DNA of 64,000 nt from Leptonema sp. (in: bacteria) (GCA_046291925.1 JBKBRY010000014.1:4911-68910), one strand, 5' to 3'; positions 1 through 64,000 are shown, numbered from the stretch's first letter. A program made the numbers and translations. Notes: generated by a model from the letters alone, not told the origin.

Positions 1-2
1 GT

Positions 3-551
3 CCTAGCAAAACAGGACAGGACTGGCATCATAAAAATTGTTTTGGTTGTGGTCCAGAGAATCCGTTTAGTTTAAAAGCAGATTTTACTTTTAATGAAGA
101 AAATGGAGAAGTTGATTTTAATTATACAATTGCAAATACTTATGAAGGAGCACCTGGTTATTCTCACGGTGGTATTTTGGCTTCTTTATTAGATGAAGCC
201 CAAGGTTGTTTGTGTTTTTATTTGGGGCATGTGGTTATGACAGAAAAACTATATCTAAAATACCATAAAGCAGTACCTTTAAATACTCCAATTTCAATAA
301 GAGCATGGTTGACTGCGGTAAGAAAAAGAAGATTGTATACACGAGGAATGATTTATAAAGAAAGTGGGAGTGGTGGTGCAACCGAAGTTTTTACTACTTC
401 GAGTGCTAGTTGGTATATATTACCCGAAAGAGTTCAAAGAAGAATGTTTCTAAATTTTGAAGAAGAAACTTATAAAAAACAAAGCAAAATATTAGAATTG
501 AATCGAAAAAGAGCAAGAGACATTAGACTTAGATTGAGAAAAACAAAGTAG
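3..551 (+). CDS. PaaI/hotdog-fold thioesterase, 5' end truncated by the window edge
   Basis: The reading frame is open from position 3. Translation gives ...HKNCFGCGPENPFSLKADF...GYSHGGILASLLDEAQG, which is a hotdog/PaaI-like core. The listed TTG start at 177 is internal. Confidence 0.55.
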   Translation, partial: PSKTGQDWHHKNCFGCGPENPFSLKADFTFNEENGEVDFNYTIANTYEGAPGYSHGGILASLLDEAQGCLCFYLGHVVMTEKLYLKYHKAVPLNTPISIRAWLTAVRKRRLYTRGMIYKESGSGGATEVFTTSSASWYILPERVQRRMFLNFEEETYKKQSKILELNRKRARDIRLRLRKTK

Positions 552-553
552 AT

Positions 554-832
554 TTAACTTGCCTCTGAATTCTTTGTAGATTCAGAAGTTTTTGCTGTTT
601 CTTTCTTTGGATTATTGGAATTGTTTTTGTTTTTATAATCCGTAACATAGAAGCCCGTACCTTTAAATACGATACCAACACCCGCACCAATCAGTCTTTC
701 CACTTCCCCATTACACTCTGGACATGTTGTATCAGGTTGTGATGTTATTTTTTGAAGTTTTTCGTATTGGTGTCCACAAGATATACATTTGTAAGTATAG
801 GTTGGCATAAATCCAAAATTTTTTATTGGCAT
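554..832 (-). CDS. FmdB-family zinc-ribbon protein
   Basis: 92 aa with two CxxC pairs (YKCISCGH...CPECNG), the typical FmdB putative-regulatory zinc-ribbon N-terminus. The C-terminus is Lys/Asn-rich and low-complexity. Confidence 0.55.
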   Translation of the reverse strand: MPIKNFGFMPTYTYKCISCGHQYEKLQKITSQPDTTCPECNGEVERLIGAGVGIVFKGTGFYVTDYKNKNNSNNPKKETAKTSESTKNSEAS

Positions 833-870
833 TTCCTATCAAGCTTTTCTTGATTAGGCAATTTTAAAAA

Positions 871-2820
871 TTAAGATTTGTACATTTCTTCTATTTGTTG
901 TTTAAAATGTTCTTTGATTACATTTCGCTTTATTTTAAGGGTTTTCGTCATTTCGTTTTCTAAGTCGAATTGTCTTGGTAAAATATAAAAAGTATCTCTT
1001 GGAATCAATTCAAAAGATTTAAAACCATTTTTAAGATTAATGTACTTTAAAATTTCATCGCTAAACAATTTTCTTATTTCTTTGTTGTTGTTCCATTGAG
1101 TATAATCATTTTCTGCCGTTGGAATTTTTTGTTTTACCAATTCAAAATTAGGTACGATTAAGACACCTAAGGTTTTTTTTTCGTCCCCGACAACCATAAC
1201 CTGATCTATATATTCACTTTGGAGTAATTTATCTTCTATTGGAACAGGTTCTATATTTTCTCCTCCTGCAAGAACTATCGTATCTTTTGATCTACCTGTA
1301 AAAAAGAGTTGTCCTCTCCAATTAATCCTCATTAAATCGCCAGTATCAAAAAAACCGTCTTTATCAAAGACAATATCATTTAAATCTTTCCTTTTGTAAT
1401 AACCTAAGGTTACTTGTTCTCCTTTAATCCATAGAGTTCCCTTTGCTCCTGGTATATGTTTTATATCTTCTCCCAATTCATTTTTAAGTTTGATTTGGTA
1501 TCCTTGTAAAGGTGTACCAATAGTTCCGGGTGTTAATTTGTCGAAATCTCTTACAGAAATGACAGCAGAAGTTTCAGTCATTCCATAGCCTTCCGCAACA
1601 GTTAATCCCACTGCAGATAAAAATTTATCTACTACTTCTGGCAGAGCACTACCTCCAGATAAAGAAGCCCTAAGCCTTCCACCTAACGCTTTTTTTATTG
1701 GGCGAAATACAATTAAAGAAATTATTTTTAATGGCGCAATTAAAGTCAAAATGAATAAGGAAAGGATCCTATCCAAAATATCTTTGAACCAAATTTTTTT
1801 TTCAATTTGGAAATCATAACCGCCTAATATCGCTTTATGTTTAAACCATATTTCCCCAATTTTTAAAAAAAAATAAAAAATTTTCTGCTTTAATAAAGGT
1901 TCTTTTTTAATTTTTGCAATAATTCCATTGTATAAAGATTCCCATATTCTAGGGACTGAGGGCATGATCGTAGGTTTAAAAAATTCTAAATCTTGTCTTA
2001 AATTGTTTATGTCTGTGATCATAAAAGGTAAAGGCCAATATACAAAGCAATATTCAATGATTTGTTCAAAAGCATGCCAAGGCGGTAACAGACTTATACA
2101 AGTATCGGTTGGTTTAATTTTTAACTTTGCCAGACTATTTTTTGCAGATGCAATCCACCCTTTTTGGGTTAACATTACCCCTTTGGGTGTTCCTGTTGTT
2201 CCACTGGTATAAATTAGTACTGCTAATTCTTCGGGATTTGAATTTTTGTCTAGATTTTCTAAAAAGTTTATATGGTGATTTGAGTTTTTTCCTTTTTCTA
2301 TAAGAGCATCCCACACAGAGTTGGGGTGATTTTTTAAAATATAATTTTTTTCGTCTTCTAAAATATATATTTTTTCTTTAGAAAGGGAAGGTAATTGTTC
2401 AATCAACAATAAAATCTTATTGTAAGTTTTCTGATTTTGAACAATTGCAAATTTTGCTTCTGAATGATTCGTGATGTAAATGATGTCTTCGTTCGTTACA
2501 TCCGTGGCACGAGGGACACAAACTCCACCTGAGACAATAATACTTAAATTTACAAGCATCCAATGGTTAGAGTTATCACACAAAAAGAGTACTTTGTCAC
2601 CTTTTTGCAAGCCTGATTCAATCAAACCTATTGCAAGTTCTTCGGTTAATTTAAGCAATTCTGGAAAAGTATAGCCTTCTATAATTCCATCTCCTCTTCT
2701 TTTTAAAAATGTTTTTTGATTTGGATTAAGAGAAGCTGCTCTTTTTAATAATCCATATAAAGTTTTTGGTTCAGAATCAACCAAAAAATTAAAGTTTATA
2801 TTTTTAATACTTACTGCCAT
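871..2820 (-). CDS. Long-chain fatty acid--CoA ligase (AMP-binding enzyme)
   Basis: 649 aa with the AMP-binding signature YTSGTTGTPKGV and an acyl-CoA synthetase C-terminal domain (GWFDTGD-like FDTGDL). Confidence 0.85.
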   Translation of the reverse strand: MAVSIKNINFNFLVDSEPKTLYGLLKRAASLNPNQKTFLKRRGDGIIEGYTFPELLKLTEELAIGLIESGLQKGDKVLFLCDNSNHWMLVNLSIIVSGGVCVPRATDVTNEDIIYITNHSEAKFAIVQNQKTYNKILLLIEQLPSLSKEKIYILEDEKNYILKNHPNSVWDALIEKGKNSNHHINFLENLDKNSNPEELAVLIYTSGTTGTPKGVMLTQKGWIASAKNSLAKLKIKPTDTCISLLPPWHAFEQIIEYCFVYWPLPFMITDINNLRQDLEFFKPTIMPSVPRIWESLYNGIIAKIKKEPLLKQKIFYFFLKIGEIWFKHKAILGGYDFQIEKKIWFKDILDRILSLFILTLIAPLKIISLIVFRPIKKALGGRLRASLSGGSALPEVVDKFLSAVGLTVAEGYGMTETSAVISVRDFDKLTPGTIGTPLQGYQIKLKNELGEDIKHIPGAKGTLWIKGEQVTLGYYKRKDLNDIVFDKDGFFDTGDLMRINWRGQLFFTGRSKDTIVLAGGENIEPVPIEDKLLQSEYIDQVMVVGDEKKTLGVLIVPNFELVKQKIPTAENDYTQWNNNKEIRKLFSDEILKYINLKNGFKSFELIPRDTFYILPRQFDLENEMTKTLKIKRNVIKEHFKQQIEEMYKS

Positions 2821-3009
2821 ATTACCCCCTAAATTTTACAGAATGTTATTTTATAAAAATAAATCAATTATTTTTTTAGTTGAAATCTATAGAATTTGTG
2901 TTCAATTTTTAGATTGATATGTTTAAGAATTTTATTAAATAAGTAAAAAATAATTCAGAGATATAAATTTTATTATTTCATATTTCGATATTTAGATAAG
3001 GAGTTTTTT

Positions 3010-4131
3010 ATGAAAATTTATCCTTTTTTGTTTTTTGTATTTTTATTTATCGTAGAAAGCGTGCTTGTTGCGGGAGAGGGTGATGAAACAAAAAAGTTTT
3101 ATGAGAAATTATATATTACTTTAGAGCGAGATTTAGAAAATGGTACTGCTTTTGAAAAAATCAATGCTATACATTACATGGCAACATTACGAAAAAACCG
3201 TTTTGTAAGACCTTTATCTAGGGAGTTATTAAAAAGTTTGGATGATCCTTTTTATCGAAAAATGGCAGCCTTTGATCCTTATGTAAAAGCAAGTATTGCC
3301 CATGCTTTAGGAGAAATTGGAAGAAAAGAAGCATTGGATCCTTTAAAAAAAGCCTTAGAAATTGTGAATAAAATAATTACCGAAGAAAAGGAAAAATACA
3401 ACCAAAATGTTCAAAAAGCTTCTCAAGAAAAGTCTTATGAACTTTTTTATGAGAGATCAGAAATAGGACCTGCCTTGCTTTCTGATAATTATGTTTATCC
3501 TACATCACCAGATGCTGCTTGGTCAATTGCAGACGATTTTAAAAAATTTATTGCTATCGATCCTAATGATGAATGGATGCAAATTCGTATGAAGGGTTAT
3601 AATTATGTAAACGTGGCATTTTTTATTATTCAGGCAATCGGCAACATTAAAGAAGCAGAAGGTGCAGATGTATTGATCCCTTTTTTGGAGCATCCCTACA
3701 AAGATTTAAAGCTTTCTACAATCCTTGCTTTAGCAAAAATTGGAACCTTAAAAGCATTAGAAGCCTTGGAAAAAAAATATGAAGTAGAAAACGATGACCA
3801 AGTTAAAGCAAGAATTGCTTTTGCCATTTTACTCAATGATAATACCAAGGGACAGTATTACAAAGCTTTATTGGAATATTTAAGACATCCCGATCCAAAA
3901 GTTCGCTATGATGTCGCATCTGCATTTAGAGAATTATCTTTTGGAGAAGCTTATTACGATTTGTCTGATGCTTTTTTGCTTGAAGATAATCCTGTAGTAA
4001 AAAAAGTGCTTCAACAGGCAATCTACAATGCGTACATGGATAATTTGTTTCCACCAAATAATTATTTTGATACAAAACCTACTCGAATTTGGATTCATGG
4101 GGATCCTTACGCACCTAAGAAATATAAATAA
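3010..4131 (+). CDS. HEAT-repeat protein with N-terminal signal peptide
   Basis: AAGGAG lies 7 nt upstream of the ATG. The N-terminus is hydrophobic. Repeated helical AHALGEIG / ALAKIGT motifs are typical of HEAT/PBS lyase repeats. Confidence 0.5.
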   Translation: MKIYPFLFFVFLFIVESVLVAGEGDETKKFYEKLYITLERDLENGTAFEKINAIHYMATLRKNRFVRPLSRELLKSLDDPFYRKMAAFDPYVKASIAHALGEIGRKEALDPLKKALEIVNKIITEEKEKYNQNVQKASQEKSYELFYERSEIGPALLSDNYVYPTSPDAAWSIADDFKKFIAIDPNDEWMQIRMKGYNYVNVAFFIIQAIGNIKEAEGADVLIPFLEHPYKDLKLSTILALAKIGTLKALEALEKKYEVENDDQVKARIAFAILLNDNTKGQYYKALLEYLRHPDPKVRYDVASAFRELSFGEAYYDLSDAFLLEDNPVVKKVLQQAIYNAYMDNLFPPNNYFDTKPTRIWIHGDPYAPKKYK

Positions 4132-4183
4132 TTTTTTTTTTGTTTTTTTTTCTTCGTCATTATTGTATTTATTTTTAGGAGAT

Positions 4184-4810
4184 TTGCATTCTCAAGAGTA
4201 TATCCAATTATTCAAGAAAAGTTCGAAAGAAAAACTCTACGTAATCAAGCAAGGATCCGTTTTACGAACCGAGCCTAGCATTTATAGCTTTGAGGTTTCC
4301 TTGCTAAATTTGGGCGAAGCTGTAGATGTTTTGTATAAAACCAATCAAAAGGAAGTAATAGGAAATTCCAAGTCCTATTGGTATTATGTAAAAACAGAAA
4401 GAGGACTGGTAGGTTGGATTTTTGGTTCTTTATTGAGTAAAACAAAAGTAAAAGAAGAAGAATATTTTTTTGATCCAAAATTGGTAGTCAATATTATAGA
4501 AGGTACATGGTGGGAAGTCAATGAAAGGGGAGAAACAGGGTACCGAAGCTTAGAAATTAAAAAAAATATCCAAAACCCCTACGAAGGTATTTTGATTTAT
4601 AAATTTTCAAATCAAGAACCTCAAGAGATAAAATATACAATTTCTGATAAAGGAATTGTTCTATTAGAAAAAGCCTTACCAATTGGAAAAGAAATTTTTC
4701 TTTATGAAACTTATAATGAACATAGAATTTATTTCCAGAGTGCTGATAAAAAACAGATTTTTTTTAAAAAAGCAGTAATTATAGAAGATTCTAATGAAAA
4801 GAATGATTGA
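4184..4810 (+). CDS. SH3b-like domain protein; start uncertain (alternative ATG at 4097)
   Basis: The ORF runs 4028..4810. SGKVNVRS-like SH3b motifs are present (GSVLRTEPS...YWYYVKTERGLVGWIFGSLL). Candidate starts are TTG 4184 just after AGGAG at 4177-4181, or ATG 4097, which would place the T10-G-T9 tract inside the CDS. Confidence 0.4.
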   Translation: MHSQEYIQLFKKSSKEKLYVIKQGSVLRTEPSIYSFEVSLLNLGEAVDVLYKTNQKEVIGNSKSYWYYVKTERGLVGWIFGSLLSKTKVKEEEYFFDPKLVVNIIEGTWWEVNERGETGYRSLEIKKNIQNPYEGILIYKFSNQEPQEIKYTISDKGIVLLEKALPIGKEIFLYETYNEHRIYFQSADKKQIFFKKAVIIEDSNEKND

Positions 4811-4813
4811 TCT

Positions 4814-5608
4814 ATGAATCAAAGAGATAACATAAAAAAAAAGATAGATCTTTTTAAAACTCAGTATGAAGCTTTTTCTTTACCAGATGAAATTCGAATT
4901 AACAGATATATTGCTTTATGTGGGATTGGTTCTAGAAGAGAAGTAGAAAATTATATTCTACAAGGTAAAGTATCTATAAATGGAATTCCTATACGTGATT
5001 TAAGTTATAAAGTAAAAAAAACGGATTTAGTTCTTCTCGAAGGCAAAAGAATTGTTCCAGTAACAAACCATATTTATATTGCTCTGAATAAACCAAAAGG
5101 GTATATCGTATCAAGAAAAAGATTTAATCAAAAAGAAAAAATTATTTATGATTTGGTCCCAGAAGAGTTACAAAAAAAGTATAACTTAGGATATGCAGGA
5201 AGATTAGATAAAATGTCAAGGGGGCTTGTAATTTTATCTTCTGATGGTATCTTTTTATATCAATTAAGCCATCCTAAATACAAAGTATTAAAAAGATATT
5301 ATGTTCAATTGGATGAAAGCTTAACCCTGTATGATTTTAATTTATTATCAGGTAGAGGTGTTTTGGATCGTGGAGAAAGATTGAAAGCAATTTCTATAAA
5401 TACTAAAAATGCAGAAAAGCATATTTACGAAGTAGTTCTAATGGAAGGGAAGAAAAGACATATTAGAAGAATGTTTGAGTCTCTTTTGTACGAGATTTTA
5501 GATCTCTATAGATTTGCTATAGGACAATTTAGCTTGGAAAAATATCCTATACCAGAGGGAGAATACAAAGAATTTGAACCATCTTTGATTTGGAAAGAAA
5601 CCTTATAG
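4814..5608 (+). CDS. Pseudouridine synthase, RsuA/RluB family, with S4 RNA-binding domain
   Basis: S4 domain (RINRYIALCGIGSRREVENYILQGKVSING) and the RsuA catalytic motif GRLDKMSRGLVILSSDG. Confidence 0.8.
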   Translation: MNQRDNIKKKIDLFKTQYEAFSLPDEIRINRYIALCGIGSRREVENYILQGKVSINGIPIRDLSYKVKKTDLVLLEGKRIVPVTNHIYIALNKPKGYIVSRKRFNQKEKIIYDLVPEELQKKYNLGYAGRLDKMSRGLVILSSDGIFLYQLSHPKYKVLKRYYVQLDESLTLYDFNLLSGRGVLDRGERLKAISINTKNAEKHIYEVVLMEGKKRHIRRMFESLLYEILDLYRFAIGQFSLEKYPIPEGEYKEFEPSLIWKETL

Positions 5609-5609
5609 T

Positions 5610-7034
5610 ATGCTCTTTGTAACAGAAGAATATTTAATTTTTTTTACAATCGTTTTTTTACTTTATTGGAATGTCCCAAAGTATTTAAGATTTTCTGTAT
5701 TATTTTTTGGCAGTTTGTATTTTTATGGAACTTGGAGTGTTCCTTTTATTTTTCATTTAATTCTTGTGATAGCAATCAATTATTATGGAATAGAACTTTG
5801 GAAAGTTTATAAAAAAAAATGGATTGTAGTTGCTATCCTATTTATTGATGTTTTCAATATTGCTGTTTTTAAGTATTTTTATCTATTTTGGGATTTTCTT
5901 GGATCCATAGGGAATCATCCCGAATGGAAAGAAAATGTTTTAAGAGAGAATCTAAGTATTCAAGGTTTAGAAATTTTTTTACCCCTTGGAATTAGTTTTT
6001 ATACATTTCAAATAATGTCATATACCTATGATATTTATTCGGGGAGGTATCAAGAGAGGCATAGTTTTCGCGAAGTGCTTTTGTATGTTTTGTTTTTTCC
6101 TCAATTGATAGCTGGACCGATTATGAGATCAGAAGAGTTGCTACCTCAAATCCGAAATATCCACAATTTAGAAATCCCAGAATTCAAAATATTGCAGAAA
6201 GGATTTTGGTTCATACTGATAGGTGTTTTTAAAAAACTAATTATAGCAGATAACTTAAGTAATTTTGTGGCTCCTCTTCATTATCACCCTATAGAAGAGC
6301 TTTCCACAATACAAGTATGGCTTTATGTGTTTAGTTCCCTAATGATGTTATATGCTGATTTTTCCGCTTATTCCGATATAGCTCGTGGTTGTGGGTATTT
6401 TTTAGGTTTTGAAATCCCAATCAATTTTAAAGCACCTTTCTTTATGCGATCTATATCGGATTTTTGGAGACGCTGGCATTTGACTTTTTCTATGTGGATT
6501 CGAGATTACATCTATATTCCTTTAGGTGGGAGTAGGGTACCTGAGTATAGAAATTATTTGAATTTGATTATAACTTTTTTCTTAGGAGGTTTGTGGCATG
6601 GTGCCAGTTATAATTTTATTATATGGGGGCTGCTTATGGGATTTATACTTTCTTTCGAAGCCTTTTGCTTTAAAAGAGGTTTCGAAGAATGGCCTGTAAA
6701 TATTTTTAAGAAATTTTTAAGAATTTTGATTACTTGGTTCTTAATGTTAACAACAGCATTGTTCTTTTTTGTTAAAGATTTTTATAGAGCACTAAGTTTG
6801 CTTAAAAAAATGCTTTTACCCGATTTTCAATTGATTCTACCATCGAATGGAGAAACTATTCTTTATAGTTTTCTTTTTGTTATACTTTTTAATTTTATAG
6901 AAGAATATCCAGAAAAACTCAATCGACTTAAAAAACACGAATTTGCCCTTCAGATGTTAGTTTTTTTTATGATATTGGTTGCTTTGTTAGAATTTTCTGC
7001 TGAGGGAAAAGATTTCTTTTATTTTCAGTTTTAG
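5610..7034 (+). CDS. MBOAT family membrane O-acyltransferase (AlgI/DltB-like)
   Basis: 474 aa polytopic membrane protein with the conserved MBOAT block FWRRWHLTFSMWIRDYIYIPLGGSR and the catalytic His region GLWHGASYNF. Confidence 0.8.
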   Translation: MLFVTEEYLIFFTIVFLLYWNVPKYLRFSVLFFGSLYFYGTWSVPFIFHLILVIAINYYGIELWKVYKKKWIVVAILFIDVFNIAVFKYFYLFWDFLGSIGNHPEWKENVLRENLSIQGLEIFLPLGISFYTFQIMSYTYDIYSGRYQERHSFREVLLYVLFFPQLIAGPIMRSEELLPQIRNIHNLEIPEFKILQKGFWFILIGVFKKLIIADNLSNFVAPLHYHPIEELSTIQVWLYVFSSLMMLYADFSAYSDIARGCGYFLGFEIPINFKAPFFMRSISDFWRRWHLTFSMWIRDYIYIPLGGSRVPEYRNYLNLIITFFLGGLWHGASYNFIIWGLLMGFILSFEAFCFKRGFEEWPVNIFKKFLRILITWFLMLTTALFFFVKDFYRALSLLKKMLLPDFQLILPSNGETILYSFLFVILFNFIEEYPEKLNRLKKHEFALQMLVFFMILVALLEFSAEGKDFFYFQF

Positions 7035-7043
7035 GATTTGATT

Positions 7044-8186
7044 ATGAACTTATTTCAAAAACCATACCTTTTATTTTTTCCTTTTTTAATTTTTTCTATT
7101 TTTCTTTTAGATAAAATCTTTTTATTAGACATAGTAAGAGATCACTTTATTCAACCGGGAGGAATGCTATATTATAGGCAAAGAAAAGAGCAGATCCACA
7201 GACTTAGACAAATGGTTCTTAATAAACAAATTCCAGACCAAGACAAACTAGTTCTTGTCCTTGGAGATTCGCGAAGCTTTGGTTTGGGAATGGAAGTAGT
7301 CAAATATTTAAATATACAAAATTTTTCTCTATGGAATTTTGCAGGACCTCAAGCGGTGCCCGCGTATCATTTATATATAGCAGAGAATATTTTAAAATTT
7401 GTAAATCCTGATTACTTTTACATCGGAATTTCTCCTGATGCATTTAACAGAAATACGGGTATATTTGGTTTACCTGTTTTATCATATGGAGTAGATCAAG
7501 AATTTATCAAAGAGTATAGAAACCTGATCCCAGAAAAGGATTATAGGATTTATTTAAAAACAAGAAAATATGCTTTGTTGGGATTGCAATTTTCTTTTAA
7601 GACGTTATTCAAGAGACTAAAAAATGCGATTTTAAATCCATGGGAGAAACATCTAAAAAAATTCAATTTAGAATACGAAAGTCTCGATGAAGAAGAAAAA
7701 AAGGTCATACAAACATTGATTAGTTTTCAAGATGAAAATTTAGATTTTTACATTTACGAAAAGTCGCCCCAAAGAAAACTTTTAAATTATACCCAAGGTG
7801 CCCAATATGCTTGGTTTGGTAAAATGTCTGAGGAAAATTTAAAAAAAGAAACGGAAAAATTAAAAAATTTATATATAAAAAATTTTTTGATTTCTTATGA
7901 ACAGCTTGTTTTTTACCAATTGTTATTGGAAAAAATTTTTAAGCAAAATTCTAAGGCAATTATATTTTTTCCAAAGGTAAATCCATATTTAAAAAAAATA
8001 TATCAAACGACACCAGAGATCAAATATATACAAGATACAATAATAAACATTACAAAACAATACAAATTTACGGTTGTTGATTTTAATGAAGATTTAGTTC
8101 AGTGTAATGATTTTTATGATGCTAGTCATCTATCTGTATCATGTTTTCCCGAAGTTTTACAAATATTATTGAAATATCATAATTAA
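7044..8186 (+). CDS. MBOAT-partner protein (DUF1574-like; functionally analogous to AlgJ/AlgX/DltD)
   Basis: Immediately downstream of the MBOAT gene (3-nt gap). It has an N-terminal membrane anchor and a soluble domain of about 350 aa. The conserved GDSRSFG motif resembles SGNH/AlgJ acyl-transfer partners. Start is TTG 7038 or ATG 7044. Confidence 0.45.
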   Translation: MNLFQKPYLLFFPFLIFSIFLLDKIFLLDIVRDHFIQPGGMLYYRQRKEQIHRLRQMVLNKQIPDQDKLVLVLGDSRSFGLGMEVVKYLNIQNFSLWNFAGPQAVPAYHLYIAENILKFVNPDYFYIGISPDAFNRNTGIFGLPVLSYGVDQEFIKEYRNLIPEKDYRIYLKTRKYALLGLQFSFKTLFKRLKNAILNPWEKHLKKFNLEYESLDEEEKKVIQTLISFQDENLDFYIYEKSPQRKLLNYTQGAQYAWFGKMSEENLKKETEKLKNLYIKNFLISYEQLVFYQLLLEKIFKQNSKAIIFFPKVNPYLKKIYQTTPEIKYIQDTIINITKQYKFTVVDFNEDLVQCNDFYDASHLSVSCFPEVLQILLKYHN

Positions 8187-9199
8187 ATTTTATTAATTTT
8201 ATTTATAAATTTTTCTATTGCTTTTAAGAATGCTTTTGAATTCATAATTTCTATTTCTATTTCTAATCTATGAAAATAACTTTTATTTTGTAGAAATAAA
8301 GGATTGTAAAGAATTCGAACCCAGTCTTTTTCTGTTAATAAAATAGGCAATTTATATTGTAGCCATTTTTGTATATCCAAATTGGTAAAGGAATAGTGAT
8401 CTCTATAAATAAATTTTGCTACAATTTTTAAACCTTGCTTTTCTAAAAGATATAAAAAAGAATTGGGATTTCCAATACCACAAACTGCTATTATCTCTTT
8501 TTTTTCCAATTTGGGTTTTATAGAAATCATTTTTGGAATGGATAAAAAATATTGAATAGAAAAATTATTTAAAATCGCTTTCCAAGAAACTACATTTTCT
8601 GGATTTTCGTTTGTTCTAGTTAGAAGTATTATATCGCTTCTATGTAGTGCTTCTATAGGTTCTCGGTACTTACCTATGGGCAGTAGTTTGATATTTTTTG
8701 GATCATCAGTTGTATCTAGCAGTGTGATTTCTAAGTTTTTATATATGGAAGGGTTTTGGAAGGCATCATCGAATATTACAAGATTGCAATTGATTCCAAA
8801 TCTTTGGATTAAATTTTTTTTATTTTTTCCACAAACCACCTTAAAATTTTTATGATTTTTTTCTAATAATTTATAAGAAACCAGATAAGCTTCGTCTCCA
8901 CTCATGTAGGGAGTTGTTAAGATTTTACCATTTTCGCATACTAACAATTCATCTTTAAAATTTCCCTTATAACCTCTTAAGCATATTAAAACTTGATTTC
9001 CTTTTTTAAGAAAGTAATCTGCAAGAAAAATTGCTAAAGGGGTTTTTCCAGTTCCACCTAATGAGAGATTTCCAATCGAAATGATTATTTTATCTTCGAA
9101 GTAGCTTTGTTGGGAAAGCCTATAATCAAAAATTTTTTGATGCAATAACAAATAAATTTTTTCTAAAACGGATAATTTTTTACGAAAATTGTAGTTCAT
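8183..9199 (-). CDS. lpxK: Tetraacyldisaccharide 4'-kinase
   Basis: P-loop GNLSLGGTGKTP and overall LpxK architecture. The ORF extends to 9256. Start at Met 9199 was chosen by alignment to the LpxK N-terminus, and it overlaps the msbA 3' end. Confidence 0.8.
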   Translation of the reverse strand: MNYNFRKKLSVLEKIYLLLHQKIFDYRLSQQSYFEDKIIISIGNLSLGGTGKTPLAIFLADYFLKKGNQVLICLRGYKGNFKDELLVCENGKILTTPYMSGDEAYLVSYKLLEKNHKNFKVVCGKNKKNLIQRFGINCNLVIFDDAFQNPSIYKNLEITLLDTTDDPKNIKLLPIGKYREPIEALHRSDIILLTRTNENPENVVSWKAILNNFSIQYFLSIPKMISIKPKLEKKEIIAVCGIGNPNSFLYLLEKQGLKIVAKFIYRDHYSFTNLDIQKWLQYKLPILLTEKDWVRILYNPLFLQNKSYFHRLEIEIEIMNSKAFLKAIEKFINKINKI

Positions 9200-11066
9200 A
9201 TAATTTTTTGTATACTTTACCTTTTTGCAATAACTCTTGATGACTTCCTTTTTCAATGATTTTTCCCTTTTGGATTACATAAATCATTTCTGCTTTGTAA
9301 ATAGTTCTTAGCCTGTGAGCGATCATAATTACAGTTTTATTTTTAATAACTGAATAAATTGCCTTTTCTAATATTTTTTCGCTTTCGTTATCCAAAGCAC
9401 TTGTTGCTTCGTCGAAAATTAGTATTTCTGGATCGCGTATAAGAGCTCTTGCAATAGCAATTCTTTGTTTTTGACCACCAGAAAGCATGATACCTCTTTC
9501 TCCAATTTCTGTATTAAGACCATTAGGAAGTTCTTTTATAAATTCATAAGCATAAGATAATTTACAAACTTCAATTATTCTTTCTTCGGGAATCGATGTA
9601 TCAAATAGAGTAATATTTTCTTTTACGGTAGCATTGAACAAAAATACATTTTGTGGTACAATACCAATTTTTTTTCTAATAGAAAATAGATTGTATTCCT
9701 TCAAATCGATATTATCTAATAGGATTTTTCCCTTTATTGGTTTGTAAAATCCCAATAACAAATCAATAAGAGTAGATTTTCCGCTTCCCGATTCACCTAC
9801 TAATGCGATAATCTGATTTTTTTTTATTTTTATATTAATATTTTTTAAGACATAATCCTGTTTTTTAGATTGATTATACCTAAAGTACACATTTTTAAAT
9901 AGAATTGAATCCGTTAAACTTTTAAATTCAAGATTGCCTTTTGTATTTATGGCTTCTATTGATCTATTTAAAATTTCTGAGATTCTTTCAGATGCTAATC
10001 CAAGAATGCTTAAAATATTAATGATTACAGAAATTTGAATTATAGGTCTCATAATGAACAATAGGATAAAGAAAAAAGCAAAAAAATGTCCTTTTGTAAT
10101 CTCTCCTTTGGTGATTTGGTATGCACCCCATGTCAAAAAGACAATAAAAATAAAAGTAATTACAATTTCTGAAATTGCTGGACCTACTTGATGATAATAA
10201 TGCCCCTTAAAAGTATCTTTGTACAACTTTTCGTTAATTAGGTTGAATCTCATTTCTTCGAATTTTTCCATTGCAAATGCACGAATCACCCGAACACCTG
10301 ATATGATTTCTTGTAAATGAGAAAATAAATCAGATAGCCTCTCCTGTTGATTTCTTGCTGCTTTTTTTACTTTTAAAGCAAATTTATTTACGGGTGCCAT
10401 CAGTATAGGAACACCAATAAAGATAAAAATTAACATCTTCCAAGAGATTAAAAATAAAACAAGTAAGTGTGTTACGATATAGAAAATGTTGACAATTGCC
10501 TCTTGTAATTCAACAGAAAGAGTTTTAGAAATTAGGTGTACATCATTTACCACTCTTGATAAAATAAACCCTGTACGTTCTTTTTCGAAGAAAGAAATGT
10601 CAAATTGATTTAATTTTTCGTATAAATCATTTCTAATATCCCTAGTTGTATAAAAACTCGTAGTTCCAAGAAAATAAATCGATAATGTTAAAGATAAAAT
10701 CTTTAAAAAAAATAAGGGTATTACTATTAGAATAATTTTATATGTAATTTCTTTATTATTATATGGTTCAAAATATTGATTGATTTGAATTTTTGTTTTA
10801 ACCCAATAATATAAAAGCTTTTTATAAAATTCAAAGCTTTGGTTGTTTTTATATTGTTCGTAAATTTCTCTTTCTTCTTTTCCTATTTCGATAACTTGTA
10901 TTTTTTTCTCTGAACTAATTGCATTAAAAATTGGAACAAAAGAGGTTAAGGAAATTAAGTTGCAGAGGGAAGCGATTAGTGCAAAAAATACTCCTAATAC
11001 CAATCTGTATTTGTATTTTATAAAATATTGCAATAATTGTAAAAAATAAGGTTTTTTTGGATTCAT
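9180..11066 (-). CDS. msbA: ABC transporter permease/ATPase, MsbA-like lipid A exporter
   Basis: Six TM helices at the N-terminus. Walker A GESGSGKST, ABC signature LSGGQKQRIAIARAL, and Walker B ILIFDEATSALD. Located between lpxK and bamA. Confidence 0.75.
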   Translation of the reverse strand: MNPKKPYFLQLLQYFIKYKYRLVLGVFFALIASLCNLISLTSFVPIFNAISSEKKIQVIEIGKEEREIYEQYKNNQSFEFYKKLLYYWVKTKIQINQYFEPYNNKEITYKIILIVIPLFFLKILSLTLSIYFLGTTSFYTTRDIRNDLYEKLNQFDISFFEKERTGFILSRVVNDVHLISKTLSVELQEAIVNIFYIVTHLLVLFLISWKMLIFIFIGVPILMAPVNKFALKVKKAARNQQERLSDLFSHLQEIISGVRVIRAFAMEKFEEMRFNLINEKLYKDTFKGHYYHQVGPAISEIVITFIFIVFLTWGAYQITKGEITKGHFFAFFFILLFIMRPIIQISVIINILSILGLASERISEILNRSIEAINTKGNLEFKSLTDSILFKNVYFRYNQSKKQDYVLKNINIKIKKNQIIALVGESGSGKSTLIDLLLGFYKPIKGKILLDNIDLKEYNLFSIRKKIGIVPQNVFLFNATVKENITLFDTSIPEERIIEVCKLSYAYEFIKELPNGLNTEIGERGIMLSGGQKQRIAIARALIRDPEILIFDEATSALDNESEKILEKAIYSVIKNKTVIMIAHRLRTIYKAEMIYVIQKGKIIEKGSHQELLQKGKVYKKLYELQFS

Positions 11067-11069
11067 TTT

Positions 11070-14000
11070 TCAAAATCTAAAATCACCAATTCCAAAAACA
11101 AAATTGAATTTTTCGTCTCCTGGTATAGGTAAAAGTTGCCCTTTTTTATAAAATCTTTTTTGAGCAAGAAAGAGTCGAATAGGTAATACAGGGATTTGTA
11201 CCCTTAATCCAACCCCAAAGGAGTATAAGAGTTTATCGAAAGCAAGATTTCTATCAGAAAGAATATATTTATGAGGATCATTCCAGTCTGTTCTTGATCC
11301 ATAAAAATAAGGTTTTAAGCGAAGGAGATCAAATCTATGATCAAATCTATCATAAGTATAGATTTCGAGGAAACTTTTTCCATCGAATATCTTTCTGGTA
11401 TTTTCTTCGTAAGAAGTTACATATTCTTTGTCTTTTTTTGTTAATTCTCCTAGATTGATGTAACCTCCTCCTGTATCTAAAAAAATTACAAAAAATAGAG
11501 TAGAAGGCTCGATGGGAAATCTTAATTCAAGACTTCCTAATAATAGATGATTTACACCCCCAAATTGGAACCAAGGCTGGGGGAATTGCCTGTCATTTCT
11601 ATAATCGTATCCTCTAATTGTTTCGTATCCACCCAAATAAAGCTTATCATTTCTTTCCAAATAGGGATTGGTTTCTTTATTCTGCTTTTTTTTATAAGGA
11701 GCTGTTTCATGGGTAAAGGTTAAGGAGATTCTCGTTTCTAAAGAAATTGCCCATCTAATCAATTTGTTATTTCTTATTAAACCACCAAAGGTATAATCTC
11801 CTAATCTTTGGTAGTTGGAAATTGTAATTTTATATCGATTAAAGTGGTCATCGCCACCTAAGAATTGTCCTACTGTCTCTATGGAGAAATCCATTATAGA
11901 TCCTCTCGTAGGGTGCAAATAATTATCGATAGAAGTATAAGAAATACCATTTGTTAGACTAGATTTAAATTGCCAACCTAAGTTTTCTCTTTGGATAATT
12001 ACATTGTCTGCTAAGGCTGAAGGTCGAGAAATTGTAGACCAAGAAGGGGAAAATCTATGGTAGTGACTCCAATGTAGACCTAAAGAATGCCCAATGCCAA
12101 TTCCTATTCCAAAGGCGTTATACTCATAGGTTGCTTTTTCATATAAATCCGTTGGATCGCTAACAATCAATGCAGATGTTTCTGATTTTTGCGAATTGTA
12201 TCCAGCATACAGAGAAAGGGACCATGGTTGGGGTACATTTCGATAACATTTTTCTTCTTTGAGTACGAAGTTGGATAATTTCACCCTTATTTTCCATTTA
12301 ATTTTATCCAAGACTTCTATGGGAACTTCTTTTATTTTTGATAAATCTTTAACTTCCAGTTCTTCTTTTATAGTGTATTCGAGGGAAGTAGCTAATTCAG
12401 GATTTTCATTCTTAAAATCTTCTATTAGAATAATTATAGTTTTTATGTCGGGGGATTCATCAAAAGTTTTTTGTTTTAGAAACCAATATCTACCTGAGAT
12501 GTTTTCGCATTCTTCGTAAAACCAAGGTTCTGTCCAAGAAGTGCTTAAAGATCTTACATTTGGACCATATTGAAGTTTACCAGAAATTTTTTGTCCTGTT
12601 CCTAAGAGATTATTTTCCCCTATTTCTGTAAACACAGAGAATCCTGATTGAGTTCCGTATGTTCCTCCCATGGTTATGGTGCCTGTAGGTTGCTCTTCCA
12701 CACTAATTACAAGATTCATTTTTTTATCATCTGAACCTGGTCGCATTTCTAGGTTTACTTCTTTAAAGTATCCCAAATTATAAATTCTCTCTCTACTTTT
12801 TTCTACTAAAGTAGAATTAAACAATTGTCCTTCTTTAATTAAAAGTTCTCTTCGTATTACTTTTTCTTCTGTCTTTTTCATCCCTTTGATTATGATATTT
12901 TCTATGTAAGCTCTGTTGTTTTCTCGTATTACGAAATGTGTATGTCGTAAAATCATCCCATCTTTTTTTGGATCTTTTTTCAAAAGAGATTCTAATTTTT
13001 CTATGTCAATACTATTTGCTATATTATTGCAAGTTTTTTCTTCTTCGGTTTTGGGTTCGATTATGTTTTTACATTGTTTATATTTTTCCAAATTTTGTTT
13101 GGTTAATGCAAATTGGGTATAATAAGGTTGGATTTGTGCAAAAATATATCCTTGTGTAGAATATGCTTGCTGTAAGGTATTGCGATCTCGAAAAAACTTT
13201 GTTTCGTCCAAAACCTCTCCTGAATCCTCTGGTTGATATTCTAGCATAGAAAGTAACATTTTAGCTTCGTAAATAGGTCTAATTTTAGCTTTATTTTTTC
13301 TTTCGGGAGGGTTGAATTCTTTGTTAATGAATTCATAATCATGTTCGATAGAATACCCACCAAAATAGCGAATTTCACCTTCGTTTATTTTATAAGTAAT
13401 GATTACAACTCTACCTTCTTCTGGTTTTTTTGGATTTTTCCATCGGACTTCATAGCCGGTTCCATCGAGATCTATTTCTGCATAAATATATCCTTTTGAT
13501 TTCGCATATGCTAGAATTCTAAATTTGTCTTCTTCGAATTTGGATTCTTGAAAAATTCCATCTTCAAAGAACCCTTCTTCCTTTTGTTCTAATATTTTTA
13601 GTATTTCGTTTGGGTTAAGATTTTTTAGCCCAATAATGTTAATTTTCGCAATGGGTATATTTTTCCCTTCATCAATAAAATACTTTATAATTGCTCCATC
13701 TTTTTTTATTTCGTAAGTGTAGTGTATGTTTATTAAAAAAAAACCTTCTTCTAAATATTTTTTTTTAAGGATATCAACCCCATTTTTTACATCTTGGATA
13801 TTGAAGATATCTCCTTCTCGAAATGGTAATAACACTTTTAAATCGGCTTCGTACAATTCTTCTTCTCCAAATATTTTTATTTCTTTAATTCGTGGACGCT
13901 CTACTAAAAAAATATTGATCAATAAGGTTTCGTTATTTAACAGCTTAGCATATAATTTTATATTTTCAAAATTGTTTGTATTATATAGATTTTGTATTGC

Positions 14001-14219
14001 ATTAATAATATCTTCTTCTTTAAGAATTTGCCCCTCTTTAAAGGGGATTGTGTCTCGAATATCCCATTCAGAAACATTTTTATTACCAAATATTTTGATA
14101 GAAGAAATTCTCTTACCAATATAGTCTTTTATTTTTGTTTCTGTAGAATTGGAGAAGAAAAAAAGCAAAATAACTAAAGACAAAATAGAAAGAAAAATTT
14201 TTTTAATCCCTAAATGCAT
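11070..14219 (-). CDS. bamA: Outer membrane protein assembly factor BamA (large spirochete form)
   Basis: 1049 aa with a signal peptide, POTRA-like repeats and a C-terminal Omp85 beta-barrel ending in the aromatic terminal residue ...GIGDFRF. Size matches the long BamA of Leptospira. Confidence 0.8.
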   Translation of the reverse strand: MHLGIKKIFLSILSLVILLFFFSNSTETKIKDYIGKRISSIKIFGNKNVSEWDIRDTIPFKEGQILKEEDIINAIQNLYNTNNFENIKLYAKLLNNETLLINIFLVERPRIKEIKIFGEEELYEADLKVLLPFREGDIFNIQDVKNGVDILKKKYLEEGFFLINIHYTYEIKKDGAIIKYFIDEGKNIPIAKINIIGLKNLNPNEILKILEQKEEGFFEDGIFQESKFEEDKFRILAYAKSKGYIYAEIDLDGTGYEVRWKNPKKPEEGRVVIITYKINEGEIRYFGGYSIEHDYEFINKEFNPPERKNKAKIRPIYEAKMLLSMLEYQPEDSGEVLDETKFFRDRNTLQQAYSTQGYIFAQIQPYYTQFALTKQNLEKYKQCKNIIEPKTEEEKTCNNIANSIDIEKLESLLKKDPKKDGMILRHTHFVIRENNRAYIENIIIKGMKKTEEKVIRRELLIKEGQLFNSTLVEKSRERIYNLGYFKEVNLEMRPGSDDKKMNLVISVEEQPTGTITMGGTYGTQSGFSVFTEIGENNLLGTGQKISGKLQYGPNVRSLSTSWTEPWFYEECENISGRYWFLKQKTFDESPDIKTIIILIEDFKNENPELATSLEYTIKEELEVKDLSKIKEVPIEVLDKIKWKIRVKLSNFVLKEEKCYRNVPQPWSLSLYAGYNSQKSETSALIVSDPTDLYEKATYEYNAFGIGIGIGHSLGLHWSHYHRFSPSWSTISRPSALADNVIIQRENLGWQFKSSLTNGISYTSIDNYLHPTRGSIMDFSIETVGQFLGGDDHFNRYKITISNYQRLGDYTFGGLIRNNKLIRWAISLETRISLTFTHETAPYKKKQNKETNPYLERNDKLYLGGYETIRGYDYRNDRQFPQPWFQFGGVNHLLLGSLELRFPIEPSTLFFVIFLDTGGGYINLGELTKKDKEYVTSYEENTRKIFDGKSFLEIYTYDRFDHRFDLLRLKPYFYGSRTDWNDPHKYILSDRNLAFDKLLYSFGVGLRVQIPVLPIRLFLAQKRFYKKGQLLPIPGDEKFNFVFGIGDFRF

Positions 14220-14338
14220 TCTTAGATATCCTATCTACTACTTCTTTAACAAAATTTATTTAAAACTTTCTATTGCAACTATAAAATAAAAGACTTGAAA
14301 CTTGACTATAAATTTAAATTTTAATAGAATAGATTTAT

Positions 14339-14722
14339 ATGTTTGGTATAGAAAAAATACCTTATTTCACTTTAGAAATTTTGGATATTCTTTTTCATGT
14401 TTTTCATATTGGTGTTCTATTATGGAATGGATTTGGATGGATGTACAAAAAATTTATTAAAATTCATTTTATTAGTTTAAATCTTGTGTTCTTTTCTTGG
14501 TTCATTTTAGGTTTTTTTTATGGATTTGGATACTGTTTTTTGACGGACTTTCATTGGCGTATCAAATACCAAAAAGGAGAATACAATTTACCCAATTCTT
14601 ATATAGATTATATTTTACAAAAGCTTGGCTTTTTTTTCAGTCCTTTTTTGATTGATATAGGAGTGTTGTTGTTTACAATTTTGGTATATTGCTTCTCTTT
14701 GTACAGACTAATAAAAAAATAA
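14339..14722 (+). CDS. Small integral membrane protein (DUF2784-like)
   Basis: 127 aa with 3-4 hydrophobic helices. A CFLTDFHWR motif resembles the CPLT motif of DUF2784. Confidence 0.4.
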   Translation: MFGIEKIPYFTLEILDILFHVFHIGVLLWNGFGWMYKKFIKIHFISLNLVFFSWFILGFFYGFGYCFLTDFHWRIKYQKGEYNLPNSYIDYILQKLGFFFSPFLIDIGVLLFTILVYCFSLYRLIKK

Positions 14723-14724
14723 AT

Positions 14725-16605
14725 TTATTGAGGCTCTTTGCTATTTTTATAATTCAGCATGATTTTTTTTAAGATATTTTCTTGAATTAAATTAGGATAC
14801 ATGGAAAGTTTTACAATTTCTAACCCGAATAAAAAAATTTGGATCGTACTTAATAAAATGATCATTCCTAAAGGTATGGTAAACCAAATTCCATACATAA
14901 AACGAGAGCTAGTTAATAAAGGTAGAATCAATTTAAAAATCACTATAAAGAGTATGATTCCGATGGAACTTATAAAACCTCCCATCATTGCAGATTGGAT
15001 AGGAATTTTTTTATTGGGTAATATTAGATAAAAGAAAGATAATAAGATCACCATATAGAAATAATTGAGTATCAAAGAAACAAAGAAAGGAAGTGAGTTT
15101 CTTAAAAAAGAGCTTTCCTTCTTTAGGATGAGTCTAAATTTTACAATAGGTAGTTCTGTTTTTGGATCCACAGAAAGAGAATAGATTTGGATTCCATATA
15201 TGGTTTGATTTTCTCCTACCAAATAATACTGATCTTTCGTATAGCCTTCGATCACATCATTAATGAGAAAATTAAAATTTTTTTCTTTTTCTTGTAAATC
15301 CACTATTTTAGTAATAAACCAATCTTTTCCCCCATTGATTGAGTAGCGAATATCTTTTTTACCAAATATAAGTCCTGTTTTGTTGGAAAAAATTTTAAAA
15401 TTCTTAATATTTTCCAATTGATTGATTCGAATGGTTGGGAATTGTAAATTGCCTTTTTCGTATAAAATTATTCTTTTTGCTGCACTTAAAAGAATAGAAA
15501 AATCTTCCCACATATAAAAGTTTTCGAAAGTTGTGTTTAAATTAGGTATATTTAAAACACTCCAATTTATATTGTCAATTTCAGAGGATAAAAGGTTGCC
15601 TTGCCCAGATAAAAAGATTTTATTATTGTAAATATAAATTCTATTGTAAAAAGAATCCATAATAAATTTATCTTTTACATCTAAATATCCTTTTTTTAAA
15701 ATAAACAGATAGGTCTGTTTGTATAAAGTTAAAAGAATATATAAATTATTATGATAAATTTTTATATCTTCTATTTTTGGTAATTCGAAAGATTTCCCCT
15801 TATTGGAAAAAATAAAATACCGATAATCCCAACTAATTCCTCCATCCTGACTTATAAAAATAAAAGAAGGATGACAAACTACTACAATAAAATCTTTATC
15901 AATTTCCATTTGGATAGGCTTTTTTAGAAATGTTTTTAAAGCATCGCCACTCAATTCAAAATCAAGGGGTTCTGAATTAATTACTATTTTTCTATCTAAA
16001 GTTGAAAAATCTACTTTGGAGGTAAGATCAATAGCTGTTTCTGGTTCGAAATTTTGGTTATAAGTTTCTATAATCTTATCTTCTCTAAGAAGAAAAAAAT
16101 TTTTATTGTTTTTTTTGATTTCTAAATAGTCTACAGGTTTTAAGAAATGTTGTAATTTTTCAGAAAAATCCACCATAAACAAAATGATTAAAGGGAGAAA
16201 AATGATCCAGCTTGTATATATAGAAGTCCTAATTAAAAATCCCCTAGACTCCACTTCAAAAACTTGGTTGGCGCTCTCTTCTAAATCCTGAAATATCTTT
16301 AATGTTGTATAAATTAAAAATAAAAAGCCAATACCACTAATTGTATTAGAACGATTTAGAATATCTTGGATTATATCTAATATTGGTTGGATACCTGTAA
16401 TACCATAAATAATAAAAACTCTTGTTATGGATTCGACTAATTCTTTTTGATTTAAATTCGCTATTCTGATTAAAACAGTTAGTAAAGGAATAATAGCAAT
16501 TACAATAGAATAAGCAATTGCATTGGAACGAATCATCATTTTATCTTTGGAAAATAAATAGAATGCTGTTAGTAATAAATCTAAAAACCTTTTTAGAAAA
16601 GCCAT
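14725..16605 (-). CDS. YihY/BrkB-family membrane protein with ~370-aa inserted BNR/Asp-box beta-propeller-like domain
   Basis: N-terminal residues 1-150 and C-terminal residues 520-626 match the YihY/BrkB topology (AIAYSIVIAIIPLL...; C-terminal TM bundle). The middle region carries Asp-box motifs SQDGGISWD and SINGGKDWF. Confidence 0.55.
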   Translation of the reverse strand: MAFLKRFLDLLLTAFYLFSKDKMMIRSNAIAYSIVIAIIPLLTVLIRIANLNQKELVESITRVFIIYGITGIQPILDIIQDILNRSNTISGIGFLFLIYTTLKIFQDLEESANQVFEVESRGFLIRTSIYTSWIIFLPLIILFMVDFSEKLQHFLKPVDYLEIKKNNKNFFLLREDKIIETYNQNFEPETAIDLTSKVDFSTLDRKIVINSEPLDFELSGDALKTFLKKPIQMEIDKDFIVVVCHPSFIFISQDGGISWDYRYFIFSNKGKSFELPKIEDIKIYHNNLYILLTLYKQTYLFILKKGYLDVKDKFIMDSFYNRIYIYNNKIFLSGQGNLLSSEIDNINWSVLNIPNLNTTFENFYMWEDFSILLSAAKRIILYEKGNLQFPTIRINQLENIKNFKIFSNKTGLIFGKKDIRYSINGGKDWFITKIVDLQEKEKNFNFLINDVIEGYTKDQYYLVGENQTIYGIQIYSLSVDPKTELPIVKFRLILKKESSFLRNSLPFFVSLILNYFYMVILLSFFYLILPNKKIPIQSAMMGGFISSIGIILFIVIFKLILPLLTSSRFMYGIWFTIPLGMIILLSTIQIFLFGLEIVKLSMYPNLIQENILKKIMLNYKNSKEPQ

Positions 16606-16608
16606 AAA

Positions 16609-17112
16609 TTATTTTTTATTTAACTCTTCTCTTGCTAAGATTTTTAGAATATCTTTGATGTCTTGGTTTAAAATTCTGATGTCTATTTTGAAATCATCAA
16701 AAATTTTATAAATTTCTTGTTTTAATTCATTTATTTTTTGGTCAATTTTTTGATCCTGTTCTCTAAATTTCTCTTCTATTTTTTTTTCTAAAGATAAAAA
16801 TTTTTGATCATGTTCTAAAAATTTTTCATCTATTTTTTCGAATCTTTGGTCTATTTTTTCGAATCTTTGGTCTATTTTTTCGAATCTTTGATCAATTTTT
16901 TCAAATCTTTGATCAATTTTTTCGAATCTTTGATCAATTTTTTCGAATCTTTGATCAATTTTTTCAAATTTTTCGTGTATAAATTGGAATTTTTGTTCCA
17001 TAAAGAAATACATATCTTTGATTCTTGAATTCAAATACACAATGGTTCCTAAAAAACCCAAAAATACAGTAATTGCTTGAGACGTTATAGCTATAATGAT
17101 ATTATAGTCCAT
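16609..17112 (-). CDS. Membrane-anchored coiled-coil protein with 7-residue tandem repeats (EKIDQRF)x6-7
   Basis: N-terminal TM helix followed by a perfect heptad array FEKIDQR encoded by 21-bp DNA repeats. Confidence 0.5.
   Translation of the reverse strand: MDYNIIIAITSQAITVFLGFLGTIVYLNSRIKDMYFFMEQKFQFIHEKFEKIDQRFEKIDQRFEKIDQRFEKIDQRFEKIDQRFEKIDQRFEKIDEKFLEHDQKFLSLEKKIEEKFREQDQKIDQKINELKQEIYKIFDDFKIDIRILNQDIKDILKILAREELNKK
16838..16975. repeat. Tandem 21-bp direct repeat array, ~6.5 copies, in-frame within CDS 16609..17112
   Basis: ctattttttcgaatctttggt / caattttttcgaatctttgat units repeated head-to-tail, with only 1-3 mismatches between units. Confidence 0.85.
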
Positions 17113-17147
17113 ATTTAAAACAAAAAATAAAATTTTATAAAGTCAAT

Positions 17148-19109
17148 TTATTTTTTTATATTTTGAGCTTGTAAATTTTCTTTTTTTCCTGTACCTGAAA
17201 GACCGCTTGGTAAATAATGGATTTTTAATAGACTTATATCGTCTGTTAGCTCACCTTTTTGTAAAATCAAATCAAAGATTTTGGATAAATCTCCTTTTGC
17301 TTCTTCTACAATGGGTAAAATGTATGCTTCGTCAAAATTCATTTCATTGCTTTCTTTAAGAATGATATCTTCTCTACCATCAGAGCCTAGAATTAAAATA
17401 TCCTCTTTTTGTAAATAGAAAGATAGGATTTTTAATTTATTGGTAATCGGAAAACCAAATTTATAGTTAAAAAAATCTGTACTTTCTTCTATAAAGTTTG
17501 CTTTTTGGTTTCTATATAAAATGGCTTTGGGATGTTCAAAATTTGCATATAGCATTTGTCCAGTATTTTCAGATAAAATTCCCATTCCACCAGATATAAG
17601 CATATGTCCATCGAATTTTAAAAACACTCTTTGGATTTCAAAACAAATTCCTTTTAACCATTGGATGGGTTCCATATTTAAAACCTTATCTTTAGCTGCA
17701 GATCTTGTCAGTATTGCATTCAATAAGGAACCCATTACTAAAACTCCACCCGCTCCTTGGGAAGATTTACCCATTGCATCTCCATTAAAGAAAAACAACC
17801 AACGCTCTATTTCTTTATCTTTATTTTGGAATCTTAAATTTCCTGTTATGCACAAATCTCCACCGATTTCTCGTTTTTTTCCTTTGAATTCAAATTCTTT
17901 TTTTTGTTTTATCAAAATATCAGTTTTTATTAACGAGCTTTTGTTTAAGTTTTTGATTAGAGGATCAATCAGTAGACTCATTAGGAAATAATCACCATCT
18001 TGTAGGGTTTTCAATTTTTGGATGGTTTCTAAGGATTCTTGCAATTGTTTTGTTCTTTTAGCTACCAGATCTTCTAAATGTTCTGAATATTCTTTAATTT
18101 CTTTGACCATTGAATTAAAGTTTTTTGTTAAAATTCCTATTTCGTCTTTAGAGGGGATGGGGAGTTCAATTTGGAAATTTTTATTAGAAACTTCTATGCT
18201 TGCTTTAGATAGGCTGATTATAGGGCGAGAGATGAGTTTAGCAAAAGTGTAGGAAAAGAAAGCAATTCCTGCTGTAAGGATTATCAATAAGATTGTTAAA
18301 TTTTTTTTTAAATTATTTAGTTTATTGTTTTCTGAGAATACATCCAGATCTAATCCTAAGATACCAACTACTTCCAGATTTTTATCAAGAATTGGTAAAT
18401 AGCAAGAAAGCAAAATTCCCCATTGATCTTGATAAAACTCATTTTCGCATTGAATCTCTTTTGATTTAAATGTGTTGGGTATAAACTTCGTAAAACTAAC
18501 ATTATAAATTGTAGAAACTTGTGTGAAAGTTTCATCCTCATCGATTTTACCATTACCGTTTTCATCTACTTCTTCCATATCACTATCTACAAGAAGTTTT
18601 ACATAATGGTGATCTGGAAATTCTGAGATAGGTGTTAAAATATATACATATCTTACAAACGGTCGATTATTCGATTCATAAAATTTTTGTTCGTAGAAAT
18701 TGAGTATAAGGGGCTTGGGCGAACTAAATGCTTTTATTTTTCTTAATATTTGGACGATGTTTTGGTATTCTTTACTTGTATAGATTTCTTCATGTTCATT
18801 GTCGCTTAAAATCTCGTATGTACCTCCTGCTTCTATTTGTTTGATTTCTTTCAGATTTTCTGAAGGTAAATTTTTAATTTTTTGGTTCATTTCTTGATCG
18901 AGTTTTTTTAAATAAGCGAATTCTTTATCCGAAAACAAAAAAAGTCCTGCTCTTCCCAAATCTTTGATTCTACTTTGAAGGGAAGAAAGAACTAATTGGT
19001 AGGAGATGTTATAAAAATAATATAATATCGGAATCGATACTATTAACCCGATGGTAGCAAAAGTTATAGCCATTTTAACTGCAAAGTTTAAAGGATTTCT
19101 ATTGAACAT
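17148..19109 (-). CDS. Sensor PP2C-type serine phosphatase (periplasmic sensor-TM-HAMP-SpoIIE/RsbU-like)
   Basis: N-terminal TM helix and a periplasmic domain of about 250 aa with a DENGNGKIDEDE Ca-binding-like loop. Second TM, then a HAMP domain (ISRPIISLSKASIEVSNKNF...). PP2C motifs GGDLC...FFFNGDAMGKSSQGA. Confidence 0.7.
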   Translation of the reverse strand: MFNRNPLNFAVKMAITFATIGLIVSIPILYYFYNISYQLVLSSLQSRIKDLGRAGLFLFSDKEFAYLKKLDQEMNQKIKNLPSENLKEIKQIEAGGTYEILSDNEHEEIYTSKEYQNIVQILRKIKAFSSPKPLILNFYEQKFYESNNRPFVRYVYILTPISEFPDHHYVKLLVDSDMEEVDENGNGKIDEDETFTQVSTIYNVSFTKFIPNTFKSKEIQCENEFYQDQWGILLSCYLPILDKNLEVVGILGLDLDVFSENNKLNNLKKNLTILLIILTAGIAFFSYTFAKLISRPIISLSKASIEVSNKNFQIELPIPSKDEIGILTKNFNSMVKEIKEYSEHLEDLVAKRTKQLQESLETIQKLKTLQDGDYFLMSLLIDPLIKNLNKSSLIKTDILIKQKKEFEFKGKKREIGGDLCITGNLRFQNKDKEIERWLFFFNGDAMGKSSQGAGGVLVMGSLLNAILTRSAAKDKVLNMEPIQWLKGICFEIQRVFLKFDGHMLISGGMGILSENTGQMLYANFEHPKAILYRNQKANFIEESTDFFNYKFGFPITNKLKILSFYLQKEDILILGSDGREDIILKESNEMNFDEAYILPIVEEAKGDLSKIFDLILQKGELTDDISLLKIHYLPSGLSGTGKKENLQAQNIKK

Positions 19110-19282
19110 GATTTACTTAATTTTTATTTTTTGTTAGAATCAAGTTTTTTTTATAAAACTTGATTCAAAAATTATAAGGAATCCTAAGTAAAATGTATAT
19201 GAATATGCTTTAAGATACCTTTCATCAATGTTTCATTTTTTGGCTTGATTTATACTAGAATCAAAAGAATCATGTATTCGAG

Positions 19283-19912
19283 ATGGATAGGAAACAATTT
19301 CTTAGCGATGGGATAAAAGAAATTGCTAGGGAGTTTTATAAAACTCCTGTAGGGAACTATATAGATGCAAAATTGCAAAGTGTAATCAATGCCTTAGAGC
19401 CTTTTGCTTTTTATAGTATTGAAGAAGACTCAAAAAAGCATAATACGGAAGAAATCAAAATTCAATTTTTGAGACCTCCGGGTTCCCAAGATCCGGAAAA
19501 ATTTTTATCTTTATGTAATTCATGTGGGGATTGTATCATTGCTTGTCCTTATAATACAATTTTTCGTGTTTCAAAAATAGAGGGTCCTATTATAGATGTA
19601 AATTTTAGAGCTTGTTATTTATGCGAAGATTATCCTTGTATTTCTGCGTGCGAAACGAAAGCGTTACTTCCTTTAGAGTCAGGAGTACTTCCTTATTTTG
19701 GTAAAGCAAAAGTAGAACAACAAAAATGCTTAAATTTTCCATTGATCAATTCAAAAAAAAGAAAATTGAATTGTTCAGAATGCTTTGAACATTGTCCAGT
19801 AGAAAATGCCATTTCTTTAAAAAATAAGGTGCCACAAATCTTAGAGAATTGTGTAGGGTGTGGTGTTTGTAAAAAAAAATGTCCCGAAAATGCAATTCAA
19901 ATTCAGGTTTAG
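19283..19912 (+). CDS. 4Fe-4S ferredoxin-type iron-sulfur protein
   Basis: Cys clusters CNSCGDCIIACP and CVGCGVCKKKCP, plus additional Cys motifs. Confidence 0.7.
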   Translation: MDRKQFLSDGIKEIAREFYKTPVGNYIDAKLQSVINALEPFAFYSIEEDSKKHNTEEIKIQFLRPPGSQDPEKFLSLCNSCGDCIIACPYNTIFRVSKIEGPIIDVNFRACYLCEDYPCISACETKALLPLESGVLPYFGKAKVEQQKCLNFPLINSKKRKLNCSECFEHCPVENAISLKNKVPQILENCVGCGVCKKKCPENAIQIQV

Positions 19913-19958
19913 GAAAAATTCGAAGATATTGTTACAACAAGATCTTTAAGAAAATGAT

Positions 19959-20597
19959 ATGACCGAAGCTATCCTTAATTTTATAAAAGAACTGAATCCT
20001 TTCTGGATTTATTTTTTTTTGTTGTTTTCTACTTTTACAGAAAATGTCTTTCCACCTTGGCCTGGAGATACTTTTATTGTATTTAGTGGCTTTTTGATGT
20101 ATCATCAGATTTTGAATCCGATTTGGGTTTATTTTTTTACTACTATTGGAAATTTTTTAGGAGCATTTCTGATGTATTTTTTAGGAGAAACAATTTTAGA
20201 ATTTGCTCACAGGTTTCATAAAAAAGTGAAAATTGAATTTTTAAGAAATCTCTTAGAAACTATGATTTCAGAAGAACAAAAAATAAAAACAGAAAGAATA
20301 TTTGAAAAATGGGGATTTTGGTTTGTTTTGGTTTCAAGATTTTCTGCAGGAATTCGGTATTTTGTTAGCATTATCGCAGGCATTACAAAAATGAATTTAT
20401 CTATATTTTCTTTCGCCTTTTTTGTTGCAGTTTTAATCTGGAATACTATTTTACTTTTGGGGGGGTATATTTTGGCAGAGAATTGGGAAAAAGCTTTGGA
20501 ATGGCTTAGAGTTTATAATTACACTATTGGAATTCTAATCTTAGTAGTTGTAATATTTCTTTTTTATAGATTTTTTATTAATAAAAAAGAGTTATGA
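19959..20597 (+). CDS. DedA/SNARE-associated family membrane protein
   Basis: DedA motif VFPPWPGDTFIVFSGFL and a polytopic membrane protein of about 200 aa. Confidence 0.7.
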   Translation: MTEAILNFIKELNPFWIYFFLLFSTFTENVFPPWPGDTFIVFSGFLMYHQILNPIWVYFFTTIGNFLGAFLMYFLGETILEFAHRFHKKVKIEFLRNLLETMISEEQKIKTERIFEKWGFWFVLVSRFSAGIRYFVSIIAGITKMNLSIFSFAFFVAVLIWNTILLLGGYILAENWEKALEWLRVYNYTIGILILVVVIFLFYRFFINKKEL

Positions 20598-21349
20598 TAG
20601 ATTTTTATTCTATTATAAAAAGATTGCCAAATAAAATCGATTCTATTAGTGTTTTAACAGGTGCAGGAATTTCTAACGAGAGCGGAATTCCTACATTTCG
20701 TGGGAAAGATGGATTATGGAATCATTATAAACCTGAAGAATTGGCAACCCCCTATGCATTCCAGAAAAATCCAAAATTGGTTTGGGAATGGTACGAAATG
20801 AGAAGACAAATTATAAAAAAAGCAAATCCGAATTCAGCCCATTATACATTAGTCGAAATGGAAGAATATTTCGAGAATTTTTTGTTAGTAACCCAAAATG
20901 TAGATGGTTTACACGAAAGGGCAGGTTCTAAAAATTTGGTTGAACTACATGGAAACATATGGAGAACTCGATGCACTCAATGTAACTACAAAGAATTTTT
21001 GAATACGCCTTTAGAAGAAATTCCACCGAGATGTCCTAAGTGCGGGCATTTATTAAGACCCGATGTATTGTGGTTTGGGGAGAGTTACGATCAAAGAATG
21101 CTAAGTCATGTACAAAATATTTTAAATAAAAGCGATTTGGTTTTTGTAATTGGAAGTTCAGGTTATGTCTCTGTACCTGTCTACTTAGCAAAAGAAGCTC
21201 AATGGAATGGTGCTTTTATTTTAGAAATCAACTCGGAGCCTTCTCTATATACTGATTTTGTTGATGTATTTATCCAAAGCAAAGCAGCAGAAGCACTTCC
21301 TGTTTTGTGGGGAGAGATAAAAAAACATATTTTGAAAACTAATCCTTGA
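20594..21349 (+). CDS. cobB: NAD-dependent protein deacylase, Sir2 family
   Basis: GAGISNESGIPTFRG, the QNVDGLHERAG motif, and a Zn ribbon with CxxC...CxxC. Confidence 0.85.
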   Translation: MIDFYSIIKRLPNKIDSISVLTGAGISNESGIPTFRGKDGLWNHYKPEELATPYAFQKNPKLVWEWYEMRRQIIKKANPNSAHYTLVEMEEYFENFLLVTQNVDGLHERAGSKNLVELHGNIWRTRCTQCNYKEFLNTPLEEIPPRCPKCGHLLRPDVLWFGESYDQRMLSHVQNILNKSDLVFVIGSSGYVSVPVYLAKEAQWNGAFILEINSEPSLYTDFVDVFIQSKAAEALPVLWGEIKKHILKTNP

Positions 21350-23483
21350 TTTTTAAAGTGCCAGAAAGCACAGGGAATCTAAACCATCCTCTTGGATCAA
21401 TATTGTAACTATCTAAATGAAAGCTAGTGGCAAATCTCTCTCTTTTCCATTGGCTTTTATTCCACAGTTCAAAAAAAGTGTTGATGTTTATCTTGATTTC
21501 TTCTTCGGTAAGGGTATCTAAAATTTTTAAAAAATCATCAAAGTAAGGTAATGAAGTATTAATAATATTTTTTTTATTTTTAAAATTTATAAATTTTTCT
21601 AATATTTCTTTAGGTGAAAGCAACTCTTCTATTGCAAATCTTTCTATCATTGCCAAAATAGGATAAGGCATAAGATCTTTTTCGTCAGTTTGATTTTTTT
21701 CTAAGGGTAGCAATTCAGCAGTTGGGGGCAATTCCAATATTTTTTTTGCAACCTTTATTGGTTTAGTATAACTATCTTGATAGGTAGCAATCCATTCCAT
21801 AAATTTTAATAAAAATGGTTTATCTACCCCTGCAATAGGCGCCAGCCCTCCCGAAGTATCTCCATCCATTGTGGTATAGCCTACGCTTCCTTCGCTTCGA
21901 TTAGAAGTAGAAAGCAAAATAGTATTTGATATGTTTGCAACGAACCAAGATAAAACACTGCGGATCCTAGCTTGTAAATTTTGTAAAGGGATATTGTTTT
22001 CTTCCCAGCTTATTTTTTTTTGAAATAGATTTTCCATTAAAGAGATTATGTCTTCAAAGAATTTTTGTATATCTATAGTATAATGGGTAGAATAAATTTC
22101 TTTTGATAGCTCTTCTGCTTGAATCTTTGTTTCTTCTGAATTTTGTTTGGTTTTTTGGTATATAGTCCAGATCATATTCTGAGAGAAATGCTTAATTTGA
22201 TCTTCTAAAGATAAAGAAGAAATCTTTTTAAGTTCATCCGCGCTTATTTTAAAATTGATTTTTTTTATAAAATTTTGTAATCCTAATTCTTGAATCCCTT
22301 TTCGTATCATTTGGTGTACTAAAATCGCCGATACGGAGGAATCAACTCCGCCTGATAAAGATATGGTATACCCTTTGCTTTTTGTTTTTCTTAAATAATC
22401 AAAAAGTCCTAGTCTTTCTACCTCTAAGAATTCAATAAATATTCTCTTAGGATTTGAATCGTTTTCTTCAAAATCGGGTAGAGACATAATAGAAATATAA
22501 TCTATAATGTTTTTATATTCTTGCATAGGACTATTAGGAGTTTCTACAGAAAAAATTGGTTTTTTTATTTCTTTTTTAGATTCTACTTGTAATATAAATT
22601 TATTTAAATTGAGCTTTCTATCTTTTCTTCTTGAATAAATTCTGTCTCTTTTGTTTTTTAAATCTGATAAATCTAAACAAAAACTTCGTATAAGAACATC
22701 ACAAAAACTAAAACTTTGCTCTTCGTACAATAATGTTCCTTGTTTAGAAAGTAGAAAACCACCATCATAGATTGCTTTTCCTGATTCATTGCCTAATAGA
22801 TTTACAGAAAAATAATAACAATGAAAATATAAAGAAGAAGAAATTGCTATATTTTTTCTTAAATTCCATTTTCCAAATCCAAAATGGGATGCAGCTGGAT
22901 TTAAAAGTAAATCTATATCTAAATCGTAAAATTGATTTGCAGGTCTTTTATTTACCCAAGAATCCTCACAAATTTCTACTCCAATTCGGATGCCATTCCA
23001 TTCGATTATGCCTTTACCAAAATAAAATTTGTAAATTTTATCTTTAAAGTTGTAAGCTATTTCAGAGAATTTTTTATGATAACTGGTAAACCATCTTGGT
23101 TCGTAATGTAGACCTTCTCCTGCAAGAAAACTTTTGGGAATCATTCCAACTATTGTACCAGAGTGTATGATTGCCATGCAATTAAAAATGCTGCCACGAT
23201 AATAAAAAGGTAATCCTAAAAAAATTAATGCTTTTGTAATTTGATTGGAAAATTTAATAATTTCTAATAGAGTAGTGAATGATTTTTCTTTTGTATCCGA
23301 AAATAAAAATCCATCTTCGCATCCGTATCCCGAAAGGGCTAGTTCTGGAAATACAACAATATGACTTTGATTGGTTGTGTAATTATCTGTTTTTGAATAA
23401 TATTCTAAGGATTCTAATATCCTGTTTTTATTTTCTTCCCAATCTAATGGGGTTTGGTTTAAAGAAATGCCCGTAATTATCAT
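21339..23483 (-). CDS. nadE: Glutamine-dependent NAD+ synthetase (nitrilase domain + NAD synthase domain)
   Basis: N-terminal CN-hydrolase domain. C-terminal PP-loop SLSGGVDSS. 714 aa is typical of the long glutamine-dependent NadE. Confidence 0.85.
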   Translation of the reverse strand: MIITGISLNQTPLDWEENKNRILESLEYYSKTDNYTTNQSHIVVFPELALSGYGCEDGFLFSDTKEKSFTTLLEIIKFSNQITKALIFLGLPFYYRGSIFNCMAIIHSGTIVGMIPKSFLAGEGLHYEPRWFTSYHKKFSEIAYNFKDKIYKFYFGKGIIEWNGIRIGVEICEDSWVNKRPANQFYDLDIDLLLNPAASHFGFGKWNLRKNIAISSSLYFHCYYFSVNLLGNESGKAIYDGGFLLSKQGTLLYEEQSFSFCDVLIRSFCLDLSDLKNKRDRIYSRRKDRKLNLNKFILQVESKKEIKKPIFSVETPNSPMQEYKNIIDYISIMSLPDFEENDSNPKRIFIEFLEVERLGLFDYLRKTKSKGYTISLSGGVDSSVSAILVHQMIRKGIQELGLQNFIKKINFKISADELKKISSLSLEDQIKHFSQNMIWTIYQKTKQNSEETKIQAEELSKEIYSTHYTIDIQKFFEDIISLMENLFQKKISWEENNIPLQNLQARIRSVLSWFVANISNTILLSTSNRSEGSVGYTTMDGDTSGGLAPIAGVDKPFLLKFMEWIATYQDSYTKPIKVAKKILELPPTAELLPLEKNQTDEKDLMPYPILAMIERFAIEELLSPKEILEKFINFKNKKNIINTSLPYFDDFLKILDTLTEEEIKININTFFELWNKSQWKRERFATSFHLDSYNIDPRGWFRFPVLSGTLKIKD

Positions 23484-23486
23484 AAT

Positions 23487-24146
23487 TTATAACAATTTTT
23501 CTAAAATGGTTTTCAATATGATATAGCCGTCTTTTTTTTGGTTTAAGGGATCTATTGCCCTTTCTGGATGTGGCATTATACCTAGTATTTTTTTGTTTTT
23601 ACTTAAAACACCTGCGATATCGTTCATTGAACCATTTGGGTTTTCTTTATAGTAAAAAGCAATTCGTCCTTCGTTTAGTAACTCTTTCATAGTTTCTTTA
23701 TCTGCAATGTAATTACCTTCGGAGTGAGAAACAGGTATAGAATACACATCGTTCAATTCTTTAAAAAAATCACAATTTCCTTTTATAATGGGAACATCTT
23801 TTGCTATGTGAAGTAAATTCTTGTTTCTAACTAAGGCACCAGGTAATAATTTTGCTTCGCATAATATCTGAAATCCATTACAAATTCCTAGAACCGGTTT
23901 CTTTTTTTTTACATGTTCAAATAAACTACTCATCGCTTTAGAAAATCTTGCAATAGCACCACATCGCAAATAATCTCCATAGGAAAAGCCACCAGGCAGA
24001 ATCAGAAAGTCATATTTTTTTTCTTCGAAAGTAGAATCATACCAAATTATATCCACTTTAATAGAAAAAAATCTTTCTAAAACGTATTGAATATCTCTAT
24101 CGCAATTAGATCCCGGAAAGGTAATTACACCTACCTGATGCTTCAT
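23487..24146 (-). CDS. purQ: Phosphoribosylformylglycinamidine synthase, glutaminase subunit
   Basis: GATase1 motif GICNGFQIL and His/Glu in HPER at the C-terminus. Start chosen at MKHQVGVITFPGSNCD, which overlaps the purS stop by 4 nt (ATGA). Confidence 0.85.
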   Translation of the reverse strand: MKHQVGVITFPGSNCDRDIQYVLERFFSIKVDIIWYDSTFEEKKYDFLILPGGFSYGDYLRCGAIARFSKAMSSLFEHVKKKKPVLGICNGFQILCEAKLLPGALVRNKNLLHIAKDVPIIKGNCDFFKELNDVYSIPVSHSEGNYIADKETMKELLNEGRIAFYYKENPNGSMNDIAGVLSKNKKILGIMPHPERAIDPLNQKKDGYIILKTILEKLL

Positions 24147-24385
24147 AAAATCTCGTATTTGTAAGTTTCTATAACTTCGTTTACTAATAGATTTTTGCAC
24201 ATCTCTTCCACTCTTTTTTTGGCTTCTTCTTTATCTGATGTATTCAACCACAATTGTATAAATTTTCCCATCCTAACTTTTTCGACTTCTTTAAAGTTTA
24301 AACTGTGTAAAGCATTTTGGATCGTTATACCTTGTGGATCTAGTATACTTTCTTTTAAAGAAATATAAATTTTAGCTTGTAACAC
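24143..24385 (-). CDS. purS: Phosphoribosylformylglycinamidine synthase subunit PurS
   Basis: 80 aa PurS fold (MLQAKIYISLKESILDPQG...), directly upstream of purQ. Confidence 0.8.
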   Translation of the reverse strand: MLQAKIYISLKESILDPQGITIQNALHSLNFKEVEKVRMGKFIQLWLNTSDKEEAKKRVEEMCKNLLVNEVIETYKYEIL

Positions 24386-24466
24386 TTTACCAAAATTATT
24401 GTTTGTTTTATACTAACAATCCTTTTCTTTAAAAAATGTTTTGACAATTAAAAATAATTCAATAAA

Positions 24467-25876
24467 TTGATCCAAACATTAATTGGGGGGAATATGCGTC
24501 CTATCGAAGATTTGCCTTTAAGCAAGCAGATTTTTTATGCTATAGGTCAATTGGGATGGTCTATCACCGTTAATATAATCGGAATACAATTGGTATATTT
24601 CTACGCTCCGCCAGAAAATGCCGGAATCAATTATTACATACCACAAATAACTTTTTTAGGTTTTTTGAATTTGGTTTCTATTCTTGCTGCTTCTGGAAGA
24701 TTATTCGATGCCATAACGGATCCTTTGATCGCTGGATTAAGTGATCGTTCCAAACATCCAAAAGGTAGACGAATCCCTTTTTTAAAATGGGGTGCTGTCC
24801 CTACAGGAATATTCTGCTTTTTAATTTTCTTTCCTATTGTTAAGGATGTTTCCTATTTAAATGTGATTTATATTTTTGTTGTGCAAGCTTTATTTTTTTT
24901 ATTTTTAACAATCTATGTTACCCCCTATTTTGCTTTGCTTGCTGAATTTCCTGCAAATCAAAGATTAAACTTATCTACCTACATTTCGATTACATATGCT
25001 TTGGGAATTATGTTGGCTTCGCAGGTTCCTACTTTGGCTAATTTCATTAAGGATACTTTTCAGATAGAATTTACAGCAGCAATTCAGACTGCGATAGGAA
25101 TCTTATTGATAATAGCAATTTTGTTAATGTTGGTTCCAGTTGTAACTATAGATGAAAAAAGATATTGTAAATCTGAACCCATAGAGATTCCAATTATAGA
25201 GTCTTTAAAAAGCACTTTGAAAAATCCTTATTTTAAATATTATGTGATTGCTGATTTTTCTTACTTTGCAGCGCTAACTATCATAATGACTGGGCTATTA
25301 TTCTATACTACTGTATTGTTATTCCCAGATAATAAAACTAAAGGGGAAAACCTTATTGGGGTTTTGTTACCTTTAATGATTCTTACATCTTTCGTACTCT
25401 ATCCTGTTGTAAATTTATTAGCAAAAAAGGTAGGCAAGAAAAGTCTTGTAGTGATTTCTTATGCAATAATGAGTTTAGTTTTTTTTAATGTTTATTTTCT
25501 TGGGGAGAAATTCTATAATACTATCATATCTCCAGAAATTCAAGCTTTTGGTATTGTGATTTTATATTCAATTCCTTTATCATTTGTTTCCATTTTACCC
25601 AATGCTATTTTGGCAGATATTGCGGAATATGATGCCTTAGAAACTCAGGTTCCTAAAGAGGCAATGTATTTTGCGGCAAGAACATTTTTACAAAAATTTG
25701 GACAAACGTTTGGTATTTTTATATTTGCGATTTTATTATTATTTGGAAAGGATCCAGGCAATGATATTGGTATTAGAATGACAGGTTTAGCTGGATTTTT
25801 GCTATCAGTTTTTTCAACAATATTTTTCTCAAGATATGACGAAAAATCTGTGTTAAAAAGATTAGAAAAACGTTAA
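24467..25876 (+). CDS. MFS transporter, glycoside-pentoside-hexuronide:cation symporter-like
   Basis: About 12 TM helices and GPH-family features (DR-motif region LSDRSKHPKGRR). Confidence 0.65.
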   Translation: MIQTLIGGNMRPIEDLPLSKQIFYAIGQLGWSITVNIIGIQLVYFYAPPENAGINYYIPQITFLGFLNLVSILAASGRLFDAITDPLIAGLSDRSKHPKGRRIPFLKWGAVPTGIFCFLIFFPIVKDVSYLNVIYIFVVQALFFLFLTIYVTPYFALLAEFPANQRLNLSTYISITYALGIMLASQVPTLANFIKDTFQIEFTAAIQTAIGILLIIAILLMLVPVVTIDEKRYCKSEPIEIPIIESLKSTLKNPYFKYYVIADFSYFAALTIIMTGLLFYTTVLLFPDNKTKGENLIGVLLPLMILTSFVLYPVVNLLAKKVGKKSLVVISYAIMSLVFFNVYFLGEKFYNTIISPEIQAFGIVILYSIPLSFVSILPNAILADIAEYDALETQVPKEAMYFAARTFLQKFGQTFGIFIFAILLLFGKDPGNDIGIRMTGLAGFLLSVFSTIFFSRYDEKSVLKRLEKR

Positions 25877-26595
25877 AAATCCCTCTACGCCACTACTTTT
25901 TTGATTTTTGGTAAACGAATTTTTTTATTATGCTAAAATTTTTTTTATTTGATCTATAAGTTTGTTGTTAAAATTTTTCTTCTTTTACTTTATACATATT
26001 TAGTCTTCTGATAAGGGAAACTCAATTTTTGGGATTGTATTTTTCTCATTTTTATTTACGTGAAAATTTTTAGCTTATCAATCTAGCTTATTTAATTAAA
26101 AAAACTATCAAAGCTAAACCAAATCCTTCACCCTCATGAGTGGTAGTTCCAAAATGGAATATAAAATCAATCAAATCCTTAGATTTCATTGCTTTACAAA
26201 GGCTTTCTTGTATTCTTTTTTTCTTTTTGGGGAAGCATTTTTGTGTTATTGATTACAAAAATTAGAATTCTTTTCTGATCAATATCTACAATCAATCGTA
26301 CAATAAACCTAAATCCTCTATAGCGTTATCAACTCTTTTTTAAAGTTACTTCAGAAGTACAATTATCTTTAAGTAAATAAGTCTTTATAACTTTTTTTTA
26401 GTTCTTTTATACAGGGGTTGTATTCTTCTTTGTTAGCAAAGGAAAAGTATCCTCCTTGAATTAGCTTTTATTGGATTATTTAATCATTCATAAACTGTTT
26501 GAAAAAAAATCTCTTTTACTTCTTTTTTGTTTTTTTGAAAATAATTCTAAAATTTTCTTATCATATAGGATTCTAAATTTAAATTCATTTAGCAT

Positions 26596-26778
26596 TTAAT
26601 ATATTTTTGGATCTTTACCAAGGGAGGAATAAACTTCGAAAATAAAAATAGAGATTTGCATTAACCAAAGTATTTTGCTTTCGTGATTGAGATTTTTAAA
26701 TTCTGTATGTCCATTAAATAGCGAAGGATCCAAGTTTTTAATGATTTTTAATAATTTGGATTTTTCAGAATCTATCAT
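26596..26778 (-). CDS. Small hypothetical protein, co-oriented immediately downstream of nucleotidyltransferase gene
   Basis: 60-aa ORF. Its start is 1 nt after the upstream gene stop. No recognisable motif. Confidence 0.25.
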   Translation of the reverse strand: MIDSEKSKLLKIIKNLDPSLFNGHTEFKNLNHESKILWLMQISIFIFEVYSSLGKDPKIY

Positions 26779-26779
26779 A

Positions 26780-27298
26780 CTATCTTACCTCCTTTTTTGG
26801 ATTTTGGGTTGAATTTTTCAGTTCTTTTATATCCATAATGTCTTTATCTCTTGGTTTTTCTAACTTTTCTTTTAGTTCAATAATGGCTTCTCGAGATAAT
26901 ATGCAAATTTTATGCCCAAAAAGTTCTACAGTATCTGTTTTATGGATCCATCTTTCGTAGGCTAAATCAGGATGAATTAAAACATCTACCTGTTTAAAGG
27001 GTTTTTCTTTATCTATAAAAGTAAAAGCAATAGCATTTTTTTCTTTAATTATTAAGTCGATTAGTTCGGGATTGAGTAAAGTACCTTCGGGAATGGGTGC
27101 TCTTGGTGTTAAATTAAATTTTTTCATTACTTGTAAAAATTTTTTAAGATTGTCTTCTTCTCTACTTATGGAAATGTCTAAATCGAGTGTCATTCTTTCC
27201 ACACCATGTAGCACAACTGCCACACCCCCAAAAATAATAAATTGAATTTTTTCTTCTGAAAGGGATATTAAAATATCTTTTAAAAAACTTTCTGACAT
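26780..27298 (-). CDS. Minimal Pol-beta-superfamily nucleotidyltransferase-fold protein
   Basis: hGG-x9-13-DhD signature: FIIFGGVAVVLHGVERMTLDLDISI. 172 aa. The start overlaps the fba stop by 1 nt. Confidence 0.5.
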   Translation of the reverse strand: MSESFLKDILISLSEEKIQFIIFGGVAVVLHGVERMTLDLDISISREEDNLKKFLQVMKKFNLTPRAPIPEGTLLNPELIDLIIKEKNAIAFTFIDKEKPFKQVDVLIHPDLAYERWIHKTDTVELFGHKICILSREAIIELKEKLEKPRDKDIMDIKELKNSTQNPKKEVR

Positions 27299-28338
27299 TA
27301 ATTTTTATAAAATTCAGCAAACTTTTCTACAGGAACCTGTTTGATTTTGCTAGCGTTTCCTGCTGTCCAAAAGGACTCAAATCTGTGTTTGCATATTTCT
27401 TTCATTGCCTTCATTGCGGGTTTTAAAAAACTTCTGGGATCAAACTCAGAAGGATTCTTAAACATTATTTCTCTAATAGCTGCTGTCCAAGCAAGTCGTA
27501 GATCTGTATCAATGTTGATTTTTCTTACGCCATTTTGGATTCCTTTTTGAATTTCTTCGATAGGGACTCCATAGGTTTCTGGAATATTGCCTCCAAATTC
27601 ATTGATTTTAAGCCTTAACTCTTGAGGAACAGAAGAGGAGCCATGCATTACCAAATGGGTATTGGGGATTTTTTCATGGATTTCCTTGATTCTAGAAATT
27701 ACCAATACTTCCCCTGTCGGTTTTTGTTTGAATTTGTAAGCACCATGGCTTGTTCCTATAGCAACGGCAAGAGCATCGACTTTGGTGAGTTCAACAAATT
27801 TTTTAGCTTCTTCTGGATCTGTCAGCAGTTGCTCTTTTGTTAAAATTCCTTCTGCACCATGGCCATCTTCTTTATCACCTTTCATTGTTTCCAACGAACC
27901 AAGACAGCCTAGCTCTCCTTCTACACTGATTCCCAAACTGTGTGCTACTTGGACTACTTCTCTTGTTACAGTTACATTGTATTCGAACTCTGCAGGGGTT
28001 TTTCCATCTTCTAAAAGGGAGCCATCCATCATTACGCTTGTAAATCCCAATCTTATAGCTGAATAGCAAGTTGTTGGACTGTTTCCATGATCTTGGTGTA
28101 ATGCTACAGGAATTTCTGGCCAAGTTTCCGTTGCTGCTAAAATTAAATGTCGTATAAAATTTTCTCCAGCATATTTTCTAGCACCTCTAGATACTTGAAG
28201 AATTACAGGGCTATCAGTTTCATATGCAGCTTCCATTATAGAAAGGACTTGCTCTAAATTATTCACATTAAAAGCTGGGATACCATAACCGTTCTCTGCA
28301 GCATGATCTAACAATAATCTCATGGGTACTAATGACAT
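27298..28338 (-). CDS. fba: Fructose-bisphosphate aldolase, class II
   Basis: 346 aa. The N-terminus [27 protein letters not shown] and the Zn-binding HQDHG / HGSSS motifs are typical of class II FBA. Confidence 0.9.
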
Positions 28339-28484
28339 AAATTCATTAAAAAAAAATAAAAATTTAAAGCAACTTTTTTTTATTTATTGAATTGTAGATT
28401 TTTAAAATAGTAGTTGATATTTTGATTACGAAGAAAATTTATAATTTTTTTAGAAAAAATATAGATAATAGGATTAGTTTATTT

Positions 28485-28991
28485 ATGGCAGATGATAAAT
28501 TAGAAGAATCTAAATTAACCTCTGAAGATTTAGACAAAATTCTTTCTGGTCTTGAAGAAGGAGAAACTCCTAAAAAAGAATCAAAAGAACCTTCCTTAGA
28601 GGAAAATCTTTCTGATTTATTACAGAATATTGGAGAGCCAAAAGGATCTCTTACAGAGGAATTTTCTAGTTCAATAGCAGAAGATATAATTAATCAAAGT
28701 ACTGTTTCTTTGTCTTCTTCTCAAATCGAAAGATCGAGTATACAAGTTAATGAACTATATGATATAACCGTAAAGTTAGCTGTTGAATTAGGAAGGACTC
28801 TTATGAGTATTAAAGATATAATTTTAATAAGTGAAGGTTCTATTATTGAGTTAGATAAACATATAGATGACGAAGTAGATATTCTGATTAACGATAGACT
28901 TTTTGGTAGAGGGAAATTAGTGCTTCTTGATGAATTTTATGGGGTTCAAATTACCCAAATTTTGAATCCATCAACTTTTAAAAATTTGTAA
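28485..28991 (+). CDS. fliN: Flagellar motor switch protein FliN
   Basis: C-terminal SpoA/FliN domain GSIIELDK...DILINDRLFGRGKLVLLDEFYGVQI. Start chosen at ATG 28485, since the ORF begins at TTG 28422. Confidence 0.75.
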   Translation: MADDKLEESKLTSEDLDKILSGLEEGETPKKESKEPSLEENLSDLLQNIGEPKGSLTEEFSSSIAEDIINQSTVSLSSSQIERSSIQVNELYDITVKLAVELGRTLMSIKDIILISEGSIIELDKHIDDEVDILINDRLFGRGKLVLLDEFYGVQITQILNPSTFKNL

Positions 28992-29107
28992 TTCTAAAAA
29001 TTTGTTCATGGGAATCTAATTTTAGAAAAAAAAAATCCGAATTTAAATAATAAGCAAAACAAGAGCAAGGAAGCTCTTAAATCTAATAGTTTCATGGAGG
29101 AAACGAT

Positions 29108-29953
29108 ATGATAATAAACCATAACCTTGCGGCGATTAATTCGCATAGAGTATTAAAATTCCAGCAATGGGCTGTAGACAAAAACATGGAAAAATTATCC
29201 TCAGGTTTGAGGATCAATAGAGCAGGCGACGATGCATCTGGTTTAGCGGTTTCAGAAAAAATGAGAGCTCAAATCAATGGTCTTAGGCAAGCAGAGAGAA
29301 ACACAGAGGATGGAATGAGTTTAATCCAAACAGCTGAAGGATATTTACAAGAGTTAGCAGATATTATTCAAAGAATTCGTGTACTTGCAGTTCAATCTTC
29401 CAATGGTATTTATACTGCAGAAGATAGACAAATGATTCAAGTAGAAGTATCTCAATTGATTGATGAAGTTGATAGAATAGCATCTCAAGCAGAATTCAAC
29501 AAGATGAATTTATTTCAAGGTGATTTTGCGAGAGGTTCTAGGATCTCTTCTATGTGGTTCCATATAGGTCCAAATCAGCATCAACGAGAAAGAGTGTACA
29601 TCCAAACAATGACTTCTCGTGCTTTAAACTTAAAGCGATATGATGGTTCTTTATTGACCCTTTCAACGGCGGAATACGCAAATGATGCAATTGGAGTGCT
29701 TGATACAGCTCTTTATAGAATCAATAAACAAAGGGCTGATTTGGGTGCATACTACAATAGGTTAGAACATACCTCTAAAGGTTTGATGGTAGCTTACGAA
29801 AACACACAAGCTGCTGAATCTAGAATACGTGATGTTGATATGGCAGAAGAATCTGTTAGCTTTACGAAAAATCAAATTCTTGTACAAAGTGGTACTGCAA
29901 TGTTGGCTCAAGCCAATGTTAGACCTCAATCTGTATTACAGTTGTTGCGATAA
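29108..29953 (+). CDS. flaB: Flagellar filament core flagellin FlaB
   Basis: Conserved flagellin N-terminus [14 protein letters not shown] and C-terminus VLQLLR. GGAGGA RBS upstream. Confidence 0.9.
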
Positions 29954-29962
29954 ATTGAATTT

Positions 29963-29989
29963 ACCCGCTTTGGGCGGGTCTTTTTTTTT
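29963..29989 (+). terminator. Rho-independent terminator after flaB
   Basis: GC stem acccgc-tttg-ggcgggt followed by a T9 run, 10 nt after the flaB stop. Confidence 0.75.
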
Positions 29990-29996
29990 GATTTAA

Positions 29997-30848
29997 ATGA
30001 ATCCAATAGATTTTAGTTATATTCATAAAAAAGAAGTTTCAAACATCCATCAAAAAAGATTAAAAATTTTTTCTTGGAATGTGAATGGTTTACGAGCAAT
30101 ATCCGAAAAAAATTTTTTTGAATGGTTAGAAAAGGAATCTCCAGATATCTTGTGTTTACAAGAAACCAAAGCAAATTTCGAACAAATCCAAAGCCACCCA
30201 GCTGCTAAGAAAATATTGGAATATCCTTATAATTCTTATTGGTTAAGTTCAGTAAGAAAAGGATATTGTGGAGTTTCTACGTTGACTAAATTAATCCCAA
30301 AGAAATATCAATTTGGATTTACCAAAGACGATCCTAAAAGAAAATTTAATGAAGAAGGTAGGATCATTGTTTTAGAATTTGATTTTTTTTATTTATGGAA
30401 TGTATACTTTCCTAATGGACAACGTGGTCCTGAAAGAGTACAATATAAATTAGAGTTTTATGAACATTGCTTAAAAATTTGGGAAGAACAAAGAAAAGAA
30501 AAGTATTTAATCATTGCGGGAGATTTTAATACAGCCCATAAAGAAATTGATTTAGCTCATCCAAAAGAAAACGAAACAACTTCTGGTTTCTTGCCAGAAG
30601 AAAGAGCTTTTTTGGATAAATTAGTTTCTTTAGGCTACATCGATACTTTTCGCTATTTTGATTCCTCTCCAGGTAAATACACTTATTGGGATCCCATTAC
30701 TCGAGCTAGACAAAGAAATATAGGATGGCGTATTGATTATTTTTTTATAACAAAAGAAACTTTGCCAATTTTGAAAAGTGCATTGATTCAAATGGATGTT
30801 ATGGGTAGCGATCACTGTCCCATCGGTTTGGAAATAGAATTTATCTGA
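29997..30848 (+). CDS. xth: Exodeoxyribonuclease III / AP endonuclease
   Basis: LKIFSWNVNGLRA, the QETK motif, and a C-terminal SDHCP. Confidence 0.85.
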   Translation: MNPIDFSYIHKKEVSNIHQKRLKIFSWNVNGLRAISEKNFFEWLEKESPDILCLQETKANFEQIQSHPAAKKILEYPYNSYWLSSVRKGYCGVSTLTKLIPKKYQFGFTKDDPKRKFNEEGRIIVLEFDFFYLWNVYFPNGQRGPERVQYKLEFYEHCLKIWEEQRKEKYLIIAGDFNTAHKEIDLAHPKENETTSGFLPEERAFLDKLVSLGYIDTFRYFDSSPGKYTYWDPITRARQRNIGWRIDYFFITKETLPILKSALIQMDVMGSDHCPIGLEIEFI

Positions 30849-31324
30849 TTTTTTTCTAAAATAAACTGGTGGACTTCTTTTTCGTTTTTCAAACTGATCA
30901 ATTTCTCGAAATCTTGTTTATTCCAAGATTTAAGATTTTTTTTGATTGCTATTTCTGTTTTGTTTCCTATCCATAAAAGAGAATTTTTGCTTTTTTTGTT
31001 AGATGGAATAATTTCTAAATATCTAAGTCCTGGGTAGTAATTCAAAATATATTTTAAAATTTCTATGAATTTTTCTACAGGGAAGTTCTCCTCTATAGAA
31101 ATTAAGGCAAATGCGTTTTCTGTAAAGGGTTCTTTTGGATAATAGATATCGAATTTTAAGTTGCTTTCCTCTAACAGAATTGCAACGGGTGCAACATTTT
31201 CGTGAAAGGTTAAAACTACAAAAGGTTCTGGCTTTTTGGTTTCTAAGAAAAAAGAGCTAGTTTTGCAAGAGATAAAAAATATAAAAAACAAAAATAGAAA
31301 TAATCTTTTCATAATAGAATACAT
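30812..31324 (-). CDS. Putative lipoprotein, unknown function
   Basis: Signal peptide with lipobox-like FFISC. Its 3' end overlaps the xth 3' end (convergent). Confidence 0.4.
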   Translation of the reverse strand: MYSIMKRLFLFLFFIFFISCKTSSFFLETKKPEPFVVLTFHENVAPVAILLEESNLKFDIYYPKEPFTENAFALISIEENFPVEKFIEILKYILNYYPGLRYLEIIPSNKKSKNSLLWIGNKTEIAIKKNLKSWNKQDFEKLISLKNEKEVHQFILEKNQINSISKPMGQ

Positions 31325-31783
31325 TTTATTTTAAAAAGACAGGTCAAGCACAAAAGTTTACATACAGCAAAAGTAAGGTTTGATGGATAGATAAAAAAAA
31401 TTTTAAGTCTATAAAATTCAATCTAGGAAATGTAATAAAAATTTTAAAAGTTGAAAATTATAAAAGGATTACTGAGAAGTTTTGCACACCTAATAGAATT
31501 CGATACAACTTTTTGGTTGCCATAAATTAGGTTACAAGAAGTAATAATAAATTTTGGTTTATGATACTTGGGGGATTTTATGGTAAGATTGTAGTGTAAA
31601 AATAATTAAGAAAGAAAATAACAATCTATTTTTATAAAAATGATCTTAGCCTAATCTATCCGTAAGAAATAAGGGTGGTCTAAACTTGTTTTTTTATGTG
31701 GATGCCAAACCATTTCTTTAATTTTTATTTTATTTAAATAAAAATTCTTTGACTTTATAAAAATTTTGTACTTTTTGTATAGT

Positions 31784-32428
31784 ATGAAAGAAACTACAGA
31801 GATTAGGACTTTTTACGATTTAATCAAAGTTCTAAAAGAACATCCTGAATTTTTAGAAGAACTAAGGAGGCTTATTTTAACTGAAGAGTTATTAAATCTT
31901 CCTAAAAAATTCGAAGAATTTTTAAAAAATGAATTTCAACCTTTAAAGAAGGAGGTAGATGTATTAAAGCAGGATGTAGCAGTATTAAGGCAGGATGTCA
32001 AGATATTAAAAGATGATGTAAGCCAATTAAAAGGTTCTGATTTTGAAAGAAAAGTAAGAGAAAAAACACCAGCTTTTTTTGGTAGATTGATTCGCAAATG
32101 TAGGCTTATATCCTTCGAAGATTTAGCGTCTTTTCTTGACGACAAAGTAGAGGAAAATGTCATCTCAGAGCAAGAGAAGGAAGAAATTTTAAATTTAGAT
32201 GTAGTAGTATCTGGTTATCTAAAAAACAATAAGGAAAAAAGAGTGATTTTAGCTGCAGAGGTTTCGTTAAAGCCAAACGAAGAAGATTTAATAAGAGCTA
32301 AAAAAAGATCAGAAGTTTTAGGTAGAGCTTATGGATTTCCTTGTATTGCTGTAGTTATAGGTAAAGAAAAAGAGAAAGAAGAAAAATTAATTAAAAAAGC
32401 TGAAGAACTAGATGTAATTTTAATTTAA
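31784..32428 (+). CDS. Hypothetical coiled-coil protein with C-terminal alpha/beta domain
   Basis: Heptad coiled coil VDVLKQDVAVLRQDVKILKDDVSQLKG. Start chosen at ATG 31784; the ORF opens at TTG 31766. Flanked by 440-bp and 280-bp intergenic regions. Confidence 0.4.
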   Translation: MKETTEIRTFYDLIKVLKEHPEFLEELRRLILTEELLNLPKKFEEFLKNEFQPLKKEVDVLKQDVAVLRQDVKILKDDVSQLKGSDFERKVREKTPAFFGRLIRKCRLISFEDLASFLDDKVEENVISEQEKEEILNLDVVVSGYLKNNKEKRVILAAEVSLKPNEEDLIRAKKRSEVLGRAYGFPCIAVVIGKEKEKEEKLIKKAEELDVILI

Positions 32429-32710
32429 ATTATGAATCCAAAAAAATATCTATATTCTTTGTCCATTGATTCATTATAAGTAGTTGATTGTTAAAGAGAA
32501 ATCAGAACATTTTTTTGTATGGATTTTGAATTTTATGCTTAGCTTTAGACCATAAATAGGATCCATAGGTTTTATGTTTTGTCTTTACAGAGATAATTTT
32601 CTCTGTATGTTTTCTTGATCAAATTAACATTTAGGTTGCCTAAAGAATTCATTGATCCAAATTTTTTATATTTTTTTATTTATTTATTGAATTCTAAATA
32701 AATTTTGTAA

Positions 32711-33475
32711 TTGATGGTATCAGAAGGTAAAAAAGGGAAAGTGTATTTGGTAGGTGCTGGACCAGGAGATCCGGAGCTTATTACTCTTAAAGGATATAAA
32801 ATCCTAAAACAATCGGATATTATTTTCTATGATAGTTTAATTAGTGAAGAACTATTCAAATTGCCTGATGTTTCTTCTAAAGAAAAAATTTTTGTAGGAA
32901 AAAGAAAAGGTAAACATAGTTATAGTCAGGAAGAAATCAATGAACTCTTATACCAGCAAGCGAAGAACGGAAAAACTGTCGTAAGACTTAAAGGAGGAGA
33001 TCCTTTTATATTTGGAAGGGGAGGAGAGGAAATAATTTATCTTAATTCTAGAGGTATAGAAGTAGAAGTAATACCAGGGATTACGACTGCATTGGCTGTA
33101 TCTGCAACTTTAAAATTTCCTTTAACCCATAGAGAATTAGGGCGTTCTGTAATCTTTCTTTCAGGATATAGTTCTTATAATTCAGAAGATGAATCAGGAT
33201 TTCCCGATTATAACTGGGAACTGCTTGCAGATCCTTCGATTACTTTGGTTTTTTATATGGGATTATACCATTTAGAAAGGATTACTGAGAGATTGTTAAA
33301 AGCAGGTAGATCAGAAGAAACACCAGTTGTAATTGTTAGTAAAGTTTCTCTTCCCGATCAAAAGATTATTAAAGGAAAATTAAACAATATTTATCGGATT
33401 TCTCAAATAGAAAAAATTGAATATCCTGCTTTACTTGTAGTGGGCAATGTACTTTATGCCTCCTTGAATTTTTGA
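32711..33475 (+). CDS. cobA: Uroporphyrinogen-III C-methyltransferase
   Basis: VYLVGAGPGDPELITLKG and SUMT family motifs. Confidence 0.85.
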   Translation: MMVSEGKKGKVYLVGAGPGDPELITLKGYKILKQSDIIFYDSLISEELFKLPDVSSKEKIFVGKRKGKHSYSQEEINELLYQQAKNGKTVVRLKGGDPFIFGRGGEEIIYLNSRGIEVEVIPGITTALAVSATLKFPLTHRELGRSVIFLSGYSSYNSEDESGFPDYNWELLADPSITLVFYMGLYHLERITERLLKAGRSEETPVVIVSKVSLPDQKIIKGKLNNIYRISQIEKIEYPALLVVGNVLYASLNF

Positions 33476-34233
33476 TAAATTGTATGATACAATATATCGA
33501 TTCCTTCTTCGAATAAGGCTGGTCCAGGTTGCAAAATGATTGAGGGGTCTATCTCATAAATCTGATTTTTTAAAGCCGCTGTGGTTTGTTCCAATAAATT
33601 TTTAATTTGATTCAAGTTTGCTTTTTTTCCACAGAGGCTTAGGAGAATAATGTCAGGGTTTCTTTTAATGATTTCTTGAGTTTCCACAATCCTTTCTTTT
33701 GCAGATTTTTTATATTTTAATTCTGGGAAGATAGGTTTTAAATTCAAAATTTCTAAAATTTCCTCTACCCATTGAATTCCAGAGATTAAGGGATCATCCC
33801 ATTCGAGAAAAATGACTTTTTTTTTATCATAATTTTGGGTTAAATTTTTATAATGTTCAATTTTACTTTTCCATCTGTTAAGAAGATTTTCATATTCTTT
33901 TTTTTTCTCTAATAAGGTTGCAACCCATTCCATAATATTAAAAATTTCATTTATGCTTCTTTGGTTGCTAATAAAAATATTGTGATGGTTTTTGATCAAA
34001 TCTTTAGCTATTTCGGCTTGAACGTCAGAAAATCCTAAAATTAGATCAGGTTTAAGAAGGTTAATTTTATCTATATCAGCTTTTACAAAAGAACAAACAA
34101 TGGTTTTTTCTTTAATTGCTTTTTTAGGCCTTTTTACATAGGTTGAGATTCCAACAATTCTTTCTTCTTCGCCTAATAAATAAAGCAATTCAACATATTC
34201 TTCGGTTAGACAAATAATTTTTTCTATATTCAT
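33454..34233 (-). CDS. BtuF/FecB-like class III substrate-binding protein (cobalamin/siderophore type), no evident signal peptide
   Basis: TroA-like two-lobe architecture: ERIVGIST...LKPDLILGF in the N-lobe and IFLEWDDPLISG in the C-lobe. Confidence 0.5.
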   Translation of the reverse strand: MNIEKIICLTEEYVELLYLLGEEERIVGISTYVKRPKKAIKEKTIVCSFVKADIDKINLLKPDLILGFSDVQAEIAKDLIKNHHNIFISNQRSINEIFNIMEWVATLLEKKKEYENLLNRWKSKIEHYKNLTQNYDKKKVIFLEWDDPLISGIQWVEEILEILNLKPIFPELKYKKSAKERIVETQEIIKRNPDIILLSLCGKKANLNQIKNLLEQTTAALKNQIYEIDPSIILQPGPALFEEGIDILYHTIYQKFKEA

Positions 34234-34271
34234 TTAAGTAAAGCTCGTATTTAACGAGCTTTACAGTTTTT

Positions 34272-36227
34272 TTAACTATGAAATTTTTTCTTATCTTCTA
34301 TTAAAGCTTCTACAACAGAAGGATCAGCTAATGTACTTACATCTCCTAATTCAGAAAATTCACCTGCAGCAATTTTTCTAAGGATCCTACGCATAATTTT
34401 ACCTGAACGAGTCTTGGGTAACCCCGGTGCCCAATGGATTACATCAGGTCTTGCAATTTTTCCAATTTTTTCCACAACTATATCTATCAACTCTTGTTTT
34501 AATTGATCATTGGATGTAAAACCGGTCTTTAGAGTGACATAAGCATAGATACCTTGCCCTTTAATTTCGTGGGGAAATCCTACAACAGCTGCTTCTGCAA
34601 CAGCTTTATGTTCTACAAGAGCACTTTCAATTTCTGCTGTTCCAATTCGATGTCCTGAAACATTCAAAACATCATCAACCCTTCCTGTAATAATATAATA
34701 GCCTTCTTTTGTTCTTTTTGCTCCGTCTCCTGTAAAATAGTATCCTTTGTACTGAACAAAGTAAGTATTGTAAAATCTATCAGGATCACCATAAACTCCT
34801 CGCATCATAGAAGGCCATGGAAATTGAATGCATAAATTTCCAGAAGCCTCCATATTTTGAATTTTATTTCCTTCATTATCTACTAGAATTGGTTGAACTC
34901 CAAAAAATGGTTTTGTTGCAGAACCAGGAATCATATCAATTGCACCAGGTATAGGAGAAATCATAATGGCTCCTGTCTCTGTTTGCCACCAAGTATCTAC
35001 TATTGGGCATCTTTTTTTACCTACATTTTCGTAATACCATTCCCAAGCCTCTGGATTGATAGGTTCTCCTACTGTACCCAATAATCGTAAAGAATCCAAA
35101 TTGTATTTTTCTATCCATTTTGTACCTTCTTTCATTAAAGCTCTTATAGCTGTAGGTGCTGTATAAAATACATTAACTTGATACCTTTCCACAATCTCCC
35201 AGAATCTACCTGGATCGGGATAAGTGGGAACACCTTCGAACATTACGCTTGTGGCACCATTAGAAAGAGGACCATAGACTATATAACTATGTCCTGTAAC
35301 CCATCCAATGTCCGCAGTGCACCAGAATGTATCCTCAGGCTTATGGTCAAAAATATAATAAAAAGTTAAGTTCACTCCTAATAGATAACCACCAGTTGTA
35401 TGCAAAACACCTTTTGGTTTTCCTGTAGAGCCCGAAGTATACAAAATAAATAAAGGATCTTCTGCATCCATTTCTTCTGGTGGGCAAGTGTAAGAGATAT
35501 CACTACTCAATAGATCTCTTAAGTGATGATCCCTTCCGCTTATCCAATGAGTATAATGGCCTTTACCGACCCTTTCTACTACAATTACTTGATCCACTTT
35601 ATGAGAAGATTTGGAAAGGGCTTCGTCAACATTTTTTTTCATATCGATAATTTTACCACCTCTAAAACCTGCATCTGATGTAACAATTAAAGACGGTTTT
35701 GCATCTTCAATTCTTGATTGTAAAGATTCTGCAGAGAAACCGCCAAAAACAACAGAATGGATAGCACCAATTCTAGCGCATGCCAGCATAAAGATAGGCA
35801 GTTCTAAAATCATAGGAAGATAAATCAGTACTCGGTCTCCTTTTTTTATACCAAATTTTTTTAGTATATTTGCATAAATTTGAACATTTCTATATAATTG
35901 TAGGTAAGTTAAGGTTTTTTCTTCTCCCGGTTGATCCCCTACCCAAATTAAGGCAGCCTTGTTTTTTGTAGGTGTGTTTATATGTCTGTCTAAGCAATTG
36001 TAAGATACATTCAACTTCCCATTTACAAACCACTTTACTTTTGCATTGGCGAAATCATGCTCTAAAACTTTATCCCATTTCTTGAACCAGCTTAATCTCT
36101 CTGCTTGTTCAGCCCAAAATTTTTCAGGGTTTTCCACGGACTCTTTATACAGCCTTTCGTATTCATCTTTTTTTAAATTTGCTTTTTTGACAAACTCTTC
36201 CGAAGGTGAATATTTGACATCGTACAT
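34272..36227 (-). CDS. acs: Acetyl-CoA synthetase
   Basis: 651 aa with [18 protein letters not shown] and the C-terminal acetyl-adenylate motifs of Acs. Confidence 0.9.
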
Positions 36228-36315
36228 TACTCTCTCCTTTTATATTAAAATTTTACAGTTTAGAAAAAAAATACTTTATAAAAAGTCAAATAAGTTTTTA
36301 CTTATGATAAAAAAA

Positions 36316-37362
36316 TCAACACCCATGGATAGAATATTCGTAGCTGGGCAATTTCCTTAACCAATTATTAAACTTATCTTTTAGTATTTGATATTTTTTT
36401 AAGTCATTGTTGGTTAAAGAATCAAAAATGGATTGATTTGTTTTTGTTAAGTGAATAATGTTCATTAGCTCGTGATTCTCCCATAAATAGTAAATGTAAA
36501 ATCCTGATAAAAGATTTTGATCGTATATGGAATAAAGTGTCTCAAATTTAGGATGAAAAGGAAGTTCCCAATGTTTTTTTAATAATTTATTTTTATTTTG
36601 AAGCAATCCTCCGAAAAATTTAATTTTTGTTTTTTTACATTCGAAATTTTGTTGAACATTTTGTAGTAGTAATGATAGTCCTTCGTTTAGCCAGATGGGA
36701 TAAGTATTGCAACATTCTTCCAGAAAAGCATGAATCAATTCGTGATAGATCACAAAATTAGGTGTAGGATGTTCTTTGGATTGATACCTAAGGGTTAATG
36801 GTATATGAATTTCTTTGTGTTTTCTATCAAAATGTGCTAAAGAATTAATTTCAAAAGGTCTATATGCAGTATAAGATTTATAATTTCTGTAAATAACTAC
36901 ATTGTAATTAGAATCGATTATACTCAAATAGGGATAAGTTTTTAAGGTTTTTATAAAAAATGATAAATCTGAAAGCAAAATTTCTATTTCTTGCTTATTG
37001 GAGTTTGGCTCAATAAAGAATTGAAACGTTATGTTTTCAATGTTTTTAGTTAAACCATTTGAATTAATTTCAGAATGTAGGATCCAATGGGGTCTTTTAG
37101 AAAAAGAACAGAAAAGAAATCCAACCAAACTTAAAATTAAATAAATTTTATAAATATTATTTATTAATCCTTTAGGAAAAGCAATGTCGAGAAAGAATTC
37201 AAATGTAACTTTTAGATATAGAACTAGAACCTCCCACAATTTCGCTATTTTTGGATTTTTATTGGATTTTCTAAAACTAATAAACGATAAATGTCTATTT
37301 ACAACAGAAAAAAAGAGATTTATTTTATTTAATAACTTTTTGTTTTTAAATAAAAATAACAT
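36316..37362 (-). CDS. Putative gluzincin-type zinc metallopeptidase-like lipoprotein (HExxH-x17-NEG)
   Basis: YHELIHAFLEE...WLNEGLS matches the MA-clan HEXXH-X18-E arrangement. The N-terminal hydrophobic segment has a LFCS lipobox. True start is probably internal to the listed ORF. Confidence 0.45.
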   Translation of the reverse strand: MLFLFKNKKLLNKINLFFSVVNRHLSFISFRKSNKNPKIAKLWEVLVLYLKVTFEFFLDIAFPKGLINNIYKIYLILSLVGFLFCSFSKRPHWILHSEINSNGLTKNIENITFQFFIEPNSNKQEIEILLSDLSFFIKTLKTYPYLSIIDSNYNVVIYRNYKSYTAYRPFEINSLAHFDRKHKEIHIPLTLRYQSKEHPTPNFVIYHELIHAFLEECCNTYPIWLNEGLSLLLQNVQQNFECKKTKIKFFGGLLQNKNKLLKKHWELPFHPKFETLYSIYDQNLLSGFYIYYLWENHELMNIIHLTKTNQSIFDSLTNNDLKKYQILKDKFNNWLRKLPSYEYSIHGC

Positions 37363-37409
37363 AGAAATTGGTTTCTTTTGTATTCCTTAACAAAAAAATA
37401 GTAGCTAAG

Positions 37410-38420
37410 ATGAAAAAAAAACTAAATTTTAATGCAATCTTTTTTTATTTAACAATTGGTTCTATAAGTTTTATTTTGTTTTATTTGCTATCAAGTGTTT
37501 GGACACTCGTTTATAGAATTTTCTTTTCTTTAACTGTAACACTGTTTTTTATCTTAGGGATGATCGTTTTTAATCAAATTAATTTTTTTAAGTTTGATCA
37601 AATTTTTAAAAAGAGTAACTTTTTAAAAATTTTAATTACTTTAGTAAATTTACTTTTGCTTTTTTTGATCTTCTATTTGAATCAATTGCCATTAGAATAT
37701 TTTTTTTTCTTTCTTTTTTTAACTATTCTGTTTTTTTTTACAAATTATAATATTTTTTATACCCTTTCTATTTATTTAGTTTTTTGGATTTTTGTTGTGT
37801 TTCAAATGTTTTATCTATTGCAAGAACTTAGTTTGGTCGTTATCGAAAAGACTTACAAGATTTCTCATCAAATAAAAAAAGATATAGATTGGCAAATTCA
37901 AAAAAAAGAACAATATATAGTTACAATTCAAAAAAAAAGTTCTAATTCCAAAAAAATAGTTTTTTATTTACCTTTAGAAATTCATTTTATTGAAAAGCAA
38001 AATTTAGATTTTGATTTTCCTTTGGTGTTTTCTATAAAAAAATCTGAAGAAAAAGAATTGCCCATATTGAGTTGCTTTATTATGCCCAAAAGTTATAATT
38101 TGGTTTTTTTGGATTTACGTTTCCGCTCTATTTTAGAGAAATTCAAATCTCAATATTTGATAGAAGATTATAAATTAGAAAAAATTGACTTTTATGGAAA
38201 TCTGATTCAAAAAGAAAATTCCAATGTAGAAGTTTCCAGCATCTTTTATTCTTATTATGATAGATTTCATGCCAATATGATTCAAAATGGCTTCTATGCA
38301 ATCCATTACGAAGATTTTTACATCATTTTTTGGATCCGAGAAAAGAAAGCGTTGGGTTTCCCTCATGATCTATTTATTTTAGAAATTTTAAAAAAAAATA
38401 CAAAAATTGTTGTTAATTGA
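37410..38420 (+). CDS. Polytopic membrane protein with C-terminal soluble domain, unknown function
   Basis: 4-5 N-terminal TM helices. Start taken at MKKKLNF; the ORF opens at 37368. Confidence 0.35.
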   Translation: MKKKLNFNAIFFYLTIGSISFILFYLLSSVWTLVYRIFFSLTVTLFFILGMIVFNQINFFKFDQIFKKSNFLKILITLVNLLLLFLIFYLNQLPLEYFFFFLFLTILFFFTNYNIFYTLSIYLVFWIFVVFQMFYLLQELSLVVIEKTYKISHQIKKDIDWQIQKKEQYIVTIQKKSSNSKKIVFYLPLEIHFIEKQNLDFDFPLVFSIKKSEEKELPILSCFIMPKSYNLVFLDLRFRSILEKFKSQYLIEDYKLEKIDFYGNLIQKENSNVEVSSIFYSYYDRFHANMIQNGFYAIHYEDFYIIFWIREKKALGFPHDLFILEILKKNTKIVVN

Positions 38421-38491
38421 GTTAAAAAAATTTTAATAAGAATTGACATTAAGAAAAAATTTTCTTTATAGAAAATGTCATAAGGGAAGAT

Positions 38492-39568
38492 ATGAACAAA
38501 GCTAAAGTATTGAGTTTTACTATACTCCTTCTAATTTTGTTTACTTCTTTAAAGGCACAAGAACCAGAACAAAAACCAATAAACTATGCAATGTGGGGTC
38601 TAGTCCCTGGTATGGGACAATTTTTATTAGGAAACAATACTACGGGTGCTTTGCAATTGGGCTTGTTTCTTTCTTTTCTGGGAGGGGCTTTAACTCAAGT
38701 TCGTCGCTCAGATTCTATTCTTTATAAAGAGCGCAAAATTCAATTTAAATTAGAAGATGTAATTTTAGCAGATTCTTTAGAGAAAAATGGGTATTTATAT
38801 AAAGAATATCCCTTTCTGAGTGAATCTCAATATGATAGAGTTTTTAGGATGATTCGATATAATAAACTCATAGAAATCAATCCTTTTTTGGAATATGGTT
38901 CTTATGAGCGAAAAACCTATGCAACAACAGGAGAAGAACTATTCATACAATCTGCTCAGCATGTAATGTTCTATTCAGTATATTCATCTTATAGAGACTC
39001 AGGTGGCATAGCCCATTTAAACGAAGATTATTTTGACTTAGCCATTGCACCATTGAATCCCAGATTTCTATTGAATCAAAAATTTATTATACCAATAGGA
39101 ATCGTTTTATTACTTGTAGGTTATGAGACCTCTCACCCACCCAAAAACCCCGAACGAACTCTTCTTTATCCAGGAATGAAGAGCTCTGGATATATGAACT
39201 TTTATACAACTGTTTTAAGTTTTAATGCAGGGGTGGGCGAAGAAGCTTTTTTTAGAGGATTTATCAATCATTATGCAATACAAGAAGCTGGATTCGGAAT
39301 TGGCTTATTATTCTCTAGTTTATCCTTTGGATTTGCTCATCTAGGCAATGGAATTGGGAATGCTATCTTTGCTACTATTTTTGGTGCTTACTTAGGGTAT
39401 TTACATTACAAAGAAAATTGGGATATAAGGCAAGGTATAGCAATCCACTTCTGGTGGGATATCATTGCAATTGGTTCTACTCTAAGATATATGAAAGAAG
39501 ATTCTAACGTATTAAAAAATTCAAAAGAAATTTTTTTTATGCCTATTTCCTTTCAATTAAAATTTTAG
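38492..39568 (+). CDS. CPBP family intramembrane glutamic endopeptidase (CAAX protease/Abi-like) with N-terminal periplasmic extension
   Basis: CPBP motifs EEAFFRGF, FGFAHLGN and HFWWD. N-terminal signal peptide. Confidence 0.7.
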   Translation: MNKAKVLSFTILLLILFTSLKAQEPEQKPINYAMWGLVPGMGQFLLGNNTTGALQLGLFLSFLGGALTQVRRSDSILYKERKIQFKLEDVILADSLEKNGYLYKEYPFLSESQYDRVFRMIRYNKLIEINPFLEYGSYERKTYATTGEELFIQSAQHVMFYSVYSSYRDSGGIAHLNEDYFDLAIAPLNPRFLLNQKFIIPIGIVLLLVGYETSHPPKNPERTLLYPGMKSSGYMNFYTTVLSFNAGVGEEAFFRGFINHYAIQEAGFGIGLLFSSLSFGFAHLGNGIGNAIFATIFGAYLGYLHYKENWDIRQGIAIHFWWDIIAIGSTLRYMKEDSNVLKNSKEIFFMPISFQLKF

Positions 39569-39575
39569 GAAGGAC

Positions 39576-39857
39576 TTGGATATGCAAAAAAAAATTTTTA
39601 TTTTTCTATTTTTTTTATGGTTCAGTTGTAGCAATTTTGATGATACAATTTCGAGCCAAGATGCTTATTCCCATTTCTATATTGCTATTTTATACAAAGC
39701 TTCCCAATGCAATCAAAAACCGGAATTTTTAATGATTCTTCCCAAAGAAATATCTAAAAAGATCTACGAAGCTTGTATTTTTTCCATAATTCGGATGGAT
39801 TGCCCTTTTAATGAATATCCTTTGATTTGTTATAAAATTTATGAAAAATCTGACTAA
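39576..39857 (+). CDS. Small Cys-containing putative lipoprotein
   Basis: 93 aa with a signal peptide ending LWFSCS and four additional Cys. Start is 8 nt after the CPBP gene stop. Confidence 0.35.
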   Translation: MDMQKKIFIFLFFLWFSCSNFDDTISSQDAYSHFYIAILYKASQCNQKPEFLMILPKEISKKIYEACIFSIIRMDCPFNEYPLICYKIYEKSD

Positions 39858-39911
39858 AGAATCTATTTTAGGAATTGATAGCAATTCCTCTACAGAAAAC
39901 CTATTGGATAT

Positions 39912-39967
39912 AAAAAAAAGCCGTCTTTTTTTCAGGAGGGAATCACTATACAAGACGGCAAAAGAAA
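39912..39967 (-). terminator. Hairpin (gccgtctt...aagacggc) followed by a T-run on the minus strand; candidate terminator for gene 40110..41246
   Basis: 8-bp GC-containing stem at 39920-39927 and 39952-39959. A8 on the plus strand is a U-tract for the minus-strand transcript. The 24-nt loop is long, so it is weak. Confidence 0.35.
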
Positions 39968-40109
39968 ATTAATTTTATTTACAAATAAAGTAAAGCAAAA
40001 TTTATTTTTTATAGTATGAAATATTATTAATTTTTACATCCTCCTTTTATCTTTAAAAGGTGACGAACAATAAGATATTACATAAATCAAAAGGCTATTG
40101 CCTTTTGAT

Positions 40110-41246
40110 TTATGTATCAGATAAAGGTTTCGAGGGTTTTGGTGGACTTTTATCTTCTAAAATTTCTACTGGTGGTTTTTTGTTTTTATAGTAACGAAAT
40201 TTTATCATCACATCAAATTCATCATCAAATCTCATGCCTCTTGCATCTACTGTATCTACATGCCATTTTTCGGGAACTCTAAAATCAAAAATAGGATGTA
40301 GCTCCTTAGGAAGAACATAAGGATTCTGTGACCAATTCATTTTTACTCCATGTAAAGAAGGGATTTCTCCTTCTTTTTCGTCTGTTTTTTCTGTTTTTCC
40401 AAATGGATTGTGGAGAGGATAATTGTCATAAGGGTATTTAAGGGCAAAAATTACCTCTGCATTTTTTTTGGATTGTTGGCAATATTCAATAGATTTTAAA
40501 TATAAATCAATCCTTTTAACGAGCAATTCCGGGGACAATAACTTTGTTTTACTTACATCTTGATCAATTTCTATTGCTTTTTTTCTTGCTTCTTTGGCAT
40601 GCCCTAAAAATTCATATCCTTTTTGTGTTGCTTGCTCAATATTGTATTTATTTACTGACCAATGGAAATTTCTAGGATCGTATCTTCTAAGGTCTATGGG
40701 GATTTCTCTAGGTCTAGCAAAATCTTTTCGCGCTTTTGAATTGGGGCCAAAATCCATAGCAATGTCTACCAAAGACATATCCGTAGGTTCATTTGGATTT
40801 TTCTTTTCTATGGATTCTCTCAACATGATTTCAGATCGATTGATATATACTTGACTCAAAGATTCCAAAAGTTTGTCAAGTACGGACTGTGATTCTAAGA
40901 ATCTTGAATACGCATTCACATAGTTTTTTTCGTATAAATAAACAATGCCTTCTTGGTACAATTGCTTTGCTTTTCTATACATCAAAACATGAAAACCTGG
41001 GTTTTGGATTCGCTCATTAGGATCTGTGGGTAGACATTCAGGGAGTGGATCACAGGGAAAATTGTATGCCATTGGTTTTATCTTTCTTAAATTTTTGATT
41101 AAATGGTTTCTATGGTATACTGCTTTTTCACTTGCTGATTCAGCAAATAATAAATTGTAATTCAGGGCTTGGATGATAAAAGTTACAAGAAAAACAAACT
41201 GTAAATAGTAGAATTTCATAGTGGTATCCTTTAATTGTTTAATCAT
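40110..41246 (-). CDS. Secreted/periplasmic hypothetical protein
   Basis: N-terminal signal peptide. No recognised motif. Confidence 0.35.
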   Translation of the reverse strand: MIKQLKDTTMKFYYLQFVFLVTFIIQALNYNLLFAESASEKAVYHRNHLIKNLRKIKPMAYNFPCDPLPECLPTDPNERIQNPGFHVLMYRKAKQLYQEGIVYLYEKNYVNAYSRFLESQSVLDKLLESLSQVYINRSEIMLRESIEKKNPNEPTDMSLVDIAMDFGPNSKARKDFARPREIPIDLRRYDPRNFHWSVNKYNIEQATQKGYEFLGHAKEARKKAIEIDQDVSKTKLLSPELLVKRIDLYLKSIEYCQQSKKNAEVIFALKYPYDNYPLHNPFGKTEKTDEKEGEIPSLHGVKMNWSQNPYVLPKELHPIFDFRVPEKWHVDTVDARGMRFDDEFDVMIKFRYYKNKKPPVEILEDKSPPKPSKPLSDT

Positions 41247-41414
41247 AATATCGGAAATTCTCTACGTAAGTTTATTTTTTATATTTTTTTTTTAAATACC
41301 ATAAAGGAATTTATTATTGTTATAGATTTAGTGGCAAGAAGATATTTTTCTATTGCCTTTAGAAAAAAAAGAATTATCTTTACATTAAAATTGGTATTAC
41401 GGAAAGGATAGGAT

Positions 41415-42374
41415 ATGGCAAGAATCCATAATGTAGATTTTATGCAAAAGATAAATAAAAATAAAAATCATTTTCCTATTAAAGATAAAGAAGGATTGTC
41501 TGATTTCCAAAAGCTTCCTGATCATTCGGGTATTGATATACCAGAAGTAGGTATCACAAATTATCGAATCCCTATTCTTTTTCCCCATAGTGAATTGCAA
41601 GAGAATTTTGTTTTAAGCCATGATGCTATAGTTTCTATGAGAGTGAATTTAAAATCAGGAAAGACAGGAATCAATATGAGTCGTTTATGCTCTATTTTAC
41701 AAGAGGAATCCTTAAAAAATGTATTTTCGCATTCTTTAATTTTAAAAATTCTAAAAAGGTTTCAGTTAGAGATGAGAGACGAAGATTCAGAAGAGATTTA
41801 TGAGTCTGCTTATATAAATATTCAGTTTTTATACCCTATGAAGCAGCCTTCCTTAAAAAGCAATTTGTGGGGTTGGCAATACTATCCCGTTTTATTCGAA
41901 GGAAGATTATTCAAAGATAATTTTAGAATTTTCTATACATTAGAATATGAATATTCTTCTACTTGTCCTTGTAGCCTTTCTCTTGCACATCAATACGAAT
42001 ATGAGTATGCTCAGGGACTGACGAATGAAGGAGTTGGAATCGCTACAGCTCATGCCCAGAGATCCAAAGCTAAAGTAAAAGTTCAAATTTTCCCAGAAAA
42101 AAATTTTTTTATTCCAGAATTCGTAAATTTGTTAAGAAAAGCAATTCCTACAGAAACTCAAAGTATGGTTAAAAGAGTTGATGAGCAAGCCTTTGCCATT
42201 TTGAATGGCATGTATCCTGCTTTCGTGGAACATATTGCGAGAAATTTATATAGATCACTGAATGCTAATGAAACCATTTTAGATTGGATGGCAGAGATTG
42301 AACATTATGAATCCCTACATAGCCACAATGCATATGCAAAAATTTACAAAGGTATCCAAGATGGCTTAAGGTAG
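41415..42374 (+). CDS. folE2: GTP cyclohydrolase FolE2 (GTP cyclohydrolase IB)
   Basis: Matches FolE2 hallmarks: EVGITNYRIPI, GINMSR, the TCPCS metal site, and C-terminal ESLHSHNAYAKI (compare B. subtilis ESIHQHDAFAKL). Confidence 0.8.
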   Translation: MARIHNVDFMQKINKNKNHFPIKDKEGLSDFQKLPDHSGIDIPEVGITNYRIPILFPHSELQENFVLSHDAIVSMRVNLKSGKTGINMSRLCSILQEESLKNVFSHSLILKILKRFQLEMRDEDSEEIYESAYINIQFLYPMKQPSLKSNLWGWQYYPVLFEGRLFKDNFRIFYTLEYEYSSTCPCSLSLAHQYEYEYAQGLTNEGVGIATAHAQRSKAKVKVQIFPEKNFFIPEFVNLLRKAIPTETQSMVKRVDEQAFAILNGMYPAFVEHIARNLYRSLNANETILDWMAEIEHYESLHSHNAYAKIYKGIQDGLR

Positions 42375-42463
42375 ATTTACTTTTTATCTGAAAAAGCTTA
42401 TATGATTTAAAACAAATTTGATTTTTATTTGACTTAGATTGCTTGTGTTTAAAGCTAGAATTT

Positions 42464-43012
42464 ATGAGAGTCTTAGTTCCTTTAGCAGATGGTTTCGAAG
42501 AAATGGAAGGTATCATAATTATTGATGTATTAAGGCGAGCTGGTTTAGAGGTAGTAGTTGCTGGAGTGGATAAAAAAGAAATCGTTGCTTCCAGAAAAAC
42601 TAAGCATATAGCAGATTATTTATTAGACGAAGTTAAAGATTGGGAATTCGATGCCATTGTACTTCCCGGTGGTTCAGAAGGTGCGAATCGTTTGGCAATT
42701 AACAAGATTATTAAAGAAATTTTAGAAAAATTGAATCAACAAAATAAATTAATTGGTGCTATTTGTGCAGCTCCTAATGTTCTTTTAAAACATAACATTC
42801 TTACAGAAGAAAATACTTTTACATTGCATCCGAATACATTACCAAAGGAGCATAAAGCAAAGTACGTGGATGAAAGGGTTGTTCGTTCCCAGAATCTCTT
42901 TACAAGTAAAGGACCTGGTACAGCTTTTGAATTTGCTTTAGCTATTGTAGAAGAATTGTGTGGTATAGAGACAAGAAAAAAAGTAGAAGAACCAATGTTT
43001 GTTAAGTTATAA
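42464..43012 (+). CDS. DJ-1/PfpI family protein
   Basis: Nucleophile elbow AICAAP and a DJ-1 fold of about 180 aa. Start at MRVLVPLADGFEE. Confidence 0.75.
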   Translation: MRVLVPLADGFEEMEGIIIIDVLRRAGLEVVVAGVDKKEIVASRKTKHIADYLLDEVKDWEFDAIVLPGGSEGANRLAINKIIKEILEKLNQQNKLIGAICAAPNVLLKHNILTEENTFTLHPNTLPKEHKAKYVDERVVRSQNLFTSKGPGTAFEFALAIVEELCGIETRKKVEEPMFVKL

Positions 43013-43090
43013 AAAGGATTCAATTTCTATCTTTAACCTAATTCTTGAAAACAATTTTACAAAAGAAAGAAATAGACGATCATTGTTTTT

Positions 43091-44167
43091 ATGAACAAAT
43101 CAATATATTTAGTCTTGATTTTATTATTAAAAATGACAACGATGTCTTGCTTAATTACTCCACCCAAATTAAGAGGCGAAATGCATCATCCTATAACTAA
43201 AGATGGTTGGAAGATCACAATAGAAAGATTTTCTCCAAAAGAAAGTCAACTAAAAAGAAAATATCCTGTTGTGCTTTGTCATGGTTTGATGGCAAATCGA
43301 TTTTATTTTACCATAAACGAAGAAGAATCACTTGCTTATCAATTGTTCAATGAAGGTTATGATGTTTGGGTCGTTGATTTAAGGGGTAGAGATACTGCAG
43401 GTTTGCCTTCTTGGTTTTTTGGAGAAAAAAAATATACCTATTCTATTGATGATTATATTCATTACGATATGGACACCATTTTGGAATATGTTTTAAAAAA
43501 AACAAATTCAGAGAAAGTAAATTGGATAGGGCATTCTATGGGTGGGATGATTGCTTATGCAAGATTAGGAAGTTACAAAGAAACTCGAATAGCAAATCTT
43601 GTTACCGTTGGTTCCCCTTTTAGTTTTGAATTACCTACAACTTCTCTTGAACTATGGCATAAAACTGGATCTTGTGTGATTACTTTTTTGCCTGTTATCC
43701 CCATGGGTACTATTTCTAAAATCAATAGTTATTCTTGTATTGATCTAACTCCTAAACCTGGATTATTAGAAATTTTATTATATCCTGATAATACTGATGA
43801 TAAAATAATTCGTTCTTCTCAGAGGTATATGATTACGAATATAGCAAAATCAGAAGCATTACAGCTAAAAACAGGAATAGAAACAGGTGATTTTTACTCT
43901 TTGGATGGGAAAATCAATTATACGGAAAATTTAAAAAACATTCAAATTCCGACTCTATTGGTTTTGGGTAGAAGAGATCATTTGGGTTTTGGTTACACAA
44001 TAAGAAATGTGTACGAAAGAATTTCTACATATGATAAAAAAATCCTAATCATAGAAAAAATACAAGGAGCGGAAGAAGACTATGGTCATGCTGATTTATT
44101 AATGGGAAGAAATGCAAAAAAAGATGTTATTTTTCCTATACTTCAATGGTTAAATGAAAGAAATTAG
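43091..44167 (+). CDS. Alpha/beta hydrolase (lipase/esterase-like) with signal peptide
   Basis: GHSMGG nucleophile elbow, HGL oxyanion region, and C-terminal His. Confidence 0.6.
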   Translation: MNKSIYLVLILLLKMTTMSCLITPPKLRGEMHHPITKDGWKITIERFSPKESQLKRKYPVVLCHGLMANRFYFTINEEESLAYQLFNEGYDVWVVDLRGRDTAGLPSWFFGEKKYTYSIDDYIHYDMDTILEYVLKKTNSEKVNWIGHSMGGMIAYARLGSYKETRIANLVTVGSPFSFELPTTSLELWHKTGSCVITFLPVIPMGTISKINSYSCIDLTPKPGLLEILLYPDNTDDKIIRSSQRYMITNIAKSEALQLKTGIETGDFYSLDGKINYTENLKNIQIPTLLVLGRRDHLGFGYTIRNVYERISTYDKKILIIEKIQGAEEDYGHADLLMGRNAKKDVIFPILQWLNERN

Positions 44168-44176
44168 GAGAAGTCT

Positions 44177-45064
44177 ATGAACAAGAAGTATAATTTTCTT
44201 TTGTTTTTTTTCTGGGCTTTTTTTAACTGCAAAACAGTAATATTTTACGAAAAACAAGAGTTGGATTCTCTAAGTATTGATTTATATAAAACCAATTCAA
44301 ACAGTAAAATTTTAATGATTCATTTAGATCCTTTAACCTTCGATAAGAAAGTTTTTTTATCTCATTGGAATCCGTATTGGTTACGAAAAGGAATGGAAAT
44401 GCTTTATGTCAACTTACCTACAAAAAAGCTTTTAGAACCAAAAGAAGTTCAAATCATTATAAAAAAAATAAAAGAAAACTATCTTATCCAGGATAAAAAG
44501 GTGATTTTAGTTGGAATTTCCTTAGGTGGGATTCCTATTTTAGACCTATTGAATTCATCCGAACCTTTAGAATCGAAAACTGTAGATAAAATTTTACTCA
44601 TAGGAACAGGATTTGATTATTCCTATTCAGGAAATTTTTTCAAAGAAAATCCCGAAGTACTTAACAAAAAGATTAAAGAAATCCATAGTAAAACACTTTT
44701 AAAATATAAAGAATATCTTTTAAATCAGTATGATCCCTATATCGTCAATGAGTTCTTTCTTCCGCAAATTTCATTAGAAAAAAAAGAAATCAAGTATATA
44801 ACGAAGAGAAATCTTCCTCTTTTGGTTGTTGCAGGGAAAATTGATAGTTTTTCTCCTGAAGATACTTTATACAATTTAATCAAGTATTATAGTAAAGATA
44901 CCAATCCTTCTTGTAAAATAGTTACCAAATTAAATCCCTGCTATTACATAGAAGTAAGTAGAGCCAATTTTTTTGATAGAGATTATAACCATTTTGATTT
45001 ATTTCTATACAAGAATGTAGAAAATGATTTATATGGAGAAATTTTGGATTGGATTTATTTATAA
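44177..45064 (+). CDS. Alpha/beta hydrolase-fold-like protein
   Basis: GISLGG elbow and a hydrophobic N-terminus. Confidence 0.4.
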   Translation: MNKKYNFLLFFFWAFFNCKTVIFYEKQELDSLSIDLYKTNSNSKILMIHLDPLTFDKKVFLSHWNPYWLRKGMEMLYVNLPTKKLLEPKEVQIIIKKIKENYLIQDKKVILVGISLGGIPILDLLNSSEPLESKTVDKILLIGTGFDYSYSGNFFKENPEVLNKKIKEIHSKTLLKYKEYLLNQYDPYIVNEFFLPQISLEKKEIKYITKRNLPLLVVAGKIDSFSPEDTLYNLIKYYSKDTNPSCKIVTKLNPCYYIEVSRANFFDRDYNHFDLFLYKNVENDLYGEILDWIYL

Positions 45065-45182
45065 TTTAGAATTTTTCAAAATTTAGTACTGTGTTTAAAT
45101 TGATTTGACATGGAAAAGTATTTTTTTTTTGTAATCCTTGTACTAGGAATTACCAAAAAGTTATTGAAAAAAGGCAAAATAT

Positions 45183-45401
45183 ATGAGCGAAAAAAACAAT
45201 ATACAAGACTACGTATTAAATAAAGCGAAAGAGCAATCCGGAGAGTTGACTTTTTATTTAATGAATGGGGTGCCACTAAAGGGAAAAGTAATTAGCTTTG
45301 ATAATTTTACCATTGTAATTGAATCAGAAAATAAAAAAAGTTTATTATATAAACATGCCATTTCCACAATAGTCATCCCTGCTTCTGTTACGATAGAGTA
45401 G
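45183..45401 (+). CDS. hfq: RNA chaperone Hfq
   Basis: Sm1/Sm2 motifs: [40 protein letters not shown]...[10 protein letters not shown]. Confidence 0.85.
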
Positions 45402-45406
45402 AATGA

Positions 45407-46375
45407 ATGCGGTTTCTGAATGTGAACAAAGTATATGTTGTTCTACTTTTGATTTTGTTAAGTTACATTTTTTATAAAAGCTTTGTAAAGACAGGTTATC
45501 ATCAAGTAATTTTAATAGAAGATAGAGATTGGGGAGTTGAAAGGAAAATCATACCACCCGATAGTTATGCTTTTGTTTTTAGAAATTTAATTCCTAATAA
45601 AATTCATCTCCATTCTGTTGTATACAAATCTCAACATTTGAATTTTCTTTATGTTTATCCTCTTTCAGCAAATCAAATTCTTGGGTTGGACGATTCCTTT
45701 TCGATAAAATTGGATTTGGTTTATTTTTATGATCTAGATATATATAAAATTCCAGAATTGTTTATCAAATTACCAAACCGAAATTGGAAAGATTTGAATT
45801 CATATTTGGAGATCAAATTAAGAGATTTGCTGTACCAAATTTTTAAAGAAAAGTTAGCAATAGAAGAGAATCTGGAAAAAGGGGAAGAAATATTAAAAGA
45901 TTTTATTCATAATGGTTTTTTACAAGATATAAATAAAGTTTTCCAAAGTGATGGTATCCAATTTGTAAATGTTTATATTCAAGAGATTTATGTTCCGAAT
46001 GTGGAACAGTACCGATTGGTATTGCAACAAAGGCAAAAATTTATTGAAAAGAAAATGGAAATTTCAGCAAAGATAGACGAAGCAAAAGCCCAAAAAGAAT
46101 CTAATTTAATTTTGTTTGACTACGAAAAAAAAAGACTAGAAGAGATAGCAAACCTACTTCGCAAATATCCCGAACTAAAAGATTATTTAAAGATAGAAAA
46201 AATGTCAACTCAAGCAAAATTTATTTATATGCCTACAGAATCCTTTTGGTCTAATTTAAATCCTTCTAAATTTTCTTTGACAGAAAATTTGGAAAATCAA
46301 ACAAAAGAAAATTCTCCAAAAAAAATCCTAAATTTAGAAAATCAAAAAGCATTTGTTGATAAAACCCCACCTTAA
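45407..46375 (+). CDS. Membrane-anchored SPFH/band-7-like protein (HflK/HflC-analogous position)
   Basis: N-terminal TM anchor. Central beta-rich domain followed by a long helical/coiled C-terminus. Positioned 6 nt downstream of hfq. Confidence 0.35.
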   Translation: MRFLNVNKVYVVLLLILLSYIFYKSFVKTGYHQVILIEDRDWGVERKIIPPDSYAFVFRNLIPNKIHLHSVVYKSQHLNFLYVYPLSANQILGLDDSFSIKLDLVYFYDLDIYKIPELFIKLPNRNWKDLNSYLEIKLRDLLYQIFKEKLAIEENLEKGEEILKDFIHNGFLQDINKVFQSDGIQFVNVYIQEIYVPNVEQYRLVLQQRQKFIEKKMEISAKIDEAKAQKESNLILFDYEKKRLEEIANLLRKYPELKDYLKIEKMSTQAKFIYMPTESFWSNLNPSKFSLTENLENQTKENSPKKILNLENQKAFVDKTPP

Positions 46376-46384
46376 GGAAGCTTT

Positions 46385-47470
46385 ATGAAAAAAAATCAAT
46401 CCAATAGAGTTGTTTTGATCATGGCTGGAGGTAAGGGAGAGCGTTTTTGGCCTAAATCTACGGAAAATAAACCAAAACAATTGCAAAAAATTTATTCATC
46501 AAAAACTTTATTAGAAGAAACTTACGAAAGAGCAAAATTGATTACTGATTCAAAAAAAATTTATATTGGATGTAACGAAGCTTTAAAAAAACAAATTCTG
46601 AAATTTACCAAAATTCACAAAGATCAATTTATTGTGGAACCTATTGGAAGAAATACTGCTCCTATCATTGCACTGGCTACTTTAGTACTAGAAGAAAAGT
46701 ATCCCAATGCGGTTTATGTGGTTCTAAGTGCTGATCATTATATTTCTCCTATAGATGAATTTAAAAAGACTATAGAAACAGCAATTCAAGTTGCAGAAAA
46801 AGATTATTTAGTCACTTGTGGGGTAGTTCCTTCTCGTCCCGAAATTGGGTATGGATACATTCAAAAAGGTCAAAGAATCGAAGATCATGTATACGAAGTG
46901 ACTCAATTTCACGAAAAACCAGAATTGCCTAAAGCTTTAGAATATTTAAAAAAAGGATTTTATTGGAATTCAGGAATTTTTATTTGGACTGGATCCGCCA
47001 TAAGAAATGAATTTGAAAAGAATGCTAAAGAGATTTGGGATCCAATAAAAGATAATTTTAAAAATCCCACCCAATTGAAAAAAGTTTTTCCAACGATTCC
47101 GGATAAACCTATAGATATTGCTATAATGGAAAAAGCTAATAAAATAGCAGTTGTTGAATCTACCTTTGTTTGGGACGATGTAGGAACTTGGCTTTCTTTG
47201 GAACGAATTTATAATTCTCAAAAGCAATTTCAAGACGAAAAACAAAATATTACAATACTTTCCAAAAAAGCTGATTTCTATTCTTATGAGTCTTTTAATA
47301 ATATAATAGTGGGAGAATCAGAAAAACTTTTTTCTTTATTGGGGGTGGAAAACTGTATCTTAGTGGAAACAAAAGATGTGATCTTTCTTGCTAAAAAAGA
47401 TAAAATTGATTCTATCAAAAATATGCTAAAAGAAATTAAGAACTATCCTCATTTATTAAAGTATTTATAG
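46385..47470 (+). CDS. manC: Mannose-1-phosphate guanylyltransferase
   Basis: VLIMAGGKGERFWP nucleotidyltransferase motif and the GMP family left-handed beta-helix C-terminus. Confidence 0.75.
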   Translation: MKKNQSNRVVLIMAGGKGERFWPKSTENKPKQLQKIYSSKTLLEETYERAKLITDSKKIYIGCNEALKKQILKFTKIHKDQFIVEPIGRNTAPIIALATLVLEEKYPNAVYVVLSADHYISPIDEFKKTIETAIQVAEKDYLVTCGVVPSRPEIGYGYIQKGQRIEDHVYEVTQFHEKPELPKALEYLKKGFYWNSGIFIWTGSAIRNEFEKNAKEIWDPIKDNFKNPTQLKKVFPTIPDKPIDIAIMEKANKIAVVESTFVWDDVGTWLSLERIYNSQKQFQDEKQNITILSKKADFYSYESFNNIIVGESEKLFSLLGVENCILVETKDVIFLAKKDKIDSIKNMLKEIKNYPHLLKYL

Positions 47471-47484
47471 TTTTTTTAAACAAC

Positions 47485-48477
47485 TCATTGGTTTAATTTT
47501 ATAAGTTTTTCTAATCTCTCTTTTTGTTCTATCAATTCCTTTTTTGGATATTTATTAAAAAAATCTTTATTAGAAGAATTCAGGATTTCTTCTATTATGT
47601 TTTTTGCCCTCCCTAAATCTTGAATTTGTTCTAAAAGTTGTGCATAAATCAACTTGATTTCTAATTGATCTCTTTCTTTCATTTCTTTATTTTGAATTCT
47701 TTCTATTGTATGGATAGCTTCTCTAAATCTTTTCTCTTTAATAAGTTTTTTTATCTTAAAAATAAGAAAAAAATTTTGATTTTCGAATTTTTTTTCCGCG
47801 TAAGTATAGTATAAATTAGCTTTAGGTATTTGTTTTTTTTCTATTAAAATTTCAATAAGTTCAGTATAATATTCCATTTGATCAGGTTCTAGTTGGATGG
47901 ATTTTCTAAAATGAAATTCCCCTTGAATTTCGTCGTTATTTAGATAATAATTTTTCCCCAAAAAATAATGTACCCTTGGATAATTGGGGAAATAATATAA
48001 AATTTTCTTAAAATAAAAAATACTTTTGGCATATTCTTTGTTCAATAAATATAGTTTTCCTAAGTTGTATAGAAAGGCAAAAAATAAAGGATCTTCCGCA
48101 TATCCTTTTTCGAAGCCTTCGATTGCATCTGTTATGTTTTGCATTTCTAAGAAGTTTTTAACAAGAAAGTTATTGAACTCACCCATTTCTTCGAATTCCT
48201 GATCTCGGTATTTGAATTTCAATTGAGTTTTGGATAATTTTGTAGTTTTTGGATTCTTTTTGCAAAGTATAAAATCAGAATCCTCTAAATAGAAGATATA
48301 AGTTGTTTTGGGAAAAGAAGACAAGGATTCGTTTTCTTTTACTAAAATTTCTGGATAGTCAGAAAAAATTTGTTTTAGTTTTTCTTCGTAGATTTGGTTT
48401 AAAGTTTTTTCTAAATCGAAGGGATTTATCGGATTCGTTAAAAGAAAAAGAATCAGAATCGAATATAGGAACTTCAT
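47485..48477 (-). CDS. TPR-repeat protein with signal peptide
   Basis: Multiple 34-residue repeats with the W-LG-Y / A-F-A-P pattern. Confidence 0.5.
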   Translation of the reverse strand: MKFLYSILILFLLTNPINPFDLEKTLNQIYEEKLKQIFSDYPEILVKENESLSSFPKTTYIFYLEDSDFILCKKNPKTTKLSKTQLKFKYRDQEFEEMGEFNNFLVKNFLEMQNITDAIEGFEKGYAEDPLFFAFLYNLGKLYLLNKEYAKSIFYFKKILYYFPNYPRVHYFLGKNYYLNNDEIQGEFHFRKSIQLEPDQMEYYTELIEILIEKKQIPKANLYYTYAEKKFENQNFFLIFKIKKLIKEKRFREAIHTIERIQNKEMKERDQLEIKLIYAQLLEQIQDLGRAKNIIEEILNSSNKDFFNKYPKKELIEQKERLEKLIKLNQ

Positions 48478-48543
48478 AAACGGAATTCTTGTATATCAGC
48501 ATTTTAGAATTGATTTTTAAGTCAATCTAGTAATTTTGAATGT

Positions 48544-49755
48544 ATGGAAATTTTAGAATATAAAAACGAAAATAATAGTCCTTTAAAAGGGATACGAGTT
48601 CTAGATTTTAGTATGCTACTTCCTGGTCCTCTTTGTACACTTTATTTGGGGGATCTGGGTGCGGAAGTCCTTAAAGTTGAGCATCCTGTTGCATATGATG
48701 GTACAAGGAAAATCGATAGTTCCTTTTCGAATAAGCAACAAAGTTTTCATTATTATTTATTGAATAGAAACAAAAAATCTTTGTCAGTAAATTTTAAAAA
48801 AAAAGAAGGAGTAGAGGTTTTAAAAAAGCTAATTCCCCATATAGATATAGTAGTGGAAGGTTTTCGTCCAAATATGATGAAAGAATTAGGTTTAGGTTAC
48901 GAAGAACTTAGCAAAATCAATCCTCAAATTATATATGCTTCCATTTCGGGATATGGACTGAACAGTGATTACCAAGATTTCGCAGGTCATGATGCTAATT
49001 ATTTAGCATTATCTGGAATTCTAGATCTAATAGGAGATTCCAAGCCAATACTTCCTGCTGTACAAATTGCAGATATTTTAGGTGGAACCATGGTAGCTTT
49101 ATCATCTATTTTGGCTGCTTTATATTATAGAGAGAAAACAGGTAAAGGACAGCATTTGGATATTAGCATTATGGATGGAGCATTTTCACTAGCAATTTTG
49201 CCCCTTGCAGATTTAATTTCTTCTAAGAAAGAGATTGAGCGTAATCAAACTTATTTAAGTGGAAAATTGCCTAATTATAATGTATATCAATGTAAAGAAG
49301 GCAGATATGTAGTACTTGCAGCATTAGAAGGGCAGTTTTTTAGTGTTTTTTTAAAGCAAATTCAAAGAGAAGATTTATTGCAAAAAGCATTAAAAGGAAA
49401 CTATGAAGAAGTAAAAAATGAGTTAGCAAATTTTTTTAAAGATAAGACTTATCAAGATCTAGAACCTCTATTTAACAATCCGAATGTTTGTCTTTCTCCT
49501 GTCTTAACACTACAAGAGGCTTTCGAAAGACTTCATTTTTTAAAAAGAGGAACTGTAATTCAGATCAATGATAAGGAATTGGGAATTTTAAAAGTACCCG
49601 GAAGCCCTTTTTCTTTTTCTGAATCTTCCGTTAGCTATCGATTGCCTCCCCCAAAATTGGGTGAGCACACAAAAGAAATTTTGCAAAAATATTGTCAAGA
49701 AAAGGAAATTTTAGAATTGGAATCTAAAAAAATTATTTATATACATAAACTATAA
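48544..49755 (+). CDS. CoA-transferase family III (CaiB/BaiF; alpha-methylacyl-CoA racemase-like)
   Basis: GIRVLDFS...PGPLCT N-terminus and a catalytic Asp region typical of family III CoA transferases. Confidence 0.8.
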   Translation: MEILEYKNENNSPLKGIRVLDFSMLLPGPLCTLYLGDLGAEVLKVEHPVAYDGTRKIDSSFSNKQQSFHYYLLNRNKKSLSVNFKKKEGVEVLKKLIPHIDIVVEGFRPNMMKELGLGYEELSKINPQIIYASISGYGLNSDYQDFAGHDANYLALSGILDLIGDSKPILPAVQIADILGGTMVALSSILAALYYREKTGKGQHLDISIMDGAFSLAILPLADLISSKKEIERNQTYLSGKLPNYNVYQCKEGRYVVLAALEGQFFSVFLKQIQREDLLQKALKGNYEEVKNELANFFKDKTYQDLEPLFNNPNVCLSPVLTLQEAFERLHFLKRGTVIQINDKELGILKVPGSPFSFSESSVSYRLPPPKLGEHTKEILQKYCQEKEILELESKKIIYIHKL

Positions 49756-49830
49756 GGATTCTATAAGAATTTAGAAATGGTACATAGAATTCGTTTGACG
49801 AAAACTATAATATAAAGAAAAATTGATTTA

Positions 49831-50943
49831 ATGAAAAATCATTTCTATTTAATATTTTTATTAAGTTTGAATTGCCTTGCTTTTGGAGTTCAAGATTTAG
49901 AAGAGAATGTAATTTTTTCTTTAGAATTACAAAAAGAAAATGAAGTACAACTAGACAAATTTATCCTTCCCATTTCTATTCAAGATAATGTAATTTATTC
50001 TTTGCCTCAAGAACCAGTACTTTTTAAAAATGAACTATTGCTTCCCATACCAGAAAAAAATTTTTATGTATATTTTAGAAAACCCAAACAACCTGAATTT
50101 CTTCTTACTCCTAAAAATACAAAAGACGAAATACAAAAAAAAAATTTAAAAATACCTTTGGTTTTATTACCTACAGGCATAATAGGGAAAGCTTGTATAA
50201 CTGAAGAATATTTAGTATTCCAGATTTTTCAACAAAAAGATACATCCAAACTTTTAGAGCCAGAAGAGCCTGAAAATAGACTTCCTGCAATTTTATATCC
50301 AGAAACCAAAGAAGAGAATCCTTCTAAAGTTTATTTGATAAAAAAAACTGATTTAAAAATGGGCGAAAATGCATTCTTATTGCTAACTAAGAACGATCCT
50401 TATAAAATTAATAAATTGTTATGTGCAGAGAATCAAATCTTTTTGTTTAATAGAATATCAGGCAATAACCAACAAGTAGAAGTGTATGATTATAATCAGA
50501 ACGTTACAAAATTTGAGATTAGTACAGATTTTCTAAACAACCAAAAAGACAGAGTAATGATAGAGAATGTGGAACCCTTAATGAAAGGGGATCAAGTTTC
50601 TTTTCTTGTAGAAGTTGTTTTTAGGAATACTGGGAATTTTAAAATACTTAATAAAAATTATTATGAATACTATAAGGATAACTACCAAAATGTGATAACA
50701 AACTCTGATGCCAATTTTTCTTTGATCGGTGTTACAGATGCAGGAATTATTTATTTAGGAACCAATGAGGGAGATAAATTAATCATTCGTATCTATGATT
50801 CAGATTATAAATATTTAAAGAAAGTAAGGATCCACTTTAATTTTGTAGACTTTTTTTGGAAAGAATTTTTTATAAATAGAGAAGGCAGATTTTTTAGCAC
50901 AAAAATAGAAGAAAGCATATATAAGATTGTGGAATGGAAGTAA
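49831..50943 (+). CDS. Putative lipoprotein, unknown function
   Basis: Signal peptide with an LSLNC lipobox. Confidence 0.35.
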   Translation: MKNHFYLIFLLSLNCLAFGVQDLEENVIFSLELQKENEVQLDKFILPISIQDNVIYSLPQEPVLFKNELLLPIPEKNFYVYFRKPKQPEFLLTPKNTKDEIQKKNLKIPLVLLPTGIIGKACITEEYLVFQIFQQKDTSKLLEPEEPENRLPAILYPETKEENPSKVYLIKKTDLKMGENAFLLLTKNDPYKINKLLCAENQIFLFNRISGNNQQVEVYDYNQNVTKFEISTDFLNNQKDRVMIENVEPLMKGDQVSFLVEVVFRNTGNFKILNKNYYEYYKDNYQNVITNSDANFSLIGVTDAGIIYLGTNEGDKLIIRIYDSDYKYLKKVRIHFNFVDFFWKEFFINREGRFFSTKIEESIYKIVEWK

Positions 50944-52532
50944 ATTTTGTAACATTTCAACAGGTCAAAGAAATTGATCAGTTAACCATTCAAAAAAGTG
51001 TGCCAGAAAAAATTTTAATGGGATTAGCCAGCCAATCTATATTTATATCCATGTATCATTTAGATTTAATACATCCTAAAAATGTGTATATTTTTTTATG
51101 TGGTAGTGGGAATAATGGAGGAGATGGTTTTGCTTTAGCCTATCTGATGTTAAGTTCAATGTTTTTGAATTCTTCGAATATCAAAATCTATTCTAATCCT
51201 CCCAAAAGCGAAAGTAGTAAATATTATCAGAATTTGGTAAAAAATTATGTTCCTTTGTTATCTTTGGAAGATTTTATCAATCAATTTTATATCAATGAAC
51301 AATTACTGAGTTTTGATAAACTTTTTTTTATCGAAGCATTATTGGGCTCTGGTCAAAAAGATTTACCTGCAAAGCCTTATATGGATATTCTAAAAAAAAT
51401 TACACTTCTTAAAGAAAAATTTTCAAATAAAATTCAATATATCGCAATAGATATACCTGCTGGTTTATCTGAAGAATATTCTTATGTAAATCCAAAAGAA
51501 TTTATAGATTTTTTCCAATTTTGCATCCCTGATATCATATTTAATATTGGATTGCCAAAGTTGGCGATTTCTTTCCATCCAAAAATTTCTTCTGAATCTA
51601 AGATCATAAATCTCCCTTGTGGTTTTGATCCAAAAGTACAAGAGGAAGTAGTCAAATCTAAAACAGAGTTTGTTGAATTGCCTCCTGTTAGCCATTTTGA
51701 TTTTATAAAGAAAAAAAAGTATGATCATAAGTATACTAGTGGTTATGCTTGGATATTTTCTGGTTCAGAGAATTTTGAGGGGGCATCCTTTTTGGCAAGT
51801 AAAGCTTTTTTTTATAGTGGTGGTGGTATATTGCATTTGGTATATTTTTCTCATCATAAAGAGAAATTTTTACATTTCGATCCTTCTATTATATATCATC
51901 ATATAAAAGATTTTGATGACAAATTTTATAGTTTAAAAATACCTAATTGTATAGCAATAGGTAGTGGAATCAGCCCAAATGATATTGAAAATTATAAGTT
52001 TTTTTTTATTAAATTTCTTAAATATTTATCTGAATTCAATCATAAGCCTATCATTATATTGGATGCTTATGCAACAAAGCTTATTTTGGAAGCCGAATAT
52101 CCAGAAGTTTTAAAAAGATTAACAATATTGACACCACATCTTGGAGAATGGAAAGAATTGGGCGGAGAGTTTCCTTATATTGTTAAAAATTGGGATTCTA
52201 TTTTGGACTTTCATAAAAAATTAGGTTGTTCAATTTTACTGAAAGGATCTATTTCCTTTTTTTTGCCGTATCCTTCCCAAGAGAAAAAAAGCAAAGTATA
52301 CATATGGAATCATCAAAATCAAAACCTGTCTACAGCGGGAAGTGGTGATGTTTTGGTAGGTATGCTATTGAGATTCTTTAGTAAAATCGATGACAATTTA
52401 TTTTCTGATTATTTACTCTTAGGAATTCAGACTATACTTACTTTACAAAATTTAATGGCAAGAGAATATGGAACATCTTTTGAATATTTAAAACAGATAA
52501 AAGAAATATTGAAAAATGAAGTACTATTATAA
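50934..52532 (+). CDS. nnr: Bifunctional NAD(P)H-hydrate repair enzyme Nnr (epimerase + ADP-dependent dehydratase)
   Basis: YjeF-N motif CGSGNNGGDGFALA. C-terminal carbohydrate-kinase-like GSGDVLVG. Confidence 0.7.
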   Translation: MEVNFVTFQQVKEIDQLTIQKSVPEKILMGLASQSIFISMYHLDLIHPKNVYIFLCGSGNNGGDGFALAYLMLSSMFLNSSNIKIYSNPPKSESSKYYQNLVKNYVPLLSLEDFINQFYINEQLLSFDKLFFIEALLGSGQKDLPAKPYMDILKKITLLKEKFSNKIQYIAIDIPAGLSEEYSYVNPKEFIDFFQFCIPDIIFNIGLPKLAISFHPKISSESKIINLPCGFDPKVQEEVVKSKTEFVELPPVSHFDFIKKKKYDHKYTSGYAWIFSGSENFEGASFLASKAFFYSGGGILHLVYFSHHKEKFLHFDPSIIYHHIKDFDDKFYSLKIPNCIAIGSGISPNDIENYKFFFIKFLKYLSEFNHKPIIILDAYATKLILEAEYPEVLKRLTILTPHLGEWKELGGEFPYIVKNWDSILDFHKKLGCSILLKGSISFFLPYPSQEKKSKVYIWNHQNQNLSTAGSGDVLVGMLLRFFSKIDDNLFSDYLLLGIQTILTLQNLMAREYGTSFEYLKQIKEILKNEVLL

Positions 52533-53010
52533 AAGTCCAGAGCAGGTTCGAAAGGAGATTGAAGAACACATTAAAAAAAACAAAGTTTCTCCTTATTCTA
52601 GACCGTTTCAAATTATTTTTTTAAACATCATTCTAATCGTAGTAATTTTTTTTATTTTTGATAAAACAGGTATACTTAAAAGAGTTTATGATAAAAAAAT
52701 ACCTGAAGTACATTATGCTATAACAGATGCTTTGGATTTATACTTTTTAGTACAAAAAACACTGATTTTGGTGGATTCCAAGACCAATCCTGATTTGGAG
52801 GGCATGCTTCAGATCCATAAAATTGAAATTTTTACGAATCAGAAATTGATAGAAATCTATCCAGAATTTCCAAAAACAATTTTGGATAAAACAAACAATA
52901 AAATTTCAATTTCTTTAAAAGAAAAAATCGATCCAGACTCGGTAAGTAAAGTTTTTTTGACAATCAATCGTTATAGAAAAGAAATCAATAAAAAAAATAA
53001 TTTACGATAA
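52516..53010 (+). CDS. Hypothetical membrane-anchored protein
   Basis: Single TM helix (IIFLNIILIVVIFFIF). No known motif. Confidence 0.3.
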   Translation: MKYYYKSPEQVRKEIEEHIKKNKVSPYSRPFQIIFLNIILIVVIFFIFDKTGILKRVYDKKIPEVHYAITDALDLYFLVQKTLILVDSKTNPDLEGMLQIHKIEIFTNQKLIEIYPEFPKTILDKTNNKISISLKEKIDPDSVSKVFLTINRYRKEINKKNNLR

Positions 53011-53037
53011 AAATTTTATAAAAATCCTTTCCTTTGT

Positions 53038-54399
53038 ATGAGGTATCATTTTAAACATTATAAGTTTCTTTTATTGATGTTTGATACATTAATTTTATAT
53101 ATCTCTCTCATTGTGCCTTATTATATTAGAGTTCGTACATTCCCTCAAATTGTCGAATATCCTATTTTGTTTTTTTATATCATAACCTGCCTTTTGCTTT
53201 TTATAATTTTTGATTTATATAACCCTTGGAGTCATTTTTCTCCTTTGCCTATCTATTATAAAAGTTTGATTGCCTTCCCTATTATAGGGATTGTGTATTT
53301 ATTTTTTGGGTTTTTAAATTGGGAAAAAAATATAATTTTTGAAAGTAAACTGATATTCCTGATTAACATTATTTTGTTTACGCCTTTGTTTTTCATTGCA
53401 AGATTCTATTTTTATCATTGGCTTAAACCAGAGAAACTGAATGTTCGAATACTAGTGATAGGGGGTAGCTCTATAGTAGAATCTTTCCAAAGAGAGATTG
53501 AATACCGGGGAGGGAAATGGAAAGTATATTATCTATTGGATAATTTGAAGGATATTCCTGAACAAAATAAAGATCAAATTATTGGAACAATTGAAGAGAA
53601 TTTTTTTAGGGTCTTAGAAAATGAATGGACCGCCATAATCCTTGCTACTAAAAATTTGGATAGAGATAAGATTCGAACTTTATTTAAATATAAAGAAAAA
53701 GGAGTTTTGGTTTATGATTTGATTCAGTTTTATGAATATTACTTTTTTAAAATACCTTTGTATTCTATTGATGACTATTGGTTTCTTTCTACAAAAGGTT
53801 TTATGATTATTGAAAAACCCAGTATCATTAAGATCAAAAGGATTTTAGAGGTATTGATAACTCTATCTCTTTTATTTTTTATAATACCTATTCTTCCTAT
53901 TCTTTTGGTTCTGGTTTATTTAAGTGATGGTTTTCCTTTAATATTTAAGCAAGAGCGTTTAGGTAAAGATAATAAAAGCTTTGTTGTGTACAAATTCAGG
54001 ACAATGAAAAAAGGTTCAGAAAAGTTGGATCCTTATACCAGAGAAAATGACAATAGAGTAACAAAAATTGGTAAGTTCTTAAGACTAACACGATTGGATG
54101 AAATCCCTCAAATTATTAATATCCTAAAAGGAGATATGAGTTTGATTGGCCCTAGAGCAGAATGGATTCAGCTAACAGAAATTTATCAGAAAGAAATACC
54201 TTTTTATTACTATCGACATTTAATTCGCCCTGGTCTTACAGGATGGGCTCAAGTAATGTATCCCTACGGTGCTTCTCTTGAAGATACAATTCAAAAATTA
54301 GAATACGATTTGTATTATATTAAAAATTATTCTTTACTTTTAGATTTTTCTATAATCATAAAAACAGTTCGAATTATGTTGTTTGGCCGTGGAAGATAA
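53038..54399 (+). CDS. Polyprenyl-phosphate hexose-1-phosphate transferase (WbaP/bacterial sugar transferase family)
   Basis: Conserved C-terminal domain: KFRTM, DEIPQ and GDMSLIGPRAE motifs. 4-5 N-terminal TM helices. Confidence 0.8.
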   Translation: MRYHFKHYKFLLLMFDTLILYISLIVPYYIRVRTFPQIVEYPILFFYIITCLLLFIIFDLYNPWSHFSPLPIYYKSLIAFPIIGIVYLFFGFLNWEKNIIFESKLIFLINIILFTPLFFIARFYFYHWLKPEKLNVRILVIGGSSIVESFQREIEYRGGKWKVYYLLDNLKDIPEQNKDQIIGTIEENFFRVLENEWTAIILATKNLDRDKIRTLFKYKEKGVLVYDLIQFYEYYFFKIPLYSIDDYWFLSTKGFMIIEKPSIIKIKRILEVLITLSLLFFIIPILPILLVLVYLSDGFPLIFKQERLGKDNKSFVVYKFRTMKKGSEKLDPYTRENDNRVTKIGKFLRLTRLDEIPQIINILKGDMSLIGPRAEWIQLTEIYQKEIPFYYYRHLIRPGLTGWAQVMYPYGASLEDTIQKLEYDLYYIKNYSLLLDFSIIIKTVRIMLFGRGR

Positions 54400-54434
54400 A
54401 AAAAGATTCTTTTTTATGTTTTAGCAATTACTGA

Positions 54435-55439
54435 TTAATGAGGATTGTATTTCCAACAATATACAAAATGATTAGATCTAAACTGAAATTTTTCTGGTTT
54501 TTTTGAACATAGTTCAAACTTATATTCACATCGGTTCGAAAATCTACATCCTTCTAAGTACTCTTCTGGAGAAGGTACAGAACCTGATATACCATTAATT
54601 TTTTTTTCTTTATCTAACTCAGGTATAGAATCTATTAAACCTTTGCTATAGGGATGTAGAGGGTTATTTAAAAATGTTTCTATTTTAGATTCTTCTATGA
54701 CCCTTCCTGCATACATTACTGCTAAGCGATCTGCATACTGGGCTAAAAGCCCAATATTATGGGTGATCAATAAAATTGTGGTTTTTTCTTCTTCTTTAAG
54801 TGTAAGTAAAAGATTCATAATTTGAGCTTGGATGGTTACATCTAAAGCAGTAGTAGGTTCATCAGCAATTAAGAGTTTAGGTTTTAATAAAAGTGCTAAA
54901 AGAATCACGATCCTTTGCAACATTCCACCTGAAAGTTGGTGTGGATAGGATTCTAAAACTTTTTTGGGATTTGAAAATCCTACTCTTTTTAATAAATATT
55001 CTACCCTTTGGTAAAAATCAATATTCTTTATAAATATTTTTTCTTTATGAAATTTATAAATTTCATTTATATGAAATCCAATGGTATACAAAGGATTTAA
55101 AGCCATAGAAGGCTCTTGAAAAATGACTCCGATTTCTACACCACGAATTTCTTGTAATTCTTTTTTAGTTAAACTGAATACATTGATTTGTTTTTCCCCT
55201 AAGTTTAACAATATCTCCCCAGAAAGAAATTTGCCGTTTGGTTCAGGTAGTAAACCTGTAATTCCTAAGGCAGTGATAGTTTTTCCACATCCAGACTCTC
55301 CAATAAGTCCGAAAGTTTCTCCTTCTTTTAAATTTAAATTTACATTATCGATGAGTCCAAGAATTTTGTTGTTCTTTTGAATTCCAATAGATAGATTTTT
55401 AATTTCTAAAATACTTTTTGTTTTATTTTGTATTGTCAT
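54435..55439 (-). CDS. Oligopeptide/dipeptide-type ABC transporter ATP-binding protein (OppD/DppD-like), no adjacent permease
   Basis: Walker A GESGCGKT, signature LSGGMLQRIV, and the Opp C-terminal extension CRFSNRCEY...C. Confidence 0.75.
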   Translation of the reverse strand: MTIQNKTKSILEIKNLSIGIQKNNKILGLIDNVNLNLKEGETFGLIGESGCGKTITALGITGLLPEPNGKFLSGEILLNLGEKQINVFSLTKKELQEIRGVEIGVIFQEPSMALNPLYTIGFHINEIYKFHKEKIFIKNIDFYQRVEYLLKRVGFSNPKKVLESYPHQLSGGMLQRIVILLALLLKPKLLIADEPTTALDVTIQAQIMNLLLTLKEEEKTTILLITHNIGLLAQYADRLAVMYAGRVIEESKIETFLNNPLHPYSKGLIDSIPELDKEKKINGISGSVPSPEEYLEGCRFSNRCEYKFELCSKKPEKFQFRSNHFVYCWKYNPH

Positions 55440-55917
55440 AATTTTTAAGATATTCGGGGATTACTTTATAAAAATATTCTTTAATTACTTGATAAACCTT
55501 TTTTTTGAATTCCACTATGTTTTCTACGAGGATATCTATGTCTATCCATTTTAAAGTTCTGAATTCTCTAATATGGGTATTTAAGTTTAAAGATTCCAAA
55601 TTTCCATTCCAGTGAAAAAAAAACCATTTTTGCATCTGTCCTTTGTATTTTTTTAAATCTTCTGGGATATCTTCTGGGAAATCATAATATAACCATTGCG
55701 GTATTTCGAATATAGGTTTTTCTAATTTTAATCCAGTCTCTTCGTACAGTTCCCTGATGGCCGCTTCTACGGGAGTTTCGTTATCATCAATTCCTCCTTG
55801 GGGGAATTGGTATTTTTCAGGATAGTCAATTCTATCACCTACTAGTACTTTTTGACTTGAATTAAAAACAACTATACCGACATTCTTTCTGTAAGGTTTA
55901 TCTTCTAAATTCTGCAT
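55423..55917 (-). CDS. NUDIX hydrolase (RppH-like)
   Basis: Nudix box GG-x5-E-x7-REL-EETG (QGGIDDNETPVEAAIRELYEETGL). Confidence 0.7.
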   Translation of the reverse strand: MQNLEDKPYRKNVGIVVFNSSQKVLVGDRIDYPEKYQFPQGGIDDNETPVEAAIRELYEETGLKLEKPIFEIPQWLYYDFPEDIPEDLKKYKGQMQKWFFFHWNGNLESLNLNTHIREFRTLKWIDIDILVENIVEFKKKVYQVIKEYFYKVIPEYLKNYDNTK

Positions 55918-56026
55918 TGTGTTCAGATATAATGGACAATAAGTGTCATCAATTAAAAATTAATTATGATTTTATATTTTCTAAAAAAAGATTGAAAAGT
56001 ACTCAAAAAAATATTTATATTGTGAT

Positions 56027-57109
56027 ATGAAACCATATCCAACTAAATATTGGCATTATACAGATGATCATAAAATCCAATGTGATGTATGTCCAAGAGG
56101 TTGTAAATTAAAAGAGGGGCAAAGAGGGCTTTGTTATGTCCGTGGTAGAGAAAAAAATCAAATTGTTTTATATACTTATGGAAGATCTAGTGGATTTTGT
56201 ATTGATCCTATCGAAAAAAAACCATTGAATCACTTTTTCCCTGGGAGTTCCGTTTTATCTTTTGGAACAGCTGGTTGCAATTTGATTTGCCAATTTTGCC
56301 AGAATTGGAGTATTAGCAAATCAAAAGAAATGGATACTTTGTCTGATCGAGCCAGCCCAGAAGTTCTTGCAAAAGTTGCAAAAAAATTACAATGCAAAAG
56401 CGTTGCGTTTACTTATAATGATCCAGTGATTTTTATGGAATATGCAATTGATGTTGCTAAGGAATGTCGTAAACTAGGAATTCATACTGTAGCTGTAACA
56501 GCGGGTTATATAAACCCAGAACCTAGAGAGGAATTTTATAGATATATGGATGCTGCAAACGTAGATTTGAAAGGTTTTACAGAAAGCTTTTATAAGAAAT
56601 TTTGTGGAGGTTATTTGCAACCAGTTCTGGATACTCTGGTTTATTTAAAAAAATTTACTAATGTATGGATTGAGATCACAACTTTACTAATACCTGATGA
56701 GAATGATTCAAAACAAGAAATCCAAAAAGAATGCGAGTGGATTCTAAAAAATTTAGGTAGTGATGTCCCATTACATTTTACAGCTTTTCACCCTGATTTT
56801 AAAATGTTAAACAAAAGTTCTACACCTCATACTACATTACTTCGTGCGCGGAAGGTGGCTCAAGAAGTCGGTTTACAATTTGTTTATGTGGGGAATGTAT
56901 ATGATGAAAATGCAGAAAGCACATATTGTCCCAACTGCAAAAGAAAAATTATAGGTAGGAATTGGTATACTTTAAGTGATTATTATATAACCTCGGAAGG
57001 TAAATGTCAATTTTGTGGCTATGTAATTCCAGGTAGGTTTGATAAAACAAAGGGGAACTGGGGAGCAAAAAGAGTACCTATTCATATAGGTAATTTTACA
57101 AATTATTAG
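56027..57109 (+). CDS. AmmeMemoRadiSam-system-type radical SAM enzyme (PFL-activase-like), stand-alone
   Basis: N-terminal Cys cluster CDVCPRGCK...GLCYVRG, then radical SAM CNLICQFCQNW, and a C-terminal CPNC...CQFCG ribbon. Matches the AmmeMemoRadiSam radical SAM architecture. Confidence 0.7.
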   Translation: MKPYPTKYWHYTDDHKIQCDVCPRGCKLKEGQRGLCYVRGREKNQIVLYTYGRSSGFCIDPIEKKPLNHFFPGSSVLSFGTAGCNLICQFCQNWSISKSKEMDTLSDRASPEVLAKVAKKLQCKSVAFTYNDPVIFMEYAIDVAKECRKLGIHTVAVTAGYINPEPREEFYRYMDAANVDLKGFTESFYKKFCGGYLQPVLDTLVYLKKFTNVWIEITTLLIPDENDSKQEIQKECEWILKNLGSDVPLHFTAFHPDFKMLNKSSTPHTTLLRARKVAQEVGLQFVYVGNVYDENAESTYCPNCKRKIIGRNWYTLSDYYITSEGKCQFCGYVIPGRFDKTKGNWGAKRVPIHIGNFTNY

Positions 57110-57158
57110 AATCTTAAGTTCTTCTGGAATAGTTATCCAATTTTTTTCAAAAAGTTTT

Positions 57159-57764
57159 ATGTGTTTAGTTCAACTTTATAAAAATAAGGTGGTTGCTAAA
57201 TTTTGTATATTTCTGAATTTTTTTGGTAAAAAAAAAGCAAATTTGTGTATAAATCATTATATGGAACATTCAGACCAAAAGGAATTCAAAAAAAAGCATG
57301 TTTTTTGTATCAACATAAAATCAGAGTTGATCCTTTCTTTAGATAGGTTATCCAGAGGAGATTGGAGTTCTTTTTTAGTGTATTTATATGAGAAGTATAA
57401 GAATAGGCTTCTTTATTTAAGGAACAGAGGGGGTGGTGTAGGGGTAGCTGAGTATCAGCCGCAGGGAGAGGAGTATAAGAAGGTGAAAATTCGTGGGATG
57501 GATCCTTTAGTATGGCAGAGGTATTGGGAGTTAAGGATGTTGAGTGGGTATTCGATCAGTTATATAATTAGGGTATTTTTGGAGTGGGAGTTATTGGGGA
57601 GAGGTGAAGAGATAAGGACGATATTGCCGGCGGTTGGGATGGACGATGAGAGGTTAGGGTATAGGTATCCGGATGGGTATAGGGTAGCGCATCGTTATAT
57701 AGTGAGGCGTGAGTTGAATGGTCAGGATAGGAGTTTATTTCTTTATTACTGGGATGATGCTTAG
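57159..57764 (+). CDS. Hypothetical Gly/Tyr/Trp/Arg-rich protein encoded by a strongly G-rich, C-depleted segment; start uncertain (ATG 57159 or ATG 57261)
   Basis: Positions 57421-57760 are ~39% G and ~8% C, with no stop codon in this frame and no competing ORF on either strand. Translation ...GGGVGVAEYQPQGEEYKKVKIRGMDPLVWQRYWELRML...GYRYPDGYRVAHRYIVRRELNGQDRSLFLYYWDDA. No recognisable family. Confidence 0.35.
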   Translation: MCLVQLYKNKVVAKFCIFLNFFGKKKANLCINHYMEHSDQKEFKKKHVFCINIKSELILSLDRLSRGDWSSFLVYLYEKYKNRLLYLRNRGGGVGVAEYQPQGEEYKKVKIRGMDPLVWQRYWELRMLSGYSISYIIRVFLEWELLGRGEEIRTILPAVGMDDERLGYRYPDGYRVAHRYIVRRELNGQDRSLFLYYWDDA

Positions 57765-57856
57765 ATTCGTTATAAAACTATTAGATTTAAAATTTCATAA
57801 TCTAACATTTTAATATTGACATATCAATTTATCTTTATATTTTGGTATATTGATAA

Positions 57857-58807
57857 ATGAACACTTTGGAAATTTTTAAGTCATTATCTGACGAAACAAG
57901 GATTCGTATTTTAAATATCCTTTCTTATGAGCCTTTGTGCGTTAACGAAATTATTGAAATTTTGGATATGGGGCAAAGTAGGATTTCAAGACATTTAAAG
58001 ATCTTTTTAGAATCTAAGCTTTTAGTTACTGTGCGTGATGGTGCAAAAGTTTATTATGGTATTTCTCCTCAGTTTCGATTACACCCCATATATGATTCTT
58101 GGAATCAAATACGACAAATTCATACGAACGATACTTTATGGGATTCAGATTTTATGAATCAACTAACAAAGGATACGCAAAGAACATTCCAATTACTAAA
58201 AAAAAGAAAAATTGATTCTATTAATTTTTTTGATAAATTTGGTGACTTACAAGAAAAGGCCCAAAATAAGTTTGTTGATTCTCACTTTTATAGAAATCAG
58301 GTCATAAAATTAGTTCCCAATAATATTTCTATTGCCATTGATGCAGGTTGTGGGACGGGATGGATTTCAATTGAGTTAATTAAAAAAGTTAAAAAATTAA
58401 TTTGTATTGATCAGAGTTCCGCTATATTGCAAAAAGCTAAAGAAAGATTTTCCATCTCTGATTTGAAACGCATACGGTTTATCTCATCTTCTGTAGAACA
58501 AATTCCTTTAAAAAAAGAATTTGCTGATGTAATGGTTTATTCGATGGCTTTGCATCATGTACCTAATATCTCTTTAGCTTTACAAGAAGGTTATAGAATC
58601 CTTAAAAAAAACGGAATTTTGGTTATTGCGGATTTGGAACATCACACCATAGAAGAAATGAGAAAAAATTTTGCAGATTTTTGGCTAGGATTTCATCTTG
58701 AAGATTTAAAAAAAGAGTTAAAAGCATTAAATTTTAAAATTTTAAAAACATTTAAAGGACGAGGGAAAGGTAAGTTGAATTGTATTTTTATAAAAAGTAA
58801 AAAATAG
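57857..58807 (+). CDS. sahR: SahR-like regulator: ArsR-family HTH fused to SAM-dependent methyltransferase-like effector domain
   Basis: ArsR HTH (LSDETRIRILNILSYEPLCVNEIIEILDMGQSRISRHLKIF). Class I MTase motif IDAGCGTGW. Immediately upstream of ahcY-metH. Confidence 0.65.
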   Translation: MNTLEIFKSLSDETRIRILNILSYEPLCVNEIIEILDMGQSRISRHLKIFLESKLLVTVRDGAKVYYGISPQFRLHPIYDSWNQIRQIHTNDTLWDSDFMNQLTKDTQRTFQLLKKRKIDSINFFDKFGDLQEKAQNKFVDSHFYRNQVIKLVPNNISIAIDAGCGTGWISIELIKKVKKLICIDQSSAILQKAKERFSISDLKRIRFISSSVEQIPLKKEFADVMVYSMALHHVPNISLALQEGYRILKKNGILVIADLEHHTIEEMRKNFADFWLGFHLEDLKKELKALNFKILKTFKGRGKGKLNCIFIKSKK

Positions 58808-58837
58808 ATTTAATAATAAAATAAAAAGGAGAAAAAT

Positions 58838-60136
58838 ATGACACAAACTATTTTAAACTATAAAGTAAAAGATATAAGTTTAGCAGAATGGGGTAGAGAA
58901 GAGATTATTCTTGCAGAAAAAGAGATGCCAGGGTTAATGGCTGTTCGCGAAAAATATGGGAAAGATAAACCACTAAAAGGTGCTAGAATTTCAGGTTCTC
59001 TCCATATGACAATACAGACAGCAGTTTTGATCGAAACTTTGATTGAGCTTGGAGCTGAAGTACGGTGGTCTAGTTGTAATATTTTTAGTACTCAAGATCA
59101 TGCTGCTGCAGCAATTGCAGCGAAAGGGATACCTGTCTTTGCTTGGAAGGGTATGACAGAAGAAGAATACTGGTGGGCGATTGAGCAAACTTTACATTTT
59201 GATGGTAAAGGCCCCAATATGTTATTAGATGATGGTGGCGATTTGACTTACTATGTTCACACAAAACATCCAGAACTTTTAGGCGAAATTAAGGGTGTAT
59301 CAGAAGAAACCACAACAGGTGTTAAACAACTTTATAGGATGATGAAAGATGGGAAATTGAAAATTCCTGCCATTAATGTAAATGATTCAGTAACAAAGAG
59401 TAAATTTGATAATATATACGGTTGTAGAGAATCCCTTGTAGATGGAATACGAAGAGGAACAGATTTAATGCTTGCAGGTAAAATTGCTGTTGTATGTGGC
59501 TATGGAGATGTTGGTAAAGGATCTGCACAAAGCTTAAGAAATAGTCAATGTAGAGTAATTGTTACAGAGATTGATCCTATATGTGCTTTACAAGCAGTAA
59601 TGGAAGGTTATACAGTCGATGTGATTGAAAATTGGGTTGATAAAGCAGATATCTTTGTAACAGCAACGGGAAATAAAGACGTTATTCGAATAGAACATAT
59701 GGAAAGAATGAAGGATAATGCAGTTGTCTGCAATATTGGTCATTTTGATGTAGAAATCCAGGTTGATAAATTAAAAAATTATCCAGGCATAAAAAGAACA
59801 ACTATCAAACCACAGGTGGATAAATTCACATTTCCAAATGGAAAAAGTATAATTCTTCTTTCTGAAGGTAGGTTGGTAAATCTTGGGAATGCTACAGGAC
59901 ATCCGAGTTTTGTAATGTCTATGAGTTTTACCAATCAGGTCTTGGCACAAATAGAACTTTATACAAAAAAATACGAAATTGGGGTATATTTGCTACCCAA
60001 ACATTTGGACGAAATGGTTGCTAGATTGCATCTTGAGAAAATTGGTGCTAAGTTAACTACCCTTACAAAAGAACAGTCCGAATACTCTGGAATCCCGATT
60101 GAAGGACCTTTTAAACCAGAACATTATAGATATTGA
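58838..60136 (+). CDS. ahcY: Adenosylhomocysteinase
   Basis: 432 aa with the NAD-binding motif [10 protein letters not shown]. Strong AAGGAG RBS. Confidence 0.9.
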
Positions 60137-60168
60137 TTTTATTAAATAGAACTATTTGAGATATATAA

Positions 60169-63100
60169 ATGAGTACCAAAAAACCACTAATTTGGGATGT
60201 GATAACCAATACACTTTCTCAACGGATAATGGTATTGGATGGGGCAATGGGAACCATGATCCAAAAATACAAATTAACAGAATCTGAATTTCGTGGTGAA
60301 TTTTTTAAAAACCATCCTAAAGAACTAAAAGGAAATAATGATATTCTTAGTATTACCCAACCTCAAATAATTCAATCTATCCATGAGGAATACCTTAAGG
60401 CTGGAGCTGATATTATAGAAACCAATACTTTTAATTCTAACAAAATATCTCAAGAAGAGTACATGTTAGGAGATTATGTATATCAGTTAAACTATACATC
60501 AGCAAAATTGGCGAAAGAAGTTGCCATAAAATATTCTACAGAAGAAAAAAAAAGATATGTTGCTGGAGCCATAGGTCCTACAAGCAAAACTTTATCTATA
60601 TCTCCTGATGTTACTAATCCAGCCTTTCGAGCTGTTAGTTTTTCTCAAATGGTAGAATCTTATTATGAACAAATCAGAGGTTTGGTAGATGGTGGAGTGG
60701 ATATCCTACTTGTTGAAACTATTTTTGATACTTTGAATGCTAAGGCTGCTATTTATTCTATTCAAAAATACTTTGAAGATTTCCATACATCCTTACCAAT
60801 CATGATAAGTGGTACTGTTGTAGATATAAGTGGTAGAACATTATCTGGTCAGACTGTTTCAGCATTTTGGGTTTCTATCTCTCACACTCCCTATTTATTG
60901 TCTGTAGGATTAAACTGTTCTTTGGGTTCAAAACAGATGAGACCTTTTATAGAAGAACTTAGTAAGTTGGCAACTTGTTATGTTAGTTTGTATCCTAATG
61001 CTGGGCTTCCCAATCAATTTGGTGGTTATGACGAAACGCCAGATTTTATGGCTAAGGAAATCAAAGAGTATTCAGAAAATCAATGGCTCAATATAGTTGG
61101 GGGATGCTGTGGTACTACTCCAGAACATATAAAAAAAATGGCTGAATATGTAAAAAATTGTAAACCACGAAAACCTAAAGAAAAAGATTTTGTTCTTCGT
61201 CTGTCTGGCTTAGAAATGTTAGAAATAAGAGAAAATTCAAACTTTATCAATATTGGAGAAAGGGCGAATGTGTCTGGCTCAAAAAAATTTGCAACTCTAA
61301 TTAAGGAAAAAAAATACGAAGAAGCCTTAGAAATTGTAAAAGAACAAATCCAAAACGGAGCAAACATAATTGATGTAAATATGGATGAGGGGATGTTGGA
61401 TTCAGACAAAGAAATGGAGCATTTTTTAAAGTTGATTTCTTCTGAGCCAGAAATTTCAAAAGTTCCCATTATGATTGATTCTTCTAAATGGGAAGTTATA
61501 GAAAAAGGATTACAATGTTTACAAGGTAAAGGAATTGTAAATTCAATATCTTTAAAAGAAGGAGAAGAAAAGTTTATTCAGCAAGCTAAGGAAATTAAAA
61601 AATATGGTGCTGCAGTGGTCGTAATGGCTTTTGATGAACAAGGTCAAGCCGATACCTATGAAAGAAGAATTTCCGTTTGTGAGCGAGCTTATAAGATTTT
61701 GTTAGAAAAAGTTGGTTTTTCTCCTGAAGATATCGTTTTTGATCCTAACATTTTTGCGTTGGCAACAGGAATAGAAGAACATAACCGTTATGCATTGGAT
61801 TTTATTAATGCAACAAGATGGATCAAAAAAAATCTACCTTATGCAAAAGTAAGTGGTGGTGTTTCGAATTTGTCTTTTTCTTTTCGAGGAAACGAACCAG
61901 TTCGTAGAGCTATGCATTCTGTTTTTTTGTATTATGCCATTCAAGCAGGTATGGATATGGGTATTGTGAATGCTGGACAACTGGATGTTTATGACCAAAT
62001 TCCATTAGAGCTAAGAAATATCGTAGAAGATGTGATTTTAAATAAACGAGTTGATGCAACAGAAAAATTATTAGAAATAGCCCAAAAATACAAAGGTGAA
62101 AATAAACAAGAATCAATCCAAGAAGAATGGCGTAAGTATTCAATAGAAGAAAGGTTAAAAATTTCCTTAGTTCAAGGTATAGATAAATATATAGAACAGG
62201 ATATATTAGAAGCAGTTAATGATAAAGAAAAATATCCAGAAACTCTTAAAATCATTGAAGGACCTTTAATGGAAGGAATGAACATAGTAGGTGATTTATT
62301 TGGTTCCGGCAAAATGTTTTTACCTCAAGTCGTGAAAAGTGCCAGGGTGATGAAAAAAGCAGTATCTGTTTTAATACCTTTTATAGAACAAGAAAAAGCG
62401 AATTCTGGAAAAGAACAAGAAAAAAAAGCAAAAGTTCTATTAGCAACTGTTAAAGGAGATGTTCATGATATTGGAAAAAATATAGTAGGTGTTGTTCTTG
62501 CATGTAATAATTATGAGATTATTGATTTAGGTGTAATGGTACCAAAAGAAAAAATTATAAAAACAGCTCTTGAAATCAGTGTAGATGTAATAGGACTTTC
62601 GGGACTCATTACTCCTTCCTTAGATGAAATGGTAGAAGTTGCTAAAGAAATGGAAAGAGAAAAAATGAACATTCCTCTTTTAATAGGTGGTGCTACTACA
62701 AGCGAGGTACATACAGCAGTAAAAATTGAACCAGAATATTCAAACGGTGTAATCCACGTCCTGGATGCCTCTAGGTGTGTTCCAGTTATGAATCAATTAA
62801 CAAATAAAGAAACTGGGAATCAATTTATACAAGAAGTTAAAAAGAAATACCAAGAAATACGAAATCGCTTTCATCAACATAGTCAAAAAGAATATCTATC
62901 ATTGGAAGAAGCAAGAAAAAATAGAATCAAAATCGATTGGGGAGATTACATACCACCAAAACCCAACTTTTTAGGGATTCAGGAAATTAGACCTTCTTTA
63001 GATACTTTAATCAATTACATTGATTGGACACCCTTCTTCCTTACATGGGAAATGAAGAAAAAGTTTCCCGAAATATTAAGCGATCCTAAATTAGGAAAGG

Positions 63101-63873
63101 AAGCAAAAAAATTATATGATGATGCAATACAATTTTTAGAAGAGATTTCAAAAAAAGAATATACTCTACCAATAGGTGTTTTTGGAATTTTTAGGGCGAA
63201 TACAAATCCTGAAAATTTTGACGACATTATCGTTTATAAAGATCATTCAAGAAAAGAAACCTTGGCAACATTTCATGGTTTAAGGCAACAGACAAAAAAA
63301 AGAGAAGATGAGTATAATAAAAATATTTCAGATTTTATTGCTCCCTATGGCATAAAAGATGATTATATAGGTGCATTTGCAGTAACTAGTGGAGAAGGTA
63401 TTTTAGAAATTGCGAATTATTACGAAAAACATTTAGATGATTATAAAAGTTTGATGTTTAAATCATTAGGCGATAGATTGGCAGAAGCTTTTGCAGAGTT
63501 TCTACATCAACAAGTAAGAAAATACTATTGGGGCTATGCACCAGCAGAAAATTTTTCCAACGAGGAATTAATAAATGAATCTTATATAGGAATTAGACCT
63601 GCACCTGGATATCCTTCTCAGCCGGATCATACAGAAAAATTAATTTTATTTGAACTTTTAGAAGTTTCTAAAAGAACCCCTATTGTACTTACAGAAAATC
63701 TTGCAATGTATCCACCTTCTTCTGTATGTGGTTTATACTTTTCTCATCCCGAATCTAAATATTTTAACTTAGGAAAAATTTATCAAGATCAAGTAGAGGA
63801 CTATGCAAAACGAAAAGGAATGACAATAGAAGAAATAGAAAAATGGCTCTCTTACTATTTAGCTTATAAGTGA
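60169..63873 (+). CDS. metH: Cobalamin-dependent methionine synthase
   Basis: 1234 aa with Hcy-binding, pterin-binding, B12-binding (DVHDIGKN) and AdoMet-activation domains. Confidence 0.9.
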
Positions 63874-64000
63874 ATTTATCGAAAAATTTTTTGTTTTAAA
63901 TCAAACGTTAAAATCAAAATTTTAATAAAACTCATCCCGAAATTCAATCTTTATGTCGTTTCTTTCGCTGCTTCCCCATTTGCTCACTGAATAGCTATTC

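What the first reader, a model, noticed from the sequence alone, without database searches (positions are those of the whole stretch)
57159..57764. Stop-free ORF in a strongly G-rich, C-depleted ~360-bp stretch encoding a Gly/Tyr/Trp/Arg-rich product
Over 57421-57760 the plus strand is about 39% G and only about 8% C. That gives GC near 47% and an extreme G>C skew in a window whose genes otherwise run about 30% GC with near-balanced G and C. An A/G/T-rich sequence should be full of TAA/TAG/TGA stops. Despite that, one frame is open for about 120 codons, and no alternative ORF exists on either strand. This argues for a real coding sequence under unusual constraint. The product is rich in Gly, Tyr, Trp, Arg and Val (...LVWQRYWELRML...LGYRYPDGYRVAHRYIVRRE...LFLYYWDDA), and I cannot assign it to any family. 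It also has a different composition from its own AT-rich N-terminal part, if translation begins at 57159. Possible explanations are a laterally acquired or recently created gene, a RiPP-like or aromatic-rich substrate protein for the upstream radical SAM enzyme, or a structured or G-quadruplex-prone RNA rather than a protein.
Basis: seen in the sequence. Interest (0 to 1): 0.8.

Follow-up and report, generated by a model that had tools for sequence, protein, structure and literature searches.

The report
Gene with one-strand A-to-G hypermutation
This is a real gene for a small DNA-binding-type protein in a Leptospira relative, and its last two-thirds has had most free adenines on the coding strand replaced by guanines, a gene-limited, one-strand pattern that recurs in this gene family and has no established cause in bacteria.

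Summary
On the plus strand, 57421-57760 is 38.5% G and 7.9% C, the strongest skew in the 64-kb window. Third-codon G is 45-51% in the tract, against 6-16% in all 52 other ORFs.

The ORF is a real gene, but it starts at ATG 57261 (167 aa), not 57159. It belongs to a small Leptospiraceae paralog family, a divergent branch of Pfam DUF1564. The predicted fold is a tandem ribbon-helix-helix, closest to TraY and single-chain Arc.

The syntenic ortholog in another MAG and the paralogs in the same MAG are ordinary and A-rich. Against the ortholog, the tract has 63 A-to-G changes and 7 G-to-A. Third-position T and C are unchanged, so only the coding strand is affected. Synonymous A sites are hit more than nonsynonymous ones, and the core motif is intact, so the gene has stayed under purifying selection.

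The tract ramps up from about 57320, plateaus from 57408 and stops at the stop codon. Similar tracts occur in three other family members. Those members appear as identical units in two genomic contexts, and an independent assembly breaks on both sides of this gene.

Tests for a RiPP substrate, a structured RNA, a G-quadruplex, lateral acquisition and an artefact were negative. The mechanism is not settled.

The parts
57261..57764 (+). Coding sequence of 167 aa plus a TAG stop. It is a DUF1564-like protein with a predicted tandem ribbon-helix-helix fold and a C-terminal beta-hairpin.
57159..57260 (+). Upstream leader, wrongly included as a 34-aa N-terminal extension in the 201-aa gene call. It is ordinary AT-rich sequence.
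   Evidence: No homologue has this extension. Composition is normal, with G 13% over 57110-57260.
57320..57407 (+). Ramp. The excess of G over A rises from about +0.1 to +0.3 relative to normal paralogs.
   Evidence: Sliding G/(A+G) along the codon alignment.
57408..57730 (+). Plateau of the A-to-G tract. Third-position G is 45-51%. Purine-ending codons after a non-T base are 40 G to 5 A.
57731..57764 (+). Conserved C-terminal YWDD codons and the stop codon. The 3' limit of the tract falls here, and the intergenic DNA that follows is only 7% G.
   Evidence: L006 shows the same geometry.
57771..57815 (.). AT-rich inverted repeat with 17-nt arms, 82% complementary, directly after the stop codon. 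It may be a terminator or an operator. Any link to the tract is unproven.
   Evidence: I1. No canonical intrinsic terminator was found.
57409..57417 (+). Left copy of the 9-nt direct repeat TTCTTTATT that brackets the plateau. This may be chance.
   Evidence: D1.
57739..57747 (+). Right copy of the same 9-nt direct repeat, 330 nt downstream of the left copy.
   Evidence: D1.
56027..57109 (+). Upstream neighbour, an AmmeMemoRadiSam-type radical SAM enzyme of ordinary composition. It serves as the synteny anchor.
   Evidence: TIGR04337 at 625.9 bits. It is 78% identical to the L004 neighbour.
57857..58807 (+). Downstream neighbour, an ArsR-HTH/SAM-methyltransferase fusion, followed by ahcY and metH. 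Composition is ordinary.

Best explanation
SHOWN. The ORF is an intact, selectively maintained gene (57261-57764) of a Leptospiraceae-restricted paralog family related to DUF1564, and it encodes a small tandem ribbon-helix-helix (TraY/Arc-like) protein. Its G-rich composition comes from directional replacement of adenines by guanines on the coding strand only. The replacement ramps up about 60 nt into the gene, reaches a plateau from codon 50 or so, and ends at the stop codon. At purine-ending codons preceded by a non-T base, 40 of 45 now end in G. Nonsynonymous sites are hit less often, and the conserved core of the protein is untouched.

INFERRED. This is the footprint of a local, strand-asymmetric, adenine-targeted mutational process that acted repeatedly, with purifying selection between rounds. 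A single burst would have hit the core.

MOST LIKELY MECHANISM (speculative, roughly 0.3 of the total). The sense transcript is reverse-transcribed from its 3' end by an enzyme that puts C opposite template A, as DGR reverse transcriptases mostly do in vivo. The cDNA then replaces the 3' part of the gene by homology. This resembles DGR retrohoming or organellar retroprocessing, but is templated by the gene's own transcript, so the changes accumulate. This model would explain the adenine and strand specificity, the anchoring at the 3' end with a 5' ramp, the recurrence within one family, and the finding that G-rich copies occur as discrete gene-sized units in more than one context.
For: Homology and synteny. 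Flanking genes are 73-78% identical to those in L004, while this gene is 46% identical.

Directionality: against the syntenic ortholog, the 3' part shows 63 A-to-G and 7 G-to-A changes (binomial p = 2e-12). A control pair of normal paralogs shows 15 and 14.

Strand specificity: between the ortholog L008 and this gene, third-position A falls from 46% to 17% and G rises from 14% to 46%, while T (36% to 34%) and C (4% to 3%) do not move. T-to-C at synonymous sites is 2 of 28.

Selection filter: synonymous A sites are 67-74% converted and nonsynonymous sites 39-42% (p = 0.018 and 0.0006). Controls show 18-21% and 9-10%. The core GYSISYIIRVFLEWE is kept, with synonymous A-to-G changes inside it.

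Geometry: ramp and plateau, a sharp stop at the ORF end, and the same layout in L006.

Recurrence and specificity: third-position G is 39-41% in P0003, 30-34% in P0033 and 32-37% in part of P0038, against 9-17% in six normal paralogs. In about 170 kb scanned, tracts with G >= 30% and C <= 12% fall only in family genes, with one borderline exception.

Independence of the WIN and P0003 events: the orthologous counterparts are reciprocally normal, and the transversion distances show no shared origin.

Multi-context units and assembly breaks.

The DGR reverse transcriptase in cells mostly misincorporates C opposite template A, which reads as A-to-G: PMC12875486.
Against: No reverse transcriptase motif occurs in any ORF of at least 100 aa in the window. 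None of the roughly 20 retrieved loci lists an RT domain.

No A-rich template copy of the tract exists in the 64 kb, even when A and G are scored as equal.

The excess over background is purely A-to-G, with no excess A-to-T or A-to-C, which a DGR-type enzyme should also produce.

Sparing of A after T is strong here (11 A/7 G after T, 5 A/40 G after other bases; p = 1e-4) but is not reproduced in the other three G-rich genes, so there is no shared enzyme signature.

The sequences are about 45-50% identical at the protein level, so ancestral states are inferred only coarsely.

Selection for a G-rich coding strand, as is argued for Borrelia vls, would give much the same static picture.

The tract in this window rests on a single assembly.
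Confidence: 0.5

Rival explanations
1. Selection for a G-rich, C-poor coding strand, not a special mutational process. In the vls antigenic-variation cassettes of Lyme Borrelia, such a strand is kept for a nucleic-acid-level function, for example promoting recombination or gene conversion among paralogs, R-loop formation, resistance of the sense RNA to Rho or RNases, or making the antisense RNA a strong Rho substrate.
For: Composition nearly matches vls cassettes in another AT-rich spirochete. Vls has G+C 49.1% and coding-strand GC skew 0.52 in a 28.6% GC genome (PMC11499132). This tract has G+C 46% and skew 0.66 in a 30% GC window. The tract is confined to the ORF and is close to saturation at free synonymous sites. 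The family is multi-copy, and G-rich members show up in more than one context, which would fit recombination activity.
Against: There is no array of silent cassettes and no second copy of the tract in the window. G-runs, G4 motifs and GGA motifs occur at the level expected from composition. RNA structure is no better than shuffles. Only one paralog per genome carries the trait, and a different paralog carries it in each genome, which is odd for a conserved function. The predicted product is a cytoplasmic DNA-binding-type protein, not a surface antigen.
Confidence: 0.22
2. Transcription-associated damage. The non-template (coding) strand is exposed as single-stranded DNA in R-loops, and its adenines are deaminated to hypoxanthine, spontaneously or by an enzyme. 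Hypoxanthine is read as G. A G-rich transcript stabilises R-loops, so the process reinforces itself.
For: Changes are limited to the coding, non-template strand. C-to-T also exceeds T-to-C, 12 to 3, as expected for deamination of one strand. The tract lies inside one transcription unit.
Against: Spontaneous deamination strongly favours cytosine (established chemistry), yet C is only mildly reduced. The first roughly 60-150 nt of the gene and the 3' untranslated stretch up to the hairpin are spared. Paralogs with similar upstream regions are unaffected. No natural bacterial DNA adenine deaminase of this kind is known to me.
Confidence: 0.12
3. Footprint of passage through a single-stranded DNA or RNA stage of a mobile gene cassette, for example hairpin-bounded elements mobilised in trans. 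One strand is damaged, or is edited by a host defence deaminase. The edited copy then converts the resident gene.
For: The G-rich P0033 gene lies in a 1101-bp unit that is 99.5% identical in two contexts. The unit ends in a palindrome whose loop is inverted between the two loci, and a GAATAACAATTC motif occurs at both junctions. The G-rich P0003 gene is a 547-bp unit that is 100% identical in two contexts. The Logan assembly breaks on both sides of this gene, and no shared 21- or 31-mers explain the breaks.
Against: This gene is at the ancestral syntenic position. No transposase or integrase lies nearby. The family has no homologues in the plasmid or phage collections. The two-context observations come from metagenome assemblies and could reflect different strains or chimeras.
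Confidence: 0.1
4. Sequencing or assembly artefact, or a chimeric join with DNA from another organism.
For: The tract in this window is present in only one assembly, and an independent assembly of the same run does not bridge it.
Against: The changes respect the reading frame, are significantly enriched at synonymous sites and leave every conserved residue intact. No normal genome has third positions at 46% G with 3% C, so a foreign ortholog cannot explain it. The same kind of tract is seen in other projects and assemblers, ENA, Logan and two GCA metagenomes.
Confidence: 0.04

Closest known systems
Pfam DUF1564 (PF07600), a family of small Leptospira hypothetical proteins
   Same: Similar length (about 165 aa). 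19 of 35 family members match the model at E <= 0.01, best 3.6e-8. The lineage is Leptospiraceae, and each genome carries many paralogs.
   Different: The window protein itself scores 13 bits, below the 25-bit gathering score. The family profile reaches only 43 clusters among 1.84 billion representatives, so this is a divergent side branch. No function is known for DUF1564, and no paper in the library mentions it.
Single-chain tandem ribbon-helix-helix DNA-binding proteins (F-plasmid TraY, single-chain Arc, AvtR, VirC2)
   Different: Sequence identity is only 10-14% and Foldseek E-values are only 0.03. There is an extra C-terminal beta-hairpin. No relaxase or conjugation genes are nearby, and DNA binding has not been tested.
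Diversity-generating retroelement (DGR) variable regions
   Same: Adenine-specific changes on the coding strand, confined to the 3' end of a target gene, with an inverted repeat just downstream. In cells the DGR reverse transcriptase mostly produces A-to-G (PMC12875486).
   Different: No reverse transcriptase, Avd or template repeat was found. The tract is about 330-440 nt rather than about 100-150 nt (size from memory). Changes are concentrated at third codon positions instead of AAC/AAT codons. There is no excess A-to-T or A-to-C. The target is not a ligand-binding fold.
vls antigenic-variation cassettes of Lyme-disease Borrelia
   Same: A spirochete with an AT-rich genome carries an island of about 46-50% G+C with a strong G-over-C skew on the coding strand and G-rich codons, within a multi-copy sequence family (PMC11499132).
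   Different: There is no cassette array, no expression-site architecture and no lipoprotein. Only part of one gene is affected, and a different paralog is affected in each genome.
ADAR-type biased hypermutation of RNA virus genomes
   Same: Clusters of A-to-G changes on one strand.
   Different: The genome is bacterial DNA. The 5'-neighbour effect here (A and G above C above T) is opposite to the ADAR preference for a 5' U or A (from memory). An RNA-to-DNA step would still be needed.

Membership tests
DUF1564 (PF07600) | Match to the Pfam HMM at or above the gathering score of 25 bits | tested here: not met
   The window protein scores 13.0 bits, E = 0.084. The relatives P0007 (24.9 bits) and P0006 (19.7 bits) are also just below the cut-off.
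DUF1564 (PF07600) | Relatives of the protein connect it transitively to the family | tested here: met
   19 of 35 aligned family members hit PF07600 at E <= 0.01, best 3.6e-8. P0007 carries a precomputed PF07600 label.
Ribbon-helix-helix superfamily (tandem, single-chain) | Two consecutive strand-helix-helix units forming a pseudo-dimer | tested here: met
Ribbon-helix-helix superfamily (tandem, single-chain) | Sequence-specific DNA binding through the beta-ribbon | not testable with these tools
   Needs EMSA or ChIP.
DGR target gene (variable region) | A reverse transcriptase (and usually Avd) encoded nearby | tested here: not met
   No Y[AVIMCL]DD motif occurs in any ORF of at least 100 aa in the 64 kb. 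No RVT domain appears among the called genes of the retrieved loci. The rest of the genome was not searched.
DGR target gene (variable region) | A template repeat identical to the variable region except at adenines | tested here: not met
   Local alignment with A and G scored as equal finds nothing above shuffled controls in the window. The same-genome paralog L001 differs by 20% transversions.
DGR target gene (variable region) | Substitutions restricted to adenine positions, at the 3' end of the ORF | tested here: inconclusive
   A-to-G dominates (63 to 7) and the tract abuts the stop codon. However, the comparison is with diverged homologues, not with a template.
RiPP precursor / radical SAM substrate | Short precursor peptide genetically dedicated to its maturase | tested here: not met
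   The product is a folded 167-aa protein. Paralogs lie next to unrelated genes. The neighbour is an AmmeMemoRadiSam-type enzyme, not a RiPP maturase family.
Structured RNA / G-quadruplex element | Folding energy better than shuffles, a match to a covariance model, or G4 motifs above expectation | tested here: not met
   The z-score is +0.48. There are 0 canonical G4 motifs, and G3+ runs number 14 against 11.6 +/- 2.3 expected. There is no Rfam hit at gathering score, and only chance-level hits at E <= 10.
vls-like gene-conversion system | Contiguous array of silent cassettes homologous to the expressed copy | tested here: not met
   No second copy of the tract is present in the window, and there are no tandem repeats.
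vls-like gene-conversion system | High G+C and strong coding-strand GC skew in an AT-rich genome | tested here: met
   G+C is 46% and skew is 0.66, against 30% and 0.07 for the window. Vls values are 49.1% and 0.52.

The most novel reading that the evidence does not exclude
Leptospiraceae carry an undescribed targeted adenine-mutagenesis system. It could be a self-templated, reverse-transcriptase-driven retro-conversion, or a DNA/RNA adenine deaminase acting on a single-stranded intermediate. It repeatedly rewrites the 3' portions of members of one paralogous ribbon-helix-helix gene family on the coding strand only. It is still active, which would explain the gene-sized identical units seen in different contexts and the assembly break around this gene.
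Probability: 0.2. Interest if true: 0.85.

Novelty: new variant of a known kind. Interest (0 to 1): 0.62.

Why it matters
Apart from DGRs and repeat-based contingency loci, bacteria are not known to aim mutation at individual genes. Here a gene-limited, strand-specific A-to-G tract recurs independently in one protein family, and neither a reverse transcriptase nor a template is visible nearby. Three outcomes are possible:
- a new route of targeted diversification, which would be of interest for natural A-to-G editing enzymes;
- a second spirochete example of the unexplained 'G-rich coding strand' signature known from the Borrelia vls locus;
- a marker of RNA- or ssDNA-mediated gene copying in bacteria.

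Existing read data and complete genomes can test these. The analysis also gives the uncharacterised DUF1564-like proteins a first structural assignment as tandem ribbon-helix-helix, probably DNA-binding, proteins.

Tried and rejected
- Rfam at E <= 10 around the locus, and at gathering score over the whole window, gave only chance-level hits or none. No tRNA genes were found.
- No tandem repeats were found.
- RNA folding was no better than shuffles, and G4, G-run and GGA (CsrA-type) motif counts were at the level expected from composition.
- A search for a DGR template with A and G scored as equal found nothing above shuffled controls. A reverse-transcriptase motif scan of all window ORFs was negative.
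- Pfam and NCBIfam on the 201-aa ORF gave only a sub-threshold FliS hit in the spurious or N-terminal part. A PDB sequence search gave nothing significant.
- The JGI metagenome scan found no relatives, and the plasmid and phage collections had no match. The afdb50 fold library was unavailable.
- Exact-protein look-ups of the 201-aa and 167-aa versions were not on record.
- P0048 looked G-shifted at the protein level but comes from a 44% GC genome with balanced G and C, so it is not an example.
- Sparing of A after T as a shared enzyme signature: significant in this gene only.
- Stop-codon identity (TAG or TGA against TAA) as a marker of how far the tract extends: uninformative, because normal paralogs vary too.
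- The 5 of 6 A/G differences between the two P0033 copies as proof of an ongoing A-to-G process: rejected, because with G four times as common as C in those flanks, ordinary G-to-A decay predicts the same.
- The literature library holds nothing on DUF1564, on A-to-G hypermutation in bacterial chromosomes, or on DGRs acting on such genes in Leptospira.

Full report
1. THE OBSERVATION

The plus strand of 57421-57760 is 25.6% A, 7.9% C, 38.5% G and 27.9% T. The window as a whole is 34.0% A, 13.8% C, 15.9% G and 36.3% T. In 340-nt windows the GC skew peaks at 0.66-0.67. All 15 most-skewed windows in the 64 kb fall at 57321-57461, against a mean of 0.07 and sd of 0.155.

One frame stays open for 120 codons through the tract, which only 0.05% of shuffles reach. 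All other frames carry stops. Among 53 ORFs of at least 100 aa in the window, third-position G is 0.06-0.16 for 52 of them and 0.36 for this one, z = 11. The anomaly is real and large.

2. WHAT THE ORF IS

A protein search found seven relatives. Two are paralogs from the same MAG (Leptonema sp., locus tags ACK4UJ_11190 and _00520), with E-values down to 1e-49. All of them start at the position of ATG 57261 (MEHSDQ...). The gene is therefore 57261-57764 (167 aa), and the 201-aa call from 57159 carries a spurious extension.

P0004 is the syntenic ortholog in another MAG. It has the same Bac_transf, ABC ATPase, NUDIX and radical SAM neighbours. Those neighbours are 73-78% identical between the two genomes, but this gene is only 46% identical.

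The family is narrow, with 43 clusters among 1.84 billion representatives. Each genome has many copies: at least 8 loci in MAG CALFVU01 and at least 8 ACK4UJ proteins. The window protein is below threshold for Pfam DUF1564 (13 bits against 25). However, 19 of 35 family members hit that model, with a best E-value of 3.6e-8.

3. WHERE THE COMPOSITION COMES FROM

The homologs have ordinary, A-rich composition: A 41-44% and G 14-17% in the same region. A codon alignment shows AAA replaced by GGG or AGG, GAA by GAG, CAA by CAG, AGA by AGG and ATA by ATG.

Against the ortholog, the 3' part has 63 A-to-G changes and 7 G-to-A (binomial p = 2e-12). A control pair of normal paralogs has 15 and 14.

At third codon positions A drops from 46% to 17% and G rises from 14% to 46%. 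T (36 to 34%) and C (4 to 3%) do not change. Synonymous T-to-C is only 2 of 28. The change is thus confined to adenines of the coding strand.

Synonymous A sites are converted in 67-74% of cases and nonsynonymous A sites in 39-42% (p = 0.018 and 0.0006). Controls show 18-21% and 9-10%. The most conserved stretch, GYSISYIIRVFLEWE, is intact and has A-to-G changes only at silent positions. A single burst at this intensity would almost certainly have hit the roughly 14 replacement-sensitive adenines of that core. The pattern therefore points to repeated or continuous input with selection in between.

Within the tract, purine-ending codons preceded by a non-T base are 40 G to 5 A, where the background is 137 G to 696 A. 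Those preceded by T are 7 G to 11 A. This neighbour effect is not seen in the other G-rich family members, so I do not treat it as an enzyme signature.

4. GEOMETRY

Relative to normal paralogs, the excess of G over A is near zero at the start of the gene and rises from about 57320. It reaches a plateau from about 57408 (codon 50), dips over the constrained core and continues to the last variable codons.

The 92-nt intergenic region after the stop codon is 7% G, and none of its A-runs are converted. An AT-rich inverted repeat (57771-57815) follows the stop codon directly. A 9-nt direct repeat, TTCTTTATT, brackets the plateau. Both may be coincidental.

5. RECURRENCE

P0003 (L002/L006) lies in the other MAG and at a different locus. 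It shows the same thing: a normal first third (third-position G 9%), then 39-41% G through to its stop codon, and a normal flank.

Transversion distances show that its closest relative is the normal P0002 from the window's MAG. They also show that the window tract shares no special ancestry with the P0003 tract. The two events are therefore independent and reciprocal: each genome has one G-rich paralog, and that paralog's counterpart in the other genome is normal.

P0033 has third-position G of 30-34% throughout, and P0038 has a roughly 90-nt stretch at 45% G. Both are further cases in AT-rich backgrounds. P0048 is not a case, because it comes from a 44% GC genome.

In about 170 kb of window plus retrieved loci, stretches with G >= 30% and C <= 12% occur only in family genes, with one borderline exception. 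One paralog (L009/L012) shows a milder mirror image, with third-position C of 33-37% in its 5' third.

6. CONTEXT ODDITIES LINKED TO THE G-RICH COPIES

An independent Logan assembly of run SRR31360862 carries the normal paralogs on 19.6- and 83-kb contigs. At this gene it breaks on both sides. One contig ends at 57243 and another starts at 57733, both 100% identical to the window. No 21- or 31-mer of the gene region is shared with the known paralogs or with the rest of the window.

The P0003 gene is a 547-bp unit, running from 35 nt before the ATG to 5 nt after the stop. It is 100% identical in two different flanking contexts.

The P0033 gene lies in a 1101-bp unit that is 99.5% identical in two contexts. 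The unit ends in a palindrome whose loop is inverted between the two loci.

Normal paralogs were each seen in one context only. These are metagenome assemblies, so different strains or chimeras cannot be excluded. Still, the association suggests that G-rich copies are heterogeneous, multi-copy or mobile.

7. EXPLANATIONS

The sequence shows an intact family gene whose composition is due to coding-strand A-to-G replacement under purifying selection.

For the cause, I favour a local, strand-asymmetric, adenine-targeted mutational process, at about 0.5 overall. Within that, I favour repeated 3'-anchored retro-conversion by a reverse transcriptase that inserts C opposite template A. The Bordetella DGR enzyme does this predominantly in vivo: 59% of its errors are of this type, and G is disfavoured in most contexts (PMC12875486). 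This model accounts for:
- the adenine and strand specificity;
- the stop at the 3' end of the ORF;
- the 5' ramp;
- the recurrence in one family;
- the gene-sized units.

Against it, no reverse transcriptase or template repeat is visible in the window or the retrieved loci, and there is no excess of A-to-T or A-to-C.

The main rival is selection for a G-rich coding strand, as is argued for the Borrelia vls cassettes. Their composition (49% G+C, skew 0.52, in a 28.6% GC genome; PMC11499132) is strikingly close to this tract. However, there is no cassette array and no enrichment of G-runs, and the trait sits in a different paralog in each genome.

The other rivals are less likely:
- R-loop-linked deamination of the non-template strand fits the strand and the modest C-to-T excess, but not the spared 5' end and 3' UTR, nor the chemistry.
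- A footprint from a single-stranded mobile-element intermediate fits the multi-context units, but not the syntenic position of this gene.
- An artefact is unlikely given the codon-aware pattern and its presence in several unrelated datasets.

A real coding sequence with an unusual composition: supported.

The other proposals are each contradicted by the tests above: unassignable protein, lateral or de novo origin, RiPP substrate of the neighbouring radical SAM enzyme (which is AmmeMemoRadiSam-type), and structured or G4 RNA.

9. VERDICT

The protein is a new, divergent member of a known family of unknown function, and it now has a fold assignment. The compositional signature is the interesting part: a recurrent, gene-limited, strand-specific A-to-G tract. 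It resembles DGR mutagenesis and vls composition without meeting the defining features of either. I rate it a new variant of a known kind, with moderately high interest. Read mapping and whole-genome scans would decide the question.

Noticed in passing
window 57243 / 57733 (L018 end, L019 start): An independent Logan assembly of run SRR31360862 stops at 57243 and resumes at 57733, both sides 100% identical to the window. Exactly this gene is left unbridged, although normal paralogs from the same run assemble into 19.6- and 83-kb contigs. No shared 21- or 31-mers explain the break.
   Followed up: partly
L016 2692-3792 and L017 2692-3792: A 1101-bp unit carrying the G-rich P0033 gene is 99.5% identical in two unrelated contexts. 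In one it lies after RNase HII, and in the other between a CofH-like radical SAM gene and a metalloenzyme gene. The unit ends in the palindrome TCTATCAATAAGAAT-AACA-ATTCTTATTGATAGA, whose loop is inverted between the loci. A GAATAACAATTC motif is also present at the left junction and again near L016 3895.
   Followed up: partly
L002 3966-4512 and L003 660-1206: The G-rich P0003 gene is a 547-bp block that is 100% identical in two different flanking contexts (ENA contig and Logan contig). The block starts with AGAAAAAAA and ends with GAGAAAA, roughly the extent of a transcript.
   Followed up: partly
L012 3050-3165 / L009 1-160: One paralog shows a milder mirror image in its 5' third. Third-position C is 33-37% and G 0-11%, against a background C of about 8-13%. 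This is a T-to-C shift on the coding strand, ending near the same codon 55 or so where the G-rich tracts begin.
   Followed up: partly
L009, L010, L012, L013 (contig ends in MAG CALFVU01): Several family copies sit at contig ends and share identical or near-identical gene fragments (L012/L009 100% over 141 nt, L009/L010 99.6% over 272 nt, L012/L013 94% over 274 nt). Some family members are therefore recent duplicates that break assemblies.
   Followed up: no
window 56027-57109: An AmmeMemoRadiSam-type radical SAM gene (TIGR04337, 626 bits) stands without adjacent AMMECR1-like or Memo-like partner genes. The same arrangement is seen in the other MAG.
   Followed up: no
window 57857-63873: A methyl-cycle cluster lies directly downstream: an ArsR-HTH fused to a SAM-dependent methyltransferase, then S-adenosylhomocysteine hydrolase, then B12-dependent methionine synthase. 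A sub-threshold SAM-V riboswitch hit (21.5 bits against a gathering score of 41, E = 3.5) lies at 58759-58803, just before ahcY. It is probably chance.
   Followed up: no
window, whole: Plus-strand genes have third-position G above C, and minus-strand genes have C above G. The window's plus strand therefore behaves as the replication leading strand, and the G-rich gene is co-oriented with replication.
   Followed up: no
window 25877-26779: A stretch of about 900 nt has no ORF of at least 100 aa, no tRNA and no Rfam match. Its composition is ordinary.
   Followed up: no
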